A stretch of DNA of 63,912 nt from Candidatus Poseidoniales archaeon (GCA_012959435.1 DUDF01000145.1:1-63912), one strand, 5' to 3'. Shown: positions 1 to 63,912, counted from the first letter of the stretch. The notes: generated by a model not told the origin, from the sequence alone. Program-made: numbers and translations.

Positions 1-940
1 GAGGAACTTCAGGCTCGATGAAAATCATTCCATACATGCCTTTGCTAATGTGGGTAGGGATGTCTGGAGTTGCACAATGGTATACAAATAAACCGGAATG
101 CATGGCGAGGAATGAAAATGTTGTTTCTTCACCAGGCGCAGTTTTTGTTGCTTCTGCCCCTCCACCTTGGCCGGTTACTGCGTGGAAGTCCACATTGTGA
201 TGCATCATACTCTCAGCTTGATTGCTGAAGTGAACAACCACTGTATCATTGACTCGTGCTCGGAACATCGGTCCAGGAACGGTAGCATTGTACGTCCAAT
301 ATGTGAAGGTTGTACCAACCTCTAGTTCAGCAGTAACTTCAACCGCTTCGAGGTAAATATGAACTGTTGTTGATGCGTTTCGACCAGTTGGTCCGGGGAT
401 GTCATATGGATCCCGTGCAATGTTTTCAACATCAACATCCTTAGCTGGACCGATGTTTTCAATTATCGTTGTTCCAGATTGGGCTGAACCAACGATGAGG
501 TTTCCAACCATCCCACCTGCACGGTGTCCTGGAATACTACAATAGTAGGCGAATTCACCTTGTGTATCGGCGACAAAGGTAATGGAATCTTCCGAATCAA
601 TGTCAGAGAGTTTTTCGGTAGCAATATCGTAACCTTCAACGGTAATGTCGTGAAGGTTTGTCTCTCCCATCTGTAGGGTGATAGTCACGCGGTCTCCGGA
701 TTGAACAATAAGGTCTGGATTGGTAATACCATCGATTGAGCCGCCAACGCCAATAAAGGACATTTCCTTAGCCTGAAGAGTGAATTCAACATCGTTAAGT
801 TTTGTTATACATGTACCGTCAACCAATTCGGTATCGTCCCCACAGGTCACGGTTACAGGATCATTAGTTCCAAGGCAGCCGGAAAATCCAGTCGCAATCA
901 CCATTACCATCATCATCAATGCAGCATTTTTTCTTCTCAT
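1..940 (-). CDS. nirK: Copper-containing nitrite reductase (NirK)-type multicopper protein with an N-terminal cupredoxin domain; 3' end runs off the window
   Basis: Hand translation of the minus strand from ATG at 940: MRRKNAALMMMVMVIATGFSGC (signal peptide plus lipobox-like FSGC). Cupredoxin ligands NLHD...YYCSIPGHRAGGM. NirK signatures HHNVDFHAVTGQGGG and VYHCATPDIPTHISKGMYGMIFIEP. Absent from the ORF track because there is no stop inside the window. Confidence 0.8.
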   Translation of the reverse strand, partial: MRRKNAALMMMVMVIATGFSGCLGTNDPVTVTCGDDTELVDGTCITKLNDVEFTLQAKEMSFIGVGGSIDGITNPDLIVQSGDRVTITLQMGETNLHDITVEGYDIATEKLSDIDSEDSITFVADTQGEFAYYCSIPGHRAGGMVGNLIVGSAQSGTTIIENIGPAKDVDVENIARDPYDIPGPTGRNASTTVHIYLEAVEVTAELEVGTTFTYWTYNATVPGPMFRARVNDTVVVHFSNQAESMMHHNVDFHAVTGQGGGAEATKTAPGEETTFSFLAMHSGLFVYHCATPDIPTHISKGMYGMIFIEPEVP

Positions 941-1107
941 AATATACATCCCCTTTGGGGTTGGTTCTTCGTAAGCACCTCTCTGATTAGTATGTCCAGC
1001 GAATATATTCGCCGTACATGTATTCAGGAATAAATTCCCAATGGTTTACAACGTATAAACCGGAATAACTTGAGCACGTTCCAATTGGGACGATACAGGC
1101 ATTTAGA

Positions 1108-1182
1108 TGCTCGCGCCGGGATTTGAACCCGGGTCGACGGATCGAGAACCCGTCATGATGGGCCGAACTACACCACACAAGC
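1108..1182 (-). tRNA. tRNA-Glu (anticodon CUC)
   Basis: Minus-strand cloverleaf GCTTGTG...ACGGG-TTCTCGA-TCCGT...CCGGG-TTCAAAT-CCCGG-CGCGAGC-A. 7-bp acceptor stem with G-U pairs, T-loop TTCAAAT, anticodon loop reads CTC. CCA is not encoded. Confidence 0.9.
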
Positions 1183-1247
1183 CAAGTGACCTGCCGACTA
1201 ACCATCGGTATATCAACAAACAGGGTTGTTAGAATAACATAATTATT

Positions 1248-1299
1248 TTCACTTTCACTTACCGATGGCTTGCATACTAACGTTTCTGTTTCACTTTCA
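1248..1299 (+). promoter_or_regulatory. Pair of exact TTCACTTTCA boxes (42-bp spacing)
   Basis: Exact 10-mers at 1248-1257 and 1290-1299, in the 425-bp gap between tRNA-Glu and the 87-aa ORF. Confidence 0.5.
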
Positions 1300-1607
1300 G
1301 CCTACTCTCTCCATCGCTGGTTCATATACCGCCCCTCTCTGGTTCTGGCTATGCAAACAAGCATAACGAACAGAGAAACGATACTGGCAGAGGTAGTTTA
1401 TGAAACACCTTTTAGGAGCCTGAGAATGAGTAGCGGTGCAAACCATACAATCCAAAATGTTAGCCATAAATTAGTACGTCTAGCAACATCAAGTGGAAGA
1501 TTAATTACGCCTAGCAGCGATTCTGATGGATTTGACAAAAATAGCAGACCAGGATGGAGAACCCTTCGCCTCAGGGCGAAGGCGACATCAAACACTGAGG
1601 TGATTGC

Positions 1608-1871
1608 TTGAGTAGAACAAAAAGATTGAGGCAAGCCGTAGCAGAATACTTGGCTGAGCATGGCAGTTCCAACACTGTCGACATCTTTGACCACCTAAAT
1701 GATAGATTTTCTTGGGGAGCAACGATGAATCAAGTGGGAAATATTCTTGCTAAAGACCTTAGATTTCAGAAAGTAGGTCATGTGCGAGATTTCTTTCGTG
1801 GTGGACGATATACAGTATGTGTATGGGATCTATCTTCAATTCCTAGCGAGAGATTAACGGCGCAGGCATGA
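1608..1871 (+). CDS. Small hypothetical protein (87 aa), possibly winged-helix-like
   Basis: ORF with TTG start overlapping the TGA of an upstream short ORF. Sequence AEYLAEHGSSNTVDIFDHLNDR...MNQVGNILAKDLRFQKVG looks like a small wHTH. No recognisable family. Confidence 0.4.
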   Translation: MSRTKRLRQAVAEYLAEHGSSNTVDIFDHLNDRFSWGATMNQVGNILAKDLRFQKVGHVRDFFRGGRYTVCVWDLSSIPSERLTAQA

Positions 1872-1899
1872 AGTGCCAAGCGCGTCTCCAACTCGTTGA

Positions 1900-2799
1900 A
1901 TGACAGGCCGCGACTGGTGGACCCTCGCAAGAGGGGTCAATGTGATAATGGGTATTCTCACAGTACCATTAGGTGCATTAATTGTTGGTGCTGCAAGCCA
2001 AGATAACATCGCAATTACACTTTTGCTCCATACCTTAAGTGTGGCTTTCTTCATGGCAGGATGGAATGCATTGAATGATTTACAAGACATAAATACTGAT
2101 CGTATTAATCATCCGACAAGACCACTCGCATCTGGTGCAATCACAGAACAAGCAGCCAAGAAATTCTCTTGGATTTGCTTTGCTCTATCAACATTCATGT
2201 TGGGAGGGATTGTATTACATACTGAACAAACAATTGGCCATTTAGAATGGTTAGATTCAGTAGCAATATGGGGAATGGCATTAATCTTAATGTCATCATA
2301 TGAATTTGATGGAATCCCATTCAACCCTTGCTTGAAAAAGAGTGGATTATACGGGAACCTTTCGGTCTCCGGACTCATCGCTGTAGTGATTGTTTTTGGC
2401 GCTGCGGCAGTTGGACATGGGACTGACATCCTACCATGGACAGTAGCAATCTGTGCTATGATGATAGGTACTTCTCGAGAAATTATCAAAGATGTAGAGG
2501 ATATGGAGGGTGACTCGGAGCGCCATACTCTACCAATGAAAATTGGTGCTGAAAAGGCTAGAATGGTCGCCTGGATTTGTGCATTACTAGCATTCATCAG
2601 TATGGGTATGCCTTTTGCATTAGATCTTTTACCACTCGCTTACATTGTATTCTTGACGCCAGCCTTGTTTTTCCTAACTATGGTCAAAGCCCCTATCGTA
2701 AAAGGAGAAGATACCAAAGCTTCCAAATTGCTGAAGCGGGCACTTCTTTTCGGGCTTCTAGGATTCACTGCAACTGGACTTATTCCAATTCTACTTTGA
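1900..2799 (+). CDS. UbiA-family prenyltransferase, digeranylgeranylglyceryl phosphate (DGGGP) synthase-like
   Basis: 299 aa and polytopic. Asp-rich motifs NALNDLQDINTDRINHPTRPLASG and KDVEDMEGD are typical of UbiA prenyltransferases. Size and architecture match archaeal DGGGP synthases. Confidence 0.8.
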   Translation: MTGRDWWTLARGVNVIMGILTVPLGALIVGAASQDNIAITLLLHTLSVAFFMAGWNALNDLQDINTDRINHPTRPLASGAITEQAAKKFSWICFALSTFMLGGIVLHTEQTIGHLEWLDSVAIWGMALILMSSYEFDGIPFNPCLKKSGLYGNLSVSGLIAVVIVFGAAAVGHGTDILPWTVAICAMMIGTSREIIKDVEDMEGDSERHTLPMKIGAEKARMVAWICALLAFISMGMPFALDLLPLAYIVFLTPALFFLTMVKAPIVKGEDTKASKLLKRALLFGLLGFTATGLIPILL

Positions 2800-2831
2800 A
2801 TACAATACTTGTCCTAACTAGAAAGATGAAG

Positions 2832-3791
2832 TTAATATTCCATCAATTCAGCATAGGTTGACCATGCCTCATTATCGATCAAGTAAGTTAGTAGTGACAT
2901 TTGCGCCCACATGCGATTCTCTGCTTGGTCAAACACCACAGAGTTATCGCTATCAATTACTGAATCAGTTACTTCTTCACCCCGGTGTGCAGGCAAGCAA
3001 TGCATGAAAATATAATCGTCTTTAGCATGACTAACCAATTTATCATTAATTTGAAATCCCTCAAACGCACTTATCTTGTCAACTAAATCTTCTTCACCCA
3101 TTGAGATGAACACATCAGTGTAAATCACATCAGCATCTGTGACGGCTTCAATAGGATCATTAGTTTCAGATAATGTTGCTCCGCTTTCCTCTGCTAATTT
3201 CTGAGCACGCTCAACAATATCTGCATCTGGCTCATACCCTTTTGGGACAGCCCAACACACATCACAACCCATCATAGCACCAGCTAACATTAGGTCGTGT
3301 AATACATTATTACCGTCACCAATCCAAGCAATCTTTACTTTCGACAGGTCATCTTTATGTTCCATTATGGTCATTAAATCAGCCGCCGCTTGGCATGGAT
3401 GATTTTTATATGAAAGTGCATTAATTACTGGGACTGAAGATTTTTCGGCTAATTCAACAACATCAGAGTGGTCATAACAGCGGTAAGTAATGGCACCAAG
3501 ATAACGTGACAGGACCATTGCTGTATCCCCAATACTCTCAGATTTACCAAGTTGAATATCCGCCTTTGATAATGTTAAGGGATAACCTCCCAACTTGTTA
3601 ATTCCAACCTCGAATGAAACTCTAGTCCGGGTACTTGGTTTTTCGTATATGGACCCAATCGCGAGTCCATCTAATGGTGTGAAGGAGGGAGCTACTTCAT
3701 CATCACCTTTGAAAGTGATAGCCCATTCTAAAATTGAGTGAAAATCCTCGGCGACATCATCAATAGCTAGTAAATTAGTCATTCCACCCAT
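2832..3791 (-). CDS. argF: Ornithine carbamoyltransferase
   Basis: Motifs STRTRVSFE, HPCQAAADL, HCLPAHRGEE and DVFISMGEE. The true start is probably M19 or M22 of the tracked ORF (3791 or 3782), overlapping the stop of the upstream GPN gene. Confidence 0.9.
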   Translation of the reverse strand: MGGMTNLLAIDDVAEDFHSILEWAITFKGDDEVAPSFTPLDGLAIGSIYEKPSTRTRVSFEVGINKLGGYPLTLSKADIQLGKSESIGDTAMVLSRYLGAITYRCYDHSDVVELAEKSSVPVINALSYKNHPCQAAADLMTIMEHKDDLSKVKIAWIGDGNNVLHDLMLAGAMMGCDVCWAVPKGYEPDADIVERAQKLAEESGATLSETNDPIEAVTDADVIYTDVFISMGEEDLVDKISAFEGFQINDKLVSHAKDDYIFMHCLPAHRGEEVTDSVIDSDNSVVFDQAENRMWAQMSLLTYLIDNEAWSTYAELMEY

Positions 3792-4605
3792 CTCTTTCAA
3801 ACCCAATGTCCTCTGCAAAACCATCCTTTGTATCCGCCATACCACCGAATAGGTTTTGTGCGAACGAAAGGATGTCGGCTAAACCATCTTCTTCTTCGCT
3901 CGAAAGTGGAATTAAGCCCGGTTGTACCTGACTATGTTGCATCATTCGCAACTGACCAATTGCGAATTCTGTCCGTTGACCTCCGGCTTCTTCATAGAGG
4001 GCTGCTTCAAGTGTATCGAGTCTTTCTCCCCACTCAAGAATTCTCTCTAAATCATCAGGCTCGAGAAGATCTGACTTTGAAAGGAAATTTGCTGTTGGTA
4101 AACCGAGTCTAAAGTGTACAATATTTGAGAGAAGCATCTGTGAAACAAAACCAGATGCAGATTGGGACAGCATTGGGTCAAAAAGGAATATCAAGGCCGC
4201 TCTCCCTTGGCCTAAAACTTCAACGAAATGACTGGATGCTTCGCGGAATGCAAACAATTCAACCTGCCCTGGCGTATCAATGATAATCAAATCCCCAGAT
4301 AATCCATCTAATTCATCCTGGATTTCATATGCTCTAGCGGCCACTAAATCTGCTGCAAGAATTTGTGCACCATTTGGTCCAAGGTCATATTCATCCATAA
4401 CTTCAGACAGAGAAACCATATCACGGACATCAAATTCAGGGTCATAATGAACTCTTTCAGCCCCGGGATCTAGGTTAATTGTTAGAGCATCTACTTCTAA
4501 AAATCGTGCCCATCTCTGGAATGATGTGACTAACGTACTCTTGCCAGCCCCGGCAGTTCCAACAATAAAAAGTACAGGGGGTGCGGTTGTATCTCCCGTT
4601 GACAT
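3775..4605 (-). CDS. GPN-loop GTPase
   Basis: P-loop GTAGAGKST, the defining GPN motif in DLGPNGAQI, and DTPGQVE. Start chosen at MSTGDTT (ATG at 4605). Confidence 0.85.
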   Translation of the reverse strand: MSTGDTTAPPVLFIVGTAGAGKSTLVTSFQRWARFLEVDALTINLDPGAERVHYDPEFDVRDMVSLSEVMDEYDLGPNGAQILAADLVAARAYEIQDELDGLSGDLIIIDTPGQVELFAFREASSHFVEVLGQGRAALIFLFDPMLSQSASGFVSQMLLSNIVHFRLGLPTANFLSKSDLLEPDDLERILEWGERLDTLEAALYEEAGGQRTEFAIGQLRMMQHSQVQPGLIPLSSEEEDGLADILSFAQNLFGGMADTKDGFAEDIGFERDGWND

Positions 4606-4745
4606 AAAGTGAACCCCCACGCCCACAGTTTTTCAAGGATTCGTATTGATAACCAATAATTAGGCAACACGTCCGATGGAATTCACCCAACCATCGCTTG
4701 ACAATGGTTATAGAAGGATACTCGTTGGCAAGGCTTACCCATAAT

Positions 4746-7649
4746 ATGGAGATTGTTAAAATGAGTGAAGAAGATAGTAACAACCCACCCCCACCACCAC
4801 CCGGAATGGCACCACCACCTCCACCTGGAATGGATGCACCACCACCTCCACCCGCACCACCTGGAATGGATGCACCACCACCTCCACCTGCACCACCTGG
4901 AATGGATGCGCCACCACCTCCACCTGCACCATCTGGAATGGATGCACCACCACCTCCCGGGCTTGAAATGCCGGAAGAAGACTCTGAGGAAGACTCAGAT
5001 AATCTTTCAAGTGCAACCGATTTACTAGGTGGTTTATCCTTGGAATCAGATGATAGCGGAGATGGAGCAGAAGAAGAAGCAGATGCTCTTCTTGATTCCG
5101 CAGCAGCAAGCCTGAACCTACTAGAAATTTCAGACGAAGGCACAAGTGATGAGGAACCAACTGAAGAAACACCTGCTATTGACCTACTAATGAGCCCAGA
5201 CTCACTAGGTGAAGAAACAGAAGCAAGGGAAGAATCTGAAGAAGAGGGAGATGCAGAAGTACCTGAAACAGAGGAAGAAGTAGAGGAGGAGGCAATCCAT
5301 GCTGGAGCGGAAATCCGCACCCTAGATGTAGTTGACCAAATCCCTGGTGACAAACTAGAAGGCTCACTTCACGAAGTAGAATCTTCTATCCAAACTGTTG
5401 ATGGAGATGTTGTGGACCAAAATGTAAGTGGCTTACTAACAATTAACAATCCAAGTGAGAAAGACCGTCTTTGGGACATTGATATCTTCTTGAATAAATT
5501 AAAGGCAACTGATGTTGATAATGGACATATGCCACTACAAGAATTAGATGCTGGAAATGACCACACGATGGATTACTCCGTGTCTGGACCTGTGATGCTA
5601 AGTGTCCGTGAACGTTTTGACACCAAACCTGACCGTAATCAAGAGATGAGTACATCTGCTGTTTGTACAGATACCGCCCAAGAGATAACTCTCGAACTAG
5701 AAGTGGAAAATGTTGGACCTGTTGACCTTAACGATGTAGTAGTCACTAGAGAAATACCATCCCAGATGACTATCACAAGTGAAGGAGATAACTACTCTGT
5801 ATCAAAGAATAGCCTCACATGGACCGTGACTGAACTATCTCCCGGAGGAAAAAGGACCTTGCCTCTTACGGCAGACTTAGTTACAGATGTAATTGATGAA
5901 GTGTCTGCAGGGAAAACCAGTGCAACTTACACCGCTGATGCAACTCTTTCTGGTATGTCAATCGTTGAATTAGATGCATTCTGCAGAGGATTCAGTTACA
6001 TGGATGTTGATGAAGACGAGCGCCCAGACAACTGGCGTTGTCAAGCGGTTTTCGAGAACCGTTCATCTTTCGCAGTTGATCTTGTTAAATTACAGGTTAA
6101 GCAAGCTGGTTCTGATAACCTGCTGTTTGATATCACTGATGTTGAGAAAGATGTACAACCCGATGGACGCTGGGAAAGTGAAGTGGTGGTTGTTCCGGCA
6201 ACTGAAGAGCCTAACTTCAATCAAGAACTTGGTTTTACTGTAATCCCACGTGTGACCCATTCAACTGAAGGGTCAATTGACTTGGAAGAATACATAATCA
6301 AAGTGCTTGAAGCTGATGTGACCAAGACTTACTCTACTGAAATCCTCAGAACCTTCAGAGAAGCAAATGTTAACGCTGAGATTTCAATCAAGAACACTGG
6401 AACTGCAACTATCAACCTAATGCGCCTAACCGATGATGTACCAGGAATTTTCAACAGCCCTGATACTGAGCAAGTTGCGTGTACTATTGATGGAAACGAA
6501 CTAGTTAGTGATCAATTCCGAATTGAAGTGAGAGAAGGTGTGACTTTGGAGGAAACTGCATTGAGCCCTGATGGATCAGGCCACACAATGCTCCTAACCA
6601 TTGGAACTAAGGGGCCTATTGGTCTAGAGCCAGGGCAAGAAATGACCATTTCTTACCCACTTGTTGCCCCGGACCCAACTCCTGATAATGACATGGTTGC
6701 GGCACCAATGAGGTCAGACTTTAGTGCAGAACGCTACGGACCTGTTGCAACTCGATTGCTTGAAGATGTTCCTTCAATCAGAATCATTCACAAGCGAAGA
6801 AAGTTCAGCATCGGAAAGGAAGTATTCCCTGCTGGAGGGGCCGGAAGATATGAAGTGCTAATTATGTTCCACAACCGATCAGATTCTGCATTACAAGATT
6901 TGATGATTCATGATATCGTCCCGAGTGACTTTGAAATCAAGGGACATAATATCCGTAGTAACACATCTAATGCACGAGAAGCTGAAATAGAAAAAGCTGA
7001 TGATGATAATGGAATCAAAGTTAGTTGGCACATCCCAGTTATTGAAAAGGATGAACGAATTGAAGTAATTTACGAACTTGTAGGTGATGCTGGAGCAGAA
7101 TACAAAGTAAGTGATGCTCAAGAATTCCACGGTGCAACTTTTGGTGATGAATTAGATGTTGACCTACCCCCTTCTGAACCTGAAAAAGAACCTGAAAAAG
7201 AACCTGAAGAAGAGGTTGTGGAAGAGGCTGCTGAAGAAGAGGAATCCGTCGAGGAAGAATCAGGAGAGGCTGAAGATGAGGTTGAATCAGAAGAAGAATC
7301 AGATGATGGTGACGCTGAAGATGAGGCTGAATCAGATGATGGTGACGTTGAAGATGAGGCTGAATCAGATGATGGTGACGCTGAAGATGAGGCTGAATCA
7401 GATGATGGTGATGCTGAAGATGAAACTGAATCTGATGATGATTCAGAAAACGCTGATGATGCAACAATGGATGCTGCTCTTGCCCAAATTACAGGTGGAG
7501 AGTCAGAAGAGGAGGGGGATTCAAAAGAGTCTGAAGAACCTTCAGAAGCTGACGCTGGAGATTCCGAGTCCCAAGTGTGCCCAATCTGTAGTTCTGAAAA
7601 TGCACCAGGGGCAAATGTCTGCTCAACATGTTCATTCGAGTTTGAATAA
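4746..7649 (+). CDS. Large acidic protein: N-terminal polyproline repeats, acidic linker, DUF11/CARDB-like beta-domains, acidic tandem repeats, C-terminal zinc ribbon; no signal peptide
   Basis: 983-aa ORF, with ATG at 4746 preferred as the start. PPGMDAPPPPPAP x4; domains such as LELEVENVGPVDLNDVVVTREIP and ISIKNTGTATINLMRLTDDVP; ESDDGDAEDEA x4; terminal CPICSSENAPGANVCSTCSFEF. Confidence 0.7.
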   Translation: MEIVKMSEEDSNNPPPPPPGMAPPPPPGMDAPPPPPAPPGMDAPPPPPAPPGMDAPPPPPAPSGMDAPPPPGLEMPEEDSEEDSDNLSSATDLLGGLSLESDDSGDGAEEEADALLDSAAASLNLLEISDEGTSDEEPTEETPAIDLLMSPDSLGEETEAREESEEEGDAEVPETEEEVEEEAIHAGAEIRTLDVVDQIPGDKLEGSLHEVESSIQTVDGDVVDQNVSGLLTINNPSEKDRLWDIDIFLNKLKATDVDNGHMPLQELDAGNDHTMDYSVSGPVMLSVRERFDTKPDRNQEMSTSAVCTDTAQEITLELEVENVGPVDLNDVVVTREIPSQMTITSEGDNYSVSKNSLTWTVTELSPGGKRTLPLTADLVTDVIDEVSAGKTSATYTADATLSGMSIVELDAFCRGFSYMDVDEDERPDNWRCQAVFENRSSFAVDLVKLQVKQAGSDNLLFDITDVEKDVQPDGRWESEVVVVPATEEPNFNQELGFTVIPRVTHSTEGSIDLEEYIIKVLEADVTKTYSTEILRTFREANVNAEISIKNTGTATINLMRLTDDVPGIFNSPDTEQVACTIDGNELVSDQFRIEVREGVTLEETALSPDGSGHTMLLTIGTKGPIGLEPGQEMTISYPLVAPDPTPDNDMVAAPMRSDFSAERYGPVATRLLEDVPSIRIIHKRRKFSIGKEVFPAGGAGRYEVLIMFHNRSDSALQDLMIHDIVPSDFEIKGHNIRSNTSNAREAEIEKADDDNGIKVSWHIPVIEKDERIEVIYELVGDAGAEYKVSDAQEFHGATFGDELDVDLPPSEPEKEPEKEPEEEVVEEAAEEEESVEEESGEAEDEVESEEESDDGDAEDEAESDDGDVEDEAESDDGDAEDEAESDDGDAEDETESDDDSENADDATMDAALAQITGGESEEEGDSKESEEPSEADAGDSESQVCPICSSENAPGANVCSTCSFEFE
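4795..4966 (+). repeat. Coding tandem repeat, 39-bp unit (about 4 copies) encoding PPGMDAPPPPPAP
   Basis: Near-identical units cctggaatggatgcaccaccacctccacc(c/t)gcaccac are visible directly in the sequence. Confidence 0.85.
7296..7440 (+). repeat. Coding tandem repeat, 33-bp unit (about 4 copies) encoding ESDDGDAEDEA
   Basis: Repeated gaatcagatgatggtgacgctgaagatgaggct units with single-base variants. Confidence 0.85.
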
Positions 7650-7697
7650 TGCTAGACCAATCTAAGAGAGCCGAACTCTGGATAAACGTTAGGAGGT

Positions 7698-7719
7698 AGT
7701 ATAGTGGTAACCACATACT
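7698..7719. terminator. Hairpin between convergent genes (possible bidirectional terminator)
   Basis: agtat-a-gtgg taa ccac-atact lies between the stop of 4746..7649 (+) and the stop of 7731..8597 (-). Confidence 0.3.
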
Positions 7720-7730
7720 ATTCTTGCGAA

Positions 7731-8597
7731 TTAAATGTCTGGCCAGTCATCAAACGGGTCTTCAGAATCAACTGTTTCTGAACTCTCACTAATATCAATA
7801 TCAACAATACCTTGGACTTCAACATTTTGAACCTCAGATGGTGTGTCTTCTACATTAGGATTAGAATCATCAGTTGCGTCCTGAAGGGCTGAGAGATCAA
7901 TCCCAAGAGACGTCCCCCCACTAGAAGTTACACTCAATAAATCATCTGAGTGCAAATCGCCACTTTCAACCAAAGTTGCTCGGTCAACCCCTGCCATGGC
8001 CTCAAATGAACCGGCAGTAAATGTGTTTTCAACAAGTCTTGGGTCTGGATTGTCTCTCCGTACACCCTCAATATTGGTATCTATAATTGCAGTATCAAAC
8101 TGATCTAGAGCCGGTACACTGATTCCTGTCTGCGGTGATATTTCTTTGAGCAAATCGTGCAATCCTTTCGATTTATTGCCTGACGATTTGAATTGTAAAA
8201 TCGCCTTTTCCCAAGCAAGATGGTGCTGTGAACGTATTACTAACGAACGAGCAATGCCTAAAGTAGCCTCATCTAGACTTAATCCAAGGCCAATTCCCCT
8301 AGAATACAACTTTTCTGCAAGTCGTCCTTTTCCTGTTTGGATAGCACATTCTGCTGCCCCAATACAAGCGTCTAATCGCTCAGGGGCTTTCTTCATTACT
8401 TTTCTATAGACTTTAAGCGCTTGAGGATGTTTTCCTTGCTTAACCAGTACATTTGCATAACGTACGGCAAACTCTGGCTCATTTTTCCATTTCTTTCTTG
8501 CATCCCTTAATGCAACTTCCGCAGTTTCTAGATCACCTGAAGACATGGCTTGACGCACGGTTGCGAGGACTTCTTCGGGGCTAGTCATGCTATTCAA
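7731..8597 (-). CDS. TPR-repeat protein with an acidic C-terminal tail
   Basis: N-terminal TPR-like helices (AEVALRDARKKWKNEPEFAVRYANVLVKQGKHPQALKVYRKVMKKAPERLDA...) followed by a D/E/S-rich C-terminus. Confidence 0.7.
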   Translation of the reverse strand: MNSMTSPEEVLATVRQAMSSGDLETAEVALRDARKKWKNEPEFAVRYANVLVKQGKHPQALKVYRKVMKKAPERLDACIGAAECAIQTGKGRLAEKLYSRGIGLGLSLDEATLGIARSLVIRSQHHLAWEKAILQFKSSGNKSKGLHDLLKEISPQTGISVPALDQFDTAIIDTNIEGVRRDNPDPRLVENTFTAGSFEAMAGVDRATLVESGDLHSDDLLSVTSSGGTSLGIDLSALQDATDDSNPNVEDTPSEVQNVEVQGIVDIDISESSETVDSEDPFDDWPDI

Positions 8598-8697
8598 TCA
8601 GCCAGTAGGGGTACCTCACTCAAAACTACCGCACCGCTGACAGGTTCATTCTGACCTCTATTGTGCTTGAAGTTTGGATAAATCAAACGAAGGGTTC

Positions 8698-9630
8698 ATG
8701 CGATTCGGGCATGGCCGACGGAACATGGCAGATGGCGACCAGGGTGAGGAGTTGCCCGGCTTGGGCTCAATGATGACACCACTATTGCTTCTAGTGGTCA
8801 TGTCAGTACTAATCATTAACCCCTCAATCAGAACATATCTTGCAAATGGTGCTGATACGATTCTAACACCCATGATCCCATTTTCTGACCGCTGGTTTGT
8901 GATAACTGTAGCCTTACTAGGGTCATCGATTATGATTGTAAACACTGTATTTCGTTCCTTTTTTATGGACCCAATGAAGCAAGCGCACCTTGCACATCGT
9001 AACAAACAAATTCGTAAGTTGTTAAATGAAGCTAGAATTGACCGAGATAAGGTTAGAATGGATAAAATTCAGAAACTTCAACAAAGATTGATGCCAGAAC
9101 AAATGAAATTACAAAATTCAATGATGAAACCCATGATGTTCACATTTGTATTCATCATCGCCATCTTTTCCTGGATGGCATTGAATGTGGAGGCATTTAG
9201 AGTTGATTACGTCAGTTTGCCATGGCGTGCAGAATGGAATTTAATGGATGATAAAGTCATTATATTCCCTGCTTGGATAGCGACTTACATCACAACTTCA
9301 GCACCGCTAGGGAGGGTTGTGGATAGACACATCAAATTACTACGATATCGAAAACACCCCATCGTACTCAGTGGCGAGACTTTACCTGAACCTCTGCTCA
9401 AAGAATTAGAGGATGCAAGTAATTCCGCCACCTCAAAAAAGCAAAAGAGAAGCAGAGATGGACCACGGAAAAAAGCCGGAATTGAGTCAAAAAGCACTGA
9501 TAAGACTCAATCATCTATTGCCGCACCTATGGCCGGCTCTGTTTGTCCAGACTGCGACTCCATTGAAGTTGAGAGAGCCCCCGATGGGCGTTTACGATGT
9601 GTGATTTGTAGAAATGTTTGGAGGCGATGA
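8698..9630 (+). CDS. DUF106 / archaeal YidC-Oxa1-like membrane insertase homologue with a C-terminal zinc ribbon
   Basis: TM segments flank a basic coiled-coil (KQAHLAHRNKQIRKLLNEARIDRDKVRMDKIQKLQQRLMPEQMKLQNSMMKPMMFTF), as in DUF106/EMC3-type proteins. C-terminal CPDCDSIEVERAPDGRLRCVICRNVW. Start uncertain (8674, 8698 or 8725). Confidence 0.65.
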   Translation: MRFGHGRRNMADGDQGEELPGLGSMMTPLLLLVVMSVLIINPSIRTYLANGADTILTPMIPFSDRWFVITVALLGSSIMIVNTVFRSFFMDPMKQAHLAHRNKQIRKLLNEARIDRDKVRMDKIQKLQQRLMPEQMKLQNSMMKPMMFTFVFIIAIFSWMALNVEAFRVDYVSLPWRAEWNLMDDKVIIFPAWIATYITTSAPLGRVVDRHIKLLRYRKHPIVLSGETLPEPLLKELEDASNSATSKKQKRSRDGPRKKAGIESKSTDKTQSSIAAPMAGSVCPDCDSIEVERAPDGRLRCVICRNVWRR

Positions 9631-10177
9631 TGTGGTTCACCTGACGGTGAGTGGGCACCCAGGAAGTGGGACCAGCACTTTGGTTGCAAAACTTTGTGAA
9701 CACAGAGGCTGGTCATACCTCAACGGAGGCGCTGTATTCCGCGCTATTTCCGAGGAAAGAGGGATTTCCTTGGAAGAATTTTCAGCCCTTTGTGATTCTG
9801 AACCTGAGGTTGATAAATCACTAGATGAAAGACTCATATCTGCAATGATGGATGAAAAAGGCCCAGAGATTGTTGAATCTAGACTGAGTGGGTGGTGGGC
9901 CTATCAAGGGAATATTGATTGCCTAAGACTTTGGATTTCTGTGACCCCCGAAGAGAGGGCAAAAAGAGTTGTGAAGAGAGAAGGCGGAAACCACAAAGAC
10001 GCACTGGCAAGGATTCATAGTAGAATGGAAACTGATCAGATCAGATATCATAATCTTTATCAAATTTCATTAGACAATCAAACACCCTACAATCTCATTA
10101 TCAATTCAGATACTCTAACAGCCGATGAAGTGGCTAATCTTGTTGAGACTGAACTTGTGAAAAGAGGAGTTGAATAA
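9614..10177 (+). CDS. cmk: Cytidylate kinase (archaeal type)
   Basis: P-loop SGHPGSGTSTLVAKL. GGAVFRAISEERGISLEEFSALCDSEPEVDKSLDERL resembles archaeal CMP kinases. 187 aa. Confidence 0.85.
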   Translation: MFGGDDVVHLTVSGHPGSGTSTLVAKLCEHRGWSYLNGGAVFRAISEERGISLEEFSALCDSEPEVDKSLDERLISAMMDEKGPEIVESRLSGWWAYQGNIDCLRLWISVTPEERAKRVVKREGGNHKDALARIHSRMETDQIRYHNLYQISLDNQTPYNLIINSDTLTADEVANLVETELVKRGVE

Positions 10178-10179
10178 TT

Positions 10180-11139
10180 ATGCAAAAAATGACAATCATT
10201 GACTCAGAAGCTACTACTGACTCAAAGTATGGGTGCCCGCCAGAGCGACGAACTGTAGATGAACTATTGACTAGTGGTTGGGTTCTTTTGGATAAACCAG
10301 CAGGGCCCAGTAGTCACCAACTAGCAGCATGGGTTCGAGATATGTTAGGGCTAGAAAAATTAGGCCATGGGGGCACTCTAGACCCGTTTGCCACTGGTGG
10401 GCTAGTCCTTCTTTCAGGTAACGCAACCCGTTTAACTGGCCGTATACTAAAGGGTGACAAGACGTATATTTGTATTTTCAAACTCCCTAAAGGAATAAGT
10501 GATGACGAACTTGGAAATGCTATTGCATCCTTAACTGGACGTATCCACAATGTTCCGCCAAAAGAATCCGCAGTGAAGGTTCAAGTGAGGCAGAGAACAA
10601 TTTCTACATTTGATTTGATTGAACGAGATGAACGAATCATTCTCACCTCAATTCATTGTGAAGCCGGAACCTATGTTCGAACAATTAGCCGTGATATGGG
10701 CCTATTACTTAGTGGTGAAGTGGAACTACTCGAATTAAGGCGGAGTAAAAGTGGTTCATTTTCGGAAGATGATGCAGTTAGTATGCACCAGTTGACTGAT
10801 GCTATTCACCTATGGAAGGAACATGACCAAACATCAGGGATGAAGAAAATTCTGCTCCCAGTTGAATCACTTCTATCAGGGATTCCAAAAATCACTCTAA
10901 AAGACGGGGCTGTTGCTGCAGTTGCACATGGCGCACCTCTAGCTTCAGTAGGAGTTGTTGGGCTGCATACAGACTTACAGAGGGGGGATGAAGTGCTAAT
11001 GGTTTCACTAAAAGGTGAGGCTGTAGCATTGGCTTCAATGACTGTAAACGGTGAAGATGTTGCCAATATGAAAGGGGGCGAAGTCGCTAGACCAAACCTA
11101 GTATTGATGGCTACGGATGTGTATCCAAAACGCTGGTAA
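10180..11139 (+). CDS. cbf5: tRNA/rRNA pseudouridine synthase Cbf5 (TruB family with PUA domain)
   Basis: Catalytic motif GHGGTLDPFATG and a C-terminal PUA-like region (KITLKDGAVAAVAHGAPL). 319 aa. Confidence 0.9.
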   Translation: MQKMTIIDSEATTDSKYGCPPERRTVDELLTSGWVLLDKPAGPSSHQLAAWVRDMLGLEKLGHGGTLDPFATGGLVLLSGNATRLTGRILKGDKTYICIFKLPKGISDDELGNAIASLTGRIHNVPPKESAVKVQVRQRTISTFDLIERDERIILTSIHCEAGTYVRTISRDMGLLLSGEVELLELRRSKSGSFSEDDAVSMHQLTDAIHLWKEHDQTSGMKKILLPVESLLSGIPKITLKDGAVAAVAHGAPLASVGVVGLHTDLQRGDEVLMVSLKGEAVALASMTVNGEDVANMKGGEVARPNLVLMATDVYPKRW

Positions 11140-11404
11140 CCCAGCAAATTAAGAATGATTCATCAACAAAGGAATTATGTCCGAATCAATTAGATTGATT
11201 AAGACTTCAATTCAAATCATATTCTTCGTATATCCACTCATCAGTTTCAAGGCGAATCTTTAGTTTTCCCATCGCAAATACCCCCGCTTCCGCCCCCTGT
11301 CAGACGCTGCTGACAATGCGAAAGCAATTTTTTCAGTCACGGGCCACCTATAACCATTTTCCGAAAATCAAGGATTATCCGTCTTTAAGCGCACACTATA
11401 TACT

Positions 11405-11442
11405 TGAAATCAAATAATTTGAAAAGCCTGATATTGGCTTTT
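11405..11442 (-). terminator. Hairpin plus T-tract directly after the stop of the 797-aa surface protein gene
   Basis: Minus strand reads aaaagcc-aatatca-ggctttt followed by caaattatttgatttc, immediately downstream of the stop at 11449. Confidence 0.45.
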
Positions 11443-11448
11443 ACCAAC

Positions 11449-13842
11449 TCAACTTTCTCGCCTGATTTTACCTGGCCCCAGTTGTAAAGCAATAATTGCA
11501 CATACAATAACGCTAACAGCTACTATCCAAATTGTACTTGGAGGCAGATTAGCCACCCACCCATCCTGTTGTGCCTCTGTGGTTGCAGAGTTATCTAATG
11601 GTAAGACATTAACAGATGATGAGTACTCATTATTTGTTTCTGAAATTTCAAAAATATCGTGGGTAGGGTCAACATAAACTCTCAAAGATGTGTTTCCTGC
11701 ATCCATAGGCAACTGCCAATAACATGATGCGGATTCTAACCCTTCTGCTGAAATATGGGTTATATTCGCACTTCCAATTAATGTTTGACCGTTAAAACAT
11801 CGGATGCTCACTAAAGATGCAGGACTCAATCCATCGTTACGAACCCATACTTTGATTTCGTTAACTGAACCAACAATCATTTTTTCGGAATCAAACTCAA
11901 CACTCTCTACTAACAAATCAGGGTCAGATGTCGCTAGCACAGTTATTGATTCAGTAAATGTAGTTGTGCCATCGGAAAATGAGATCGAAATATCGAATGT
12001 CCCTGGAGATAGAGGTGCGAAGTTTAGATTACGGTATTGGTCAATGGTGGCCCATGATTTATCCGTAAGAATTGAAACCTGCCCTATTTCAGTGTCAATG
12101 TCCTGAACATTTAGAGTAATTGATACCGATTCCCCAACAGGGACAAGCACCTCTTGAGGTAGAATATCGTATGTAGGTGGGTCGTCAACTGAAGCAACCA
12201 ACACATCAATAGTAGTCGACCACAAATTACCTCTTTCATCTACTACGTTGATATCAACAGGAGCAATCCCTGATTGTTCTGGTTGTTGATTGAAAACCAA
12301 CCTACCATCTTCAACACTGACTTCAACAAGAGAGACATTCTGACTTTGGGCTGTGACAATAAGATTGCTGACTGGAGTAATATCGTCACTACATGTGTTT
12401 CTAAACGATACCACATCACCAATACCATCTTCATTCAGATAAACATCTGCAGGTCTTTCACAGGTAGGATCGTAATCCCATTCAACAACGAATCCTCCTG
12501 AAAGGGTAATATCCTCAATTTGAGCTACAACGGTTTCAGGCACCCCATTTGATGACCAGTAAAACCTCGCCCCAACTCCCACATCCAAGGTTTCACCACT
12601 TACTGGGAGATACCGCCCAATAGGGAAGGAAAGCGAGAACGAACCAACTGTCATCGGTTGGGTCGAAACTAAATTAGTTCCTATCGCGAAACTGAGATAA
12701 CTATACTCAGCCTGTAAACCATCAGTCATCCCAGTAATTTCGCCGTTAATTGAGATTGTCGGGTCATTGAAATCAATTCTTAAACCAGAAATGCAACCAT
12801 CGAAAATGACAATGTCGGCACGAAGATAGTTACCTGCTGAAATTAGAGAGCCATCAGTGATTCCAACTCCTGAACTCCAACTAGCACCATCTGTACTACT
12901 CTGTATTTCAATTGACACACTCGCATTACCAAATAAATGGATTCGACCCCATGTCTGGTCATGTGGCAACTGCAAAGCAGGCGTTATCCAACCACCCGGG
13001 TTTCCACCTGTCACCACCTCAAGCCCACAACTAGTAGTGATGAGATTATTTTGACTACCTGATGACAAATCAATATCTTCGAATGGTGACATTGCTAAAA
13101 GTTCGGAATACACCGCCTTCCCAGAATCGAGTCCTGACCATTGTGTCTGATGCAAAACCTTGATTCCAATTGCATCAACTCTTACTTCGCTGTCATCAAT
13201 CCCGCCAACCGAAACATAATCAACAGTGACAAGTAAATTCTCTAACTGATTCCAAGTCCAGTTTGTGACTCCATCAAGAGACAACTCTAGCGGATTTCCT
13301 TGCATATTGTCAATCGCTGATGGCGTGTGAGCAAAATTCGTTAACAACTCTATGTTTCCATCCCACTCAATTTCAATTCGGACTTGATCATCCTGAAGTG
13401 TCTCAGGTATTGCAAACGCAACCATCAATGTTGCATTCAGTAGAGGGTCATTTGACAAAGCCGTCATATCAAAATTTGTAAGTTCTATTTCTGGCCCCTT
13501 ACTCCAACTATAACCGCCATCAGGGATGCCCAAAGAAAGATTACTGCTTGTCGGAGAATATAACGCCCAACTTGTATCCTCAACAACATTTTGAGGCCTT
13601 TCGTGAGTAAATGATAGGTGACTATCAGTTATCATCGTCTCAGTCCAGTGTGCTTGCTCACCAGGAGTAAATCCATATTGTGTAGTAAGAGCCCATTCAC
13701 TAGAATTATCAAAAGTCCCGGACGGGAAAATATCAACAACTTCTGAACGTATTACGACATCTCCAGCCACAGGAGTAGATATGCTAACAAGCATCAAGAG
13801 AACCAATATGCCGGCTACACATCCATTCGTACGCTGTTCCAT
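11449..13842 (-). CDS. Large secreted, C-terminally membrane-anchored surface protein (CARDB-like domain near the C-terminus)
   Basis: Signal peptide MEQRTNGCVAGILVLLMLVSISTPVAG. Repetitive beta-rich body. ...FEISETNNEYSS (CARDB-like). Terminal TM IWIVAVSVIVCAIIALQL plus basic KIRRES. Confidence 0.8.
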   Translation of the reverse strand: MEQRTNGCVAGILVLLMLVSISTPVAGDVVIRSEVVDIFPSGTFDNSSEWALTTQYGFTPGEQAHWTETMITDSHLSFTHERPQNVVEDTSWALYSPTSSNLSLGIPDGGYSWSKGPEIELTNFDMTALSNDPLLNATLMVAFAIPETLQDDQVRIEIEWDGNIELLTNFAHTPSAIDNMQGNPLELSLDGVTNWTWNQLENLLVTVDYVSVGGIDDSEVRVDAIGIKVLHQTQWSGLDSGKAVYSELLAMSPFEDIDLSSGSQNNLITTSCGLEVVTGGNPGGWITPALQLPHDQTWGRIHLFGNASVSIEIQSSTDGASWSSGVGITDGSLISAGNYLRADIVIFDGCISGLRIDFNDPTISINGEITGMTDGLQAEYSYLSFAIGTNLVSTQPMTVGSFSLSFPIGRYLPVSGETLDVGVGARFYWSSNGVPETVVAQIEDITLSGGFVVEWDYDPTCERPADVYLNEDGIGDVVSFRNTCSDDITPVSNLIVTAQSQNVSLVEVSVEDGRLVFNQQPEQSGIAPVDINVVDERGNLWSTTIDVLVASVDDPPTYDILPQEVLVPVGESVSITLNVQDIDTEIGQVSILTDKSWATIDQYRNLNFAPLSPGTFDISISFSDGTTTFTESITVLATSDPDLLVESVEFDSEKMIVGSVNEIKVWVRNDGLSPASLVSIRCFNGQTLIGSANITHISAEGLESASCYWQLPMDAGNTSLRVYVDPTHDIFEISETNNEYSSSVNVLPLDNSATTEAQQDGWVANLPPSTIWIVAVSVIVCAIIALQLGPGKIRRES

Positions 13843-13936
13843 AGACTGCGCGTGTAGGGGACGCCCTTCAACCCCTCGCTTTCATGACATGGTAGAACGG
13901 TTGATTAGGGGTGGGTATGTGGGCAGGACACCTATT

Positions 13937-14009
13937 GGCTGCGGTGGTCTAGGGGTTAGGACGGTAGGTTGTGGTCCTGCCAGCCCGGGTTCAATTCCCG
14001 GTCGCGGCC
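13937..14009 (+). tRNA. tRNA-His (anticodon GUG) with a genomically encoded G-1
   Basis: G-1 + GCTGCGG...GTAGG-TTGTGGT-CCTGC...CCGGG-TTCAATT-CCCGG-TCGCGGC-C. The U8/A14 register only fits if the extra 5' G pairs with C73. Confidence 0.9.
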
Positions 14010-14097
14010 CTCACTCTCATTAATTAGCAATATATCTAGACAAATGTCAATCGGTGTAGCGGTAATGCGGCGTAGTTAACAATGTGAAAATGACACC

Positions 14098-14739
14098 TTA
14101 CTTTTTGTCATTTATTGATTCGAGATCTATCGAGTGACCCATTCTCTGAACCTTAGTTGAAAGATATTCAATATTATCTGCCCCCACACCAACAACTAGA
14201 GGTATTTGCTCAATTACTTCTATACCTAGATTATTCATCTGTTGAACTTTGTCAGGATTATTTGTCAAAAGGCTGACACCGGTGATGTTTAATGCCTTCA
14301 GAATCTCAGCCGCAATTCTATAATCCCGCGCATCAGCAGGATGCCCGAGCATGATATTTGCATCTAGGGTATCAACTCCTTCATCCTGAAGATGATAGGC
14401 TTTTATTTTCTCACGCAGACCAATCCCTCGGCCTTCTTGGCGCAAATAAACAACGCATCCCCAACCTGCTTCATGTATCAGCTCCATTGCTGATTTCAAT
14501 TGTGGACCACAATCACACCTCAGACTTCCAAATGCATCTCCTGTCAAACACTCTGAATGAATACGCACAAGCACTGGGTCAGGTCCAATCATATCACCAA
14601 GAGTTAATGCAACATGATCTAATTTAGTTGATTGCTCATGAAAAACACGGATTCTAAAGTTTCCAAATTCAGTTGGTAAACTAGCATCAGCTGGAATATC
14701 CTTAGCCTCATGAATTGAAACCTCGTTATTTGAACCCAT
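14098..14739 (-). CDS. ribA: GTP cyclohydrolase II
   Basis: Zn-binding motif HSECLTGDAFGSLRCDCGPQL, plus YLRQEGRGIGL. 213 aa. Confidence 0.9.
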   Translation of the reverse strand: MGSNNEVSIHEAKDIPADASLPTEFGNFRIRVFHEQSTKLDHVALTLGDMIGPDPVLVRIHSECLTGDAFGSLRCDCGPQLKSAMELIHEAGWGCVVYLRQEGRGIGLREKIKAYHLQDEGVDTLDANIMLGHPADARDYRIAAEILKALNITGVSLLTNNPDKVQQMNNLGIEVIEQIPLVVGVGADNIEYLSTKVQRMGHSIDLESINDKK

Positions 14740-14748
14740 ATTCTCAAC

Positions 14749-15051
14749 TCACTGTTTCTCAATAATGAATGTAATTTCGCCAGCATCTTCTACGAGAGAA
14801 AGCAGTCTGGCTCCAATCCTGTCTAGTAACAATGGAATATCATGCTTTGTCTCAGCATCATCAGCAATTACTTCAAGAGTTGTACCTTTCTCCATTCCAA
14901 CTAGAGCTTTTCTAGTCTCGTGAACTGGCACAGGGCAATGATATCCCAGCAAGTTTAGGGTTAGCATCGATGGTTCCTCGGACACTTCGAGGATACTACC
15001 TCTTTTCAACCCATTCAGAGACATTGTTTTGATAGGGAGGTGGCTCATCAA
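14749..15051 (-). CDS. TusA-like sulfurtransferase
   Basis: LNLLGYHCPVPVHETRKAL carries the CPxP active-site motif, followed by GTTLEVIADDAETKHDIPLL. The start may be an internal Met. Confidence 0.7.
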   Translation of the reverse strand: MMSHLPIKTMSLNGLKRGSILEVSEEPSMLTLNLLGYHCPVPVHETRKALVGMEKGTTLEVIADDAETKHDIPLLLDRIGARLLSLVEDAGEITFIIEKQ

Positions 15052-15993
15052 GCATACATGGAACGGCCAGAGGATGATGTCTCGTGGTCAGAAATCGGTG
15101 ACAGATTGAAAATAATTGGTATCGTTGTTGGTCTATTAGTGGTGGCTGAACTATTCTATCGATGGATAACTTATCCCAATGATAGTTTTGCAATTTATCA
15201 AGAAGCGATAACATGGGCATGGTACCACACCCACTCACTGATATTTGGTGCAGAAAGCGTTTCTTATGTCACTACAGATGGTCCTGCTACAATCCTTCAG
15301 TTCACTCATGCATCATTCATTGGCAGCAGTATGGACCCGTTGGAAGTAACTGATGAATGTGCAGGCATACATGAGATTGCTTTTGTTTCATTCATGATTT
15401 GGATGACTCCAGGGGTTTCAAAACGCTTGAAATTACGGGGTATATTTGTCATGGCTGGGGTTCTCAGTTTGTTAAACTTAGTTCGCCTTGTGGTCCTATA
15501 TCCTTTGGCAGTGAGCGGATGTGTGGAGAACCCAGGGGAATACGGTTGTTGGGCACCAATGTGGGAATTCCATCAATTCATGCTTGAAATTGGATTTCTG
15601 TTAGTAATTGTTCTAGGGTGGACTGGTTGGTACTTGGCAGTAGGTGGCCCTGCTAAAACAAAACAAATGGGTGACCTAAATATGCGATTCTCATTACCAA
15701 CTCATATTTCACAACGACAGCCATTACCACAGTTATCTGTAGTAGTTCTATTGCTAGCAGGGATTTTAGCAACTTCTTCTGTTTACACCCTCGGGTTTGA
15801 TGATGAAGCCGAACAGCAACGGATTGAGGCTGAAGGTTGTGAAGATATTATCAGCGCTTATTGTAGTGAAGAAACAAAACAATGGGATACTATATCTGGG
15901 AAAGCTTGGAGATATTTGTTGGTCAGCGGAATTGCAACATCATTCGCAGCACTCAAATTACATTGGAGAAATGAATCCGAAGAAGAGGAATAA
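15040..15993 (+). CDS. Exosortase/archaeosortase-family polytopic membrane protein (candidate)
   Basis: Multi-TM protein with candidate Cys-Arg-His triad context: VTDECAGIHEIAF, LLNLVRLVVLYP, MWEFHQFMLEIGF. Family assignment rests on motif resemblance only. Confidence 0.55.
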   Translation: MAHQAYMERPEDDVSWSEIGDRLKIIGIVVGLLVVAELFYRWITYPNDSFAIYQEAITWAWYHTHSLIFGAESVSYVTTDGPATILQFTHASFIGSSMDPLEVTDECAGIHEIAFVSFMIWMTPGVSKRLKLRGIFVMAGVLSLLNLVRLVVLYPLAVSGCVENPGEYGCWAPMWEFHQFMLEIGFLLVIVLGWTGWYLAVGGPAKTKQMGDLNMRFSLPTHISQRQPLPQLSVVVLLLAGILATSSVYTLGFDDEAEQQRIEAEGCEDIISAYCSEETKQWDTISGKAWRYLLVSGIATSFAALKLHWRNESEEEE

Positions 15994-16018
15994 TACCTAA
16001 TTAGTTGAAAAATCAACT

Positions 16019-17455
16019 CTATCGGCTTATTTCAAGATTTACTGAATTGCCGTTCCAATCTCGGTTTGCCATTACTTTTATCACAGATTCAACTTTATCA
16101 AGATGAATCTCAACCTCACTTGAATCACCTTCAATAGAAACCTCGCCGATTGCGAGTTGGTCAAGTTTTGCTTCATTCGAAAACCAATTTGTCAAAGTAT
16201 GATTTGTAGCACCCTGGTGCTTGCCAACAGAAACTTTCACTGGAACCATTCCAAAATTATTGGCTACTTCACCCCAATCTTGTTGCTTCCGCACTGGGTC
16301 TCTGTCAACACCCTTCGGTAATGCAGGTGGTTCTGATTCGGGAATAGATAAATTCCATGTCGCAGATATTTTCTGTAATTGACCCTTATCTTCGCCGGTA
16401 ACGAATGACCACGCAGTACCTTTACGGCCCATTCTACCAGTCCTTCCGATTCTGTGAACATAACTTTCAACATCAATTGGAAGATCATAATTTACTACTA
16501 TTGTAACCCCATCAACATCGATTCCACGTGCCGCAACATCTGTACAAATGAGAATCTTCTCGATACCATCTTTGAAGGAATCAATAATCCTTCCACGCTT
16601 GTTTTGCGGCATGTCACCGTGTAGGCCAATTGCATTGAATCGAATTTTGTTCAATCGCTGAGTTAACAAATCTACCATCCTCTTGGTATTTGAGAAAATC
16701 ATCATCTGGTCATCATCATCCATATTCGCAAGGATTCTCCCCAATGCCCACAATTTATTGGCTCGGCCAATTGATATATGCATCTGATCAATTTCAGGGA
16801 TGTCAACTTCCAAATCATCAGACATTACATGCTCCGCATTAGTGATGAAGGTATTTGCTGCCTCCAAAACCTCCTCTGGGAAAGTGGCACTGAAAAGCAT
16901 GGTTTGCTTTCTGTTTTCCATCTTTTCTAGAACCCATAGAATATCAGGGAAGAAACCCATGTCAAGCATGCGGTCTGCCTCATCTAGGCATAGAGTTGAG
17001 ATATTTTCGAGTTTGAGGTGACCTCTTTTACTCATGTCGATTATTCTGCCGGGGGTCCCAACAACAATTTCCACGCCATCATTCAATTTTTTGGCCTGCT
17101 TGTCCACATCAGTACCACCATAAACAGTGATGATCCCTAATCCTTTATCTCCCTGAAGCCATTGTAATTCTTCTGCTACTTGTTGTGCCAATTCCCTAGT
17201 AGGGGTGATTATAATTGCTTGAAGTTCACCATTTGCCTCAGTTGACTCAATAGTAGGAATTCCAAATGCAGCGGTCTTTCCCGAACCGGTTCTAGCTTGA
17301 CCGACCACATCTCGACCGCTACGAGCCAAGGGGATTGCTTCTGCTTGAATTTGAGTAACGTATTCCCAGCCTTTCTTTGAAAGGGCTTCGAGAATTGAAG
17401 GATCCAAGTCCCACGATGAGAACTTTATGTTGGATACTGCTGTTTGCTTAGACAT
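16019..17455 (-). CDS. DEAD-box ATP-dependent RNA helicase with a DbpA-like C-terminal RNA-binding domain
   Basis: Q-motif region, AQARTGSGKTAAF, DEAD (LCLDEADRML), SAT, HRIGRTGRMGRKG. Confidence 0.9.
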   Translation of the reverse strand: MSKQTAVSNIKFSSWDLDPSILEALSKKGWEYVTQIQAEAIPLARSGRDVVGQARTGSGKTAAFGIPTIESTEANGELQAIIITPTRELAQQVAEELQWLQGDKGLGIITVYGGTDVDKQAKKLNDGVEIVVGTPGRIIDMSKRGHLKLENISTLCLDEADRMLDMGFFPDILWVLEKMENRKQTMLFSATFPEEVLEAANTFITNAEHVMSDDLEVDIPEIDQMHISIGRANKLWALGRILANMDDDDQMMIFSNTKRMVDLLTQRLNKIRFNAIGLHGDMPQNKRGRIIDSFKDGIEKILICTDVAARGIDVDGVTIVVNYDLPIDVESYVHRIGRTGRMGRKGTAWSFVTGEDKGQLQKISATWNLSIPESEPPALPKGVDRDPVRKQQDWGEVANNFGMVPVKVSVGKHQGATNHTLTNWFSNEAKLDQLAIGEVSIEGDSSEVEIHLDKVESVIKVMANRDWNGNSVNLEISR

Positions 17456-17472
17456 TTTCTCACCAGTCCAGT

Positions 17473-17760
17473 TCAGTAGGACTCGGCTTCACGAATTTCT
17501 TCTTGTAGTTCGCCCATCCAGTACTTTCGACAGTACTCCTTTGTGAAGAAACGATTTTCATCCATGTGTACACCGCCACCTTCCTTACGTTCTTGACGAC
17601 GGCCATTAACTGATTTGATGTCAGGAATCTTTTGACGGACATGTTCTCGCATATATTGGCGGAACTTTGCTGCCTTCACAGGGTTGTCCCCTTTGACACT
17701 ACGACCGTTCCATAAACGCTCAAACTGCTCGGCCTTCCAATCGCCTGATTTTGCACTCAT
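17473..17760 (-). CDS. Small basic hypothetical protein (95 aa)
   Basis: ORF with internal ATG at 17760 (MSAKSGDWKAEQFERLW...). The longer tracked ORF would overlap the upstream gene. No family recognised. Confidence 0.4.
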   Translation of the reverse strand: MSAKSGDWKAEQFERLWNGRSVKGDNPVKAAKFRQYMREHVRQKIPDIKSVNGRRQERKEGGGVHMDENRFFTKEYCRKYWMGELQEEIREAESY

Positions 17761-17828
17761 ATAATCACTCAGCGAGCCGCCCACCTTACGCCCCTCTTTA
17801 ATAATGACGCAAAGAGAGATTTGCTGAT

Positions 17829-19037
17829 TCACTCTCTAGATTTGGGTTCATCTCTTTTTTCTTGGCTTGATAGTTGCTTTTGAGGTGATAAATCAGCAGG
17901 TGGCAATATTGGTATTCCATCAATGTCTGTTGCCGGTGGGGCCTTCGCCAAGTATCGATTTTTCTCATCTTCGCCGCCATCAATTTCAGGGTCTCTAGAT
18001 AATTCTTCAAGCAATAATATTAGATCCGGCTTAGTCTCATGACGCAATAAATCTGAAGCCTGTATCCGCATCTCTGTTTCAGTGAATAAACGAGGCATCA
18101 TCAATATACACGCTCTTCTGATTGCTGGGTCTGTATGGCGAGCACCATCAACACAAAGGCGATTCATTCTGAATCCTGTGATATCCATGGAATTTAGAGC
18201 ACGTAATGCTGGTTTCCTTACTGCTGCACAGGTATCAAACAATGAATTTTCAATGAGTATTTTAGCAATTCTTGGTTGTGCCGCAGCAAGTGTTGGCAAT
18301 GTGCGAGCAGCCTGGGCCCTTACTTTGTCTGAATCATCACCAAGTGCCCACCCAATCAAATCCCAAACCGAGGCTGATTTAGTACGAGAAAGAGGGGGTA
18401 GGATTTTTGCCGCTTCAACCCTTAACTTTTCATCCTCTAGGCGTAGAAGGTCATCTAAATGGAAAACTACCACTTCAGGCCAAACTTTACACATTTCTTT
18501 CAGAGCATTGTAAGCAGATTTACGGCGATTAATATTACTCGATCGTAACTCTTGTGCTAACATTTCTTCAGTTGCCGAAGGGAACACTGGAGCCACTATT
18601 TCAAGACATTTTGATGCTGAGTTTCTCACTAATGGGTCTATATCATCAATTAATTCACGTAGATGTTCGAACAGTTCGTCTGCCTCAACCAAAGCACAAT
18701 AGGGTAGGGAAAAAAGAGCGGAAACCCTGATTTCTGATTTGACATCCGATAGAGCCAATTTCAATTGTTCTTGTACAGCATCTTGGTCACTACGCATCAC
18801 CCTAGGTAAAGCCCTGACACCATCTGCGCGAGAAACAAGTTGTGGCTTTTCCTTCCAACGAATTTCTAAAGCCTGAATAGAGCCATTGCATAATGGTATA
18901 ATGTCGAAATATTTGATTGCATCCCAATACCCTTGGGGCGCCCTATACGCTTCATCAACATGTCCGGGAATCCCCCTTTCACCTATTTGTAGAGGGAGTC
19001 CTGTCTTTGGGTCTCTTGCAATATACTTAACCATCAA
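17829..19037 (-). CDS. HEAT/armadillo-repeat protein
   Basis: Repeated ~30-aa helical units carrying the D..VR signature (DPLVRNSASKCL, DEKLRVEAAKIL, SDKVRAQAARTL, CAAVRKPALRAL, DPAIRRACILMM). Confidence 0.7.
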   Translation of the reverse strand: MMVKYIARDPKTGLPLQIGERGIPGHVDEAYRAPQGYWDAIKYFDIIPLCNGSIQALEIRWKEKPQLVSRADGVRALPRVMRSDQDAVQEQLKLALSDVKSEIRVSALFSLPYCALVEADELFEHLRELIDDIDPLVRNSASKCLEIVAPVFPSATEEMLAQELRSSNINRRKSAYNALKEMCKVWPEVVVFHLDDLLRLEDEKLRVEAAKILPPLSRTKSASVWDLIGWALGDDSDKVRAQAARTLPTLAAAQPRIAKILIENSLFDTCAAVRKPALRALNSMDITGFRMNRLCVDGARHTDPAIRRACILMMPRLFTETEMRIQASDLLRHETKPDLILLLEELSRDPEIDGGEDEKNRYLAKAPPATDIDGIPILPPADLSPQKQLSSQEKRDEPKSRE

Positions 19038-19143
19038 ACAACCCTTACCATCGACCCTATTTTAGGTATTCACCCTCAATACTTGAGGGCTCGCAAAAGT
19101 TCCTCTGTCTTTGTTGTTGTGCTTATGGCGAAACACAGACTTG

Positions 19144-19755
19144 ATGCACTTTGAGTTATCAGCAGTGGTTATGGAGGAGAGGGCGAGGTTCGTGTGGGGT
19201 ACAGATGGCTTATGGCCGGGGCCCATTGAATTTGATGATTCTAGACTTCTAGACTACCCTCTACATATTGAATTTCGAAACCAAAGAGTATCAGGACTAC
19301 CTTTCAGTATACTAAGGGATTTTATTGAAGAAAATGAAGATGTCCAAATTGATGCAGGCGCTACATCTCACAAAGATGTAATGGATTTACTGATGATTGG
19401 ATGTCAACGAACAACCATTGATATCTTTGCTAAAGACAAAGAAATCGCACTCGGTCATGCGGTAACAGAGCGAGTAATGGTGAGGATAAAACTTCCAAGT
19501 GAAGTTTCCCTTACTTACATTACTGACACACTAACACCTCGACTACTAGAAGTAAAACAGTTCGGACCACATTCAGCCGTGTTGATTAGTCAGAGGAAAG
19601 GAGACCTATCTTTTGTAATGGATAGATTGCCTGCCATCCTACGGCAGTCATTCACTTGGTGGCTTGCCCCAGATGAAGGGCATATGGTGTCACTTAGAAG
19701 TGATGACCATATCGCTGGGTGGGTACTTGATGGTGCACGCATACTAGGTGATTAG
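19144..19755 (+). CDS. Hypothetical protein (203 aa)
   Basis: ORF with ATG at 19144. Overlaps the next gene by 8 nt, suggesting an operon. No family recognised. Confidence 0.55.
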   Translation: MHFELSAVVMEERARFVWGTDGLWPGPIEFDDSRLLDYPLHIEFRNQRVSGLPFSILRDFIEENEDVQIDAGATSHKDVMDLLMIGCQRTTIDIFAKDKEIALGHAVTERVMVRIKLPSEVSLTYITDTLTPRLLEVKQFGPHSAVLISQRKGDLSFVMDRLPAILRQSFTWWLAPDEGHMVSLRSDDHIAGWVLDGARILGD

Positions 19756-20368
19756 ATTGAGTCAGGTAAGCGAGGCAGAACATGACATTCGTCGTCTCCT
19801 AGCTATGACTTGGAGAACTTGGGGGAATGAACCTCTTGATGCAAGTTCAATAACTCGGACATGGAGTCTTGACCTTGGTTGGTTAGCGCCAACTGATGCT
19901 GAAATTCTATTGACTAAACTCCTTGCAAAAGGGTGGTTGGTATCCAAAGATGACAGACTTTCAACAAATACTGAACTAGATAATGTATCTGTCCCCCTAG
20001 GATGGTTCCCCCGGACTACAGTCTTAGAGCAACCACCTAATTGCCCCCAAGGAAATGCTGAAATTAAGAATTCAAGTAAATCAGATAACAATATTTCACA
20101 AGAAAAAGACCGAATCTATAAAACTGATAATGAATCAAATACACCAGTGTCAAAATCTATAATTGTAAATACTGGCCAACAATCATTCAATGTCCCGGCA
20201 TTATTACAATTGATCTCAAAAGAATCTAATCTTGCGCGCCAAGAAGTAATGAGAAGGGCGCAACGAAAGCGCAAATCCCTAGGTCACATCACTGCCTGGA
20301 TGGCTTTGATTTTAGTGGCAAGAGAATTACAAGTTGATATTGAGAATCTTATCCCATCAGATGAATGA
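19748..20368 (+). CDS. Archaeal DUF2240-like protein
   Basis: WSLDLGWLAPTDAEILLTKLLAKGWLVSKDDRL...VSVPLGWFP and the C-terminal helix pair ITAWMALILVARELQVDIENL resemble my recollection of DUF2240 proteins. Not verified by any search. Confidence 0.5.
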   Translation: MIRLSQVSEAEHDIRRLLAMTWRTWGNEPLDASSITRTWSLDLGWLAPTDAEILLTKLLAKGWLVSKDDRLSTNTELDNVSVPLGWFPRTTVLEQPPNCPQGNAEIKNSSKSDNNISQEKDRIYKTDNESNTPVSKSIIVNTGQQSFNVPALLQLISKESNLARQEVMRRAQRKRKSLGHITAWMALILVARELQVDIENLIPSDE

Positions 20369-20378
20369 TTGGTTGAAA

Positions 20379-22970
20379 TCAATCTATCTGAGCATTTTCA
20401 TTATCTCTAAGACTATCTGCTGTTAGTAATAGGGGCATCAAACCAAGTGCTAAAATTAGAGAAAATAATACAGTTAGAGAAGTGACTACCCCGAAATCCT
20501 GAACAACTGGCATCGGCGATAGTCTGAGAACCAAGAATCCACAAATAGAGGTCCCTGCTGAAAGAAGCAGTGCTACTCCGGTAGTGGCGTGCATCTCCTT
20601 AACCGCCTCCCATGGCTCCAACTTCTCTTTCAAATCCTCATACTTTCGCCACACGTGGATTGAATAATCAATACCTAAACCAATCGTAAGAGCTGTGACC
20701 ATCACAGTTAATACATTCCAGTTGAGATTCAACAATGCCATTGCTCCAACAACCCAAATTGCGGCAATTGCCACAGGAGTAACTACAATTATTGAAAGTC
20801 CGATGCGGCGGGTTAATGCAAATAGAACAATAGTTGACACAATTAGGCTGATGACTGTTGATTCTAGTTGAGAAGTAGTTAATCCTTCTAAGACTAGATT
20901 GAGCCTCACTGGGTCACCGCTAACGAACATCGCTGCCTGAATCCCATATTTACCACTAGATTGCGAAATTACTGTTTCCAAACCTTCAACCGCTTCAATC
21001 GATTCACTGTTACTCGAAACTTGGACCATAATTTCAGTCCTCATGAATTGTAAACACCCATTGGCGCACCCACTCTGTGAGTCAAATGACAGGTATGCCA
21101 CATCTCCTACTCGCTCAGACCATGTTGACCCAGATAGCGCATCTCCTACTGACTGATTTTCACTTAATTCAATGAGAGCTTCTACAGCATCGCCTGTATT
21201 GTAATCATTTCCAACTAAGTCATCCCCAATAACTCTCAATCCATGACGAACCCCAAATTCAGTATCACCCTCAATTGCGTCTTGCAACACTGTGTGTATT
21301 GACTCAATCATCGGCTCGCCATCGCCGACAGCACGTGGTATTACGACACGCGGCGCTAATTCTAGACGGTGATTCATTATCTTACTAGCTTCAATGAATT
21401 CTAAATCGTCAACAATCGCTACTTGGCCAGGCAGTGGCTCTGATAAGATATAGATTGGCCGCCAACCTGTTGCCTCATATGAGGTGTAGATATCAGCACG
21501 AACTTGCATGACTTCCATATCATCAGCCAAGAAATCTGTGAGGTCAAATTCGGTTTCCAATTTTGCAGCAGCCGCAATAACACTGCCAACAGTCAACATC
21601 ACAACAAAAATTAGGGCAAATGCTTGCGTTCTTCTCTGAGTGATCACAACTTCCCGAGCTTTGACCTTCAACCCATCCCAATGGCTCTTAGGTCGGAATT
21701 TTTGCGCACTTTTCTCCATCAATACGTGCATGGAACCAACAACAATTGTTGAGGTTACAAATGCTGATACTACTCCAAAAGCCAAAGCCAAACCAAAAGA
21801 ACGAACAGGGGGCAAAGGAGACACCACATTTGATAGGAAAGCCGCCACAGTCGTAATGACCGTTAAAGTGAGGGCTAGATACAATTCATTTAGCGCCAGT
21901 GCCCATGCCTCAGGTGTATCAGACCCTTCAGACCGTCGTTTCTCATAACTCCTCTGAAGGTGTATGGAATAATCAATACCAAGTCCCAATACAACAGGTG
22001 CTACTGCGACATGTAACACCGAAAAGGTCGGAGTTATCGCTGCCAATGCACCGTAAGTCCAAACAATTGCCATTGAGAGGGCTGCTAGCGGAAAAATAAC
22101 CCCTCTTACTGAACGGAATGCAAAAGATAAGATTATCACCACTACGAGCAGTGCTCCAGCAATCAACCAAACTAGATTGTCTATTGTGCCTTCATTAATA
22201 TCATGACTTAGTACATCATCTGAAATCAAACCATAAGTTAGGTTCCCTTGTTCACCTAATGTATCAAATTGCAGACTTAAAAGATGGACCATATTTTGAC
22301 GCGCCTCGTCATCAAGGTCTGGTCTGATGTAAAGTACCCACAGGTTACTTGAAGCATAAGGTGTAGCATCTCCAGTTGTTCTATTTGAGTCAAGCCACAT
22401 ACAAGTTGTAGACTCGAATTGCAGATCTTTGTTTAGTAATGCATCCCTGCCAAAACTCGCTAGCATGATTAAATCATCATTTGTGGCACCATCAGCGCAT
22501 GTTTGCCCTTCGTCCAAAGTATCGTTAAGCAATTGTTCCCAAGAGGTTGCTTCACTCAATTTCGCGCCCGGTGACGTTTCATCGAGCCCCCTCTGAATGA
22601 TATCCGGGATTGCAATATATTCTGAAATAACTGGGCCATGGGATTCTGACCATGCTAATACATCATCCAAATCAGATTGTTGCTGCATAAGTGAATCAAT
22701 CGATAGGACATTGCCGCCACCATTAACTTCAACATGAACAAAAAGAGGAATGCGCTCCTTTCCGAACGCTTCTTCAATCATTTTTTCAGATGTATCATTT
22801 GGACCATCGGGGGCAAATGCTTCTAAATCAGTATGAAATGCAGGTAAAGGAAAAAGAAACAACCCGAAAATAAGAGTAATTACCACGGCCGTAAAAAGAA
22901 GTCCGAGCGAGCCTTTTTCAAACACTGAAATCAGGCGTGATGTACGGTCATCCGAAACACCCTCTTTCAT
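20379..22970 (-). CDS. MMPL/RND-superfamily transporter (two 6-TM bundles, two large extracytoplasmic domains)
   Basis: Duplicated signature GLGIDYSIH (twice) in the TM bundles. About 860 aa. Start chosen at MKEGVSDD (22970). Confidence 0.85.
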   Translation of the reverse strand: MKEGVSDDRTSRLISVFEKGSLGLLFTAVVITLIFGLFLFPLPAFHTDLEAFAPDGPNDTSEKMIEEAFGKERIPLFVHVEVNGGGNVLSIDSLMQQQSDLDDVLAWSESHGPVISEYIAIPDIIQRGLDETSPGAKLSEATSWEQLLNDTLDEGQTCADGATNDDLIMLASFGRDALLNKDLQFESTTCMWLDSNRTTGDATPYASSNLWVLYIRPDLDDEARQNMVHLLSLQFDTLGEQGNLTYGLISDDVLSHDINEGTIDNLVWLIAGALLVVVIILSFAFRSVRGVIFPLAALSMAIVWTYGALAAITPTFSVLHVAVAPVVLGLGIDYSIHLQRSYEKRRSEGSDTPEAWALALNELYLALTLTVITTVAAFLSNVVSPLPPVRSFGLALAFGVVSAFVTSTIVVGSMHVLMEKSAQKFRPKSHWDGLKVKAREVVITQRRTQAFALIFVVMLTVGSVIAAAAKLETEFDLTDFLADDMEVMQVRADIYTSYEATGWRPIYILSEPLPGQVAIVDDLEFIEASKIMNHRLELAPRVVIPRAVGDGEPMIESIHTVLQDAIEGDTEFGVRHGLRVIGDDLVGNDYNTGDAVEALIELSENQSVGDALSGSTWSERVGDVAYLSFDSQSGCANGCLQFMRTEIMVQVSSNSESIEAVEGLETVISQSSGKYGIQAAMFVSGDPVRLNLVLEGLTTSQLESTVISLIVSTIVLFALTRRIGLSIIVVTPVAIAAIWVVGAMALLNLNWNVLTVMVTALTIGLGIDYSIHVWRKYEDLKEKLEPWEAVKEMHATTGVALLLSAGTSICGFLVLRLSPMPVVQDFGVVTSLTVLFSLILALGLMPLLLTADSLRDNENAQID

Positions 22971-23051
22971 ACCCCGCCCACCCGCCACCCATTGATAAGT
23001 AAGAAGGCCGACGGGGGCGTTACAACTGCTATTCTTTTCCAAAGGTTCAAA

Positions 23052-23342
23052 ATGGGGTCGCAAGTCGCCAAAACGATAGACATGGCAATCAAGGTACTAC
23101 TCAACGAGGGAAACGAGCTGCGAATTCGGTTAATTGGTGAAAGCCATACCGCATTACAACTGTTCAGAACACGACTAAACGACAACAAGGATGTTGAATA
23201 CTCAAATTACTTCACTGGCCATCCTGGCCTTGACGAACCGGAACTCTACCTAAGAGTCAAGAAAGGTAAGAATGCAACAAAAATTCTCAAGTCCATTAGT
23301 ACTGACTTAGTATCTGAATTCTCTACGATAAAACTCTCTTGA
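23052..23342 (+). CDS. rpoL: DNA-directed RNA polymerase subunit L (Rpo11)
   Basis: NELRIRLIGESHTALQLFRTRLNDNKDVEYSNYFTGHPGLDEPELYLRVK matches the RpoL/Rpb11 pattern (EDHTLGN..R..L......V.fa.Y...HP). Start at ATG 23052 or 23082. Confidence 0.75.
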   Translation: MGSQVAKTIDMAIKVLLNEGNELRIRLIGESHTALQLFRTRLNDNKDVEYSNYFTGHPGLDEPELYLRVKKGKNATKILKSISTDLVSEFSTIKLS

Positions 23343-23354
23343 GGAGAATTGTGA

Positions 23355-24752
23355 ATGGACTCTGCTGGCATAGCCGCCACTTTAGGGCTTGACCAATGGG
23401 TTTGTGATGGCAGTGGTATTGGCGGTCTCATAAAAGTAAGAGTTGCTGATTTTAGAGTGACTGAAGAAGGAGCCATCCCGGCCCTAGACCCTAAAGGTCG
23501 TTTTACCGTTGCACGTGTCACTTTAGACAACTGGGAAACAAACCGTTTTGTTAACCGTCTAGCAAAACATTTGAAAATGTCTCGTAAGAGGATTTGGTTT
23601 TCTGGAACAAAGGATAAACGGGCCGTTACCACACAACTTTTTGTTATTGATGCTCCAACAAGAAAAGTTTCTGAAGTCGATATAACTGATGTGCAAATTG
23701 AAGTTTTAGGGCGCACACATCAAAAGTTGGCAATGGGCGCCCATACAAGCAACAGATTCAGTATCACAGTACGAGGGTGCGCAGATGAAGATGGGAAACC
23801 GTTAGATGAAGAAGCTGTAATTCAAGAAGTTGAAAAAATCCACGCTGCACTTGTAGAGAAGTTAGGCGAGGGTTTCTTTCCAAATTGGGTAGGGCCTCAG
23901 AGGTTTGGCTCAACTCGTCCTGTGACGCCAGTAGTTGGTAGACACGTTGTCAAAGGTGAATGGGAAGATGCTGTAAACGCATATCTCGGCATGGAAGGGC
24001 TAAACGAGCGAGTTGAAGTTGCTGAATTCAGGAGTCATTGGCGGGAAAACCATGATGTTGAGGCTGCAATAGAAATGATACCTAAACAATTAGGATACGA
24101 AAGAGATATACTATATTCATTGAAAAATAAACCAGATAACTGGATTCAAGCATTTAGAAAATTACCAAATAATCTGCAATTGATGACCATACATTCCCTT
24201 CAATCTCTGGCATTCAACCATTTATTGGGTGAACGAATTCGTTCGGGTATCTCAATTTCAAAGCCAGTCGTTGGCGATGTAGTTGGGCCAATTGACGGTT
24301 CGTCTAAAATTGATACTGGCAAATTAGCAACTGTCACAGAACCTTTAATGGAGAGAATTACTAGAAATTGTTTGATGGGGAGACTGGCAGTTTGTGGGAC
24401 TCTACTTGGAACAGAATCTTCCAATTCAAGCGGTGAAATTGCTAAATTGGAAAAGAAAATTATGAAACAATTAGAATTAGAATCTGTGACTTGGGTCATA
24501 GACAAAATCCCTCGCTTGACTACGCGTGGTACAAAACGCCCTCTAACTGGGAGTTACTCGGATTTGACATATCAGATTCAAACTGTTGTAGACTTGTCCG
24601 AAAATAGTAGTCGGTGGAAGGATGGCCCGGGGGAAAATGATCGCTGGCATGAAGATGGGGCTTGTATCAATTTCAAATTTAGTTTGCCACCAGGCACCTA
24701 TGCCACAACCTTGTTGCGAGAGTTCACTAGAGCACCCATACATCAATCGTGA
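23355..24752 (+). CDS. truD: tRNA pseudouridine synthase TruD/Pus7 family
   Basis: Catalytic motif SGTKDKRAVTTQ. PQRFG and the insertion-domain layout are typical of TruD. 465 aa. Confidence 0.85.
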   Translation: MDSAGIAATLGLDQWVCDGSGIGGLIKVRVADFRVTEEGAIPALDPKGRFTVARVTLDNWETNRFVNRLAKHLKMSRKRIWFSGTKDKRAVTTQLFVIDAPTRKVSEVDITDVQIEVLGRTHQKLAMGAHTSNRFSITVRGCADEDGKPLDEEAVIQEVEKIHAALVEKLGEGFFPNWVGPQRFGSTRPVTPVVGRHVVKGEWEDAVNAYLGMEGLNERVEVAEFRSHWRENHDVEAAIEMIPKQLGYERDILYSLKNKPDNWIQAFRKLPNNLQLMTIHSLQSLAFNHLLGERIRSGISISKPVVGDVVGPIDGSSKIDTGKLATVTEPLMERITRNCLMGRLAVCGTLLGTESSNSSGEIAKLEKKIMKQLELESVTWVIDKIPRLTTRGTKRPLTGSYSDLTYQIQTVVDLSENSSRWKDGPGENDRWHEDGACINFKFSLPPGTYATTLLREFTRAPIHQS

Positions 24753-24824
24753 ATTCAATTATAGAATCATTAATGACAAAATTGGTTGTTCGGTAAAAAG
24801 CCAAAAACCAAATTTTGAATTGAA

Positions 24825-25097
24825 TCACATTAAGCGACCAATTTCTAGAACTTCGATTTCACCCACACCAGTTATTGCACGGATTGCATCCTCAAAGTTG
24901 TCAACTGTTCCGTCACCTTCTTGAATGACGCAATATGCTTCAACGAACCTCATACCAAATGCTAACGGTTTAGTCTCAACTGACTGTACTACGCCGACAT
25001 CGTTTTCCATCTTTGAAAGATCTGCAGCAATTTCATCTGCACCTACTTCAGCATTCGGATGGACCATTATCTTGTATCTAATCGCAACTTCACCCAT
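24825..25097 (-). CDS. Elongation factor 1-beta (aEF-1beta)
   Basis: 90 aa. MGEVAIRYKIMVHPNAEVG...ETKPLAFGMRFVEAYCVIQEGDG...GVGEIEVLEIGRL fits the archaeal EF-1beta pattern. Confidence 0.85.
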   Translation of the reverse strand: MGEVAIRYKIMVHPNAEVGADEIAADLSKMENDVGVVQSVETKPLAFGMRFVEAYCVIQEGDGTVDNFEDAIRAITGVGEIEVLEIGRLM

Positions 25098-25107
25098 TCA
25101 AATCACC

Positions 25108-25275
25108 TCAAGGTCCTTGGAATCCACAAGAAACGCAGATGTAAGGTACGCCTTGATTTCGACATTGTGCTGAACGCCCAACTGGAGTATTGCATTTTGG
25201 ACAAGGGAATGATGTGGAATCCCGCTCAACTAGAGGCTTACCTGAAGCATTGCAGATGGTTGCTGTCTTTACCAC
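25108..25275 (-). CDS. Small zinc-ribbon protein (about 55 aa; DUF1610-like) immediately upstream of aEF-1beta
   Basis: Hand translation: (GTG)VKTATICNASGKPLVERDSTSFPCPKCNTPVGRSAQCRNQGVPYICVSCGFQGP*. Four Cys pairs. The stop lies 10 nt before the EF-1beta start. Below the ORF-track length cut-off. Confidence 0.6.
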   Translation of the reverse strand: MVKTATICNASGKPLVERDSTSFPCPKCNTPVGRSAQCRNQGVPYICVSCGFQGP

Positions 25276-25356
25276 TATCAATCACCGAATGAGCCGCCGA
25301 ACGGCCACCCCCTTTTGATGGTTGCCCATAGGCTCGAATATTACTCAGTCAAGAGT

Positions 25357-25770
25357 TCAAGCCTGAATCACTGACAACTTCCCTGTTCGACCTGAACTTA
25401 CAACTAATTCACCATGTGAGCGGCGGCACCATCCGTTAGAAATTCTGATGACGTCTCCGGTTCTTACTTTGTCGACTTGGTCACCCCATAGCACCAATCC
25501 AACAACCCCTGTTTCATCTCTTCCACAAGCAGCTGCAACTGGGCCACGATAATTTGCTGAATGAATTTGGCGACGTGGATATCTTCGTAATACTAGGACT
25601 TCCAGTTTTCCTACTTGTTGGCCGGCATTCAATTGATTGACTTTCATCAATTGTTTCTCTACATCAGTTCCTGAATTGTTCTTAACCGAATGGAGATGGC
25701 GTAATATTGCTGCACGCCTTGCACTTCTTCTTTCATCATCGTTCACTTTTTGGCTCATTGTCTGGGTCAT
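25357..25770 (-). CDS. OB-fold nucleic-acid-binding protein (SSB/RPA-like single OB domain)
   Basis: GKLEVLVLRRYP...RDETGVVGLVLWGDQVDKVRTGDVIRISNGWCRRSHGELVVSSGRTGKLSVI is a typical OB-fold anticodon/ssDNA-binding pattern. Confidence 0.6.
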   Translation of the reverse strand: MTQTMSQKVNDDERRSARRAAILRHLHSVKNNSGTDVEKQLMKVNQLNAGQQVGKLEVLVLRRYPRRQIHSANYRGPVAAACGRDETGVVGLVLWGDQVDKVRTGDVIRISNGWCRRSHGELVVSSGRTGKLSVIQA

Positions 25771-25819
25771 AATACCATCAAACACCTTGCGGTAGTATAG
25801 AGTTACGGAGAGAGGTGAC

Positions 25820-25865
25820 TGAAAGTGAAACGGCGGGGGCTATGCCCCCACTAATTGAAAGTGAA
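25820..25865 (-). promoter_or_regulatory. Pair of exact TTCACTTTCA boxes (36-bp spacing) upstream of the OB-fold gene, flanking a GC hairpin
   Basis: Plus strand shows tgaaagtgaa at 25820-25829 and 25856-25865. gggggc-tat-gccccc lies between them. Confidence 0.5.
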
Positions 25866-25892
25866 AATTTTCAAATTCCAATGCGTTAATGA

Positions 25893-26639
25893 TTATTTAG
25901 CCCGATGAACTGAAAATCCAATGGGGCCAGAATCATTTACTTCTTCATCTTCTGAGTTAATGATAAAGCCTTGATCGGCCAATTCCTTCTCCACAGCCAT
26001 CCTTATTGATATTTCGTCGCCATCAATTTTATTGGCGGGCAACCGATTTTTACAAACAAGGTAGACTTCAGAAGATGAATTTCTGCTAGCAACAGGTGAA
26101 AATCTCTGGACTTTTGAAAAACGGATTTTAGCAGCCCTCACAATAGCCTCAATCCCTCGACCCTGAAACACCTTCGTAATGAATGAACCACCATCATTTA
26201 ACAAAGGGATTGCAAAATCCATTACCATGCAAACCAAATCAACTGAAATCGCTTGGTCCATTTCGTATTGCCCTGTTAATCTAGGTGAAATATCAGAAAC
26301 TATCGCATGTATTGGTTTCCTTTGAAGCATCTCAAGAATCAGTCTTTGAGTACTCTCTTCAGTGATATCTCCAACCATTAATTCCACACCTGGAATCGGC
26401 TCACATGGCCTAAGGTCAATTGCAATCACACGACCGGTTTCACCAGTTAACTCAACAGAGACTTGTGACCAGCCCCCTGGGTGGCATCCAACATCAAGAA
26501 CAGTATCCCCTTCTCTGATTAAATTGAACTTTTCTTGGCACTGCAGTAATTTGTATGCAGAACGTGAGCGATATCCCGATGACTTCGCCTTTCGGCGCCA
26601 CGGGTCGCGGCGGTGCTCATTGTACCACCTCTTACTCAT
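25893..26639 (-). CDS. rlmE: 23S rRNA (uridine-2'-O)-methyltransferase RlmE/FtsJ
   Basis: YRSRSAYKLLQCQEKFNLIREGDTVLDVGCHPGGWSQV and DISP are typical RlmE SAM-MTase motifs. Start at MSKRWY (26639). Confidence 0.85.
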   Translation of the reverse strand: MSKRWYNEHRRDPWRRKAKSSGYRSRSAYKLLQCQEKFNLIREGDTVLDVGCHPGGWSQVSVELTGETGRVIAIDLRPCEPIPGVELMVGDITEESTQRLILEMLQRKPIHAIVSDISPRLTGQYEMDQAISVDLVCMVMDFAIPLLNDGGSFITKVFQGRGIEAIVRAAKIRFSKVQRFSPVASRNSSSEVYLVCKNRLPANKIDGDEISIRMAVEKELADQGFIINSEDEEVNDSGPIGFSVHRAK

Positions 26640-26689
26640 AGAAACCGCGCCGCCGGCGCGCCTATGTAAAGGAGACCCGTCCGACAACC

Positions 26690-27706
26690 ATGCACAAGAA
26701 TCACTTGATGGCCTTACTAATGGTCACAACCTTGTTGATTCTGCCGTTCAACACACTAGTGACAACTGCAAGTGAAGAATCAACGAAATGTGAAGGGCTA
26801 TCTTGTACAAATTCTTGGCCTGAATCAGTTGACCAAGTTGTTATTCTCAGAGAATCAACAGCAATTTGGTGCGAGGTATGTGCAGAAGTTGACCCAGTAA
26901 TTTCAGAATTCGTTGAAGGCAGGCCAGGACAAGTGACTAGAATAGCACTCCATCCAGATGATGGAGTTGATTTATTGGGAAACAGAGTTGCAACAAACCA
27001 ATCTTGGAAAATGGGTCAGAATCCATTAGAGGCTGAGTATCCCACTATTTGGATGGGGGATCAACAACCTAGTAGCGGCTTGATTACTAGAAACGCACTA
27101 CACAAGGGATTCCTCTCTGCTGCTGGCAATAGTCAGCAAGAAATTTCAATTAACACCCATAATAGAACAGAGATCGGAGATTTGGGTGATGAATTTTGGC
27201 CACTCGAAATACAAACATATCTGCCAACAACAAGTGGTACTTTCACCTTCATTATCACAGAAGATCAAGTTGAAATTGAAAAACCTGAATTATTCAACGG
27301 AATTAGATTTCATCAAGGTGTAGCTAGGTCTGCAGCCGTCATCAATTCATCTAGTGGAGAATTATTATTTTCAGAACCAACGGGTGCATGGCAATTAGGG
27401 GATTTCTCAATCCAAAATAATGGCATAACCTTTGTCAACCTTACTTATCAATTCCCGAATAATCAAGGAGTTGTTGCTGATAATTCAAAGTTAACGGTAA
27501 TTGCTGAAGACTCAGAGGGCGTAGCGATTGCCGCTGCTACGACCCCAAGAGTTCTGGTAATGTCTAATCCATCTCATTCATCAACAGTTAAAATCGGATT
27601 GTCGCTAATGTTAGTTGGACTGTTGCTAGCAAGCCCTTTGTTGAATGGTAAAAAACCAACTAGAAACGAAAGAAAAGAACAGGTAGCAGCGGAATCAGAA
27701 GAATGA
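26690..27706 (+). CDS. Secreted, C-terminally anchored protein with an N-terminal thioredoxin-like CxxC module
   Basis: Signal peptide MHKNHLMALLMVTTLLILPF, AIWCEVCAEVDP (CxxC), and terminal TM IGLSLMLVGLLLASPLL plus KKPTRNERK. Confidence 0.6.
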   Translation: MHKNHLMALLMVTTLLILPFNTLVTTASEESTKCEGLSCTNSWPESVDQVVILRESTAIWCEVCAEVDPVISEFVEGRPGQVTRIALHPDDGVDLLGNRVATNQSWKMGQNPLEAEYPTIWMGDQQPSSGLITRNALHKGFLSAAGNSQQEISINTHNRTEIGDLGDEFWPLEIQTYLPTTSGTFTFIITEDQVEIEKPELFNGIRFHQGVARSAAVINSSSGELLFSEPTGAWQLGDFSIQNNGITFVNLTYQFPNNQGVVADNSKLTVIAEDSEGVAIAAATTPRVLVMSNPSHSSTVKIGLSLMLVGLLLASPLLNGKKPTRNERKEQVAAESEE

Positions 27707-27824
27707 TTTGAGTTTTCACCCAAACACGGATATTTGAAAGTGGACCCAAATAAACTGTTTGCCTTCCTGCTTCAGAAGCAATTCTTCGCTGCATTTATAC
27801 CCTGCCAGTGTACTATTTACACTA

Positions 27825-28109
27825 ATGGACGGGAAAACCGGAACACCAGAGGAGCACGACACTGCACCGCTCCCAATGCGAGAGTGGCTCGTTGAGTACA
27901 TCGTAGAGCGTGCACAGAAAGAAACACTACATTGCCTGACCGTTTTACGCGGAAGAAATGTAGAAGATGTACAGACTAGACTGTATTCAGAACTTCGCGA
28001 GAATTTCCCTCTAGAACTGAAACTTGAAGTTACTGTGACTCGAATGGTGCCTGTTGATGTAGATACAGATGAAGCGCTTTTCGAAATGCAGGGGACATAC
28101 CAACCTTAG
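27825..28109 (+). CDS. Hypothetical protein (94 aa)
   Basis: ORF from ATG 27825. Its 3' end overlaps the convergent VKOR gene by 4 nt. No family recognised. Confidence 0.45.
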   Translation: MDGKTGTPEEHDTAPLPMREWLVEYIVERAQKETLHCLTVLRGRNVEDVQTRLYSELRENFPLELKLEVTVTRMVPVDVDTDEALFEMQGTYQP

Positions 28110-28684
28110 GTATTCCAAGATCCGTTGTCATGCTTTTTCCGAAGAATGAAGAAGAGTACGAATGTTAAAACCGCTGCTATGTGAGCCAATGTACAGAATG
28201 GACAGATAATTACTGCGTCCTCATGTAGAAATAATTCCACCGAAACAAGCCATGCAACTGGAACTAAACCTGCTCCTGAAATGATTGTCCCGGCATTAAT
28301 CCAAGAATGAACCCAACTACTATTTGATTCATCTAAAAAGAGTGAGAGGGCAATGAGTCCTAAGATAGTGAACGCAAGAAGCCCCATAAGGCCCCACTCA
28401 ATTCCTATTATTGGCATTGTATTCCAATTATAATCTCCAATTAATGCAGAACAACCTGCAGAAGTACATGATTGAGTGGCTCCTGTGGCTTCCAAATCAT
28501 TCTTGATTATTATAGTCCATACTGATGCAATCATACCACCAAATGTGAATATACAAAGGCCAAGCAAACTTCTACGAGTATCTGTTAATCCGCTTTTGGA
28601 AAAAAAATCTTTACTTTGGGGAAGGCAGGGAAATATCCCTAATACCAACACTGCACCAATAACTAACAGCATTGTGTCAACCAT
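28106..28684 (-). CDS. Vitamin K epoxide reductase (VKOR)-family membrane oxidoreductase
   Basis: Polytopic. Loop cysteine pair CTSAGC and TM-embedded CxxC (VIICPFCTLAHI), as in VKOR/DsbB-analogue proteins. Confidence 0.75.
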   Translation of the reverse strand: MVDTMLLVIGAVLVLGIFPCLPQSKDFFSKSGLTDTRRSLLGLCIFTFGGMIASVWTIIIKNDLEATGATQSCTSAGCSALIGDYNWNTMPIIGIEWGLMGLLAFTILGLIALSLFLDESNSSWVHSWINAGTIISGAGLVPVAWLVSVELFLHEDAVIICPFCTLAHIAAVLTFVLFFILRKKHDNGSWNT

Positions 28685-29377
28685 TTATTCACCGCCTAGA
28701 TTGCTACCAATTAATCTGTACATTGCTTCAGGGAGACCCTCTTGCTGGTAATGTGCCCCCATATTCCAAATCACATGGCCACTTGGATCAAGGATAACTG
28801 CAAACGGAGTGGAACCCACCTCCCAATCACTCTGTTCAGTATCTGAACGGGTGTCCACATAAATCCACGGGTGGACCTCTCCCGGACGATCTTGGCAATT
28901 AGAGTCACTATTACAACCTACATAGTTACCTTTCTCTTGAAAACCTGCAATTTCTTCCTTACTGCTAACCCAACCAGGATTACCTAATGATATAGCTACT
29001 GAGACGAAATCAACATATTCACTGTAATCATTATACAGGCCACTCATCTCTTCACCTTCTGACCAACAATGCCCACAATCTGTATCAATGAATTGAATAA
29101 GGAAATATTTCCCACTCATTCCAGATTCCCAATCCCTGTCAATGTGATCATATAACACATAGTCATCTCCCCAAGAACCACCCGGCATATGTGCTGGTGC
29201 AGTGATGTTGGGGGCGAGGAAACCTTCCTCTGGTCCTATTTCTACTGGCACGGAATTGATAACCATCAATCCTGCCATTAATGTCAATGCAGCGAAAATT
29301 CCGAATAACGCTGTTATTCTTGCATCTCCATCCTCATCTGTCATCAGATTCCTATTACGTCTTACTTTATTCATCAT
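28685..29377 (-). CDS. Membrane-anchored thioredoxin-fold (TlpA/redoxin-like) protein, CGHC active site
   Basis: N-terminal TM anchor, then FIDTDCGHCWSEGEEM. The stop abuts the VKOR start codon with a 0-nt gap. Confidence 0.7.
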   Translation of the reverse strand: MMNKVRRNRNLMTDEDGDARITALFGIFAALTLMAGLMVINSVPVEIGPEEGFLAPNITAPAHMPGGSWGDDYVLYDHIDRDWESGMSGKYFLIQFIDTDCGHCWSEGEEMSGLYNDYSEYVDFVSVAISLGNPGWVSSKEEIAGFQEKGNYVGCNSDSNCQDRPGEVHPWIYVDTRSDTEQSDWEVGSTPFAVILDPSGHVIWNMGAHYQQEGLPEAMYRLIGSNLGGE

Positions 29378-30314
29378 CTATTCCAATCTCCTTCATGAGA
29401 GTTTGAGCAGTGTATCTCACCGCCCCCTCTGAATCATATTTAGTGTCAAAACCAGCTGCTCGCATACGAGTGGGGTCTAGCATTGCCTTTGGGACATCTC
29501 CAGCCCAGCCACGGTCTCCTCCGGTGTATTCAATTGAAACCCCAGATAAACCAGATTCTTCAATCACAATTTCTGCAATTCTCGTAACGCTGCAAGTGTC
29601 GTCGCTTCCTAAGTTGTAGTAATTTATTGCATCATTAGTATTGGTTACTAGGTGAATCATTGCACTTGCGCAATCTCGTACTTCCATGTACGATTTTGCC
29701 TGTCTACCATTCCCAAGCACTTCCAATCGGTTAGGGTCTGCACGTAATTTGTGAATGAAATCAAAGATTACACCATGTGTACCACGGGCGCCGACAATAT
29801 TTGCGAATCTGAAAAGCCAGGCTTGAAGCCCAAAGGTCCCAACCCATGATGTGATGAGTGCCTCAGACCCAAGTTTACTCGCACCATAAAGGGAAATCGG
29901 GAAGAGTGGCCCATAATCTTCTGGTGTGGGCATCACATCTGCTTCCCCATAAACTACTGAAGAAGATGAAAATGCTATTTTCTTTACACCACAAACCCTC
30001 ATTGCTTCAAGCACATTGTAGGTAGCAACTGTACCTTGGTTTAGGTCGGTATCAGTGATTGTAGTGCCAAGACGTATGTCGGGGTTAGCAGCAAGATGGA
30101 AAACGATGTCAATACCATCCATTGCAGATTTCACTGCGTCTAAATCCAACAAGTCCCCTTCAATGACGGTTACATTATCACCATGGTGGGATAGGAATTC
30201 TCGGCGCCCGGATGAGAAGTTATCGTAAATGCTGACGCTGTGACCTGATTGTAGAAGCAAATCGACTAGATGAGAGCCAACAAAACCCGCACCTCCGGTA
30301 ACTAAGCAGTGCAT
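29367..30314 (-). CDS. NAD-dependent nucleotide-sugar epimerase/dehydratase (SDR)
   Basis: Rossmann motif VTGGAGFVGSHL and catalytic YGASK. 315 aa. Confidence 0.9.
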   Translation of the reverse strand: MHCLVTGGAGFVGSHLVDLLLQSGHSVSIYDNFSSGRREFLSHHGDNVTVIEGDLLDLDAVKSAMDGIDIVFHLAANPDIRLGTTITDTDLNQGTVATYNVLEAMRVCGVKKIAFSSSSVVYGEADVMPTPEDYGPLFPISLYGASKLGSEALITSWVGTFGLQAWLFRFANIVGARGTHGVIFDFIHKLRADPNRLEVLGNGRQAKSYMEVRDCASAMIHLVTNTNDAINYYNLGSDDTCSVTRIAEIVIEESGLSGVSIEYTGGDRGWAGDVPKAMLDPTRMRAAGFDTKYDSEGAVRYTAQTLMKEIGIDDE

Positions 30315-30413
30315 GATGGAGTGGCCGACATAGCAACCCGTCTTGACTATTGCGTGCCTCTGTAAAACCAGTTTTATCGTAATTCATGAATTTAATGCGG
30401 GGGTTGAGAACTG

Positions 30414-30460
30414 TTCACTTTCAGTATTTTTCCCTCTGGGAACATCTATCTTCACTTTCA
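30414..30460 (+). promoter_or_regulatory. Pair of exact TTCACTTTCA boxes (37-bp spacing) upstream of the 88-aa gene
   Basis: Exact 10-mers at 30414-30423 and 30451-30460. The second is followed by the TATA-like ttatttag. Confidence 0.5.
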
Positions 30461-30574
30461 TTATTTAGCCACCCCTCAACGATAATATGGTGGACCTTCG
30501 CTTCTCAGTGCTAATTCTCGGCACCGAATCCGAATTCGTAAAACTATGAAGAAAAGTGTCAAGGAGTTGAAAAA

Positions 30575-30841
30575 ATGAGTAAAAATACTAAACAAGTAGC
30601 CCAGAATGAGAACGAAGATAATGATGAACCACAGACACTGTTGGTTGGATATGTTAGAAAGAGCAACGCTGGTGGCGCCCTGAAGGTGTCCATCAACAGC
30701 AGTGCCTTTTCGGACTGCTCAACTTACAGCACTTCAGACGGACAACAATATGTCTCCCTGATCATTAATTTGAATGCCCTACGCAGAGTGTTGGATGGCG
30801 AGCGAGCTGTTACCACAGTGAGTCAATTCATTGAACAGTAA
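30575..30841 (+). CDS. Small hypothetical protein (88 aa), acidic N-terminus plus a beta-rich core
   Basis: ATG preceded by aaggag (SD-like) 8 nt upstream. LLVGYVRKSNAGGALKVSIN...DGQQYVSLIINLNALRRVLDGERAVTTV. A hairpin terminator follows. Confidence 0.55.
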   Translation: MSKNTKQVAQNENEDNDEPQTLLVGYVRKSNAGGALKVSINSSAFSDCSTYSTSDGQQYVSLIINLNALRRVLDGERAVTTVSQFIEQ

Positions 30842-30911
30842 TCATCAAAATGATGTGTCAAATCTTAAACTCTGACCAAATCAGTAGTTTTAGAACCAAG
30901 TAAATGCCCTC

Positions 30912-30960
30912 GTGTCGGGGTGACTGCAGAGATCACCTCGGCACTCTATTTTCTATATTT
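30912..30960 (+). terminator. 12-bp hairpin plus T-rich tract after the 88-aa gene
   Basis: gtgtcggggtga-ctgcagaga-tcacctcggcac (two G-U pairs) followed by tctattttctatattt. Confidence 0.45.
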
Positions 30961-31015
30961 AAATGATAATTACGGCTAAACGGCTAAATACGGCGCGGTG
31001 AGCGGATATAATAAG

Positions 31016-31963
31016 ATGGAAGAATCTACCGTCCGAGGGCCCATAATTGTGGGGATGCCTCTGTATAACGAAGAGGAAACGGTTGGTAGTGTAGTCCTCC
31101 AATGCCTCTCACATGCAGATGAGGTGCTATGCGTTGACGATGGTTCATCAGATTCCTCAGCACGTATAGCCCACAATGTTGGTGCAACTGTCAAGCATCA
31201 CCGAGCGAACAAAGGTTATGGCGCTGCCCTAAAGTCAATCTTTCAGTATGCATTAGAAAAAAATGCGTACGCATTAGTAATTCTAGACAGCGATGGACAA
31301 CATGAGCCAAATGATATTCCTGTACTCTTAGAACCTATTCTTTCAGAAGAGGCAGATTTCGTCATCGGCTCAAGATTTATTGAAGGCGGCTTAGGAGATG
31401 ATATGCCAACCTATAGAAAGTTAGGTGTCAAGGTGATTACTGCTGCTTCCAATCTCACTAGTGACCTATCCATCAGAGACACTCAAAGTGGGTTTAGAGC
31501 ATTTTCAAACACTGCATTGAAACGAATTAAATTTGACCATAATGGTATGGAATCAACACTAGAGATGCTTGAACAATGCAATGATTATGGTTTGTCAGTA
31601 AAAGAAGTTCCAACAATTATTCGCTATGATGTACCTAAGGGCTCTAGATTCACAGCAATGAGTCATGGATTCACCGTGCTATCTTACGCATTAATTTCAC
31701 TCTCTCAGAAGAAACCATTCCTAGCATTTGGCTTACCTGGTGCAGGCCTAGTCACCTTAGGGTCAGCAATCGGTATGAGAGCACTCAACCGAGTCAATGA
31801 TTTCACTGGTGGGACAATTGACCTAAACCTAACAGTGGGGCCAGGGTTAACGGCGGCTTGGATTTCAATGCTCGGAATTAGCCTGATATTTACGGGATTA
31901 GTTCTGCAAGGAACTCGCGCCATTATGAAACGGTTAATTGTTCGGAACTTCGGATTGGATTAA
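31016..31963 (+). CDS. Family-2 glycosyltransferase (dolichyl-phosphate hexose synthase-like) with C-terminal TM helices
   Basis: IIVGMPLYNEEETV, VLCVDDGSSDSS, ILDSDGQHEP (DxD) and RDTQSGFRAF, followed by two C-terminal TM segments. Confidence 0.85.
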   Translation: MEESTVRGPIIVGMPLYNEEETVGSVVLQCLSHADEVLCVDDGSSDSSARIAHNVGATVKHHRANKGYGAALKSIFQYALEKNAYALVILDSDGQHEPNDIPVLLEPILSEEADFVIGSRFIEGGLGDDMPTYRKLGVKVITAASNLTSDLSIRDTQSGFRAFSNTALKRIKFDHNGMESTLEMLEQCNDYGLSVKEVPTIIRYDVPKGSRFTAMSHGFTVLSYALISLSQKKPFLAFGLPGAGLVTLGSAIGMRALNRVNDFTGGTIDLNLTVGPGLTAAWISMLGISLIFTGLVLQGTRAIMKRLIVRNFGLD

Positions 31964-32037
31964 GCCAACCACTAACTAGCCCTCAATATCATATTGAGGC
32001 GAACTATTGATGATGGTCAAGGCAGCACGAAGGCACA

Positions 32038-35000
32038 ATGGCAGAGGAGGAAGCGAGGTCGAGTGGCGACTTTGACATCCGCGGGAAACTCTCATCCTTG
32101 AAACAACACCCGATTTTCACCACCTACATGAATATCAGTGACAAGTTTCGTGACCAAGCAACACTGGTTGGTGACTGGACTCATACATTTATTGATGGCC
32201 AGACAAGACGATTCTATAGGACTGTTTTCCGATCACCAGGACCAATTGTTATCGTAATGATTCTACTTACCTTACTCGTAGGTAAGGATGCCATGAATTT
32301 TGGCCAACAAATTAATGGCGATGTCGAAATATACCTTCCCGATGGAGCTGATTCCACCGAATTGCTACTTGATGTCCGAGAACAATGGTCAACTGATATT
32401 GTATTGCTGTATATTCATACTGATAATGCCATAGATGATGAATCTATACGTGGAAGTGAAAATATAACAGACGTCGCTATTCTTCAACAGATAAGTTTCC
32501 TTGAAGGTGATGATGATAATAAAGAAATGGGGCGATATGCTAGAGGAATTGATTGGAATAAAGAAGATAGAGGGACTGAAGACGGAGTAGTATGGATACT
32601 CAGTGCTTCACAACTCATCAAGGAAGGGAACTCTGCACCAAGTCGATTTACTTGTGCAGTAGAAAAATATGGTATTCCAATCTTAACCGCATCTGAGTGC
32701 CAAATCACCGGTCAAGACCCACGCGACACTTACGTTATTCCTAACAACCAAGACCAAGTTAACAATACTGTTGAAAATCTAGGAAAGGCACTAGAAAACT
32801 TGGTTATTGACACGAATGGAGACGGCGTATGGGATACTGCGGTAGTAGTCATGGGTATCCGATTTGAAATGGATGGAACAGATGTTGACCCGCGAACAGA
32901 CCCTGAAGGTAATGAGATTCTTGACCATAAAGCATTCATCCAGCATGTTAAATCAGTAATTAGTGACTGCGCCGGGAATCCTGATATTAACAATCAATTT
33001 GATGACCCACTTTGCGGCCGTGATTATGGTGGTGTAAAACTCTCAAGTATGAATGAAGAAAGATGGGAAGAAATCCCTACTCGCCAAGCAGTGACTGTCA
33101 CAGGACTTACACCTGTGCTTCACGATGTATCTGATGCAATTTATCTCGCCCTAGAAGATATGTTGCCCATTAGTCTAGCATTGGTGTGTTTAGTAATGAT
33201 TGCACTACACCGAAACCCCAAGGTGATTATCATCTGTGGGACACCAATTATCCTTTCATTGGCGGTGACTTTTGGAACAACTGTAATTCTAGATATCATG
33301 CTCACTCCAATGATAATTGCCGCTGGCCCGATATTAATTGGATTGGGGGTTGACTACGCCCTTCACCTAATCAACAGGATTGAAGAAACTAGAAACAAAT
33401 TGCTAGAAGAAAATGCTGAAGCCGTTGCTCAAGCTAGAAGAGATGGTGAAGTTGCCGAAGAACTCGATCCTTGGGATAAAAAACTGTACTTGGACGCAAC
33501 AGTACATTCGATGATGACAACAGGTCATGCAGTTCTACTCTCGGCAATAACCACAATAATTGGATTCAGCGTTCTAGCGTGGGCATGGTTAGTGCCAATC
33601 CAGCCGATGAGAACTGTCGGCATCACCCTCGTTCTTGGTATCACCTGCACCTTCTTTTTCAGTATCATTTTGGTTCCTGCTTTAGGTTGGCTTGTACGCT
33701 ATAGAAAGACAGGTGGGAAGAAAGCAGAGAAAGTTTGGGAAAAGATTGGAGAGGTGCCGGTAAGAGGTGCTTTTTTTGTAATAATAGTGGCAATTATAGT
33801 CAGCGGTTTAGGTGCTTTTATCCTAGGAGAAGAATTGGGCAAGGACATTACTGGTTCAAGTGATGAAGTACCACCCGGTCTGGAATCCTACGAAGCATTG
33901 GCTGAGTATTCGAGGGTGTTTGAAGGTGGACAAACTAACATGTTCATCATCGATGCAAAAGACCGCGGCGTGATTAATGACATCGCCCCAATTCGACATT
34001 TAGAAGTTTTAGATTCAATAGAATATATGCAAGAAGAGAAAATTAATCACGTAGAAAATACCACTTCTATCAGCCTTGTCACAATTCTCAAAGCAGTTCA
34101 CATAAATGTGAATCTTTCGGGCCAACAGATGTATGACCGCTCATTATGGGAAATATTACACTCACCTTGCTGGGATGACCCTGCCCAATTAGAATGCATA
34201 ATCACTGGTGATATTGTTATCACCTCGGCAACATCAAGAGAGACCATGATAAACATCGCATTTGACACCCTTTCTTACGAAATACGTTCAATGTTAATGA
34301 ATGAGCCATTAGCTAATTTGGGGGAAACAAAAACATTAGTGTATGTCAATCAACCATACATTTCACTCGGTATTGCTGGAGAACTGAGGGACCAACTAGA
34401 CTCTTATCTTTCTGAAGGTGGGTGTGACAACGCATTATCATGTAATGCACTGGGTGTTGAAGGGGTGAAAAACTCGTTATTGACTGGTGGCCTCCCGGTT
34501 TCATTAGACATAAATAAAGGGGTACATAATGCTCAAATGGATGCAACTATTGCCACAATGGTTGTCCTATTAATCACCATGACAATTCTGTTTAGAAGTC
34601 CTAGACTTGCAATATTTACGATGACTGCTGTTGGTGTCGTAGTTCTTTGGCAACCACTTTTAATGCGAGGGGGGGATGTGAATGTGAATGTATTCACAGC
34701 GATGATTAGTACCATTGTGTTTGGAATTGGAGTAGATGATTCTATCCACGTCATGGATCGCATTAGGGAAGAAGGCGAGACACCTGGTGGTATAGTCAAA
34801 GCCGTTGCAAGGACTGGACAGACTATCTTTGAGACAACTGTGACAACCACCGCTGGATTGGCTGCTGGTCTAACATTAGCGATTCCGGGATTACGGAATT
34901 TCTTCACCCTGATGATGATTTTAATTTTCCTTGCGTTGCTAACTAGTGCAATCCTTCTCCCAGCAATGATTGTGGCTTATCGTCAAATTATTGCGTGGGT

Positions 35001-35082
35001 AAAAGGTGAAGGAAATTGGCAGGATTATGACAATGTTGCTACTCTTTCAGAGTCAACAATGGATGCGGAATTAACGGGATGA
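32038..35082 (+). CDS. MMPL/RND-superfamily transporter (paralogue of 20379..22970)
   Basis: 1014 aa. Signatures GLGVDYALH and GIGVDDSIH in two TM bundles. Two large extracytoplasmic domains. Confidence 0.85.
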   Translation: MAEEEARSSGDFDIRGKLSSLKQHPIFTTYMNISDKFRDQATLVGDWTHTFIDGQTRRFYRTVFRSPGPIVIVMILLTLLVGKDAMNFGQQINGDVEIYLPDGADSTELLLDVREQWSTDIVLLYIHTDNAIDDESIRGSENITDVAILQQISFLEGDDDNKEMGRYARGIDWNKEDRGTEDGVVWILSASQLIKEGNSAPSRFTCAVEKYGIPILTASECQITGQDPRDTYVIPNNQDQVNNTVENLGKALENLVIDTNGDGVWDTAVVVMGIRFEMDGTDVDPRTDPEGNEILDHKAFIQHVKSVISDCAGNPDINNQFDDPLCGRDYGGVKLSSMNEERWEEIPTRQAVTVTGLTPVLHDVSDAIYLALEDMLPISLALVCLVMIALHRNPKVIIICGTPIILSLAVTFGTTVILDIMLTPMIIAAGPILIGLGVDYALHLINRIEETRNKLLEENAEAVAQARRDGEVAEELDPWDKKLYLDATVHSMMTTGHAVLLSAITTIIGFSVLAWAWLVPIQPMRTVGITLVLGITCTFFFSIILVPALGWLVRYRKTGGKKAEKVWEKIGEVPVRGAFFVIIVAIIVSGLGAFILGEELGKDITGSSDEVPPGLESYEALAEYSRVFEGGQTNMFIIDAKDRGVINDIAPIRHLEVLDSIEYMQEEKINHVENTTSISLVTILKAVHINVNLSGQQMYDRSLWEILHSPCWDDPAQLECIITGDIVITSATSRETMINIAFDTLSYEIRSMLMNEPLANLGETKTLVYVNQPYISLGIAGELRDQLDSYLSEGGCDNALSCNALGVEGVKNSLLTGGLPVSLDINKGVHNAQMDATIATMVVLLITMTILFRSPRLAIFTMTAVGVVVLWQPLLMRGGDVNVNVFTAMISTIVFGIGVDDSIHVMDRIREEGETPGGIVKAVARTGQTIFETTVTTTAGLAAGLTLAIPGLRNFFTLMMILIFLALLTSAILLPAMIVAYRQIIAWVKGEGNWQDYDNVATLSESTMDAELTG

Positions 35083-35118
35083 CATAAAAGCGGCAAGTTA
35101 AACATCATCCGCCCACCT

Positions 35119-35913
35119 ATGGTGGGCGTGGGAGAAACCGATAGCCCTCGTGCAAGATTTTTCGCGCTGTGCCTGATAATGTTGCTAATCTTACCTTTAA
35201 CCGGGTACACAATTTCAGCTACAACTGGAAAAGCAATTACTGGTAATGAAGTGATTTCAATTGAAATACAAAGTTATGGCACTCTCGCTAATGTTCACGC
35301 ATTTGAAACGGGTGAATTCATTAATTGGAATATTACTTGGGAAGGAATTGACAATACGACAAGTAATCTGTATCAGTACGATTACACTTTTTATGCCGGT
35401 TACATCAACAATGGAACTTTGATGTTTTCAGGTAATGGGACTGGTTTCCCTACAGAAAATGGGTCGATTCCATTTTCCATCGCCGCTTTTGAAATCTGGA
35501 ATGGGTCTTACGAATACACATTGAAAGTCAAATTATGGGACCACAACCGCAGCCAAATTATAGATACCGATGAAACAAAGTTCATCATTTTTCAAACCGT
35601 AATATCCCCATCCCACTCAGATTTACTAATATTCGGAGATTCATTGAGTGATATGGGTAATTCGAAAGCAACTTACGGAACCCCAGAATCACCTCCTTAC
35701 TACGGGGGGAGATTTTCCACAGGGCCAATGTGGAATGAATATGTTGCTTTGGAAATGGGTCTTTCAATTTCACCGGGCACAGGTAGTAACCTGGGGTCAA
35801 ATCGTGCATTTGGTGGAGCTGAAGCAGGCGAAGGGTTGAACTTCTTTGTCATCCCAAACCTTGGCAAACAGATTGAACCAACAACTATTGGATTGGACCT
35901 AATGAAAAAGTAG
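35119..35913 (+). CDS. N-terminal fragment of a secreted SGNH/GDSL hydrolase (blocks I-II), separated from the rest by a frameshift
   Basis: Signal peptide. Block I LIFGDSLSDMGNS, block II GGRFSTGPMWNEY, then NRAFGGAEAG. The ORF ends at 35913 inside the catalytic domain. Confidence 0.7.
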   Translation: MVGVGETDSPRARFFALCLIMLLILPLTGYTISATTGKAITGNEVISIEIQSYGTLANVHAFETGEFINWNITWEGIDNTTSNLYQYDYTFYAGYINNGTLMFSGNGTGFPTENGSIPFSIAAFEIWNGSYEYTLKVKLWDHNRSQIIDTDETKFIIFQTVISPSHSDLLIFGDSLSDMGNSKATYGTPESPPYYGGRFSTGPMWNEYVALEMGLSISPGTGSNLGSNRAFGGAEAGEGLNFFVIPNLGKQIEPTTIGLDLMKK

Positions 35914-35939
35914 CAGTATGGGGTGGTGGAAACAATTTC

Positions 35940-37769
35940 TTGAACAGCGGAGAAACAGACACACAGAAAGTAGTGAACTACCTTATTGATCACGTAAATC
36001 TTCTAGCATCTAACGGTGCTTCTGATGTAATTGTCCTAAATATGCCACCGCTTGAGAAAACCCCCACCTATTCAGGAGAAACTGACAGCGATAAACAAGC
36101 ACTCAATGCTAGAATGATTGATTTCAATGCAAAACTTGACACAGCAATGGTTGCAAGAGAAAGTGCACTTAATATTAGTATTCAAGTAATCAACATCTTT
36201 GAAATGTTTGAAACTATTTACTGGAATAGTTCATTCTATGGATTCTCTAATGTCACTCATGCGGCATGTCACCATGACGGCTTCACCTGTGACTCAAACG
36301 ACTACATTGAACCGACTGTTGATGAGTTTATTTTCTTTGATAATATTCACCCAACCGGAACTACACATTTGCTGTTGGGCATGTATGTAAATGAGCAACT
36401 TGGCACACCAGATACTGATGGTGATGGGATTGAAGATAGTTCAGATAATTGTGCCTTCACCCCAATCGGTGATGCTGTAAACCACTTTGGATGCAGATTA
36501 GTGGACCTTGATAGTGATAATGACGGAGTCAATGACTTGATTGACCAATGTCCAGGTACAACCCTTAACGCTACTGTAGATGAGAATGGTTGTTCTGATT
36601 ATCAGAAGGATACTGATGGAGATGGGGTTAATGATGCTGAAGACATCTGTGCAAATACATCTCCAATGGGAATTGGGGTTGACTCTTATGGGTGTGCTGA
36701 TTATCAAAAGGATACTGATGATGACGCTATCACAGATGATGTAGATTCTTGTCCTAACACAGACACCAACTGGAGTGTAAACATCGTAGGATGTGCAGAA
36801 AACCAGATTGATAGTGATTGGGATGGTGTGATGAATCATTTAGACTCCTGTCCTAATACTGAATCAGGGGTAGATGTAAACCAAACTGGATGTTCCCTCT
36901 CTCAAATTGATAGCGATTCTGATGGAGTGAATGATTTAATTGATCAATGTCCTGATACCCCCACAGGAACAACTGTTGATGAATCAGGTTGCGCACTTTC
37001 TCAATTAGACAGCGATTTTGATGGAGTAAATGATTTGATAGATATCTGTGACCTAACGCCAAATGATGAAATAGCAAATTTAGAAGGTTGCTCCCCTAGT
37101 CAACGAGATAGCGATAATGATGGACGAAACGATGCACTTGATGACTGCCCATTTTCATTTGGTTCAATCAGAGGTTGCCCAAGCATGTCAATTGGTATTG
37201 AAGTGATACACTGGCCTAACAGTCATGATGACTCGGCAATAATTCGGGTTAACTTCAGTTGCGAAAAGAATTGCATTTTCAGAACGATTATTCTTTCTGA
37301 AAATTTGGAAAACCAAAGTGAGAGGGTGTTTGACCTTACCATTGAACCACATGAAGGAGAATTTGAAGCAGTACTTCGGATTGAACATCTCTCTTCATGG
37401 GCAGAGAAACGAGTTACTTTCTACTGGCCTGCAGCCCCCGTTGACGTTGAAGATTCTGGGACTCAAATTGATGAAAACACTTCATCTGACCAATTAGATG
37501 AAGGGGATGAAAATACTATTGAAACCGAATCGTGGAAATCATCTCAAACTGTGAACTATCTTTTAGCGATACTAATCATTATTGGTATCACTATGACTAT
37601 TGGTTCTATTTTGAGAAATACTAGAACTAGAGGAGGAGGGTTGAATCAGCAACGAATGTGGCACGATCCATCGACCATCTCAACAAGAGAAGTTGAAAGA
37701 GAATTAAATAAAATACCTAATCACACACCTATTGATAATGATTCTGAATTAACAGATGAGTCAAAGTAA
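35940..37769 (+). CDS. C-terminal part of the same SGNH/GDSL hydrolase (blocks III and V), with 8 thrombospondin type-3-like Ca-binding repeats and a TM anchor
   Basis: This frame is open from 35877 and encodes ...VAVWGGGNNFL (block III) and FFDNIHPT (block V). Repeats of the type DSDNDGVNDLIDQCPGT x8. TM YLLAILIIIGITMTIGSIL. Confidence 0.7.
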   Translation: MNSGETDTQKVVNYLIDHVNLLASNGASDVIVLNMPPLEKTPTYSGETDSDKQALNARMIDFNAKLDTAMVARESALNISIQVINIFEMFETIYWNSSFYGFSNVTHAACHHDGFTCDSNDYIEPTVDEFIFFDNIHPTGTTHLLLGMYVNEQLGTPDTDGDGIEDSSDNCAFTPIGDAVNHFGCRLVDLDSDNDGVNDLIDQCPGTTLNATVDENGCSDYQKDTDGDGVNDAEDICANTSPMGIGVDSYGCADYQKDTDDDAITDDVDSCPNTDTNWSVNIVGCAENQIDSDWDGVMNHLDSCPNTESGVDVNQTGCSLSQIDSDSDGVNDLIDQCPDTPTGTTVDESGCALSQLDSDFDGVNDLIDICDLTPNDEIANLEGCSPSQRDSDNDGRNDALDDCPFSFGSIRGCPSMSIGIEVIHWPNSHDDSAIIRVNFSCEKNCIFRTIILSENLENQSERVFDLTIEPHEGEFEAVLRIEHLSSWAEKRVTFYWPAAPVDVEDSGTQIDENTSSDQLDEGDENTIETESWKSSQTVNYLLAILIIIGITMTIGSILRNTRTRGGGLNQQRMWHDPSTISTREVERELNKIPNHTPIDNDSELTDESK

Positions 37770-37861
37770 GCATCCATTGACATCATGGGATTACCTACTG
37801 TATGGCCTTTGTAATTAGAGACAATTAGCCCATAATTACCATTTATCTGTTAAAGAAAGGG

Positions 37862-38170
37862 TGCGAGGGAGTAGGGAGTAAGCCCCTTTTTGTTCGCCTT
37901 TCGGTTAGCTGCATTCAACTTAGCGTCCTACCCGTTCCTCTTCCATACGCGTCAACAGAACTGTTTGGACTTGCACCAGCGCGGTTGCTCGTCTCAGCCG
38001 GTAACAGACAATCTCCTCCTTTCGGATTCACAGTACTCGACTGCACCGGTTCGTTGCTTAAGCAGAGCCAGCCCTTCCGGACTCCCGAAATGAATCGGGG
38101 CACCTGCATGGTGGAGAGGGGACTTTCCTCAGTGTCGTACACTGTCAGCAGCCCTCCTACTCCCTCGCAA
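37862..38170 (-). ncRNA. rnpB: RNase P RNA (archaeal type-A-like)
   Basis: Minus strand has CR-I GAGGAAAGTCCC (38119-38130) and a CR-V-like ACAAAAAGGGGCTTAC (GGCTTAC at 37878-37884). The terminal P1 helix pairs gcgagggagtagg... with ...cctactccctcgc. About 310 nt, GC-rich relative to its flanks. Confidence 0.8.
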
Positions 38171-38268
38171 CCCTAACGACCCAGCCACTCTGCTATCAAG
38201 GGAACGGATTGATAGAACTGAAATATTGGACCAATGATTAGGTCAAGACCTTCAATGGAATCGCCAAA

Positions 38269-41200
38269 TTAACTTGATGGGGGGGGCTGTCCACCTGATT
38301 GATAATATTCTTGATATTGTTGTTGGTAGGCTTGCCACTGAGCCTCAGTCCACTGCTGAGATTGCTGTCCCGTAGGTTGCGGAACAGGTTGTTGAGAGGG
38401 CTGTTGTTGGGATGGATATTGTTGATTATTCACCTGTGGGACTTGTTGCTGATGATATCCAACCTGTTCTTGACCCCAAGTTTGCTGATTCTGATAATCA
38501 GGGGTTGGTGATTGAACTCCAGCCATTGCTTCAGATGGGCTAGCATAAGTGGATTCTGTTTTCTTATCATCTTCCCACTCATCGTCCCAATCATCCGTGC
38601 CGTCAAGAGACGATTCTGAGGAACCACCTGATCGTAAAGCCAATGAAACGGTAAGTGTGAGAATCAGTAATAGCACTGCAATAATGACTAACCAAGACAT
38701 TGGAACACCTTCAAGCACCCCTGAAAGTGCCTCGTCGTTACCTGTCTGTTTGATATTGATATGATTTCCTTCAAGTGAACTACCATCCTCTAGTGTGATT
38801 ACGACCCATCTCTCACCTTTTGTCTCTGGAATCCAATCAATATCGTAGGTTAATCTCTCATCGACCGGCACAACAACAGATATTGGAACTGGAGTTAGTG
38901 AACGATTCGCTCCATCTCTACCCACTTCATAAGCAAAGAATTTCATGCTGCCAGTAGCAAAACCGCTGTTTCTGAATTCTATCGTAACCATTGTTGTCTG
39001 GTCAATTTCAAGGTCACCACTTCGAGAATATGTGACTTGAGTTAATTCAATATCTGCCGCAAGGTGCTCAATATCCCATGATGCAAATGGTGAAGAACCG
39101 CTATTGAACAGTGTAGAAGACTGCATTCCATTACCTGCTAAGTCACTTCCTTTAACCCAAACTGACAAGACTAATGCATCCGAGAAAGAATCTTCAGGTA
39201 GACGACTTGCAACATCAAAAGTTGCGGAAGCAGCGATTGATTGCCCAACAGGTGAGCCAGACACATTCATAGGAGATGAACCTTCAATCAATGCCGCACC
39301 ATTTAGCGAACTAGCATAAGAAACTTTGAAGAAAAGTTGCAGAGAATCAAGATTGAGTTTTTCTTGTTCAGAAAGTCGTAACTCAATTCTAACTTCAGAT
39401 AAATCTGCTAAGAGAATATGTGTCCCTTCACGAGGTGCATCAATAGATACGGGCAAAGGTGGATTACTATCAACCTCTATCCAAAACAAGGTTTCGGTCG
39501 GATCAGTTGCATCTACAGCTTCTGGAGGAAGCCCTGTCAATTCAAAGGAAAGAGCGTGGCTTTTTGATTCGCTCGGCGCAGTAAGTTGAGACAAAAAGTA
39601 TCCATTTATGGTGGAAGTTACTAACCTCTGACCATCAAGTAGAATTGACACATCAAACGGTAAAGTAGGTGTTAAGCCAGTTTCCACAAAAGTCACTTGC
39701 CCTGAGATGTTTAATCCTGTACCTGGTTTCACCCAAACGCTTTGGTCAATTATTGTCCCACCTTCAGATTCCAAAAGTATGCTATCTGATGAAATTGCTA
39801 AATTAGGTGAGTAGCGCCATCGCAATTGTGGCAATTCTAACCATGATTCTGCTCCCCCCCTATCTCTAACAGTAATCGCAGGAGCACGCCGGAGGTCATT
39901 CTCAAGAGAAAGCCCCCAATCAAGAGTGAATTCCATGCGTAATTCCAATTCACTGCTGAAAGGTGTGATTTCACCAGTACGTGCATGGATATGACATGAA
40001 CTAACAATCAGATATTGTCCGGTGCCGTTGCATCGGTTTGTTGTCGCATTCCAAAGAACTTCTAATGAGTCAACAATTGAATTACTTGCGAGTTGAAATT
40101 GAACATAATCCAAATCAGCCAAACCATTTGGTTCATCGAATGGAATCACAATTTCATACAGTATTGCCGGATGTAACCAACTATGGTCACCATCAACGAA
40201 TCCACCTTGCCCAACTATCCAAGGCGCACCATCTTGTGCCAATTGGTAAGTGAATAGTTGCTCATCTACTCCTGGTCCACCACCACGAGTGATTTCATTT
40301 CCAGCAGCATCCGAACCACTGATGTAGCCAGCAACTATTCCCCCGTTAGGCCCATCAGTATCATCAAATGAAAATGAGTAATTACCTTGTGCTTGACTCG
40401 TGTTTGATGGACTCTGCATTGTATATTCAATGAATTCAGTGGCATTTGGATTACCATCAGCATTGAAATCATCAACCCAATCCCTCCATAACATCAGAGA
40501 AAGATCGTCTGGCAGTACTGGCCTATCATATATCTCTACCTTGATTAATTGGTTCAAAGAATGTTCTAGGTGGTCAAATTTACGAATGTTCTGATTAATG
40601 GCCATTGGCGCTAATGAGTCAATTTCATATGTCCTATTCAATGTGATTGAAGATGTATTTTCTTGTTGATACAAAGTGTAGGCATCTATCCTGTATTCTA
40701 CTGGTTGTGAACTAAGAGGTGTGTTTAGGCTAAAATCTATAGAGCCATTAACTAATGATGTGCTATTAGCAACTACCACACCATTTTCAAACACCCTAAC
40801 CGCCACATCTCCGGCTCTTGGGGCGAGCCATCGGTCAATTCCAGGGAACCCAAGGTCAACACTAATTGTAATAGGTGAGTTTGATTGAAGATACTGCCTA
40901 TTTGTAGGAATAGGATCACCGTGTTGGTTGTACATTTCCCACGAGACGACCTCCACATCATTCTCAATGGCCAAGTTTTGCCCAACTCCGAAAGCTTGCA
41001 ACTTCGGAACACTTCTTCTACCATCAATCAACACCAATCTGACTTTCATCGTCATACTTGGATCATCATCCCAGGATGCATTCAATCGGAACCTCATCAT
41101 ACTATCAACATCAGAACCGTTGATATTCATTTCACAACCATCACCCTGCTTCCACTGAACCATCTCTGCATCAACTGAACCGAGAACAATTGCTAGGGTG

Positions 41201-43527
41201 CCATCATTCTGACAAAGCATCCTGACTTGATGCATTGTTCCAATCAAATCCATCTGGACAGCGGCAACCGTTCCTGCAGGTGCAGTGTGTGTGGTACTAA
41301 CCTCAATCCATTGCCTAGATGGGGCAAGGGTAGTCGTACCATTCAAAATGGTCAACGAATCAGTGGTCATTTCATTACTATAATTTAGTGAAGTGATAGT
41401 TGCAATAAGGGAACCTGGATTACTCATTTGTACAGTAAGTGGGACAAATTTTGAGCCACCGGATATTGTACTATATGGTATCACATCATTAACAGCCCAA
41501 ACCATTCCATCCCCTGAATCATACGATAAGTAGGCGGTTGGATGGTGTACTGCTGCAATACCACCAAGTTGAACGCCACCATAATTACTAGTTACAGAAA
41601 ATACTGCTTGAACATACTCAATTCCAGTTTGAATCCCAGGAGATGGCCAAATTGATGTACTGTTTGTGAGCAAAGAATTGATGTCAATAATTTCTCCTGG
41701 CGTCATAACCACTAGGTTAACTGCACTAGTAGTACCAATTGCCCTACTCATCACTTCTGTGCCTGAAATAGTTAGGCTAGTAGAAAGATTTTCAACCCCT
41801 GAAGAAGATGGGGAAAGTGTGTAACTCATCGCATCAAGGCCATCTTTAGGTAACCAAACACCTATCTGCTTTGTACCGGATGTAGTCCAAGTAAAATCTT
41901 TCGAATAGGCACCGTCTGAAAGCCTATCTTGCCATCCCCATTTCCCAATACTAGGGTTGTCAATACTCCACTCAGTTATTCCATCTTCCCCAACATCTAT
42001 TCTTGGTAATTCAGGCATCCCGCCAGTATCAATTTGGATATCTATTTCCCTTAAGTCAGAAGATGATGAACTACCTGTCCAACGAAATTGTACTTTGTGG
42101 GAATAAGTAGACAGGGTTTGCCAGGTACCTTGAGGTGCATTAGCCCATGCGTTATCATTTATTTTCATCTGCCAAATACCAGAACCAGATGATGTTACAT
42201 CTGTCCGTATTCTTGAAATTGGCCGCCTTAATTCTAGAATTGGAGAATCAATAGTTCCACTGCCGGGGTAAGAGTTACCATCCCAATTCAGGCTTCCAGT
42301 CCACCCAGGATTTGAGTTAAATGATGACACGTATCTTCCTTGGACATGTACCCCATGAACAATTGGTGAACTAGCCCCAGTGGGCTGATTCAAATATAAT
42401 TTAATTCTTAATGTTTGGTGCTTTTCAGAGTCAATCCCACCTAAATCGTGAACATATGTGTTGATGTTCTCATAGCCCGGGATTGGCTGTTTCGAAATAC
42501 CATCAAGAATAGTCCAAGTAAGAGATGAGCCGGTTGGAACTGTTGCATCAATACTCATCAAACCATATGCGCCTTTTTGAGATTGTAATGAACCTGTGGC
42601 AGAGGGACCAAAAGCCGGAGAGGTCCAATTCGCTCCCGTTCCTAATCCAGCTCCTGCTGGTTTGAATTCAACATCATCAACATTCCAACCGGTGTATGTG
42701 ACCGAACCATCAGTTCTTCCAAGTTTGAATCGAACCTGAAGATTAGAGTTTCCATTAACATGACTTGAGATATCGTGAGACATTTGCGTCCAAGTGCTCG
42801 GGTTTACTGAACCTCCGCTCCAATCCCAAACCGTCACCCAACTCCCTTGTTGATTTTTAACATGGACTTGGGCGTCATCATAGTAATATGATTCAATACC
42901 CAAACGCTTCCAGTACTTCAATTGCCAACTACCTGAGCAAGAACTGCAATCAACAACCGGTGATGTCGCAAAATATCCTGAAGAAGGGACATTATTTGGG
43001 TAATTTCCATTGTATGTGTAAATCGCTTTGGTCCCAGCATGAACGCCACCGTTTTGACCTAGGCTTGAATCATATCCCCAATACCAACCTGTACCCATTG
43101 TCCAACCTGAAGCAGCGAATGCGGCGCTATTTGGATATTCAAAATCCCAACCAATTTCCCTTGGTTGGACCTTCATTCCTTCTGTGCCATTGAAATTAAC
43201 ACCATCCGTAATGGATCCAGACATATTCCAATCTGAAACCGAATCCCATGAAACCGACTCTGTCCGAGGTAAAATGTGGGGTCCAAGTGAAAGGCCAAGT
43301 CCCGTAACGGCATGGTCAACTGGGACTTCTAATTGCAACGCATTTGAGGTGCCATCAGGGTGACTAACCACAGAAACAGTAGTTGGTGCATTCAATCCAG
43401 TCTCCATATTTTTGACGGCACCTGGAAGAGTTGTGGGTTCAATCAACAATGGTGCCAAAGAAGATATGACAAAAATTAGGAAAAGAAATGCGGCGGGAAG
43501 ACAGGGCCTTGGACTACGCCGCATCAT
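38269..43527 (-). CDS. Giant (1752 aa) secreted surface protein with a single C-terminal TM and a Q/P-rich cytoplasmic tail
   Basis: Signal peptide MMRRSPRPCLPAAFLFLIFVISSLAP. N-terminal MAM / choice-of-anchor-J-like module (...QVRFKLGRTDGSVTYTGWNVDDVEF). TM WLVIIAVLLLILTLTVSLAL. Tail QQQVPQVNNQQYPSQQQPSQQPVPQPTGQQSQQW... Confidence 0.85.
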   Translation of the reverse strand: MMRRSPRPCLPAAFLFLIFVISSLAPLLIEPTTLPGAVKNMETGLNAPTTVSVVSHPDGTSNALQLEVPVDHAVTGLGLSLGPHILPRTESVSWDSVSDWNMSGSITDGVNFNGTEGMKVQPREIGWDFEYPNSAAFAASGWTMGTGWYWGYDSSLGQNGGVHAGTKAIYTYNGNYPNNVPSSGYFATSPVVDCSSCSGSWQLKYWKRLGIESYYYDDAQVHVKNQQGSWVTVWDWSGGSVNPSTWTQMSHDISSHVNGNSNLQVRFKLGRTDGSVTYTGWNVDDVEFKPAGAGLGTGANWTSPAFGPSATGSLQSQKGAYGLMSIDATVPTGSSLTWTILDGISKQPIPGYENINTYVHDLGGIDSEKHQTLRIKLYLNQPTGASSPIVHGVHVQGRYVSSFNSNPGWTGSLNWDGNSYPGSGTIDSPILELRRPISRIRTDVTSSGSGIWQMKINDNAWANAPQGTWQTLSTYSHKVQFRWTGSSSSSDLREIDIQIDTGGMPELPRIDVGEDGITEWSIDNPSIGKWGWQDRLSDGAYSKDFTWTTSGTKQIGVWLPKDGLDAMSYTLSPSSSGVENLSTSLTISGTEVMSRAIGTTSAVNLVVMTPGEIIDINSLLTNSTSIWPSPGIQTGIEYVQAVFSVTSNYGGVQLGGIAAVHHPTAYLSYDSGDGMVWAVNDVIPYSTISGGSKFVPLTVQMSNPGSLIATITSLNYSNEMTTDSLTILNGTTTLAPSRQWIEVSTTHTAPAGTVAAVQMDLIGTMHQVRMLCQNDGTLAIVLGSVDAEMVQWKQGDGCEMNINGSDVDSMMRFRLNASWDDDPSMTMKVRLVLIDGRRSVPKLQAFGVGQNLAIENDVEVVSWEMYNQHGDPIPTNRQYLQSNSPITISVDLGFPGIDRWLAPRAGDVAVRVFENGVVVANSTSLVNGSIDFSLNTPLSSQPVEYRIDAYTLYQQENTSSITLNRTYEIDSLAPMAINQNIRKFDHLEHSLNQLIKVEIYDRPVLPDDLSLMLWRDWVDDFNADGNPNATEFIEYTMQSPSNTSQAQGNYSFSFDDTDGPNGGIVAGYISGSDAAGNEITRGGGPGVDEQLFTYQLAQDGAPWIVGQGGFVDGDHSWLHPAILYEIVIPFDEPNGLADLDYVQFQLASNSIVDSLEVLWNATTNRCNGTGQYLIVSSCHIHARTGEITPFSSELELRMEFTLDWGLSLENDLRRAPAITVRDRGGAESWLELPQLRWRYSPNLAISSDSILLESEGGTIIDQSVWVKPGTGLNISGQVTFVETGLTPTLPFDVSILLDGQRLVTSTINGYFLSQLTAPSESKSHALSFELTGLPPEAVDATDPTETLFWIEVDSNPPLPVSIDAPREGTHILLADLSEVRIELRLSEQEKLNLDSLQLFFKVSYASSLNGAALIEGSSPMNVSGSPVGQSIAASATFDVASRLPEDSFSDALVLSVWVKGSDLAGNGMQSSTLFNSGSSPFASWDIEHLAADIELTQVTYSRSGDLEIDQTTMVTIEFRNSGFATGSMKFFAYEVGRDGANRSLTPVPISVVVPVDERLTYDIDWIPETKGERWVVITLEDGSSLEGNHINIKQTGNDEALSGVLEGVPMSWLVIIAVLLLILTLTVSLALRSGGSSESSLDGTDDWDDEWEDDKKTESTYASPSEAMAGVQSPTPDYQNQQTWGQEQVGYHQQQVPQVNNQQYPSQQQPSQQPVPQPTGQQSQQWTEAQWQAYQQQYQEYYQSGGQPPPSS

Positions 43528-43641
43528 GTTCAGAGAACATGGTTAGGTTTGTCAATGATTCGGCGGAAGGTTACAGACCATTCAGGCATGTTTTAGCCCA
43601 AAATGATATGCTCCCCCCGCCCACCGGGGGGTTTGAGAGCA

Positions 43642-44343
43642 ATGGATGAGGTTGAGGCGGCTAAACAATCTGCAGGCATTGCAGCCTGCGATTTTGTGAC
43701 GAGTGGAATGGATGTAGGACTTGGTACTGGGTCAACAGTAAAACACACCGTGATTGAACTAGGCAGAAGGATGGCTGAAGAAGGGCTGGATATTCGAGGA
43801 GTCCCTACTAGCATTGAAACAGAAAAATTGGCTAGAAGTCTTGGGATCCCACTACTTGAATGGGACCAAGTTGGACGCTTGTCAGTAACTATAGACGGGG
43901 CAGATGAGTTCGATTCTAAATTTCATTTAATCAAAGGCGGAGGTGGTGCCCTCACCCGAGAAAAGATTGTTGCACAAGTGTCAGATTCAATGGTTGTCGT
44001 GACAGACCCGCGCAAAGATGTACCTACTTTAGGAGAATTTCCTTTGCCTGTTGAAGTCGTTCAATTCGGTTGGGAAATCACCTCTAGACACTTGCAAAAT
44101 CTCTGCCCCGGACCAGCAACTAGACGAGGTGGTGATCAACCTTTAATCACCGACAATGGGAATTTCATCATTGATTGCAAGTTCGGCCCTACAATTTCTG
44201 ACCCTGTAGCCCTTGAAGCACAGATTCGTGGTGTTGCTGGAGTTGTCGAAGTCGGGCTATTCACAAACATGGCAGATGTGGTCATCATCGGTTCAAACGC
44301 TGGAACTGAAGTGAGAATCAAACCCAACGGTAGACTGTCTTGA
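43642..44343 (+). CDS. rpiA: Ribose-5-phosphate isomerase A
   Basis: VGLGTGSTV, TIDGADEFD and KGGGGALTREK. Start at MDEVEAAK (43642). Confidence 0.9.
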   Translation: MDEVEAAKQSAGIAACDFVTSGMDVGLGTGSTVKHTVIELGRRMAEEGLDIRGVPTSIETEKLARSLGIPLLEWDQVGRLSVTIDGADEFDSKFHLIKGGGGALTREKIVAQVSDSMVVVTDPRKDVPTLGEFPLPVEVVQFGWEITSRHLQNLCPGPATRRGGDQPLITDNGNFIIDCKFGPTISDPVALEAQIRGVAGVVEVGLFTNMADVVIIGSNAGTEVRIKPNGRLS

Positions 44344-44391
44344 TTTCCTACATCCGTTTCCGTCAAATAGGGGTGGCACGCCCGGCAAGGC

Positions 44392-44468
44392 GGGCCACTA
44401 GCTTAGTCAGGTAGAGCGACGGACTCTTAATCCGTCGGTCGCGGGTTCGAACCCCGTGTGGCCCGCCA
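44392..44468 (+). tRNA. tRNA-Lys (anticodon CUU), CCA encoded
   Basis: GGGCCAC...ACGGA-CTCTTAA-TCCGT...GCGGG-TTCGAAC-CCCGT-GTGGCCC-G-CCA. Confidence 0.9.
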
Positions 44469-44506
44469 AATTACTGATTTGAAAATAACCAGTTCAAAAG
44501 TTGGAC

Positions 44507-45496
44507 TCATTCTGTTATGGTGGTCCCAGCAGCCCCTCGCATTGTTTCGATGACATCACCTGGTTGGCATAGAGATACAGACATTTCAGAGCCATTTTGT
44601 TTGGCAAATAGCATGGCTTCAATCTTTGGCCCCATACTCCCAACTGGAAATTGTCCGTCCTCTAGATATTGGTTGGCTTCGGAAATTGACATGGTGGTTA
44701 TATTACGCTCATTATCACTACCGAAATCTAATTTCACCGAATCTATTGCAGTTGAAATAAATAGAAAGTCAGCATTTAATGACACAGCCAACAGAGCGCT
44801 TACTCGGTCCTTATCAATCACGGCTTCAACTCCTTGTATACCCCTCTTACTAGAAACCACAGGAATCCCACCTCCACCAGCACATAATACCACTGCACCA
44901 GCAGAAATCAGAGTCTCTATCGCATCTGAATCAATTATTGAAATTGGCTTTGGCGATGCAACAACGCGGCGTGGTCCTGCATCAGCATTAGTAATTCCAA
45001 TTTCCCAATTACTTGGAACAGTATCTAAATCATCAATGATTGGGCCAATGGGTTTTGTTGGCGAATTAAATGCAGAGTCATTTGCATCAACTTCAACCCG
45101 CGTAAGTAAAGTCACAACCTGTTCATGCCTACCTCTTGCACGTAGGATGTTCTCAAGATTAGTAGCAATCTCATGCCCAAGAGTTCCTTGAGTTGCCGCT
45201 ACCCAATTGTCTAGGCCGAGTGGTTGTGGTGTGAAATTTGATGAGGTACCTCTTCTACGATCAAAAAGCGATTCTTCCATTAACAACAATTCACCAACCT
45301 GTGGACCGTTGCCATGTGTTAGAACAACTCGGATACCGGCCTCTAATAGGTCAACTACATCCTCGAGGACATCATTCATAATTTCCTCCGCTGCACTACG
45401 CGCCTCCGCCCCCTTTAGAGCAGGGTCTGAGAGTGCATTTCCACCAACCGCGTAGACCGCTAATCGGGAAGATGACCTCGGTGGGATATCAGTCAT
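44507..45496 (-). CDS. arcC: Carbamate kinase
   Basis: VVLTHGNGPQVG and the GGGGIPV region (CAGGGGIPVV). 329 aa, amino-acid kinase fold. Confidence 0.85.
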   Translation of the reverse strand: MTDIPPRSSSRLAVYAVGGNALSDPALKGAEARSAAEEIMNDVLEDVVDLLEAGIRVVLTHGNGPQVGELLLMEESLFDRRRGTSSNFTPQPLGLDNWVAATQGTLGHEIATNLENILRARGRHEQVVTLLTRVEVDANDSAFNSPTKPIGPIIDDLDTVPSNWEIGITNADAGPRRVVASPKPISIIDSDAIETLISAGAVVLCAGGGGIPVVSSKRGIQGVEAVIDKDRVSALLAVSLNADFLFISTAIDSVKLDFGSDNERNITTMSISEANQYLEDGQFPVGSMGPKIEAMLFAKQNGSEMSVSLCQPGDVIETMRGAAGTTITE

Positions 45497-45591
45497 GGAG
45501 AACTTAGGCCATGCTACTCACGAATAGATGTATTCCGCCGTTGTAAGGGCTCGGTTAAAATGGAAGTAGTGATTCGCAAAGCCAAGGGTGG

Positions 45592-46929
45592 TTGACTGTG
45601 GCCAAAGATGTGTGGATTGGTGATGTACATGATGGCACCTATGATGGCAAAGAAGTTGAGTTGAAAGGATGGGTGCATCGGACCCGTGGTTCAAACAATA
45701 TCTGGTTCCTTGTATTACGTGATTCTACTGGGATTATTCAGTGTGTAATCAAGAGAAATGATGTTGGCGATGATTGTTTTGAAAATTTGAAAAGCGCATT
45801 GATTGAAGCGAGTGTGACTATCACCGGTAAAATCAATGTCGATGAAAGAGCCCCTGGTGGCCATGAAATGGTGGTTACAGGTGGCCAAATTATCGGGGCT
45901 GTGAATGCTGACCGCCCATTTCCAATTACTGAGTCAGCGATGGAAGGTGCTGAAGGCGGGGAAACCGAATTCTTGTTGGACAACCGCCATCTCTATCTGA
46001 GAACTAATCGAATGACAACAATGTTGAAAATCCGTTCTTCGGTTTTTGGAGCCATTCATTCTTACTTTAGGGAACTCGACTTTATTGAGTATCACGCACC
46101 AAATTTTGTTGCTGGCGCTGTTGAAGGCGGTTCAACTCTGTTTGAAGTCCCATATTTTGGGCGAAAGGCGTATCTCACCCAATCATGGCAACTATACGCC
46201 GAAGCGGCAATGCCTGCGCTTGAAAGACTATACACGATTGCACCATCATTCCGAGCTGAAAAAAGTAGGACTAGACGCCACTTGACAGAATTTTGGCATG
46301 CTGAAATGGAAATTGCTTGGGGAGGTAATGCAGATATTATGGAGCATGGAGAGTCGTTAGTCCGTAACATCGCCTCGACCTTACTTGACGAACGCTCTGA
46401 TGAATTGCAAACCCTTGGCAGAGATTTAGACCTCGTTGCACGATATGCTGACAATCCTTATCCAAGAATTAGATACGATGAAGCAGTTGAAACACTACAA
46501 GGAATGGGTGTTGATATTGAATGGGGACAAGATTTGGATTATTCGAAAGAAAAAATTCTAACCCAAGATTTTGATGTGCCTCATTTCCTCACACACTACC
46601 CTAGAATTGCAAAGCCGTTCTACCATCGGCCGGACCCAGATGACCCGAAGTATGTCCTATGCCATGATCTCCTAGCACCCGAAGGTTATGGAGAGATAAT
46701 CGGAGGAGGCGAGCGCACCTGGAGTGAAAAAGAGATTCTCGAGCGCATCGATGAGGAAGGAACTCCACGCGATGCATACGAATTTTACATTGACGTGCGA
46801 CGATATGGTGGCGTTCCACACGGTGGATTTGGACTGGGTGTTGACAGAGTATGCTCTTGGTTAGCAGGTGCAGACCATATCCGTGAAGTGATCCCTTTTC
46901 CACGCGACTCACGAAGAGTCACACCTTGA
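45592..46929 (+). CDS. asnS: Asparaginyl-tRNA synthetase (class IIb; the AsnRS versus AspRS call is by motif resemblance)
   Basis: N-terminal OB domain. Motif 2 FRAEKSRTRRHLTEFWHAEMEIAW, then LAPEGYGEIIGGGER, and motif 3 GGFGLGVDRVCSWLAGADHIREVIPFPRD. Confidence 0.85.
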   Translation: MTVAKDVWIGDVHDGTYDGKEVELKGWVHRTRGSNNIWFLVLRDSTGIIQCVIKRNDVGDDCFENLKSALIEASVTITGKINVDERAPGGHEMVVTGGQIIGAVNADRPFPITESAMEGAEGGETEFLLDNRHLYLRTNRMTTMLKIRSSVFGAIHSYFRELDFIEYHAPNFVAGAVEGGSTLFEVPYFGRKAYLTQSWQLYAEAAMPALERLYTIAPSFRAEKSRTRRHLTEFWHAEMEIAWGGNADIMEHGESLVRNIASTLLDERSDELQTLGRDLDLVARYADNPYPRIRYDEAVETLQGMGVDIEWGQDLDYSKEKILTQDFDVPHFLTHYPRIAKPFYHRPDPDDPKYVLCHDLLAPEGYGEIIGGGERTWSEKEILERIDEEGTPRDAYEFYIDVRRYGGVPHGGFGLGVDRVCSWLAGADHIREVIPFPRDSRRVTP

Positions 46930-46962
46930 GAGTTAAGACATAAACAACTTGATTTTAGGTTG

Positions 46963-47259
46963 TCACATTAGAGGCGAGTCGAACCCTTCATCTAACGGGT
47001 CTGGTAAAGCAGACTCTGACAACTGAGAACTGCTGGATGTTGTTTGTTCAGTTTTGAAAGATGTGACTGACTCATGTTTTTCATTGGATTCTGGTGCTGA
47101 TAATACAATAAAACTGAACATCCCAATAAACAAAATCAGTAAAACGGCAAATGCCTCTTGAGATATTCCACCAGCATCTTGAGTTTTCAATGCAACTACT
47201 AGCAACATTAGGCAGACAACAAGCAAGGCTGGTGCGAGGCGGCGCCACTGCATAAGCAA
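46963..47259 (-). CDS. Small membrane protein (98 aa)
   Basis: Two hydrophobic segments (LAPALLVVCLMLLVVAL, FAVLLILFIGMFSFIVL) and an S/E-rich tail. No family recognised. Confidence 0.4.
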   Translation of the reverse strand: MLMQWRRLAPALLVVCLMLLVVALKTQDAGGISQEAFAVLLILFIGMFSFIVLSAPESNEKHESVTSFKTEQTTSSSSQLSESALPDPLDEGFDSPLM

Positions 47260-47304
47260 CCGATTCGCCGGCCACTTGATGAACCCAACCCATCTGCGAC
47301 TCTC

Positions 47305-47946
47305 ATGGACTTCAATGTTGATACAGGGCGCAGACGAGCAGAGGGCTCCTGTACTGGTTGGTTGATGACATCAGTAGCACCATGGGGTGATACAAAAGAA
47401 GATGCTTTTGACCAATGTTTAGTTGAATTAGGCCTTGGTGATTCAAGACTCATACGCATGGAAGGTGCAATGCTGCCAATGGGATTTGAACCATCACCTC
47501 CAGAAGATCTTGCAATGGGTTCTCTTGTGGAATGCCATATTGCGGAGTCATACACATACAATGGAGGCATAGCATCAGCAGGTGTTGCATGGGCACAATG
47601 CGTCACTCCTGAAGGTGACGAATGTTCAATCGTTGCAACACTATCAACTGACCAATCATACGAAGAAACAGAATTGATGCTCAAAATGAATTTGAAGCGG
47701 AAATTGGCATCTCGTGACCTTGAAGTGGTAAAACATGAAATCGCGGTTGATGAAGTAAATGCGGCTAAGGACCACCATGGTTGTGCTCTAGCAGCACTAA
47801 TCTTACCAGACACCATGCAGATGCAATCGGGACCTGTTGGAAGGGTCAGAGGCGGACTCACGAAGAGTGCTGATGCAGGTTTCACTCCAGGTGCTGGAGC
47901 GAGCCGCCCCTCAAAAAGAACGAATAGCGGTGACTTCTCTTTCTAA
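47305..47946 (+). CDS. Pyruvoyl-dependent arginine decarboxylase (PdaD)-like protein lacking the Ser-Ser processing site
   Basis: Aligns by eye to my recollection of the PdaD pattern (..AFD.AL..AGIG..NLIRISSIMPP..): EDAFDQCLVELGLGDSRLIRMEGAMLPMG, GGIASAGVAWAQ, HHGCALAALIL. EG sits where the SS should be. Confidence 0.55.
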   Translation: MDFNVDTGRRRAEGSCTGWLMTSVAPWGDTKEDAFDQCLVELGLGDSRLIRMEGAMLPMGFEPSPPEDLAMGSLVECHIAESYTYNGGIASAGVAWAQCVTPEGDECSIVATLSTDQSYEETELMLKMNLKRKLASRDLEVVKHEIAVDEVNAAKDHHGCALAALILPDTMQMQSGPVGRVRGGLTKSADAGFTPGAGASRPSKRTNSGDFSF

Positions 47947-47962
47947 TTATGAGGACCCGTTA

Positions 47963-48412
47963 ATGACTGAAGAACCGCGAGTATTTTTGGTAATTCGTTG
48001 CATATCTTGTGAGCGGCATTTTGGTAGTTTAAGAAATGACAAATCATTCTTATGCCCGGGATGTGGTGAGCATGGAGAATACCCCGTAGTTGGGCGCGCA
48101 AAAAATAGTGGAGACCTTAGGGAAAAGGTATCTCTTGCCAATGTACCTCCAGAACTAAGGGATGAAATGAAGCGGAAAATCAAGGCAGATGATTATCAAG
48201 ATTACCAAGAAGATAGTGCCTCTGCACCTGCTCTGCTAAAACTTCTGAGTAACCTAGTTGACGAGGATGGAAAGCTCAACATTGCCACAGTTCAAAATGA
48301 GTTGAATAGAAGACGGATAGTGCTACCTGATGCTCAAGAATTGATTGATATGGCAGAATCTCAAGGATTACTAATGCGTGATACCACAACGGAATGGAAG
48401 TGGCTTGAATAA
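47963..48412 (+). CDS. Zinc-ribbon protein with a C-terminal helical (wHTH-like) domain
   Basis: ATG at 47963. CISCERHFGSLRNDKSFLCPGCGEHG (CxxC...CxxC). No family recognised. Confidence 0.55.
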   Translation: MTEEPRVFLVIRCISCERHFGSLRNDKSFLCPGCGEHGEYPVVGRAKNSGDLREKVSLANVPPELRDEMKRKIKADDYQDYQEDSASAPALLKLLSNLVDEDGKLNIATVQNELNRRRIVLPDAQELIDMAESQGLLMRDTTTEWKWLE

Positions 48413-48450
48413 ATAGGTTCTTGAAAGGTAGGCAGGTCGAAGCGTTGTTG

Positions 48451-48525
48451 GGGCCCGTGGGTTAGCCTGGCCTATGCTTGGGCGTTTGGGACGCTTAGAC
48501 TCCGGTTCAAATCCGGACGGGCCCA
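48451..48525 (+). tRNA. tRNA-Pro (anticodon UGG)
   Basis: GGGCCCG...GGGCG-TTTGGGA-CGCTT...TCCGG-TTCAAAT-CCGGA-CGGGCCC-A. G37 follows the anticodon. The D-stem is imperfect. Confidence 0.85.
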
Positions 48526-48539
48526 TCTCTATTTTGTAT

Positions 48540-49475
48540 TCAGATTCTATTGAGCCGGCGCGCTACTTCATTTTGGTCCAATTTCCAAGTAACTGCCAAC
48601 AAGCCAAATAATGCTGGAATTAGCGCTAATGAAGGTGGGTCAAGCAAAACCAGCATCGGTAATGTGAGTAGTAGCAATAACGACGCAAACCACGTTGAAG
48701 ATACTGCAAGTCGTGAAGTAATCGGGGTTTTCCCTTCGCCTCTAACATACCAATCCCATCCCCTACGCCATAACCCCGTTAACAGTAGAAACGAAATTTG
48801 TGGCAAAAACTTGAAGACTTTAATCCCCGACTTTTCGTCACGATAAACTGATTTTACCGGTACTGATTCAAAAGGTATTGAATCAGCACCAATATTGAGT
48901 AACCACCAATTTGGATATCCATATCCTTGCCACTCGCTAACCCAATCCCATTGCCGCAATGCATCAACAGTAACTGCAGTGTAACCACACTGTGGGTCAT
49001 TCACCTCACGACCACTAGCGAGAGAGGTTAGTTTTCCCAACACCCATGAGCCAAGACGCCTATTTTTCGGCATCTCCCCTAACCCTTCGTGGTGTGAGAA
49101 ACGATCACCCTTGACAAACGGCACTCTTGTCAAAGGAGCGAGTAGATTGTCAATATCCAGTGGGTCCATTTGTCCATCACCTGCCATTACCACAACCGCC
49201 CAGTCACTAGTGCTAACATTATCAGCGTCCAACTGAGAAATCACCTCTGCGTAACCTCGAGCGATTGCCCCTCCTACTCCAAGGCCAGTGGTTTTGACGA
49301 TTTTCCCAAACTCAGGAAGTACTGAGGTGGCCTTTTGATATGTCAAATCCGTTGAGCCATCATCTACTACTATCAGTGAATCTACCCATGGTGGTACGGA
49401 TTTGATTGCTGACTCTATTTGCAGTTGTTCATTGAATGCAGGCATTACTACTGCCACCCGCCATCCGTTGCGCAT
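48540..49475 (-). CDS. Family-2 glycosyltransferase with C-terminal TM helices
   Basis: VAVVMPAFNEQLQI, LIVVDDGSTD, MAGDGQMDP (DxD-like) and C-terminal TM segments. Confidence 0.8.
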   Translation of the reverse strand: MRNGWRVAVVMPAFNEQLQIESAIKSVPPWVDSLIVVDDGSTDLTYQKATSVLPEFGKIVKTTGLGVGGAIARGYAEVISQLDADNVSTSDWAVVVMAGDGQMDPLDIDNLLAPLTRVPFVKGDRFSHHEGLGEMPKNRRLGSWVLGKLTSLASGREVNDPQCGYTAVTVDALRQWDWVSEWQGYGYPNWWLLNIGADSIPFESVPVKSVYRDEKSGIKVFKFLPQISFLLLTGLWRRGWDWYVRGEGKTPITSRLAVSSTWFASLLLLLTLPMLVLLDPPSLALIPALFGLLAVTWKLDQNEVARRLNRI

Positions 49476-49571
49476 TAATTCGGTGGCGGCGGAGACGGTC
49501 TTTCAATGAGTTCCACCTTTTTGCCACTTAACAAGGCGAATCATTAACCCTTAGACCGGCGCGACGAAGAG

Positions 49572-50417
49572 TTGGGAAGCATGCGATTAGTGTTTGTTGC
49601 TCGGGAACAATCGCTTCGCCTCGGCTCTGCTGTTAGCCGAGGTATTGATTTTGTAGACGAGGTCGTTGTCATCTCCTTGGGTGAAGATGAAAAACAACGT
49701 GAGATGGTTGAGAAAGCAGGGGGGATATTTGTGGTCCATGATGGCCCACCTCATGCTCCAAGCATAGCTCGCACCCTACTTGCAATGGACTTGCCTGAAA
49801 CTGATAATACAGTTGCAATCGGACTAGACAAGGATTGGAAACTGAAGAACCTCCCGCGGCACATTGCTCTAGCTCGTAGCCGAAATGACATCTATATCGC
49901 CTTCAAACATAGAAGCGTAAATCAACGTACTGAGAACGTCCCTGATTCAAATGAAGTGATTACAATCGCTTCGTATTCATATGAAGATGCTGCGATTTCT
50001 GTTTGTGCCTTCACCAAAGACGGGTTACGAGCACTCTCAAAAGCGAATGATAGTGGCAAGCCTGCTGATCTCCCGCGCGAACTTAGAGTTAGAATTATTG
50101 AATTGGATCACACGCCAGTTCGCAAAGAATTGGAATCGTTGACAAGTGCCTCGCGTTTTGCACAACTATTCTACTGGATGCTTGAATCTAAACACCCTCT
50201 TATTGTTCTTGGAATGCCTGGTATTATTTTCTTCACTGTAGGGTACAAGATGGCCACTGCATTGATTGATGTTGGCGGTCCCCATGATACTGTCGGCATT
50301 GGGGTTGCATTAGCGGCCTTCGCTGTCACCTTCATAGGCGTACTCTCTTTGGTTTCAGGCCTAGTGCTCTACATACTTGGAAAACAAATTGACAAAGTTC
50401 AACTTGAGTATTCTTAG
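49572..50417 (+). CDS. GT2-like membrane protein with a degenerate catalytic region
   Basis: The C-terminal half (FAQLFYWMLESKHPLIVLGMPGIIFFTVGY...LSLVSGLVLYILGKQI) parallels the C-terminus of the GT2 at 31016..31963. I could not identify the N-terminal DxD and acceptor motifs. Confidence 0.5.
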   Translation: MGSMRLVFVAREQSLRLGSAVSRGIDFVDEVVVISLGEDEKQREMVEKAGGIFVVHDGPPHAPSIARTLLAMDLPETDNTVAIGLDKDWKLKNLPRHIALARSRNDIYIAFKHRSVNQRTENVPDSNEVITIASYSYEDAAISVCAFTKDGLRALSKANDSGKPADLPRELRVRIIELDHTPVRKELESLTSASRFAQLFYWMLESKHPLIVLGMPGIIFFTVGYKMATALIDVGGPHDTVGIGVALAAFAVTFIGVLSLVSGLVLYILGKQIDKVQLEYS

Positions 50418-52325
50418 TTAGGCTAAACGGATTGTCTCTAAGTTTGAAGGTGCGACGGTTCGAATCCGGTAAGTCTCATGCAATGCTTTCCGGAACTGAC
50501 TAGATATCTTTGGATCACCATGGTGAACAATAATGAACTTTGGTTTTGGATTCATCTGGTTTACATATTCCATGAGTTGACGTCGGTCTGAGTGACCACT
50601 CATTCCATCAATGATGATTAAATCACACTCGACTCTGACCATTTCAGTTCCCCGGCCCCCATCGCTAATTGGTACATCTTTGAAGCCATCTTTGAGGCGT
50701 CGGCCAAGTGTACCTTCTGCTTGATAACCAACAAAACAAAGGGTGTTGAGGCGTTCTCCACACCAATTTCTCAAGTATTCAATTATCGGGCCACCTGACA
50801 TCATTCCACTAGTTGCTAAAACAATGCAAGGACGTGGGTTGTTGATGATTGATTCTCGTTGGTCTCTACTCTCAACCTTCCTGAACCATTTAGACGAAAA
50901 TGGGTTAGACCCGTCATCTTTCAAGACTGATTGACGTAATTCTTGGTTCAAATAATCAGGATGCATTGCATGAATTGCAGTTGCCTCTTGGATCATTCCA
51001 TCAAGCCAAACTGGAACGGGTTCACACTCCCCAGACTTGAATAATTGGTCAATCGCAATCATCAATTCTTGACTTCTGCCAACTGCGAATACAGGGCAGA
51101 ATACTTTACCACCACGACTTAGAACTCGTTTCATCATATCTTGCAATTCTTGAGTCGCTTCTAACCGCGACGGTTGGAATGATTTTGGCCCACCATATGT
51201 AGATTCAATAACCAATGTTTCTACTCTCGGGAAACGGACATTTGCAGCATCATAAAGCCACGATTTTTCGTATTTAATGTCTCCACTAATTACCAAATTA
51301 TGCAACCCTTCCCCAATATGCATATGCACAGAGGAGGAGCCAAGAATGTGGCCTGCATTATACAGAGTCATCTTAATGTCAGGTGAGATATCAGTAGTTT
51401 GATTCCAATCAACATCTACAACATGTAGCATCATTGTTTGAACATCTTCTAATGTGTAAGGTGGTTGTCTTCCTTCTGACTGGGCTACCTTAATGAAATC
51501 CAATTGCAACAATAGCATTAGGTCACGAGTTGGTGGAGTACAATAAACTGGACCACGATATCCGTACTTGAATAATACCGGTAACATACCGATATGGTCT
51601 AAGTGAGCATGCGTAATCACTACAGCATCAATTTTCTCCGGTGGAAGTAATTCTGGTGCTGAAAAATAAGGCATAGAAGTTTCTTCACGCCCAGGCTTCG
51701 CACCACAATCAATGACTACTCGACTTTCGTTAGTAGTTATCAGATGCATTGCACGACCAACTTCCCCGTATGCCCCTAGAGCAGTCAGCCTAACCCACGA
51801 TTCACCAGGCCTCTTTGGCCGGTAGATGTTGTTTCCAAAACGACGTAACGCCTTCTTACGGTCGGTTGAATTGTCCATTCTGAATCTCCGAATGTCGGTA
51901 GATGTCCTGCTGTCCATACGAGATGAGCGGATTATATTGGTGTGCCACCCGATTTTGTCTCTGACTTCTTTGAGATGTACGCCCCTCTTTCCTACTGCTA
52001 ATGCAGGGTCCTTACACTCAATTGTGCACTCTCCAATAGCAGGGTCAAACCAGATATTCATTACTAGAGAATCTTTTGGAATTGTTTTCTTAATTAATTC
52101 CTGAGCATCTCTTGGATTCATCAAAATAGATTCATGGGGCCTAACGATAATTCGTCTCTTTATCGTCTTAGCCATCTCACCAATCATGGAATTGTTGAAT
52201 TTTTCTGGAGTTTTTGTGACAATCGCTATGCTAGCCGCTTCTAAATCAAATTCATAATCCGCGTCACTAGGCATCATCTCTAGCAACTTCTCTCTGATTT
52301 CCTTAAAGGTCAATCTCATTTTCAC
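50418..52325 (-). CDS. aCPSF1 (KH-domain beta-CASP metallo-beta-lactamase ribonuclease; archaeal termination factor FttA family)
   Basis: 635 aa. N-terminal KH-like region, MBL motif THAHLDHIG, and beta-CASP/C-terminal motifs (GHSDRRQL). Confidence 0.9.
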   Translation of the reverse strand: MKMRLTFKEIREKLLEMMPSDADYEFDLEAASIAIVTKTPEKFNNSMIGEMAKTIKRRIIVRPHESILMNPRDAQELIKKTIPKDSLVMNIWFDPAIGECTIECKDPALAVGKRGVHLKEVRDKIGWHTNIIRSSRMDSRTSTDIRRFRMDNSTDRKKALRRFGNNIYRPKRPGESWVRLTALGAYGEVGRAMHLITTNESRVVIDCGAKPGREETSMPYFSAPELLPPEKIDAVVITHAHLDHIGMLPVLFKYGYRGPVYCTPPTRDLMLLLQLDFIKVAQSEGRQPPYTLEDVQTMMLHVVDVDWNQTTDISPDIKMTLYNAGHILGSSSVHMHIGEGLHNLVISGDIKYEKSWLYDAANVRFPRVETLVIESTYGGPKSFQPSRLEATQELQDMMKRVLSRGGKVFCPVFAVGRSQELMIAIDQLFKSGECEPVPVWLDGMIQEATAIHAMHPDYLNQELRQSVLKDDGSNPFSSKWFRKVESRDQRESIINNPRPCIVLATSGMMSGGPIIEYLRNWCGERLNTLCFVGYQAEGTLGRRLKDGFKDVPISDGGRGTEMVRVECDLIIIDGMSGHSDRRQLMEYVNQMNPKPKFIIVHHGDPKISSQFRKALHETYRIRTVAPSNLETIRLA

Positions 52326-52417
52326 ACCTCGTAGTGTTTACTGTATCCCGCAGTTTACCGGCTTCCTCAAAACAGAGGGTGATGGCAGTTTAACTGCCGG
52401 GAATCTAATGTCAATTC

Positions 52418-53044
52418 TCAAATAGAGTTGATTAGTTTCAACTTTTGTGCTTCAGTGAGTAAAGTAAATCCTTTGTCCATGGTGATAACACAGAGATCCA
52501 TACCATTTCCACTAGCCGCATCTCTTTGAGCTGATGCCAAAAGTGCCTTTGCGGCGACTTTCAATGCCTCATTCTCCGTCATTCCGTCTTTGTATTGGTC
52601 TTCTAAAACCCCGTACATGTATGGTGAACCTGAGCCTGTGGCACAGTAAGTGTCTGATATGGAGCCACCAGCGGAATCGATTGAGTATACATGGCTACCA
52701 TCAACGTCCACTCCTGCAATCAATAATTGAACCCAATAAGGCCTGCCACCGAGAATATTTGCAGTCAGAGTTGAAGCTGCTTCCACCTTCATCATTCCTC
52801 CTCGCTTCATCTCATAAATGGCTATTTCAGCAGCCAAAACACGAGAAAGGACTTGAGCGTGGCCAACTAGACCAGCAGTTGTGAGAGCGATATTATCTGC
52901 AATTGCGAATAGCTTCTGTACATTTTTGTTGGCTACAAAGTGGCCCATAGTTGCTCGGTGATCTGCACCCACAACTACTCCGCCGTCAAAGCATATCCCA
53001 ATAGTACTAGTTCCCGTCTTCAATGCCGTCATCTCTGCGTCCAT
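52418..53044 (-). CDS. psmB: Proteasome subunit beta
   Basis: Short propeptide MDAEMTALKTG followed by TSTIGICFDGGVVVGADHRATMG. Start at 53044 preferred over the tracked 53107. Confidence 0.9.
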   Translation of the reverse strand: MDAEMTALKTGTSTIGICFDGGVVVGADHRATMGHFVANKNVQKLFAIADNIALTTAGLVGHAQVLSRVLAAEIAIYEMKRGGMMKVEAASTLTANILGGRPYWVQLLIAGVDVDGSHVYSIDSAGGSISDTYCATGSGSPYMYGVLEDQYKDGMTENEALKVAAKALLASAQRDAASGNGMDLCVITMDKGFTLLTEAQKLKLINSI

Positions 53045-53212
53045 GTCATTACCTCCCAATCGCCCGTTCTTGAACATTCGCACGAAGCAGAATCCCCGCT
53101 TCGGCATAGAGGGCGAAATATCGGCCCCTTATCAACCCGACTAAACCTAACCACCCACTTACCACATCAAAACAGGAAATTGGTTATGTGGAAAGCCCTT
53201 CACCGATGAATA

Positions 53213-53638
53213 GTGGAAATGACCGAGGATGATAGAGACGGGCCCCGCTGGATTGACATCCCCAGTACCTCTGAAGGCGATATGCCACGCCCAGAACCAG
53301 GGCAACTTTACCATGACTTGGGCTCACTATACCCCGATGCACCGGTGCCTCGGATAGACGGTGAATTAGTCATCCGCAGAGCAGTGTTACACGATGTGAC
53401 TGGTTTAGATGACATATTCAATTGGGCTGCAGAGGGAGAAGTAGTAATTGTTGAATTGGGAAAAATCATAGACAGAGGTTTTGAATTTGAGACTGCAATT
53501 GAACAAATCTCAAACTTCATTGTCAAAGATGTAGGTGGCTCTCTCGTCCAACTTGGGGAAAACCGGGTTCTTGTTCTACCTCCAGGTGTAAGTGGTGTAT
53601 CTGGCCTAGAAAAAGAATCATTCGAACACTCTCCGTGA
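53213..53638 (+). CDS. sepF: SepF-like (DUF552) cell-division protein
   Basis: The C-terminal domain VLHDVTGLDDIFNWAAEGEVVIVELGKIIDRGFEFETAIEQISNFIVKDVGGSLVQLGENRVLVLPPGV fits the SepF/DUF552 pattern. Confidence 0.6.
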   Translation: MEMTEDDRDGPRWIDIPSTSEGDMPRPEPGQLYHDLGSLYPDAPVPRIDGELVIRRAVLHDVTGLDDIFNWAAEGEVVIVELGKIIDRGFEFETAIEQISNFIVKDVGGSLVQLGENRVLVLPPGVSGVSGLEKESFEHSP

Positions 53639-53647
53639 GGTGAAAAG

Positions 53648-54268
53648 GTGGAAAGTGAGATTAATTTACCATGCCCTACTTGTAAGTCAGAAGGTAGTTT
53701 GAAACTCCTATCAATGTCATCTGAAATACCTTACTTTGGTGAGCACACTCAGATCACACTTAGTTGCGATAAATGTGGGATGCGACAAACTGATTTCATA
53801 CCATCAGAAGAACGGGGGGCACTCTCATTCACTTTGTCTATAGAAAAAGATGAGCACTTACAAGCGCGAATTGTAAGGGGTTCTTCTGGCACCGTTAGAA
53901 TACCTGAATTAGATTTAGAAGTATCCCCTGGGACTCAATCCACAGGATACGTTTCAAATGTTGAAGGCGTAGTAAATCGATTTATTGACATCATTCGTAT
54001 GATGATGCGACAAATACGTACTGACATTGAGGGTGGAGAAAATGATGACGAGCAAAATTTAGAGAAATTGTTTCAACTTGAAATGGCTCTAACAGCACTG
54101 GCTAAAGGTGAATTACTTGGCGACCTTTCTCTAGAAATACTTGACCCTAAAGGACATAGCATTATTGGCCACGATGATGCAATCAAAAGGGCATTGTCTG
54201 TTGAAGAGATTGCCCTACTTGACCCCGGCCCAGCGCCCATCATCATGAGTTCAGAAGATGTAAAGTGA
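53648..54268 (+). CDS. ZPR1-type zinc-finger protein
   Basis: CPTCKSEGSLKLLSMSSEIPYFGEHTQITLSCDKCGMRQTD (ZPR1 zinc finger) plus the A-domain-like remainder. Confidence 0.8.
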   Translation: MESEINLPCPTCKSEGSLKLLSMSSEIPYFGEHTQITLSCDKCGMRQTDFIPSEERGALSFTLSIEKDEHLQARIVRGSSGTVRIPELDLEVSPGTQSTGYVSNVEGVVNRFIDIIRMMMRQIRTDIEGGENDDEQNLEKLFQLEMALTALAKGELLGDLSLEILDPKGHSIIGHDDAIKRALSVEEIALLDPGPAPIIMSSEDVK

Positions 54269-54269
54269 A

Positions 54270-55655
54270 CTAAAGACGCGCATCGGCCGCTAAGAAATCA
54301 TCAACAATATGCGCTGTTTGTTGCCGCATCTCACCAAGATGGCTGAGATATTCGCTGGCCTTGTCAATACAAATTTGTTTCATTTGACCTGTGAGAATCT
54401 CTCCAGAGCGGTAACCAGTTTCAACTTCTGCGAGGGCGTCATCATCATCTTCGAAGAAATATCTCAGATATTGGAAAGCAACATCAACATCAGGATCACC
54501 TCCAAGTCGGCGGTGCTCTTCTAGAGTCGATTGCCCACCGGAAAATGAGGATTTGACTTTCTTTTCCATAGTTTGTACATCTTCAGTTAGGAAAATTGTT
54601 GTCTCCGGACGGCTTGATGACATTTTATCCCCAGTCATTCCGATTGCGAATTTATGGTAGGTGCTTGAAGGCTGTAGTAAACCAAGTCCACCCAATGAGC
54701 GCTCTAATTTCAGAAGTTCTGGCCGAATTAAATCTCGGTCTCTGCTAGTGGCTGCTGGAATCTCAATCGAACCGTGTTTCGGATTCGCACGAATGTCACT
54801 GAATCCAATATCACCTAATATTGCCGATAATTTTCCAAACACAGATTGCCGTACACCTTTGTCAATTCTGCCATCTGCGCCTATCCCTAGGGCTTGAGAA
54901 TTTTCATTCTGAACAGAAAGACCGATTACCAAGCCGCCCGATTTTCTAGTATTCACATTGAACCAGTTAGTCTTGCCAGCGAGGCCGCGCGTTAGTCTCA
55001 AGTGAGGATCTTGGTCTACACCAACGGGCACCACAATTGGCCTTAGGCCGCCGTATTCGTCAAGTTGAGGGTGCAAAATGTCACCGGCTTGTACCAATGG
55101 TGCCTGTACATGGGCAAGATTAGTTTCACCTTTGAAACCATAAATTGCTTCAAATTCGGACAAATTTGTTCTCTTCCCAAGAGTAAAACCTAGTCGTTGA
55201 ACTACAGGCCTTGTAGATTGAAAATAAACAGATGTATTTTCGACATCCAAACCCAATGCAGCATAATTTGCCACATACTCTTCTAGAGCTACTCGCCTGC
55301 ATTCATCCAGTGAAAGACCACGCGTGGCGTGGGCTTCTAAATCAGCCACAGCGATTGATACATCTGCACCTTGTTCTTGGAACCATTTTACTTGGTCTAT
55401 TACCATCTTATGACCAAGGTGCATCCTTCCTGATGGCATCAGCCCAGTTAGGACTCCGAATGGATTACCACTAGAGTGAGCATCTAAAATGAGATTTAAG
55501 TCGCGGTGAGCAAATACAATTCCTCTGCGATGCAACATGTGTGGATTGGGTAAAATAGAGTAGTCTACCGTTTCTAGACCAAATTGTTGGATGATTCTAG
55601 CATAGTCAGTGGACTGACTTGATGACCAAGGGTCAATTGAAACGTCTCCTGCCAT
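54270..55655 (-). CDS. trpS: Tryptophanyl-tRNA synthetase (archaeal/eukaryotic type)
   Basis: Class I HIGH-type motif MHLGH and KMSKS-type motif KMSSS. 461 aa. Confidence 0.85.
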   Translation of the reverse strand: MAGDVSIDPWSSSQSTDYARIIQQFGLETVDYSILPNPHMLHRRGIVFAHRDLNLILDAHSSGNPFGVLTGLMPSGRMHLGHKMVIDQVKWFQEQGADVSIAVADLEAHATRGLSLDECRRVALEEYVANYAALGLDVENTSVYFQSTRPVVQRLGFTLGKRTNLSEFEAIYGFKGETNLAHVQAPLVQAGDILHPQLDEYGGLRPIVVPVGVDQDPHLRLTRGLAGKTNWFNVNTRKSGGLVIGLSVQNENSQALGIGADGRIDKGVRQSVFGKLSAILGDIGFSDIRANPKHGSIEIPAATSRDRDLIRPELLKLERSLGGLGLLQPSSTYHKFAIGMTGDKMSSSRPETTIFLTEDVQTMEKKVKSSFSGGQSTLEEHRRLGGDPDVDVAFQYLRYFFEDDDDALAEVETGYRSGEILTGQMKQICIDKASEYLSHLGEMRQQTAHIVDDFLAADARL

Positions 55656-55766
55656 CTGTTCCCCGAACCGGTCTCGTAAGCATCAATGGCATGAATGCTA
55701 CGGCTGTAACGGCACGTAGAGAGTCATTGTTGAAATCAAATATACTAGCCACCCCTCACCTAAGAT

Positions 55767-56846
55767 ATGGCCAGCATTCTATCTTATGGTGCTGGACTTG
55801 TTGGTTCATTCATTTGTGATGAATTATCCAAGAGTGGACATGAAGTCACTGCTATTGCGCTAAATCATGATAAGGTGCCGATGTTGGAAAAAGTCAGAAA
55901 TAATCTGTCTTTTACATTAATTGAACAGGACGCTATCTCTCATTTAGAAGATTGCGAACTATCCGAATATGACCTAGTCCTCAACTTGCTTCCGGGTAGA
56001 ATTGGGGATTCTATCCGTGAATACTTGATTACTAATGGAGTGAAAGTCTGTGATTTAGCATTCTCAGATAATTCACCCGATAGGTTTGGCGAACTTGCAA
56101 AACAATCGGGGGCATCAATGATTCACGATTGTGGAATTGCCCCCGGTGTGTCAAATATGGTTGTAATCTCAGAACAAAAAGGAGTACCACCTCTAAAATC
56201 AGTAAAAATTCGCGTTGGTGGAAACCCCCTCGAACTTGATTCAGAATGGAGTTATTGCGCCCCCTTCTCACCAACAGACGTTATTGAAGAATATACTCGA
56301 CCTGCAAGAATCCGGATAGATGGCGAAGAAAAGGAAGTACCTGCGATTACTGACCGCCACATGTTCATCGCTGGGAACCACGGAGAAATGGAGGCTTTCC
56401 TCACAGACGGGTTGCGAACACTGCTAACCAACCCTGAGATAACTTGTGAGTCGTTATCAGAATACACTGTACGCTGGCCAGGGCACATCAAAAAGTTCCT
56501 TGACTTACGAACTAGCGGAGAACTGGATGAACTATCACTTGTACAAGAATGGGCTTACACCACCAATAGGTCAGAGTTTACTTACATGGACATTACCATC
56601 ACCCCAAACAAGGGACCAGTAGTTCGTTGGGAGTTTGATATCCCGGGAGTTAATGAATCGCTTGATAGGTTGTGGCCTTCAATGGCGATAGCAACTGGGA
56701 TTCCGTTTTTGGTTGCTTGTGAAGCTTTGCTAGAGGGGAGAATTGAAGGTATTCAATCACCAGATAATTACTACTCTGATTTAGATGTGATCATAACTCG
56801 TCTAAGAGAAGTTGGTGCTGAGATAACCCGAACAGAATTGAAATGA
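55767..56846 (+). CDS. Saccharopine dehydrogenase-family NAD(P)-binding oxidoreductase
   Basis: N-terminal Rossmann ILSYGAGLVGSFICDEL. The size and the CGIAPGVSN segment are typical of the Sacchrp_dh family. Confidence 0.65.
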   Translation: MASILSYGAGLVGSFICDELSKSGHEVTAIALNHDKVPMLEKVRNNLSFTLIEQDAISHLEDCELSEYDLVLNLLPGRIGDSIREYLITNGVKVCDLAFSDNSPDRFGELAKQSGASMIHDCGIAPGVSNMVVISEQKGVPPLKSVKIRVGGNPLELDSEWSYCAPFSPTDVIEEYTRPARIRIDGEEKEVPAITDRHMFIAGNHGEMEAFLTDGLRTLLTNPEITCESLSEYTVRWPGHIKKFLDLRTSGELDELSLVQEWAYTTNRSEFTYMDITITPNKGPVVRWEFDIPGVNESLDRLWPSMAIATGIPFLVACEALLEGRIEGIQSPDNYYSDLDVIITRLREVGAEITRTELK

Positions 56847-56891
56847 AGTCATATAAATATTGACCATATAATATGATTATTGCCATGGACT

Positions 56892-58067
56892 TTATTCTTC
56901 TTCGAATTTTAGATTATCTAAAGTATCCAAAACTGCAACTGCTTGCTGAACGCGACGGTCATTTTTCACTAACCAAATAATAGCGACCGGAGCACATAAT
57001 GCAACAATTACTGCAAGAGTCGGAAGTATCCAACCATATTGAGCCACTTCACGCGGCTCAACTAGCCAAGTGAATCTCATTGGGGTATCAGTCCAACGTT
57101 TAGACCAGTCAAACAAATCATCGGTGTGGATTCCCGCAACTGTGATAGCAACTGTATGGCAATTGAAACGGTCACAAGTTTGTTGGCTGGTATCAGGATT
57201 TGTTGAAGTATCAAAAACAATGCTAACTTGTTGCCCCGGCATCAAGGATAAAATTAGGCTATTATTCTCTTGACGCCAACCGGTTTGCAAATGAGGAGAA
57301 TTGATTTCTAATTCATCTAACGCAATATCGTCATAATTCACTGAAACAACATCGGCATTGATGTTTGAGAATTTGTTTGTTATAGGAACAGCCCAATACA
57401 CTCCAGTGCTTGAAATTGAATCACTTTCAAATGTCACTAACCATGAATCAGATGATGAATTATCTAATGAGAATTGGCTTTTTGTGGCTTGATAAGATGC
57501 GTGCTCGCCCCATGTCGAAAACCATGCTGTTGTTGATTCTATAGAAGTTACCAATTCTGAATTAGGGCGAACAACCACGTCGTGGTCGCGCGCTAGCCAG
57601 TAAAAATTAATCATGGGTACTCCATCTTCAATTAATGCTTGAAAGTCCTCAACTGTTTGCCTATTCTTTTCCAATGAACCACCATTATATGATAAATTTT
57701 CGATTTCAGAATTAAGTGGATAGATTTGTTGATCTAAAACTGCAAACCCTGCTGAAATTATTGCTTCAGAATCAATTTCATCTAACCTTTCAGAATCAAT
57801 GCCTAATGAAATTGGATTGACCCCCCATTTTGAGGCATTAATTCGCTCTGTGAGATAATCCCTACACTGAGATATTTCTAATTCGTAATCGGATGTTTCA
57901 CTACCAGCCATCCCATGGCAACCAAATTCATCACCTAGTTCTAGCCTTTCTGGCCCAATTATTATAGTGAGCCAAGTATCTTCTTCCCATTCTGCAGTAA
58001 CTGGCGCACAAAGGGGGAGTATGAGTAACCCCAACAAAGTGAGTGCCACTACCCGCCTTGTGAGCAT
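56892..58067 (-). CDS. Secreted protein with a C-terminal TM anchor (hypothetical)
   Basis: Signal peptide MLTRRVVALTLLGLLILPLCAPVTA and terminal TM ILPTLAVIVALCAPVAIIWLV plus KNDRR. Confidence 0.65.
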   Translation of the reverse strand: MLTRRVVALTLLGLLILPLCAPVTAEWEEDTWLTIIIGPERLELGDEFGCHGMAGSETSDYELEISQCRDYLTERINASKWGVNPISLGIDSERLDEIDSEAIISAGFAVLDQQIYPLNSEIENLSYNGGSLEKNRQTVEDFQALIEDGVPMINFYWLARDHDVVVRPNSELVTSIESTTAWFSTWGEHASYQATKSQFSLDNSSSDSWLVTFESDSISSTGVYWAVPITNKFSNINADVVSVNYDDIALDELEINSPHLQTGWRQENNSLILSLMPGQQVSIVFDTSTNPDTSQQTCDRFNCHTVAITVAGIHTDDLFDWSKRWTDTPMRFTWLVEPREVAQYGWILPTLAVIVALCAPVAIIWLVKNDRRVQQAVAVLDTLDNLKFEEE

Positions 58068-58128
58068 GTATCACCCCACCCACCACCCTTTCAAGAATAG
58101 CGCGGTCGGGACTCTTGGCCCAATAACC

Positions 58129-58938
58129 ATGAAAACCCCCAAGCGAGACGGATGGGGTATGGGTGATTTGAGTGCTGATGGTCGCGCTCGTTTGGCTAAA
58201 CTCACGGCGGTAGAGCCTGCGAATCGCCCTTTACCCCCTACGCCACTGTACAGCGGCTTGCTAAACTTCGTTTTCCCGCTCATCAATATCGTCACTAGAT
58301 TGAAGATTTCTGGGATGGAACACATACCTCGAACAGGTCCATTGATAGTTGCTGCTAACCACCTTTCACATGTTGACCCTGTTCTCGCAATTTTTAGTTC
58401 AAGAAGAAAATTGTTTTATTTGGCAAAAAATGAACACTTTAGCAAACCAGGTTGGAGACAATTGATGCTTGCTACTGGCCAAGTCGAGACTGACCGACAG
58501 AAAGGTGGGGATGATGCAATCGCTCGGGCTGCAGATGTATTAGCAGCTGGAATGCCACTTGGCATCTTTCCTGAAGGGACGCGGTCTAGGAACGCCTCTC
58601 CACCATATCTCAGCCGAGGGAAAACCGGCATTGCTAGAATAGCAGCAGCCTTTCCTGACACTCCAGTCGTCTTTTGCGGGATAAATGGTGCAAGGGATAT
58701 CCTAGCACCTGGTGAGCCATTTCTGCCCAAAACTTGGAAACGTACTGAACTAAAGTTTGCTAGCCCAATAACTTGGAATGAGTGGGCTAGCCATGATGAT
58801 GGCGCAAATTTAGATGACGACACAGTAGCAGAAATTGAGGGGATGTCTGATAAAAAACGCCGAGAAGAACTTGGTAAATTATACCGCCAATTTACTAACC
58901 AAAGTATCGCAACTATCGCTGCACTAGGTGCGCCATGA
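58129..58938 (+). CDS. PlsC-type 1-acyl-sn-glycerol-3-phosphate acyltransferase family protein
   Basis: Block I NHLSHVDP (HX4D) and block III FPEGTRS. Start at ATG 58129, because the tracked ORF start overlaps the divergent gene. Confidence 0.8.
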   Translation: MKTPKRDGWGMGDLSADGRARLAKLTAVEPANRPLPPTPLYSGLLNFVFPLINIVTRLKISGMEHIPRTGPLIVAANHLSHVDPVLAIFSSRRKLFYLAKNEHFSKPGWRQLMLATGQVETDRQKGGDDAIARAADVLAAGMPLGIFPEGTRSRNASPPYLSRGKTGIARIAAAFPDTPVVFCGINGARDILAPGEPFLPKTWKRTELKFASPITWNEWASHDDGANLDDDTVAEIEGMSDKKRREELGKLYRQFTNQSIATIAALGAP

Positions 58939-59009
58939 ACCCCATGGAAGGGGAAAGTGAAGCGATTTGTTCTTAGTGCGTCAATTCCCCCCTTGATGCC
59001 GGCGTCAGC

Positions 59010-59804
59010 ATGGACCAGTATCAGCATCTACTGAAACTCATCCTTCAAGAGGGTGTAGAGCGGGATGATAGAACCGGAACAGGCACAATTTCTGTGTTTG
59101 GCCATCAATCAAGATATGACCTTCGAAGAGGGTTTCCTGCAATTACCACCAAGCGGGTTCATTGGCCTAGCATCATTCACGAACTTCTTTGGTTTTTATC
59201 CGGCGACACAAACACACGCTACTTGACTGACAACAACGTTCGAATTTGGAATGAGTGGGCTGATGAAAATGGTGACCTTGGTCCGGTTTACGGCAAGCAA
59301 TGGCGTGCTTGGGAAGGAAATGATGGCCGAGTTGTTGACCAAATCAGAGAGGCAGTAGCGCAACTACGAGAAAACCCTGGCTCACGTAGAATCATTGTAT
59401 CTGCTTGGAATGTTGGGGAATTAGATGATATGGCACTAATGCCTTGTCACGCATTCTTCCAGTTCTATGTAGCCAATGGCGAATTATCTTGTCAACTTTA
59501 TCAGCGCAGTGCGGACGTATTCCTTGGAGTACCTTTCAACATCTCTTCATACAGTTTACTGACTTGTATGATGGCACAAGTTTGTGGTTTGAAACCCGGG
59601 GATTTCATTCACACTATTGGGGACGCTCACCTTTACCTAAATCACCTTGAGCAAGCAAGGGAACAGGTGGGAAGAGTACCACTAGAATTACCTCGCCTAC
59701 AACTCAATCCAGAGTGTACTGAAATTGATGATTTTTCTTATGATGATATTGAAATTGTGGATTATAATCACCATCCACATATTACTGCTCCAATTAGCGT
59801 ATGA
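59010..59804 (+). CDS. thyA: Thymidylate synthase (ThyA)
   Basis: 264 aa. [23 protein letters not shown] (catalytic Cys) and DAHLYLNH. Confidence 0.95.
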
Positions 59805-59814
59805 GGTGACACAG

Positions 59815-60315
59815 ATGAAGTTAGGAATGATTGTAGCAATGGATGAAGATGGAGTGATCGGACGTGACGGTGTCATGCCATGGAATCTTCCGGCAGATTT
59901 GGCTCACTTCAAACGCTCAACCATGGGTTGTCCGATAATCATGGGAAGAAAAACCTACGAGGCTATTGGAAGGCCATTACCTGGTCGATTAAACGTGGTT
60001 CTCACCCGTGATATGGAATGGTTTGTTGAAGGGATTGAAATTGTTCACGATATTACAGATGCCCTAGAGGTTTCAGCAATAGATGCAGGAATAGATGGTT
60101 GGGTTTGGGTTATTGGAGGTGGTGCAATTTATGCAACCATGCTCAATCGCTGTGACCGATTACTAGTAACCCATGTTAAGGCAAAAGTTGGTGGTGGAGA
60201 TACTTGGTTCCCTTACATCAACTGGGATGACTGGGAGGAAATCACCCGTGAAACAAGAAAGGCAGATGAGAAAAATCCGTTTGATATGGCATTTGCCACC
60301 TATGAAAGACCTTAA
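59815..60315 (+). CDS. folA: Dihydrofolate reductase
   Basis: MIVAMDEDGVIGRDGVMPWNLPADLAHFKRSTMGCPIIMGRKTYEAIGRPLPGR and VIGGGAIY. Confidence 0.9.
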   Translation: MKLGMIVAMDEDGVIGRDGVMPWNLPADLAHFKRSTMGCPIIMGRKTYEAIGRPLPGRLNVVLTRDMEWFVEGIEIVHDITDALEVSAIDAGIDGWVWVIGGGAIYATMLNRCDRLLVTHVKAKVGGGDTWFPYINWDDWEEITRETRKADEKNPFDMAFATYERP

Positions 60316-60326
60316 TTGGTGTTAGA

Positions 60327-61097
60327 ATGGAAATGAATCAACTCGTAGTTACGAACTGTGTTGAATTCATGGAAAAGATGGATGAAAACTCAGTTGACCT
60401 TACAGTCACTTCTCCACCATATGACAATCTTCGAGATTACAAAGGGTATTCATTTGATTTTGAAGGAATAGCAAAGGGGTTGTACCGTGTCACTAAGGAA
60501 GGTGGCGTTGTAGTTTGGGTTGTGGGAGACCGAACCCACAAAGGTAATCGTTCACTGACTAGTTTTCGACAAGCATTATATTTTCAAGAATTGGGATTTA
60601 ATGTACACGATATTATGATTTATCGCAAAAAAAATACACCATTTATGCGTTCTAACGCCTATACAAACTGTTACGAATTCATGCATGTATTCACCAAAGG
60701 AAAGCCAAATGCATTCAATCCCCTTACAGACCAAACCGTTCGCCAAGGTATGGAAATGATGCCTTTTAACAAAGGGGCTGACGGAGTAAACAACAAGGCA
60801 TTAGGGAAATTGAATGACGCAAAAACACGTGCAAATATTTGGGATTATGCTGTTGGGATGCATGGGACTACTAGCGATAAAATCGCATTCCAACATCCAG
60901 CTGTTTTCCCTGAAAAATTGGCTGAAGACCATATCCTCTCATGGACTAATGAAGGTGATTTGGTTTTTGACCCGATGTGTGGTTCAGGGACCACCCCTAA
61001 GATGGCTGTAAAACATGGGCGTAATTACATTGGAACTGACATTTCCGATGAATACATTGAGATTGCAAAGGAAAGAGTTAGTTCTATTCAGAAATGA
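60327..61097 (+). CDS. Beta-class N4/N6 DNA methyltransferase (PF01555-like); the SPPY catalytic motif suggests N4-cytosine specificity
   Basis: Motif IV TSPPY precedes motif I FDPMCGSGTT (beta-class order). HPAVFPEKL is present. No adjacent nuclease ORF is recognisable. Confidence 0.9.
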   Translation: MEMNQLVVTNCVEFMEKMDENSVDLTVTSPPYDNLRDYKGYSFDFEGIAKGLYRVTKEGGVVVWVVGDRTHKGNRSLTSFRQALYFQELGFNVHDIMIYRKKNTPFMRSNAYTNCYEFMHVFTKGKPNAFNPLTDQTVRQGMEMMPFNKGADGVNNKALGKLNDAKTRANIWDYAVGMHGTTSDKIAFQHPAVFPEKLAEDHILSWTNEGDLVFDPMCGSGTTPKMAVKHGRNYIGTDISDEYIEIAKERVSSIQK

Positions 61098-61187
61098 ATG
61101 GGATTTGCGTGGGCCCTTTCATTCGCCAATTCTGAATCAATGGGTGTTATGCACCAACCCTTTGCTTCTATGTTAAACAATTTGAAC
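61092..61187 (+). repeat. Island repeat copy A (overlaps the methyltransferase stop codon)
   Basis: aaaTGAatggg...cattcgccaattctgaatcaatgggtgttatgcaccaaccctttgcttctatgttaaacaatttgaac. 60 of 68 identical to copy B over the core, by my manual alignment. Confidence 0.8.
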
Positions 61188-61219
61188 TATACATTATGCT
61201 ATTTATTTCTATAAAGTTC

Positions 61220-62005
61220 TCAATATGTTGGAATTGAGCAATTTACTGAATTTGCATTGTCATCCCATTGTAGTGTAGTCAACTTCACTCCGTTTGGTAC
61301 ATCAAAAGTCAAATTGACCATTCCAGTGGAACCAGCAACTACCTTATCTTCTCCATCTAGATCGGGCCCTTCATAGACAATTCCGTCATCACCAATGGCC
61401 CCCCAACGGTATACATGGGTCGTAAAATCAAGAAGGCCATCGTTGGTTACTGTGACGTTGAGGGTATGGTCGCCATCATCTTCTACACTAGATGCGCTAA
61501 CATTTAGCGCCACATTGAATGATTGGACAATATCATAACTTGGGATGTCAGTTGAATCAAGGAGCCATTCATAGTCAGAATCAAGGGTCTGCGAATTAAA
61601 GTTTAATGTCGTTAGCTTCACTCCGTTAGTGACATCAAATCCAAGGGATATTTCTGTAGTGGCACCAGGACTTATTTTTGAGAGCCCCTCCTTCATGCTT
61701 CCGTAATATGGTTCGCCATCATCGCCTATTGCAGACCAGTATGACGGACTGATAAATAGATCATCGGTTCCTATGTTGCTGATAGAAATAAGGAAAATAT
61801 GGCATTCTTCAAACGAATAAATTCCACAGTAACTATCAGAGTAGGGGCCTGTAACGCCAGTAACCTCAATCACCTCAAACTGATGATTAAAAGTCATGAT
61901 TTCTGAATCGTCATTACCGTCTTCAATAACAACGACACCCCCTATGCAACCAGCAAGAAACAACACGGTAACAAGAAGTATGACACTCAACTTTCTACGA
62001 ATCAT
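61220..62005 (-). CDS. Lipoprotein with two tandem Ig-like (DUF4352-like) domains
   Basis: Lipobox LFLAGC. Internal duplication: WSAIGDDGEPYYG...ISLGFDVTNGVKLTTLNFN versus WGAIGDDGIVYEG...VNLTFDVPNGVKLTTLQWD. Confidence 0.75.
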   Translation of the reverse strand: MIRRKLSVILLVTVLFLAGCIGGVVVIEDGNDDSEIMTFNHQFEVIEVTGVTGPYSDSYCGIYSFEECHIFLISISNIGTDDLFISPSYWSAIGDDGEPYYGSMKEGLSKISPGATTEISLGFDVTNGVKLTTLNFNSQTLDSDYEWLLDSTDIPSYDIVQSFNVALNVSASSVEDDGDHTLNVTVTNDGLLDFTTHVYRWGAIGDDGIVYEGPDLDGEDKVVAGSTGMVNLTFDVPNGVKLTTLQWDDNANSVNCSIPTY

Positions 62006-62073
62006 ATTTGTCTCATAAACAATTTCTAATTAAATACTTTTATCGGATTGAACGAATCGGTCCCCTATGCTTC

Positions 62074-62229
62074 AAAATGAATGAATGGGTAGGCAATGAA
62101 AGGGCCCACTGAAAGCCCATTCATTCGCTAATTCTGAATCAAAGGGTGTTATACACTAACCCTTTGCTTCAATGCATAACAATTTGAACAGGGGTTCAAA
62201 TCCTAGTGAGTCTGGAATCTTGTGAGTTG
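62074..62229 (+). repeat. Island repeat copy B with three predicted hairpins, plus two copies of the CYTTGTGAGT motif
   Basis: Hairpins: aatgaatggg/cccattcatt (62080-62125), caaagggt/accctttg (62140-62166), atttgaac-aggg-gttcaaat (62182-62201). Then ggttcaaatcctagtgagt (62193-62211) and atcttgtgagttg (62217-62229). Confidence 0.8.
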
Positions 62230-62274
62230 AATTACAGGCGACTAATTCATTACGAAAGACGATAACACAGCCAC

Positions 62275-62583
62275 ATGGCGAACAAGAAATACGACAAAGG
62301 TAGCTGTCGAGAATTAATGCATCTATTTGTTCGTGAAAGGCCAATGTTAGAAGGCGAAATTGTTGAACTCAGTGAGATTCGTGATTGGTTTGAAATAAAT
62401 TATAGTGATATCACAGTTGGTGCGGTCGTTGCTCATGTAGCAATGATGACCGTAAATGGACAGAAAAGATACCATCATGTAGATCCAGGTGATGGGTTAG
62501 ATGACCTCTTCTACCGAGTAGATCGGGGGAAATATCGTCTGTATGTGCTAGGTGTTGATGAAGAGCCTCCGGCACGTAATTAA
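62275..62583 (+). CDS. Small hypothetical protein (102 aa), possibly wHTH-like
   Basis: ATG start. The C-terminal LFYRVDRGKYRLY resembles the wing of Mrr_N-type winged-helix domains. Weak. Confidence 0.5.
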   Translation: MANKKYDKGSCRELMHLFVRERPMLEGEIVELSEIRDWFEINYSDITVGAVVAHVAMMTVNGQKRYHHVDPGDGLDDLFYRVDRGKYRLYVLGVDEEPPARN

Positions 62584-62654
62584 TTCTACGAGAGAAATGG
62601 ACCCTTGTGCGTCTACCCTTAGAAATTTGCTGCGGGCGCTTGGATATTATTGAA

Positions 62655-62936
62655 ATGAATAAAGTACTGCGAAGTAAAACAATTACCATGAATGGTAGTA
62701 AGTTGATGCTCAACATAGGGGGGCTATGTTTACTCGGAGGACCAATTTTCTACATCTTAGGATTAAATATGGATAAATTCTACTCTTCTGATGTTGCATG
62801 GGCTCCGGCATTAGTGTTGTGGACCATAGCTTTGATCTCAGTAATTATCGGTATTGGCTTAGTGATTGCAGGGCTTCTCATGAAACCAAAAACTGATGAC
62901 GACACAATAACAGTTGATGATGCGAAGTTAAACTGA
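62655..62936 (+). CDS. Small membrane protein (93 aa)
   Basis: ATG at 62655. Hydrophobic segments LMLNIGGLCLLGGPIFYILGL and APALVLWTIALISVIIGIGLVIAGLLM. Confidence 0.5.
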   Translation: MNKVLRSKTITMNGSKLMLNIGGLCLLGGPIFYILGLNMDKFYSSDVAWAPALVLWTIALISVIIGIGLVIAGLLMKPKTDDDTITVDDAKLN

Positions 62937-62976
62937 TTGAATTACTGTTCAAATCCTTGTGAGTTTGCCCTATGAG

Positions 62977-63270
62977 TCACTTTTGTTCTTGTACTAGAAT
63001 CACCTTTTCTTTGTTAAATGAACCCACTAATATTCCTAATAGCGCAAAATACCCCACTCCAATACCTATGAGAGTAATTGCACAACCGAAGAAGCAAATC
63101 GTGTGTGCTCTGGGTATCTTTCCATCCGGGGTATCACCCAGTAGCAACTCCCCCCATGGCATATATCGAAAATCGTCAAATGCATTATCAATCATCAATA
63201 TTCCAACAATTATTCCAGCAATTGAAATTAGGAGCAAAATAATGCCAATCTTCGCTGCTGTATTCACCAT
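62977..63270 (-). CDS. Small membrane protein (97 aa)
   Basis: TM segments IGIILLLISIAGIIVGILMI and ICFFGCAITLIGIGVGYFALLGILVG. Preferred over the overlapping plus-strand ORF 62972..63337. Confidence 0.55.
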   Translation of the reverse strand: MVNTAAKIGIILLLISIAGIIVGILMIDNAFDDFRYMPWGELLLGDTPDGKIPRAHTICFFGCAITLIGIGVGYFALLGILVGSFNKEKVILVQEQK

Positions 63271-63379
63271 ATATTATTCGGAGATTCAATACTATTTCAT
63301 GATTAACCCTGCAGTTTACGGGTTCGGACCCTTGTGAGTTGACCAAGTATACTTATGAATTACATCCTCTGGCTAATTC

Positions 63380-63763
63380 ATGGATGAGGGTGTGCCAAAT
63401 TCTGCTGCCCCAGGTCCAACTTTTTTGGGTGATATGAATTCAGTAGATGATTTTCTTAGACCACAACAAAAAAACAAGTTTGTTGAGTTTTTGATTGGAT
63501 TTTTCCTTCCATTTTCATTTTTCATTATTGTATGTTTATTGGGTTTTGTATTTCTCATTATTGCCGCATTAAATGATAATCTGGGGGCTGGCGCGATGTG
63601 GGCTTTCGTGATAGTTGGATCATTATCTCTAACAGTTATACCTCTTAAAAGCATCAACATTGCTTTTAGGTCAAGTAACACAACTACAGCACGGAGATAT
63701 GGGGCGATTAGTGTTCTTATCATATCGATTATTGTAATATTTTACATCTTCTTATGGTGGTGA
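63380..63763 (+). CDS. Membrane protein (127 aa)
   Basis: Three hydrophobic segments (FLIGFFLPFSFFIIVCLLGFVFLIIAAL, MWAFVIVGSLSLTVIPL, AISVLIISIIVIFYIFLWW). AT-rich codon usage. Confidence 0.5.
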   Translation: MDEGVPNSAAPGPTFLGDMNSVDDFLRPQQKNKFVEFLIGFFLPFSFFIIVCLLGFVFLIIAALNDNLGAGAMWAFVIVGSLSLTVIPLKSINIAFRSSNTTTARRYGAISVLIISIIVIFYIFLWW

Positions 63764-63847
63764 AGGGAAAATGATATCTCCTTTTTTAAACACTCTAAGA
63801 TGATGAATTAAGTATCATGTCCTTATGATCCTGAACCCCTAAAGTAA

Positions 63848-63890
63848 AGGGCCCCCCATTCATTCATTTTGAATAAAAGGGTACCCTAGT
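63848..63890 (+). repeat. Island repeat copy C (partial, diverged; window ends soon after)
   Basis: aagggccccccattcattcattttgaataaaagggtaccct shares the blocks gggcc / cccattcattc / ttgaat.aaagggt with copies A and B. Confidence 0.5.
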
Positions 63891-63912
63891 AATCATGAAA
63901 AATCACTCACTT

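Follow-up and report, generated by a model that had tools for sequence, protein, structure and literature searches.

Integrons and CALINs (attC clusters without an integrase) are arrays of tandem one-gene units with symmetric, same-orientation repeats of ~100 nt, in which single cassettes are gained and lost between strains, with a fixed crossover at the cassette boundary, a cargo of small proteins of unknown function and no recombinase adjoining the array. Integron cassette arrays have been reported in Archaea, in a paper that makes no mention of Poseidoniales or Thermoplasmatota (PMC9668308). The window analysed here, a stretch of 63,912 nt of archaeal DNA from Poseidoniales (Marine Group II), resembles these arrays in all of the above respects in its last 2.9 kb. 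Unlike attC sites, however, the repeats have no R''/R' core sites, since the GTTAAAC found near the 3' end of most copies has no complementary RYYYAAC at the 5' end (GGGTAGGCAATG), and no single imperfect hairpin, three separate local hairpins with unpaired ends being found in place of one long end-pairing attC hairpin. Their sequence is strongly conserved, whereas attC sites are conserved in structure only; their cassette genes may point either way, several cassettes are parted by a ~10-nt motif alone, and the candidate enzyme is a serine recombinase and not an IntI tyrosine recombinase. An assignment to integron attC was rejected on core sites, hairpin and sequence-versus-structure conservation, the tandem same-orientation layout being the shared feature.

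Other described systems share different parts of this architecture. Like the res sites of Tn3/gamma-delta-type resolvases and the sites of the Hin/Gin invertases, the repeats span ~100-115 bp with three dyad-symmetric boxes (a likeness of symmetry only), a small Resolvase-domain gene has a homologous copy immediately 5' of it, a recombinase-containing segment is enclosed by copies in inverted orientation and target-site duplications are absent; in contrast to those systems there is no DDE transposase, unrelated genes are surrounded by sites scattered in direct-repeat arrays, the joint maps directly downstream of the repeat core and not demonstrably to a box, and the host is archaeal. The dif modules of Acinetobacter plasmids (pdif, XerC/XerD) likewise place gene modules between short sites with inverted arms around a spacer and re-partner between replicons with the enzyme acting in trans, but these sites measure 28 bp (11-6-11), switch orientation from one to the next and serve tyrosine recombinases, whereas the present locus has arms of 10 nt around an asymmetric spacer of 14 nt, and many of its joints are accompanied by a large conserved core. 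REP/BIME repeats and MITEs are intergenic mosaics of palindromic units with hybrid and truncated copies, many per population, that break assemblies, as here; the family described below differs in its restriction to flexible islands, its direct-orientation rule, and its lack of target-site duplications and of a nearby RAYT or transposase. Tycheposon islands of Prochlorococcus are, like the present island, flexible islands of an abundant marine plankter with cargo units between att-like repeats, there PRE1 repeats, which are tRNA-gene fragments made by tyrosine recombinases; by comparison, ARAGORN (run on the window) and Rfam found no tRNA or tRNA-like gene in the present repeats. A tRNA-fragment att site was also considered for the T-loop-like GGTTCAAATCC and rejected, as the flanks form no T stem in three copies. 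Poseidoniales are uncultured, globally abundant archaea whose genomes assemble poorly at flexible regions, and the route by which they exchange accessory genes is essentially unknown.

A modular repeat family confined to the island

The original prediction described a repeat pair, A and B, and a third partial copy, C, near the end of the window. All three are copies or fragments of an undescribed Poseidoniales-specific modular DNA element, composed of a 103-nt CORE with three dyad-symmetric boxes, a palindromic U module of ~45 nt and a short junction motif set between inverted arms of 10 nt (CAGGGGTTCA-AATCC|TTGTGAGTC-TGAACCCCTG). Box 1 reads AATGAAAGGGC-N9-GCCCATTCATT, box 2 reads TGAATCAAAGGGT-N11-ACCCTTTGCTTCA with 94% symmetry, and box 3 reads TTTGAAC-AGGG-GTTCAAA. 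Marine MAGs and metagenomes contain more than 200 copies of the CORE, spread over at least 85 distinct contexts (copies in which both flanks are distinct), which bears out the dispersed repeat family that had been raised as an alternative; 15 loci belong to ~9 Poseidoniales/Thalassarchaeaceae MAGs, with one to three strict-pattern copies per MAG, and more than 119 to metagenomes, where they gave 205 hits. Over the 85 contexts the information profile is sharply bounded by GGGTAG and TTTGAAC and amounts to 1.5-2 bits across most of the 103 nt.

Copy A (61091-61187, plus strand) corresponds to CORE positions 7-103. It begins, as claimed at the outset, within the last codons and TGA of an N4/N6 DNA methyltransferase gene (PF01555, TSPPY motif; 60327-61097, plus strand), which closes a conserved thyA-folA-MTase block and ends, at its stop codon, within the first palindromic box of the copy; A has a head-to-head hybrid as its 5' box and lacks both the junction motif and the 3' palindrome arm. 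Copy B is a full 103-nt CORE with its three dyad-symmetric boxes (GGGTAGG...CAATTTGAAC; 62087-62189, plus strand). It is preceded by a U module (62049-62086, plus strand), in which a GC box and the TTCAAAATGAA palindrome run into GGGTAG, and its 3' end leads into a segment (62183-62228, plus strand) made up of the third palindrome (TTTGAAC-AGGG-GTTCAAA), an arm end and two junction motifs, TAGTGAGTCT at 62204 and C|TTGTGAGTT at 62219/62220. That A and B are a repeat pair stands, with 88% identity over 75 nt (61113-61187 against 62115-62189), and a 25-nt core pattern occurs exactly twice in the 63.9 kb against 0.00 expected. The motif ttcaRaaatgaatggg at both copies had been read as a methyltransferase 3' end duplicated by insertion, an idea that had to be abandoned because the motif belongs to a module present at many unrelated loci and the stop codon merely sits in this common palindromic module; in sister strains the module at the stop codon is inverted.

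Copy C (63820-63887, plus strand) comprises a degenerate junction motif, the 10-nt arm TGAACCCCTA and a U module ending in GGGTACCC. Its description as a diverged partial copy was right in that C is a real part of the element, but it represents a different, accessory module and not the A/B core: C aligns in the same orientation (E=1.5e-12) to the accessory module 5' of the core in complete copies, namely junction motif, 10-nt arm and palindromic unit U, which also precedes B. The apparent inverted match of C to the flank of B is explained by U itself being a near-palindrome. C forms the right border of the island, and core genes (PI-PLC etc.) come next in one related contig (L030).

A module search of the window placed all CORE, U and junction modules within 61091-63887 and none in the remaining 61 kb, so that the CORE is restricted to the last 2.9 kb; three repeat copies lie in this island against none in 61 kb of core sequence. 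The same 2.9 kb is the lowest-GC stretch of the window, at 39.3% GC against 43.5 +/- 1.3% in equal-sized windows, none of which is as low, in agreement with the view that the island is richer in AT than the core. The repeat family, together with the fixed joint described below, provides a searchable marker for Poseidoniales flexible islands.

Single-gene cassettes and a fixed joint

The element marks fixed joints at which single genes swap between strains. All strain comparisons were made on metagenomic contigs with a crude ORF caller. Related-strain contigs have thyA-folA-MTase in common and then differ gene by gene, single genes being present, missing, inverted or re-partnered, and at least 10 arrangements lie behind one methyltransferase gene whose protein stays at least 95% identical. 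Strain comparison had been proposed at the outset as the means of deciding whether the island is cassette-variable, and it is: the genes after B differ, with single genes present or absent at repeat-associated joints, and related strains diverge from the third-palindrome/junction segment of B onward.

Between A and B lies, as originally described, one opposite-strand gene, encoding a 261-aa lipoprotein (61220-62005, minus strand; lipobox LFLAGC, weak DUF4352 match), an 88%-identical copy of which is found in another lineage (L061), at a different locus, with a CORE on one side and a U module on the other. The four small genes noted before C encode a DUF7669 winged-helix-like protein and three hydrophobic proteins. 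Cassette 1 (62214-62602, plus strand) carries the DUF7669 gene (62275-62583); three independent assemblies (L030, L032 and L110) lack this segment in full, and an identical protein occurs in at least six other contexts. Cassette 2 (62603-62946, plus strand; small membrane protein, 62655-62936) starts at the joint CC|TTGTGCGTCT, with TTGTG at 62605, and was met with three unrelated left partners and, in L016, inverted beside a CORE. Cassette 3 (62947-63319, minus strand; membrane protein gene, 62977-63270, minus strand) follows the arm remnant GTTCAAATCC and the joint TTGTGAGTTT (62957), and the same unit comes immediately after a CORE in L145. Cassette 4 (63320-63819, plus strand; membrane protein, 63380-63763), with arm remnant GGGTTCGGACC and joint C|TTGTGAGTT (63332), stands straight after B in L010, is missing from L034 and, in L050, runs opposite to the COREs, an arrangement that with L016 provides the cassette inversions. 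Other cassettes are missing or re-partnered in L010, L034, L036 and L039.

Homology between these arrangements breaks at one fixed joint, C|TTGTG(A/C/G)GT, in 31 of 36 comparisons, in each case 2-3 nt before TTGTG, and seven right-hand units were each found with two to eight unrelated left partners. The motif CYTTGTGMGT occurs three times in the window, always in the island, against 0.4 expected. Joints of the form C|TTGTGMGT lie between the small genes at 62220, 62605, 62957 and 63332; these ~10-nt joints, which the original prediction had missed, are off the edges of A, B and C, contrary to the earlier idea that those edges delimit the exchanged segments. The C|TTGTG joints fall close to the midpoint of the 34-bp palindrome (arm, spacer, arm) that adjoins the CORE on its 3' side, and a second recurrent break is the 5' edge of the CORE, |GGGTAG. 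No excised circle or empty site was observed among the metagenomic contigs compared. The island is hypervariable, and in our reading it consists of units set head to tail, each exchangeable independently of the others and most of them holding a single gene.

A related serine-recombinase unit and the proposed mechanism

Sequence comparison relates the CORE to the termini of a serine-recombinase unit at other loci. It is collinear with the ~100-bp terminal inverted repeats of this conserved small unit, which carries variable defence genes and a recombinase of 257 aa, and global alignment of the two repeats gave a z of 6.6, a score reached by none of 1000 shuffles; matches of a CORE profile HMM to the recombinase repeats were weak (E 0.3-10). 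The conserved recombinase leader starts exactly at GGGTAG in eight loci with differing left flanks, and in three of these eight arrangements an inverted copy of ~101-106 nt ends the unit 8.4-9.5 kb away. The Resolvase-domain gene lies beside the collinear family-2 repeat in eight loci, and not beside the window copies. Serine recombinases (PF00239) occur in two CORE-containing loci (L107 and L020) of ~130, a count that alone is not above chance; in L107 the recombinase gene lies just beyond two ordinary COREs, and the recombinase repeat is joined directly to the usual U module, again at GGGTAG. The repeats of the recombinase unit are inverted, as opposed to the direct repeats of the cassette arrays, and the recombinase units show no enrichment of the junction motif, which leaves the enzyme without a tie to the C|TTGTG joints. 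A tyrosine or serine recombinase sought just past the window end was not found within 7.8 kb, and the 20 mid-sized proteins of the window include no recombinase, IntI-type or other.

Gene swapping at the joints is probably the work of a site-specific recombinase encoded elsewhere in the genome. In the proposed mechanism, conservative site-specific recombination at C|TTGTG would join and excise units, turn them round and give them new partners, the enzyme would act in trans, and the CORE and U boxes would probably serve as protein-binding or accessory sites; the only candidate enzyme found is the conserved 257-aa serine recombinase. We infer that a recombinase and not another process makes the joints, which enzyme this may be, and that the dyad boxes bind it. 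We give an even chance to the island being an array of site-specifically joined cassettes of integron-like layout, for which the attC tests failed. The fuller proposal, a hitherto unrecognised cassette system analogous to integrons in Marine Group II, which ranks with the most abundant archaea of the plankton, in which single genes are captured, excised and inverted at C|TTGTG, with a res-like three-box 103-nt marker and a trans-acting serine recombinase whose unit shuttles defence systems, is tentative and on balance doubtful. The 257-aa serine recombinase and CORE/J DNA make a testable enzyme-site pair, and a cassette mechanism, if true, would be a second and mechanistically distinct cassette-capture system beside integrons, in another domain of life.

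Alternative explanations for the repeats

The best-surviving alternative, which we regard as unlikely, is that the element is a passive MITE/REP-like repeat, possibly descended from serine-recombinase-unit ends, that piles up in dispensable DNA, where turnover would proceed by homologous recombination, gene conversion or replication slippage between copies on incoming DNA with no dedicated enzyme today. Many dispersed copies are indeed ~90% alike, the build is mosaic and modular with truncated and hybrid copies as in bacterial BIMEs, the ends are related to a recombinase-bearing unit, and contigs break at the repeats. Chimeric COREs (L037 and L141/L072), in which the 5' part goes with the left flank and the 3' part with the right flank, show exchange inside the repeat of the kind expected from homologous recombination, and the 10-bp inverted pair TGAACCCCTG/CAGGGGTTCA bounds complete composites, although it is present in only three. 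The small-cassette joints, however, share only ~10 nt, too little for homologous recombination, have unrelated left partners and break at a position fixed to within 2 nt. Nor is there a target-site duplication, one conserved motif making up the 14-nt flank at different loci and L154 lacking it on one side, and close pairs are direct and not inverted (23 direct against two inverted among CORE pairs less than 2.3 kb apart, mostly enclosing one gene in either orientation). The absence of copies from 61 kb of core sequence and of a recurrent transposase among 399 neighbouring proteins weighs against a passive repeat as well. In formal comparison, the terminal structure of a MITE was rejected on the rarity of the terminal inverted pair and on the constant, sometimes one-sided 14-mer, and REP/BIME on the lack of genome-wide intergenic spread in the window.

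It is improbable that the repeats are a transcribed structured RNA or a cis-acting 3' module (bidirectional terminator, mRNA stabiliser or small RNA) with an incidental link to variable genes. Folding confirmed the three hairpins claimed for B, with z-scores of -3.0 (plus strand) and -5.0 (minus strand), and the retention of the second stem in A, whose overall fold is no better than shuffles. Copies mostly adjoin the 3' ends of genes; in 107 of 167 cases the gene downstream points towards the element, frequently no more than 30 nt away, and sequence is highly conserved across lineages, loops included. Against an RNA or terminator, the Rfam 15 covariance-model search of the repeats returned nothing at gathering score (two chance-level matches at E up to 10), the 85 copies show no covariation, with a score not above shuffles, and RNAalifold gave no consensus fold. 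One stem pair carries an uncompensated change in 26 of the 85 copies, and the outer stem of box 1 is missing in a third of them. Orientation is independent of the upstream gene (84 same, 73 opposite), none of the ~50 core intergenic regions of the window holds a copy, and the fixed joints and cassette exchange would be left unexplained.

An assembly artefact, in which chimeric joins at repeats in mixed-strain metagenomes mimic cassette polymorphism, would suit the many contigs that end in or beside repeats and the exact stretches of 30-50 nt common to CORE copies, but is very improbable, given that the joints recur across independent samples and assemblers (the 62214-62602 deletion is found in two ENA k141 assemblies and one JGI assembly), that the J joints share only ~10 nt, well under assembly k-mer sizes, and that a separate contig (L031) repeats the window arrangement at 100% identity. 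The repeat family itself accounts for the recurrent contig breaks, and it supplies the exact sequences for read-level tests of excision and integration.

Modular anatomy of the repeat family

The DNA of the window is archaeal. An RNase P RNA of archaeal type is encoded on its minus strand (37867-38164), and the contigs with which it shares sequences are Candidatus Poseidoniales/Thalassarchaeaceae (Marine Group II) MAGs and marine metagenomes, the Guaymas Basin plume among them. The island at the 3′ end directly follows a conserved thyA-folA-methyltransferase block and is AT-rich, as the original prediction held, with a GC content of 39.3% that falls below all equal-sized windows of the other 61 kb (mean 43.5%, s.d. 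1.3). The two repeat copies A and B on which that prediction was built are a true repeat, 88% identical across 75 nt, and their 25-nt core pattern has two occurrences where 0.00 are expected. The gene content described around them was also borne out: the SPPY methyltransferase gene (60327-61097) runs into A with its final codons and TGA, a single lipoprotein gene on the minus strand (61220-62005) occupies the A-B interval, and B is followed by four small genes, one encoding a DUF7669 protein (62275-62583) and three encoding hydrophobic proteins.

A MITE-like element had been named as an alternative, and the repeats do also belong to a large dispersed family. A core-pattern scan returned 15 loci from species-representative genomes and more than 119 from JGI metagenomes, and an nhmmer search with the consensus found 205 copies. 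Once instances with either flank in common were dropped, 85 copies were kept, whose information profile sharply bounds a 103-nt unit, CORE (GGGTAGGCAATGAAAGGGCCCACTGAAAGCCCATTCATTCACCGATTCTGAATCAAAGGGTGTTATGCACTAACCCTTTGCTTCAATGTTAAACAATTTGAAC), with three dyad-symmetric boxes; about one-third of CORE copies have the 5′ variant GCGTCTAYTTCGGCCC, which is without the outer arms of box 1. In complete copies CORE is preceded by U, a palindromic module of ~45 nt consisting of a GGGCCCC box, a TTCAWWWTGAA or CGTATACG palindrome and then GGGTAG, and farther 5′ by the 10-nt arm TGAACCCCTG and the junction motif J, (A)ATCC/TTGTGAGTC. On the 3′ side many copies run on with AGGG-GTTCAAATCC and a second J; read whole, this extension is CAGGGGTTCA-AATCCTTGTGAGTC-TGAACCCCTG, in which 10-nt inverted arms enclose a 14-nt asymmetric spacer.

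Every module of the window lies within 61091-63887, and none was found in the remaining 61 kb. Copy A (61091-61187, plus strand) spans positions 7-103 of CORE, its first box being a hybrid, and copy B has U, CORE (62087-62189), arm and J. The partial copy C (63820-63887) exists in the same orientation (E=1.5e-12), but it is not the diverged copy of the A/B core that had been proposed; it consists of a degenerate J, an arm and U. No Rfam family matched the element.

The central ~20 nt of U are found both ways round, TTCAAAATGA or TCATTTTGAA, between fixed GC-rich ends at many loci, a flip/flop-like pattern exemplified by window positions 62059-62086 and 63849-63879. The stop codon of the methyltransferase gene falls within a palindromic module (window 61093-61123; L162:2600-2650 and L163:10757-10836 in sister strains), and in sister strains those 40-43 nt are present reversed, so that the last methyltransferase codons (IQK*) are encoded by repeat DNA in either orientation. 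The suggestion that insertion had duplicated the 3′ end of this gene did not hold. Metagenome contigs often begin or end inside or beside CORE and U (for example L011, L012 and the 909-913-bp contigs L013 and L014), and these modules are systematic assembly breakpoints in Marine Group II genomes. Elsewhere, the commonest neighbours of CORE copies are large surface-type proteins.

Strain variation and the position of the joints

Contigs encoding an identical lipoprotein or methyltransferase have the order methyltransferase-A-lipoprotein-B in common and diverge completely just past the third palindrome of B. The window arrangement recurs at 100% identity in a separate contig (L031), and in three assemblies (L030, L032, L110) exactly the DUF7669 cassette, 62214-62602, is missing. 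It had been suggested that segments could come and go at repeat boundaries; this case supports their presence and absence, but its edges are J motifs and not repeat copies. Further contigs join the fourth small gene straight to B (L010), are without that gene (L034), continue with different DNA after the DUF7669 cassette (L036/L037 and L039/L041/L042) or carry still other sequences in the island (L005, L006, L007), and sister lineages with a methyltransferase 95-97% identical (L021, L162-L164) have wholly different genes 3′ of it. The cargo itself recurs elsewhere: the identical 102-amino-acid DUF7669 protein is found in at least six other contexts, and a lipoprotein gene 88% identical has a CORE on one side and a solo U on the other at a different locus, in another lineage.

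The intergenic TTGTG-type motifs were all collected and sorted according to the sequence on their right. Two to eight unrelated left partners were found for each of seven right-hand units, and homology breaks 2-3 nt ahead of the T in TTGTG in 31 of the 36 pairwise comparisons. The motif lies at the window cassette boundaries (62220, 62605, 62957 and 63332), and CYTTGTGMGT occurs three times in the window, always in the island, against 0.4 expected. The DUF7669 cassette ends in GAAATGGACCC and TAGTGAGTCTGG; the crossover interval is the CCT common to both flanking motifs, which adjoins the centre of the arm-spacer-arm palindrome, and departure of the cassette would give the empty joint AAATCC/TTGTGCGTCTACCC. 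Breaks also recur at the 5′ edge of CORE, immediately before GGGTAG: five loci have an identical CORE and DUF7669 cassette with unrelated DNA up to this point, and in L005 two U modules are fused head-to-head at it. Inversions also occur. The second small gene is reversed beside CORE in L016, where the joint lies in the loop of the third palindrome, and in L050 the fourth small gene is reversed relative to the COREs together with the spacer of the flanking site, as for a flipped palindromic site. The cassette reading is supported in part, as regards strain-variable units; the actual joining points are the short J motif and the 5′ edge of CORE.

Homologous recombination is unlikely at these joints because the partners are unrelated and only ~10 nt are shared, a length far below assembly k-mer sizes. 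Given this short shared sequence, the unrelated partners and the recurrence of identical joints in independent assemblies, we infer that the joints are probably products of a sequence-specific process. Neighbouring CORE pairs <2.3 kb apart on one contig are direct in 23 cases and inverted in 2 (~20 and 2 with duplicate loci removed), and most enclose a single gene in either orientation, and the four pairs with a spacing of 3.7 kb or more are all inverted and point inward. Cassette cargo is varied (membrane and secreted proteins, lipoproteins, zinc-ribbon proteins, DUF7669, a CPBP-like protease and a weak GIY-YIG match), and the DNA between inverted pairs encodes a UvrD-like giant helicase, an NYN RNase and unknowns.

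A serine recombinase with a related repeat

A recombinase had been sought just past the window end, and none is present in the 7.8 kb by which L030 extends beyond it; the genes past C in that contig are core genes (PI-PLC, metallo-beta-lactamase-fold protein, M28 peptidase, enolase-superfamily protein, aldolase and PfkB). When 399 CORE-neighbouring proteins were clustered, no transposase recurred, and the recurrent recombinases were limited to two small serine recombinases, in L107 and L020, with Resolvase and partial Recombinase domains. Their family, abundant in marine metagenomes and conserved there, is found mostly on contigs of 1-3 kb; among solved structures its closest relatives are resolvases, invertases and the catalytic domain of the TP901-1 integrase.

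At eight loci with unrelated left flanks, a conserved leader of ~260 nt starts exactly at GGGTAG, and its first ~101-106 nt return inverted 8.4-9.5 kb downstream in L173, L174 and L176-178. Between these repeats lie the recombinase and cargo that differs from case to case (Wadjet/Mks-like genes, a McrB-like AAA_5 ATPase or tiny ORFs), PIN7 often being present as well. Downstream of the recombinase come a McrB-like AAA_5 ATPase in L107 and type III restriction-modification-like genes in L181, and both contigs stop before any closing repeat. The 257-amino-acid recombinase (3349-4131 in L107, for example) belongs to a discrete Poseidoniales unit (L173:9739-18297; L174:70-9116; L176:9739-19221; L107:3089-4131; L181:93-1129), seen in at least eight chromosomal contexts, which looks like a mobile or invertible carrier of defence genes. 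Its leader (L173:9790-9990, likewise L174-L181) contains the box TTGAGGG-N12-CCCTTSCGA twice, 75-95% conserved across distant lineages; RNAalifold found no covariation support in the 260 nt, and the boxes may be protein-binding or autoregulatory sites.

CORE and the ~100-nt recombinase-unit repeat are collinear over their full length (global alignment z 6.6, with 0 of 1000 dinucleotide shuffles as high). They have in common GGGTAGGCA, ACTGAA, CCCATT and the GGG...CCCTT box, and they differ in the outer arms of box 1 (AATGAA/TTCATT against AGTGTAC/GTACTCT) with the dyad kept. In L107 an ordinary U adjoins the recombinase repeat at the same GGGTAG junction, and shortly before it come two ordinary COREs with the same orientation. 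The CORE profile HMM matches the recombinase repeats weakly, J motifs are not enriched inside recombinase units, and recombinase-bearing loci number 2 of ~130 CORE loci, alone no more than chance would give. On these grounds the serine recombinase ranks as a candidate enzyme for the cassette joints and not as an identified agent; a host XerA-type recombinase is the alternative candidate.

Competing readings and further features of the window

We give roughly an even chance to the reading in which the island is an array of cassettes undergoing site-specific recombination, with a res-like modular element as its mark and a recombinase acting in trans, possibly of this serine recombinase family. 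CORE resembles a res site in its size, its three-dyad organization and the fact that a homologue immediately precedes a Resolvase-domain gene; it differs in that no transposase is present and in that the mapped joint lies beside CORE, with no demonstration of a place inside a box. The main rival, a passive MITE/REP-like repeat rearranged by homologous recombination, would suit the dispersed family and the resemblance to MITEs and REP/BIME mosaics; the element does not have the features that define either, nor those of the dif modules it also resembles, and with the scant homology at the joints we consider this rival rather improbable.

CORE may be transcribed, and a small RNA or terminator is a less probable rival. 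The three hairpins claimed for B are predicted (z -3.0 on the plus strand, -5.0 on the minus strand), and the downstream gene frequently converges on CORE; for A taken as a whole, the predicted fold was not better than in shuffled sequences. Across the 85 copies box 2 is 94% symmetric and nearly invariant, uncompensated changes breaking one pair in 26 of them, box 1 shows pairing in just 72% of cells, covariation does not score above shuffles and RNAalifold returned no consensus structure. Orientation relative to the upstream gene is independent (84 same, 73 opposite). With pairs near-invariant or broken, no covariation and no orientation bias, CORE symmetry is better read as double-stranded DNA dyads, that is, predicted protein-binding sites, than as a selected RNA fold.

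The layout is similar to that of an integron cassette array, here without a local integrase, and CORE fails as attC on three counts, namely core sites, folding as a single hairpin and sequence variability. A Casposon-like transposon with a 14-bp target duplication was rejected, since the same conserved 14-mer recurs at all loci and may be missing on one side, as was a tRNA-fragment attachment site, GGTTCAAATCC resembling a T loop with no T stem, acceptor strand or ARAGORN match. C/D-box small RNA and archaeal origin-recognition-box motifs misfit on inspection, the sole ATG-led frame in CORE has 13 codons and is gone in the second 5′ variant, and a viral, proviral or Charybdis origin is dismissed, the four module patterns having no IMG/VR match and the 4.6-kb circles of the Charybdis paper being unrelated. 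The literature searched contains no description of the element, which is no proof of novelty.

Several other features of the window were recorded. The orphan N4/N6 methyltransferase (60327-61097) has homologues 68-79% identical, the few with named sources including Verrucomicrobiae, Chloroflexota, Woesebacteria and unclassified Euryarchaeota; in one such lineage the gene adjoins ribosomal protein genes, a neighbourhood that suggests horizontal spread of the methyltransferase gene itself. The adjacent thyA and folA ORFs overlap (59010-60315), and a single 425-amino-acid thymidylate synthase-DHFR product is called on a Guaymas contig (L006:1945-3222), which could mean that some strains have a fused bifunctional gene or that the gene calls differ. 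A 1752-amino-acid ORF (38269-43527, minus strand) directly adjoins the RNase P RNA gene. ARAGORN calls a tRNA-Pro(TGG) at 48451-48525, where the Rfam tRNA model is silent at its gathering score while finding the other three tRNAs.
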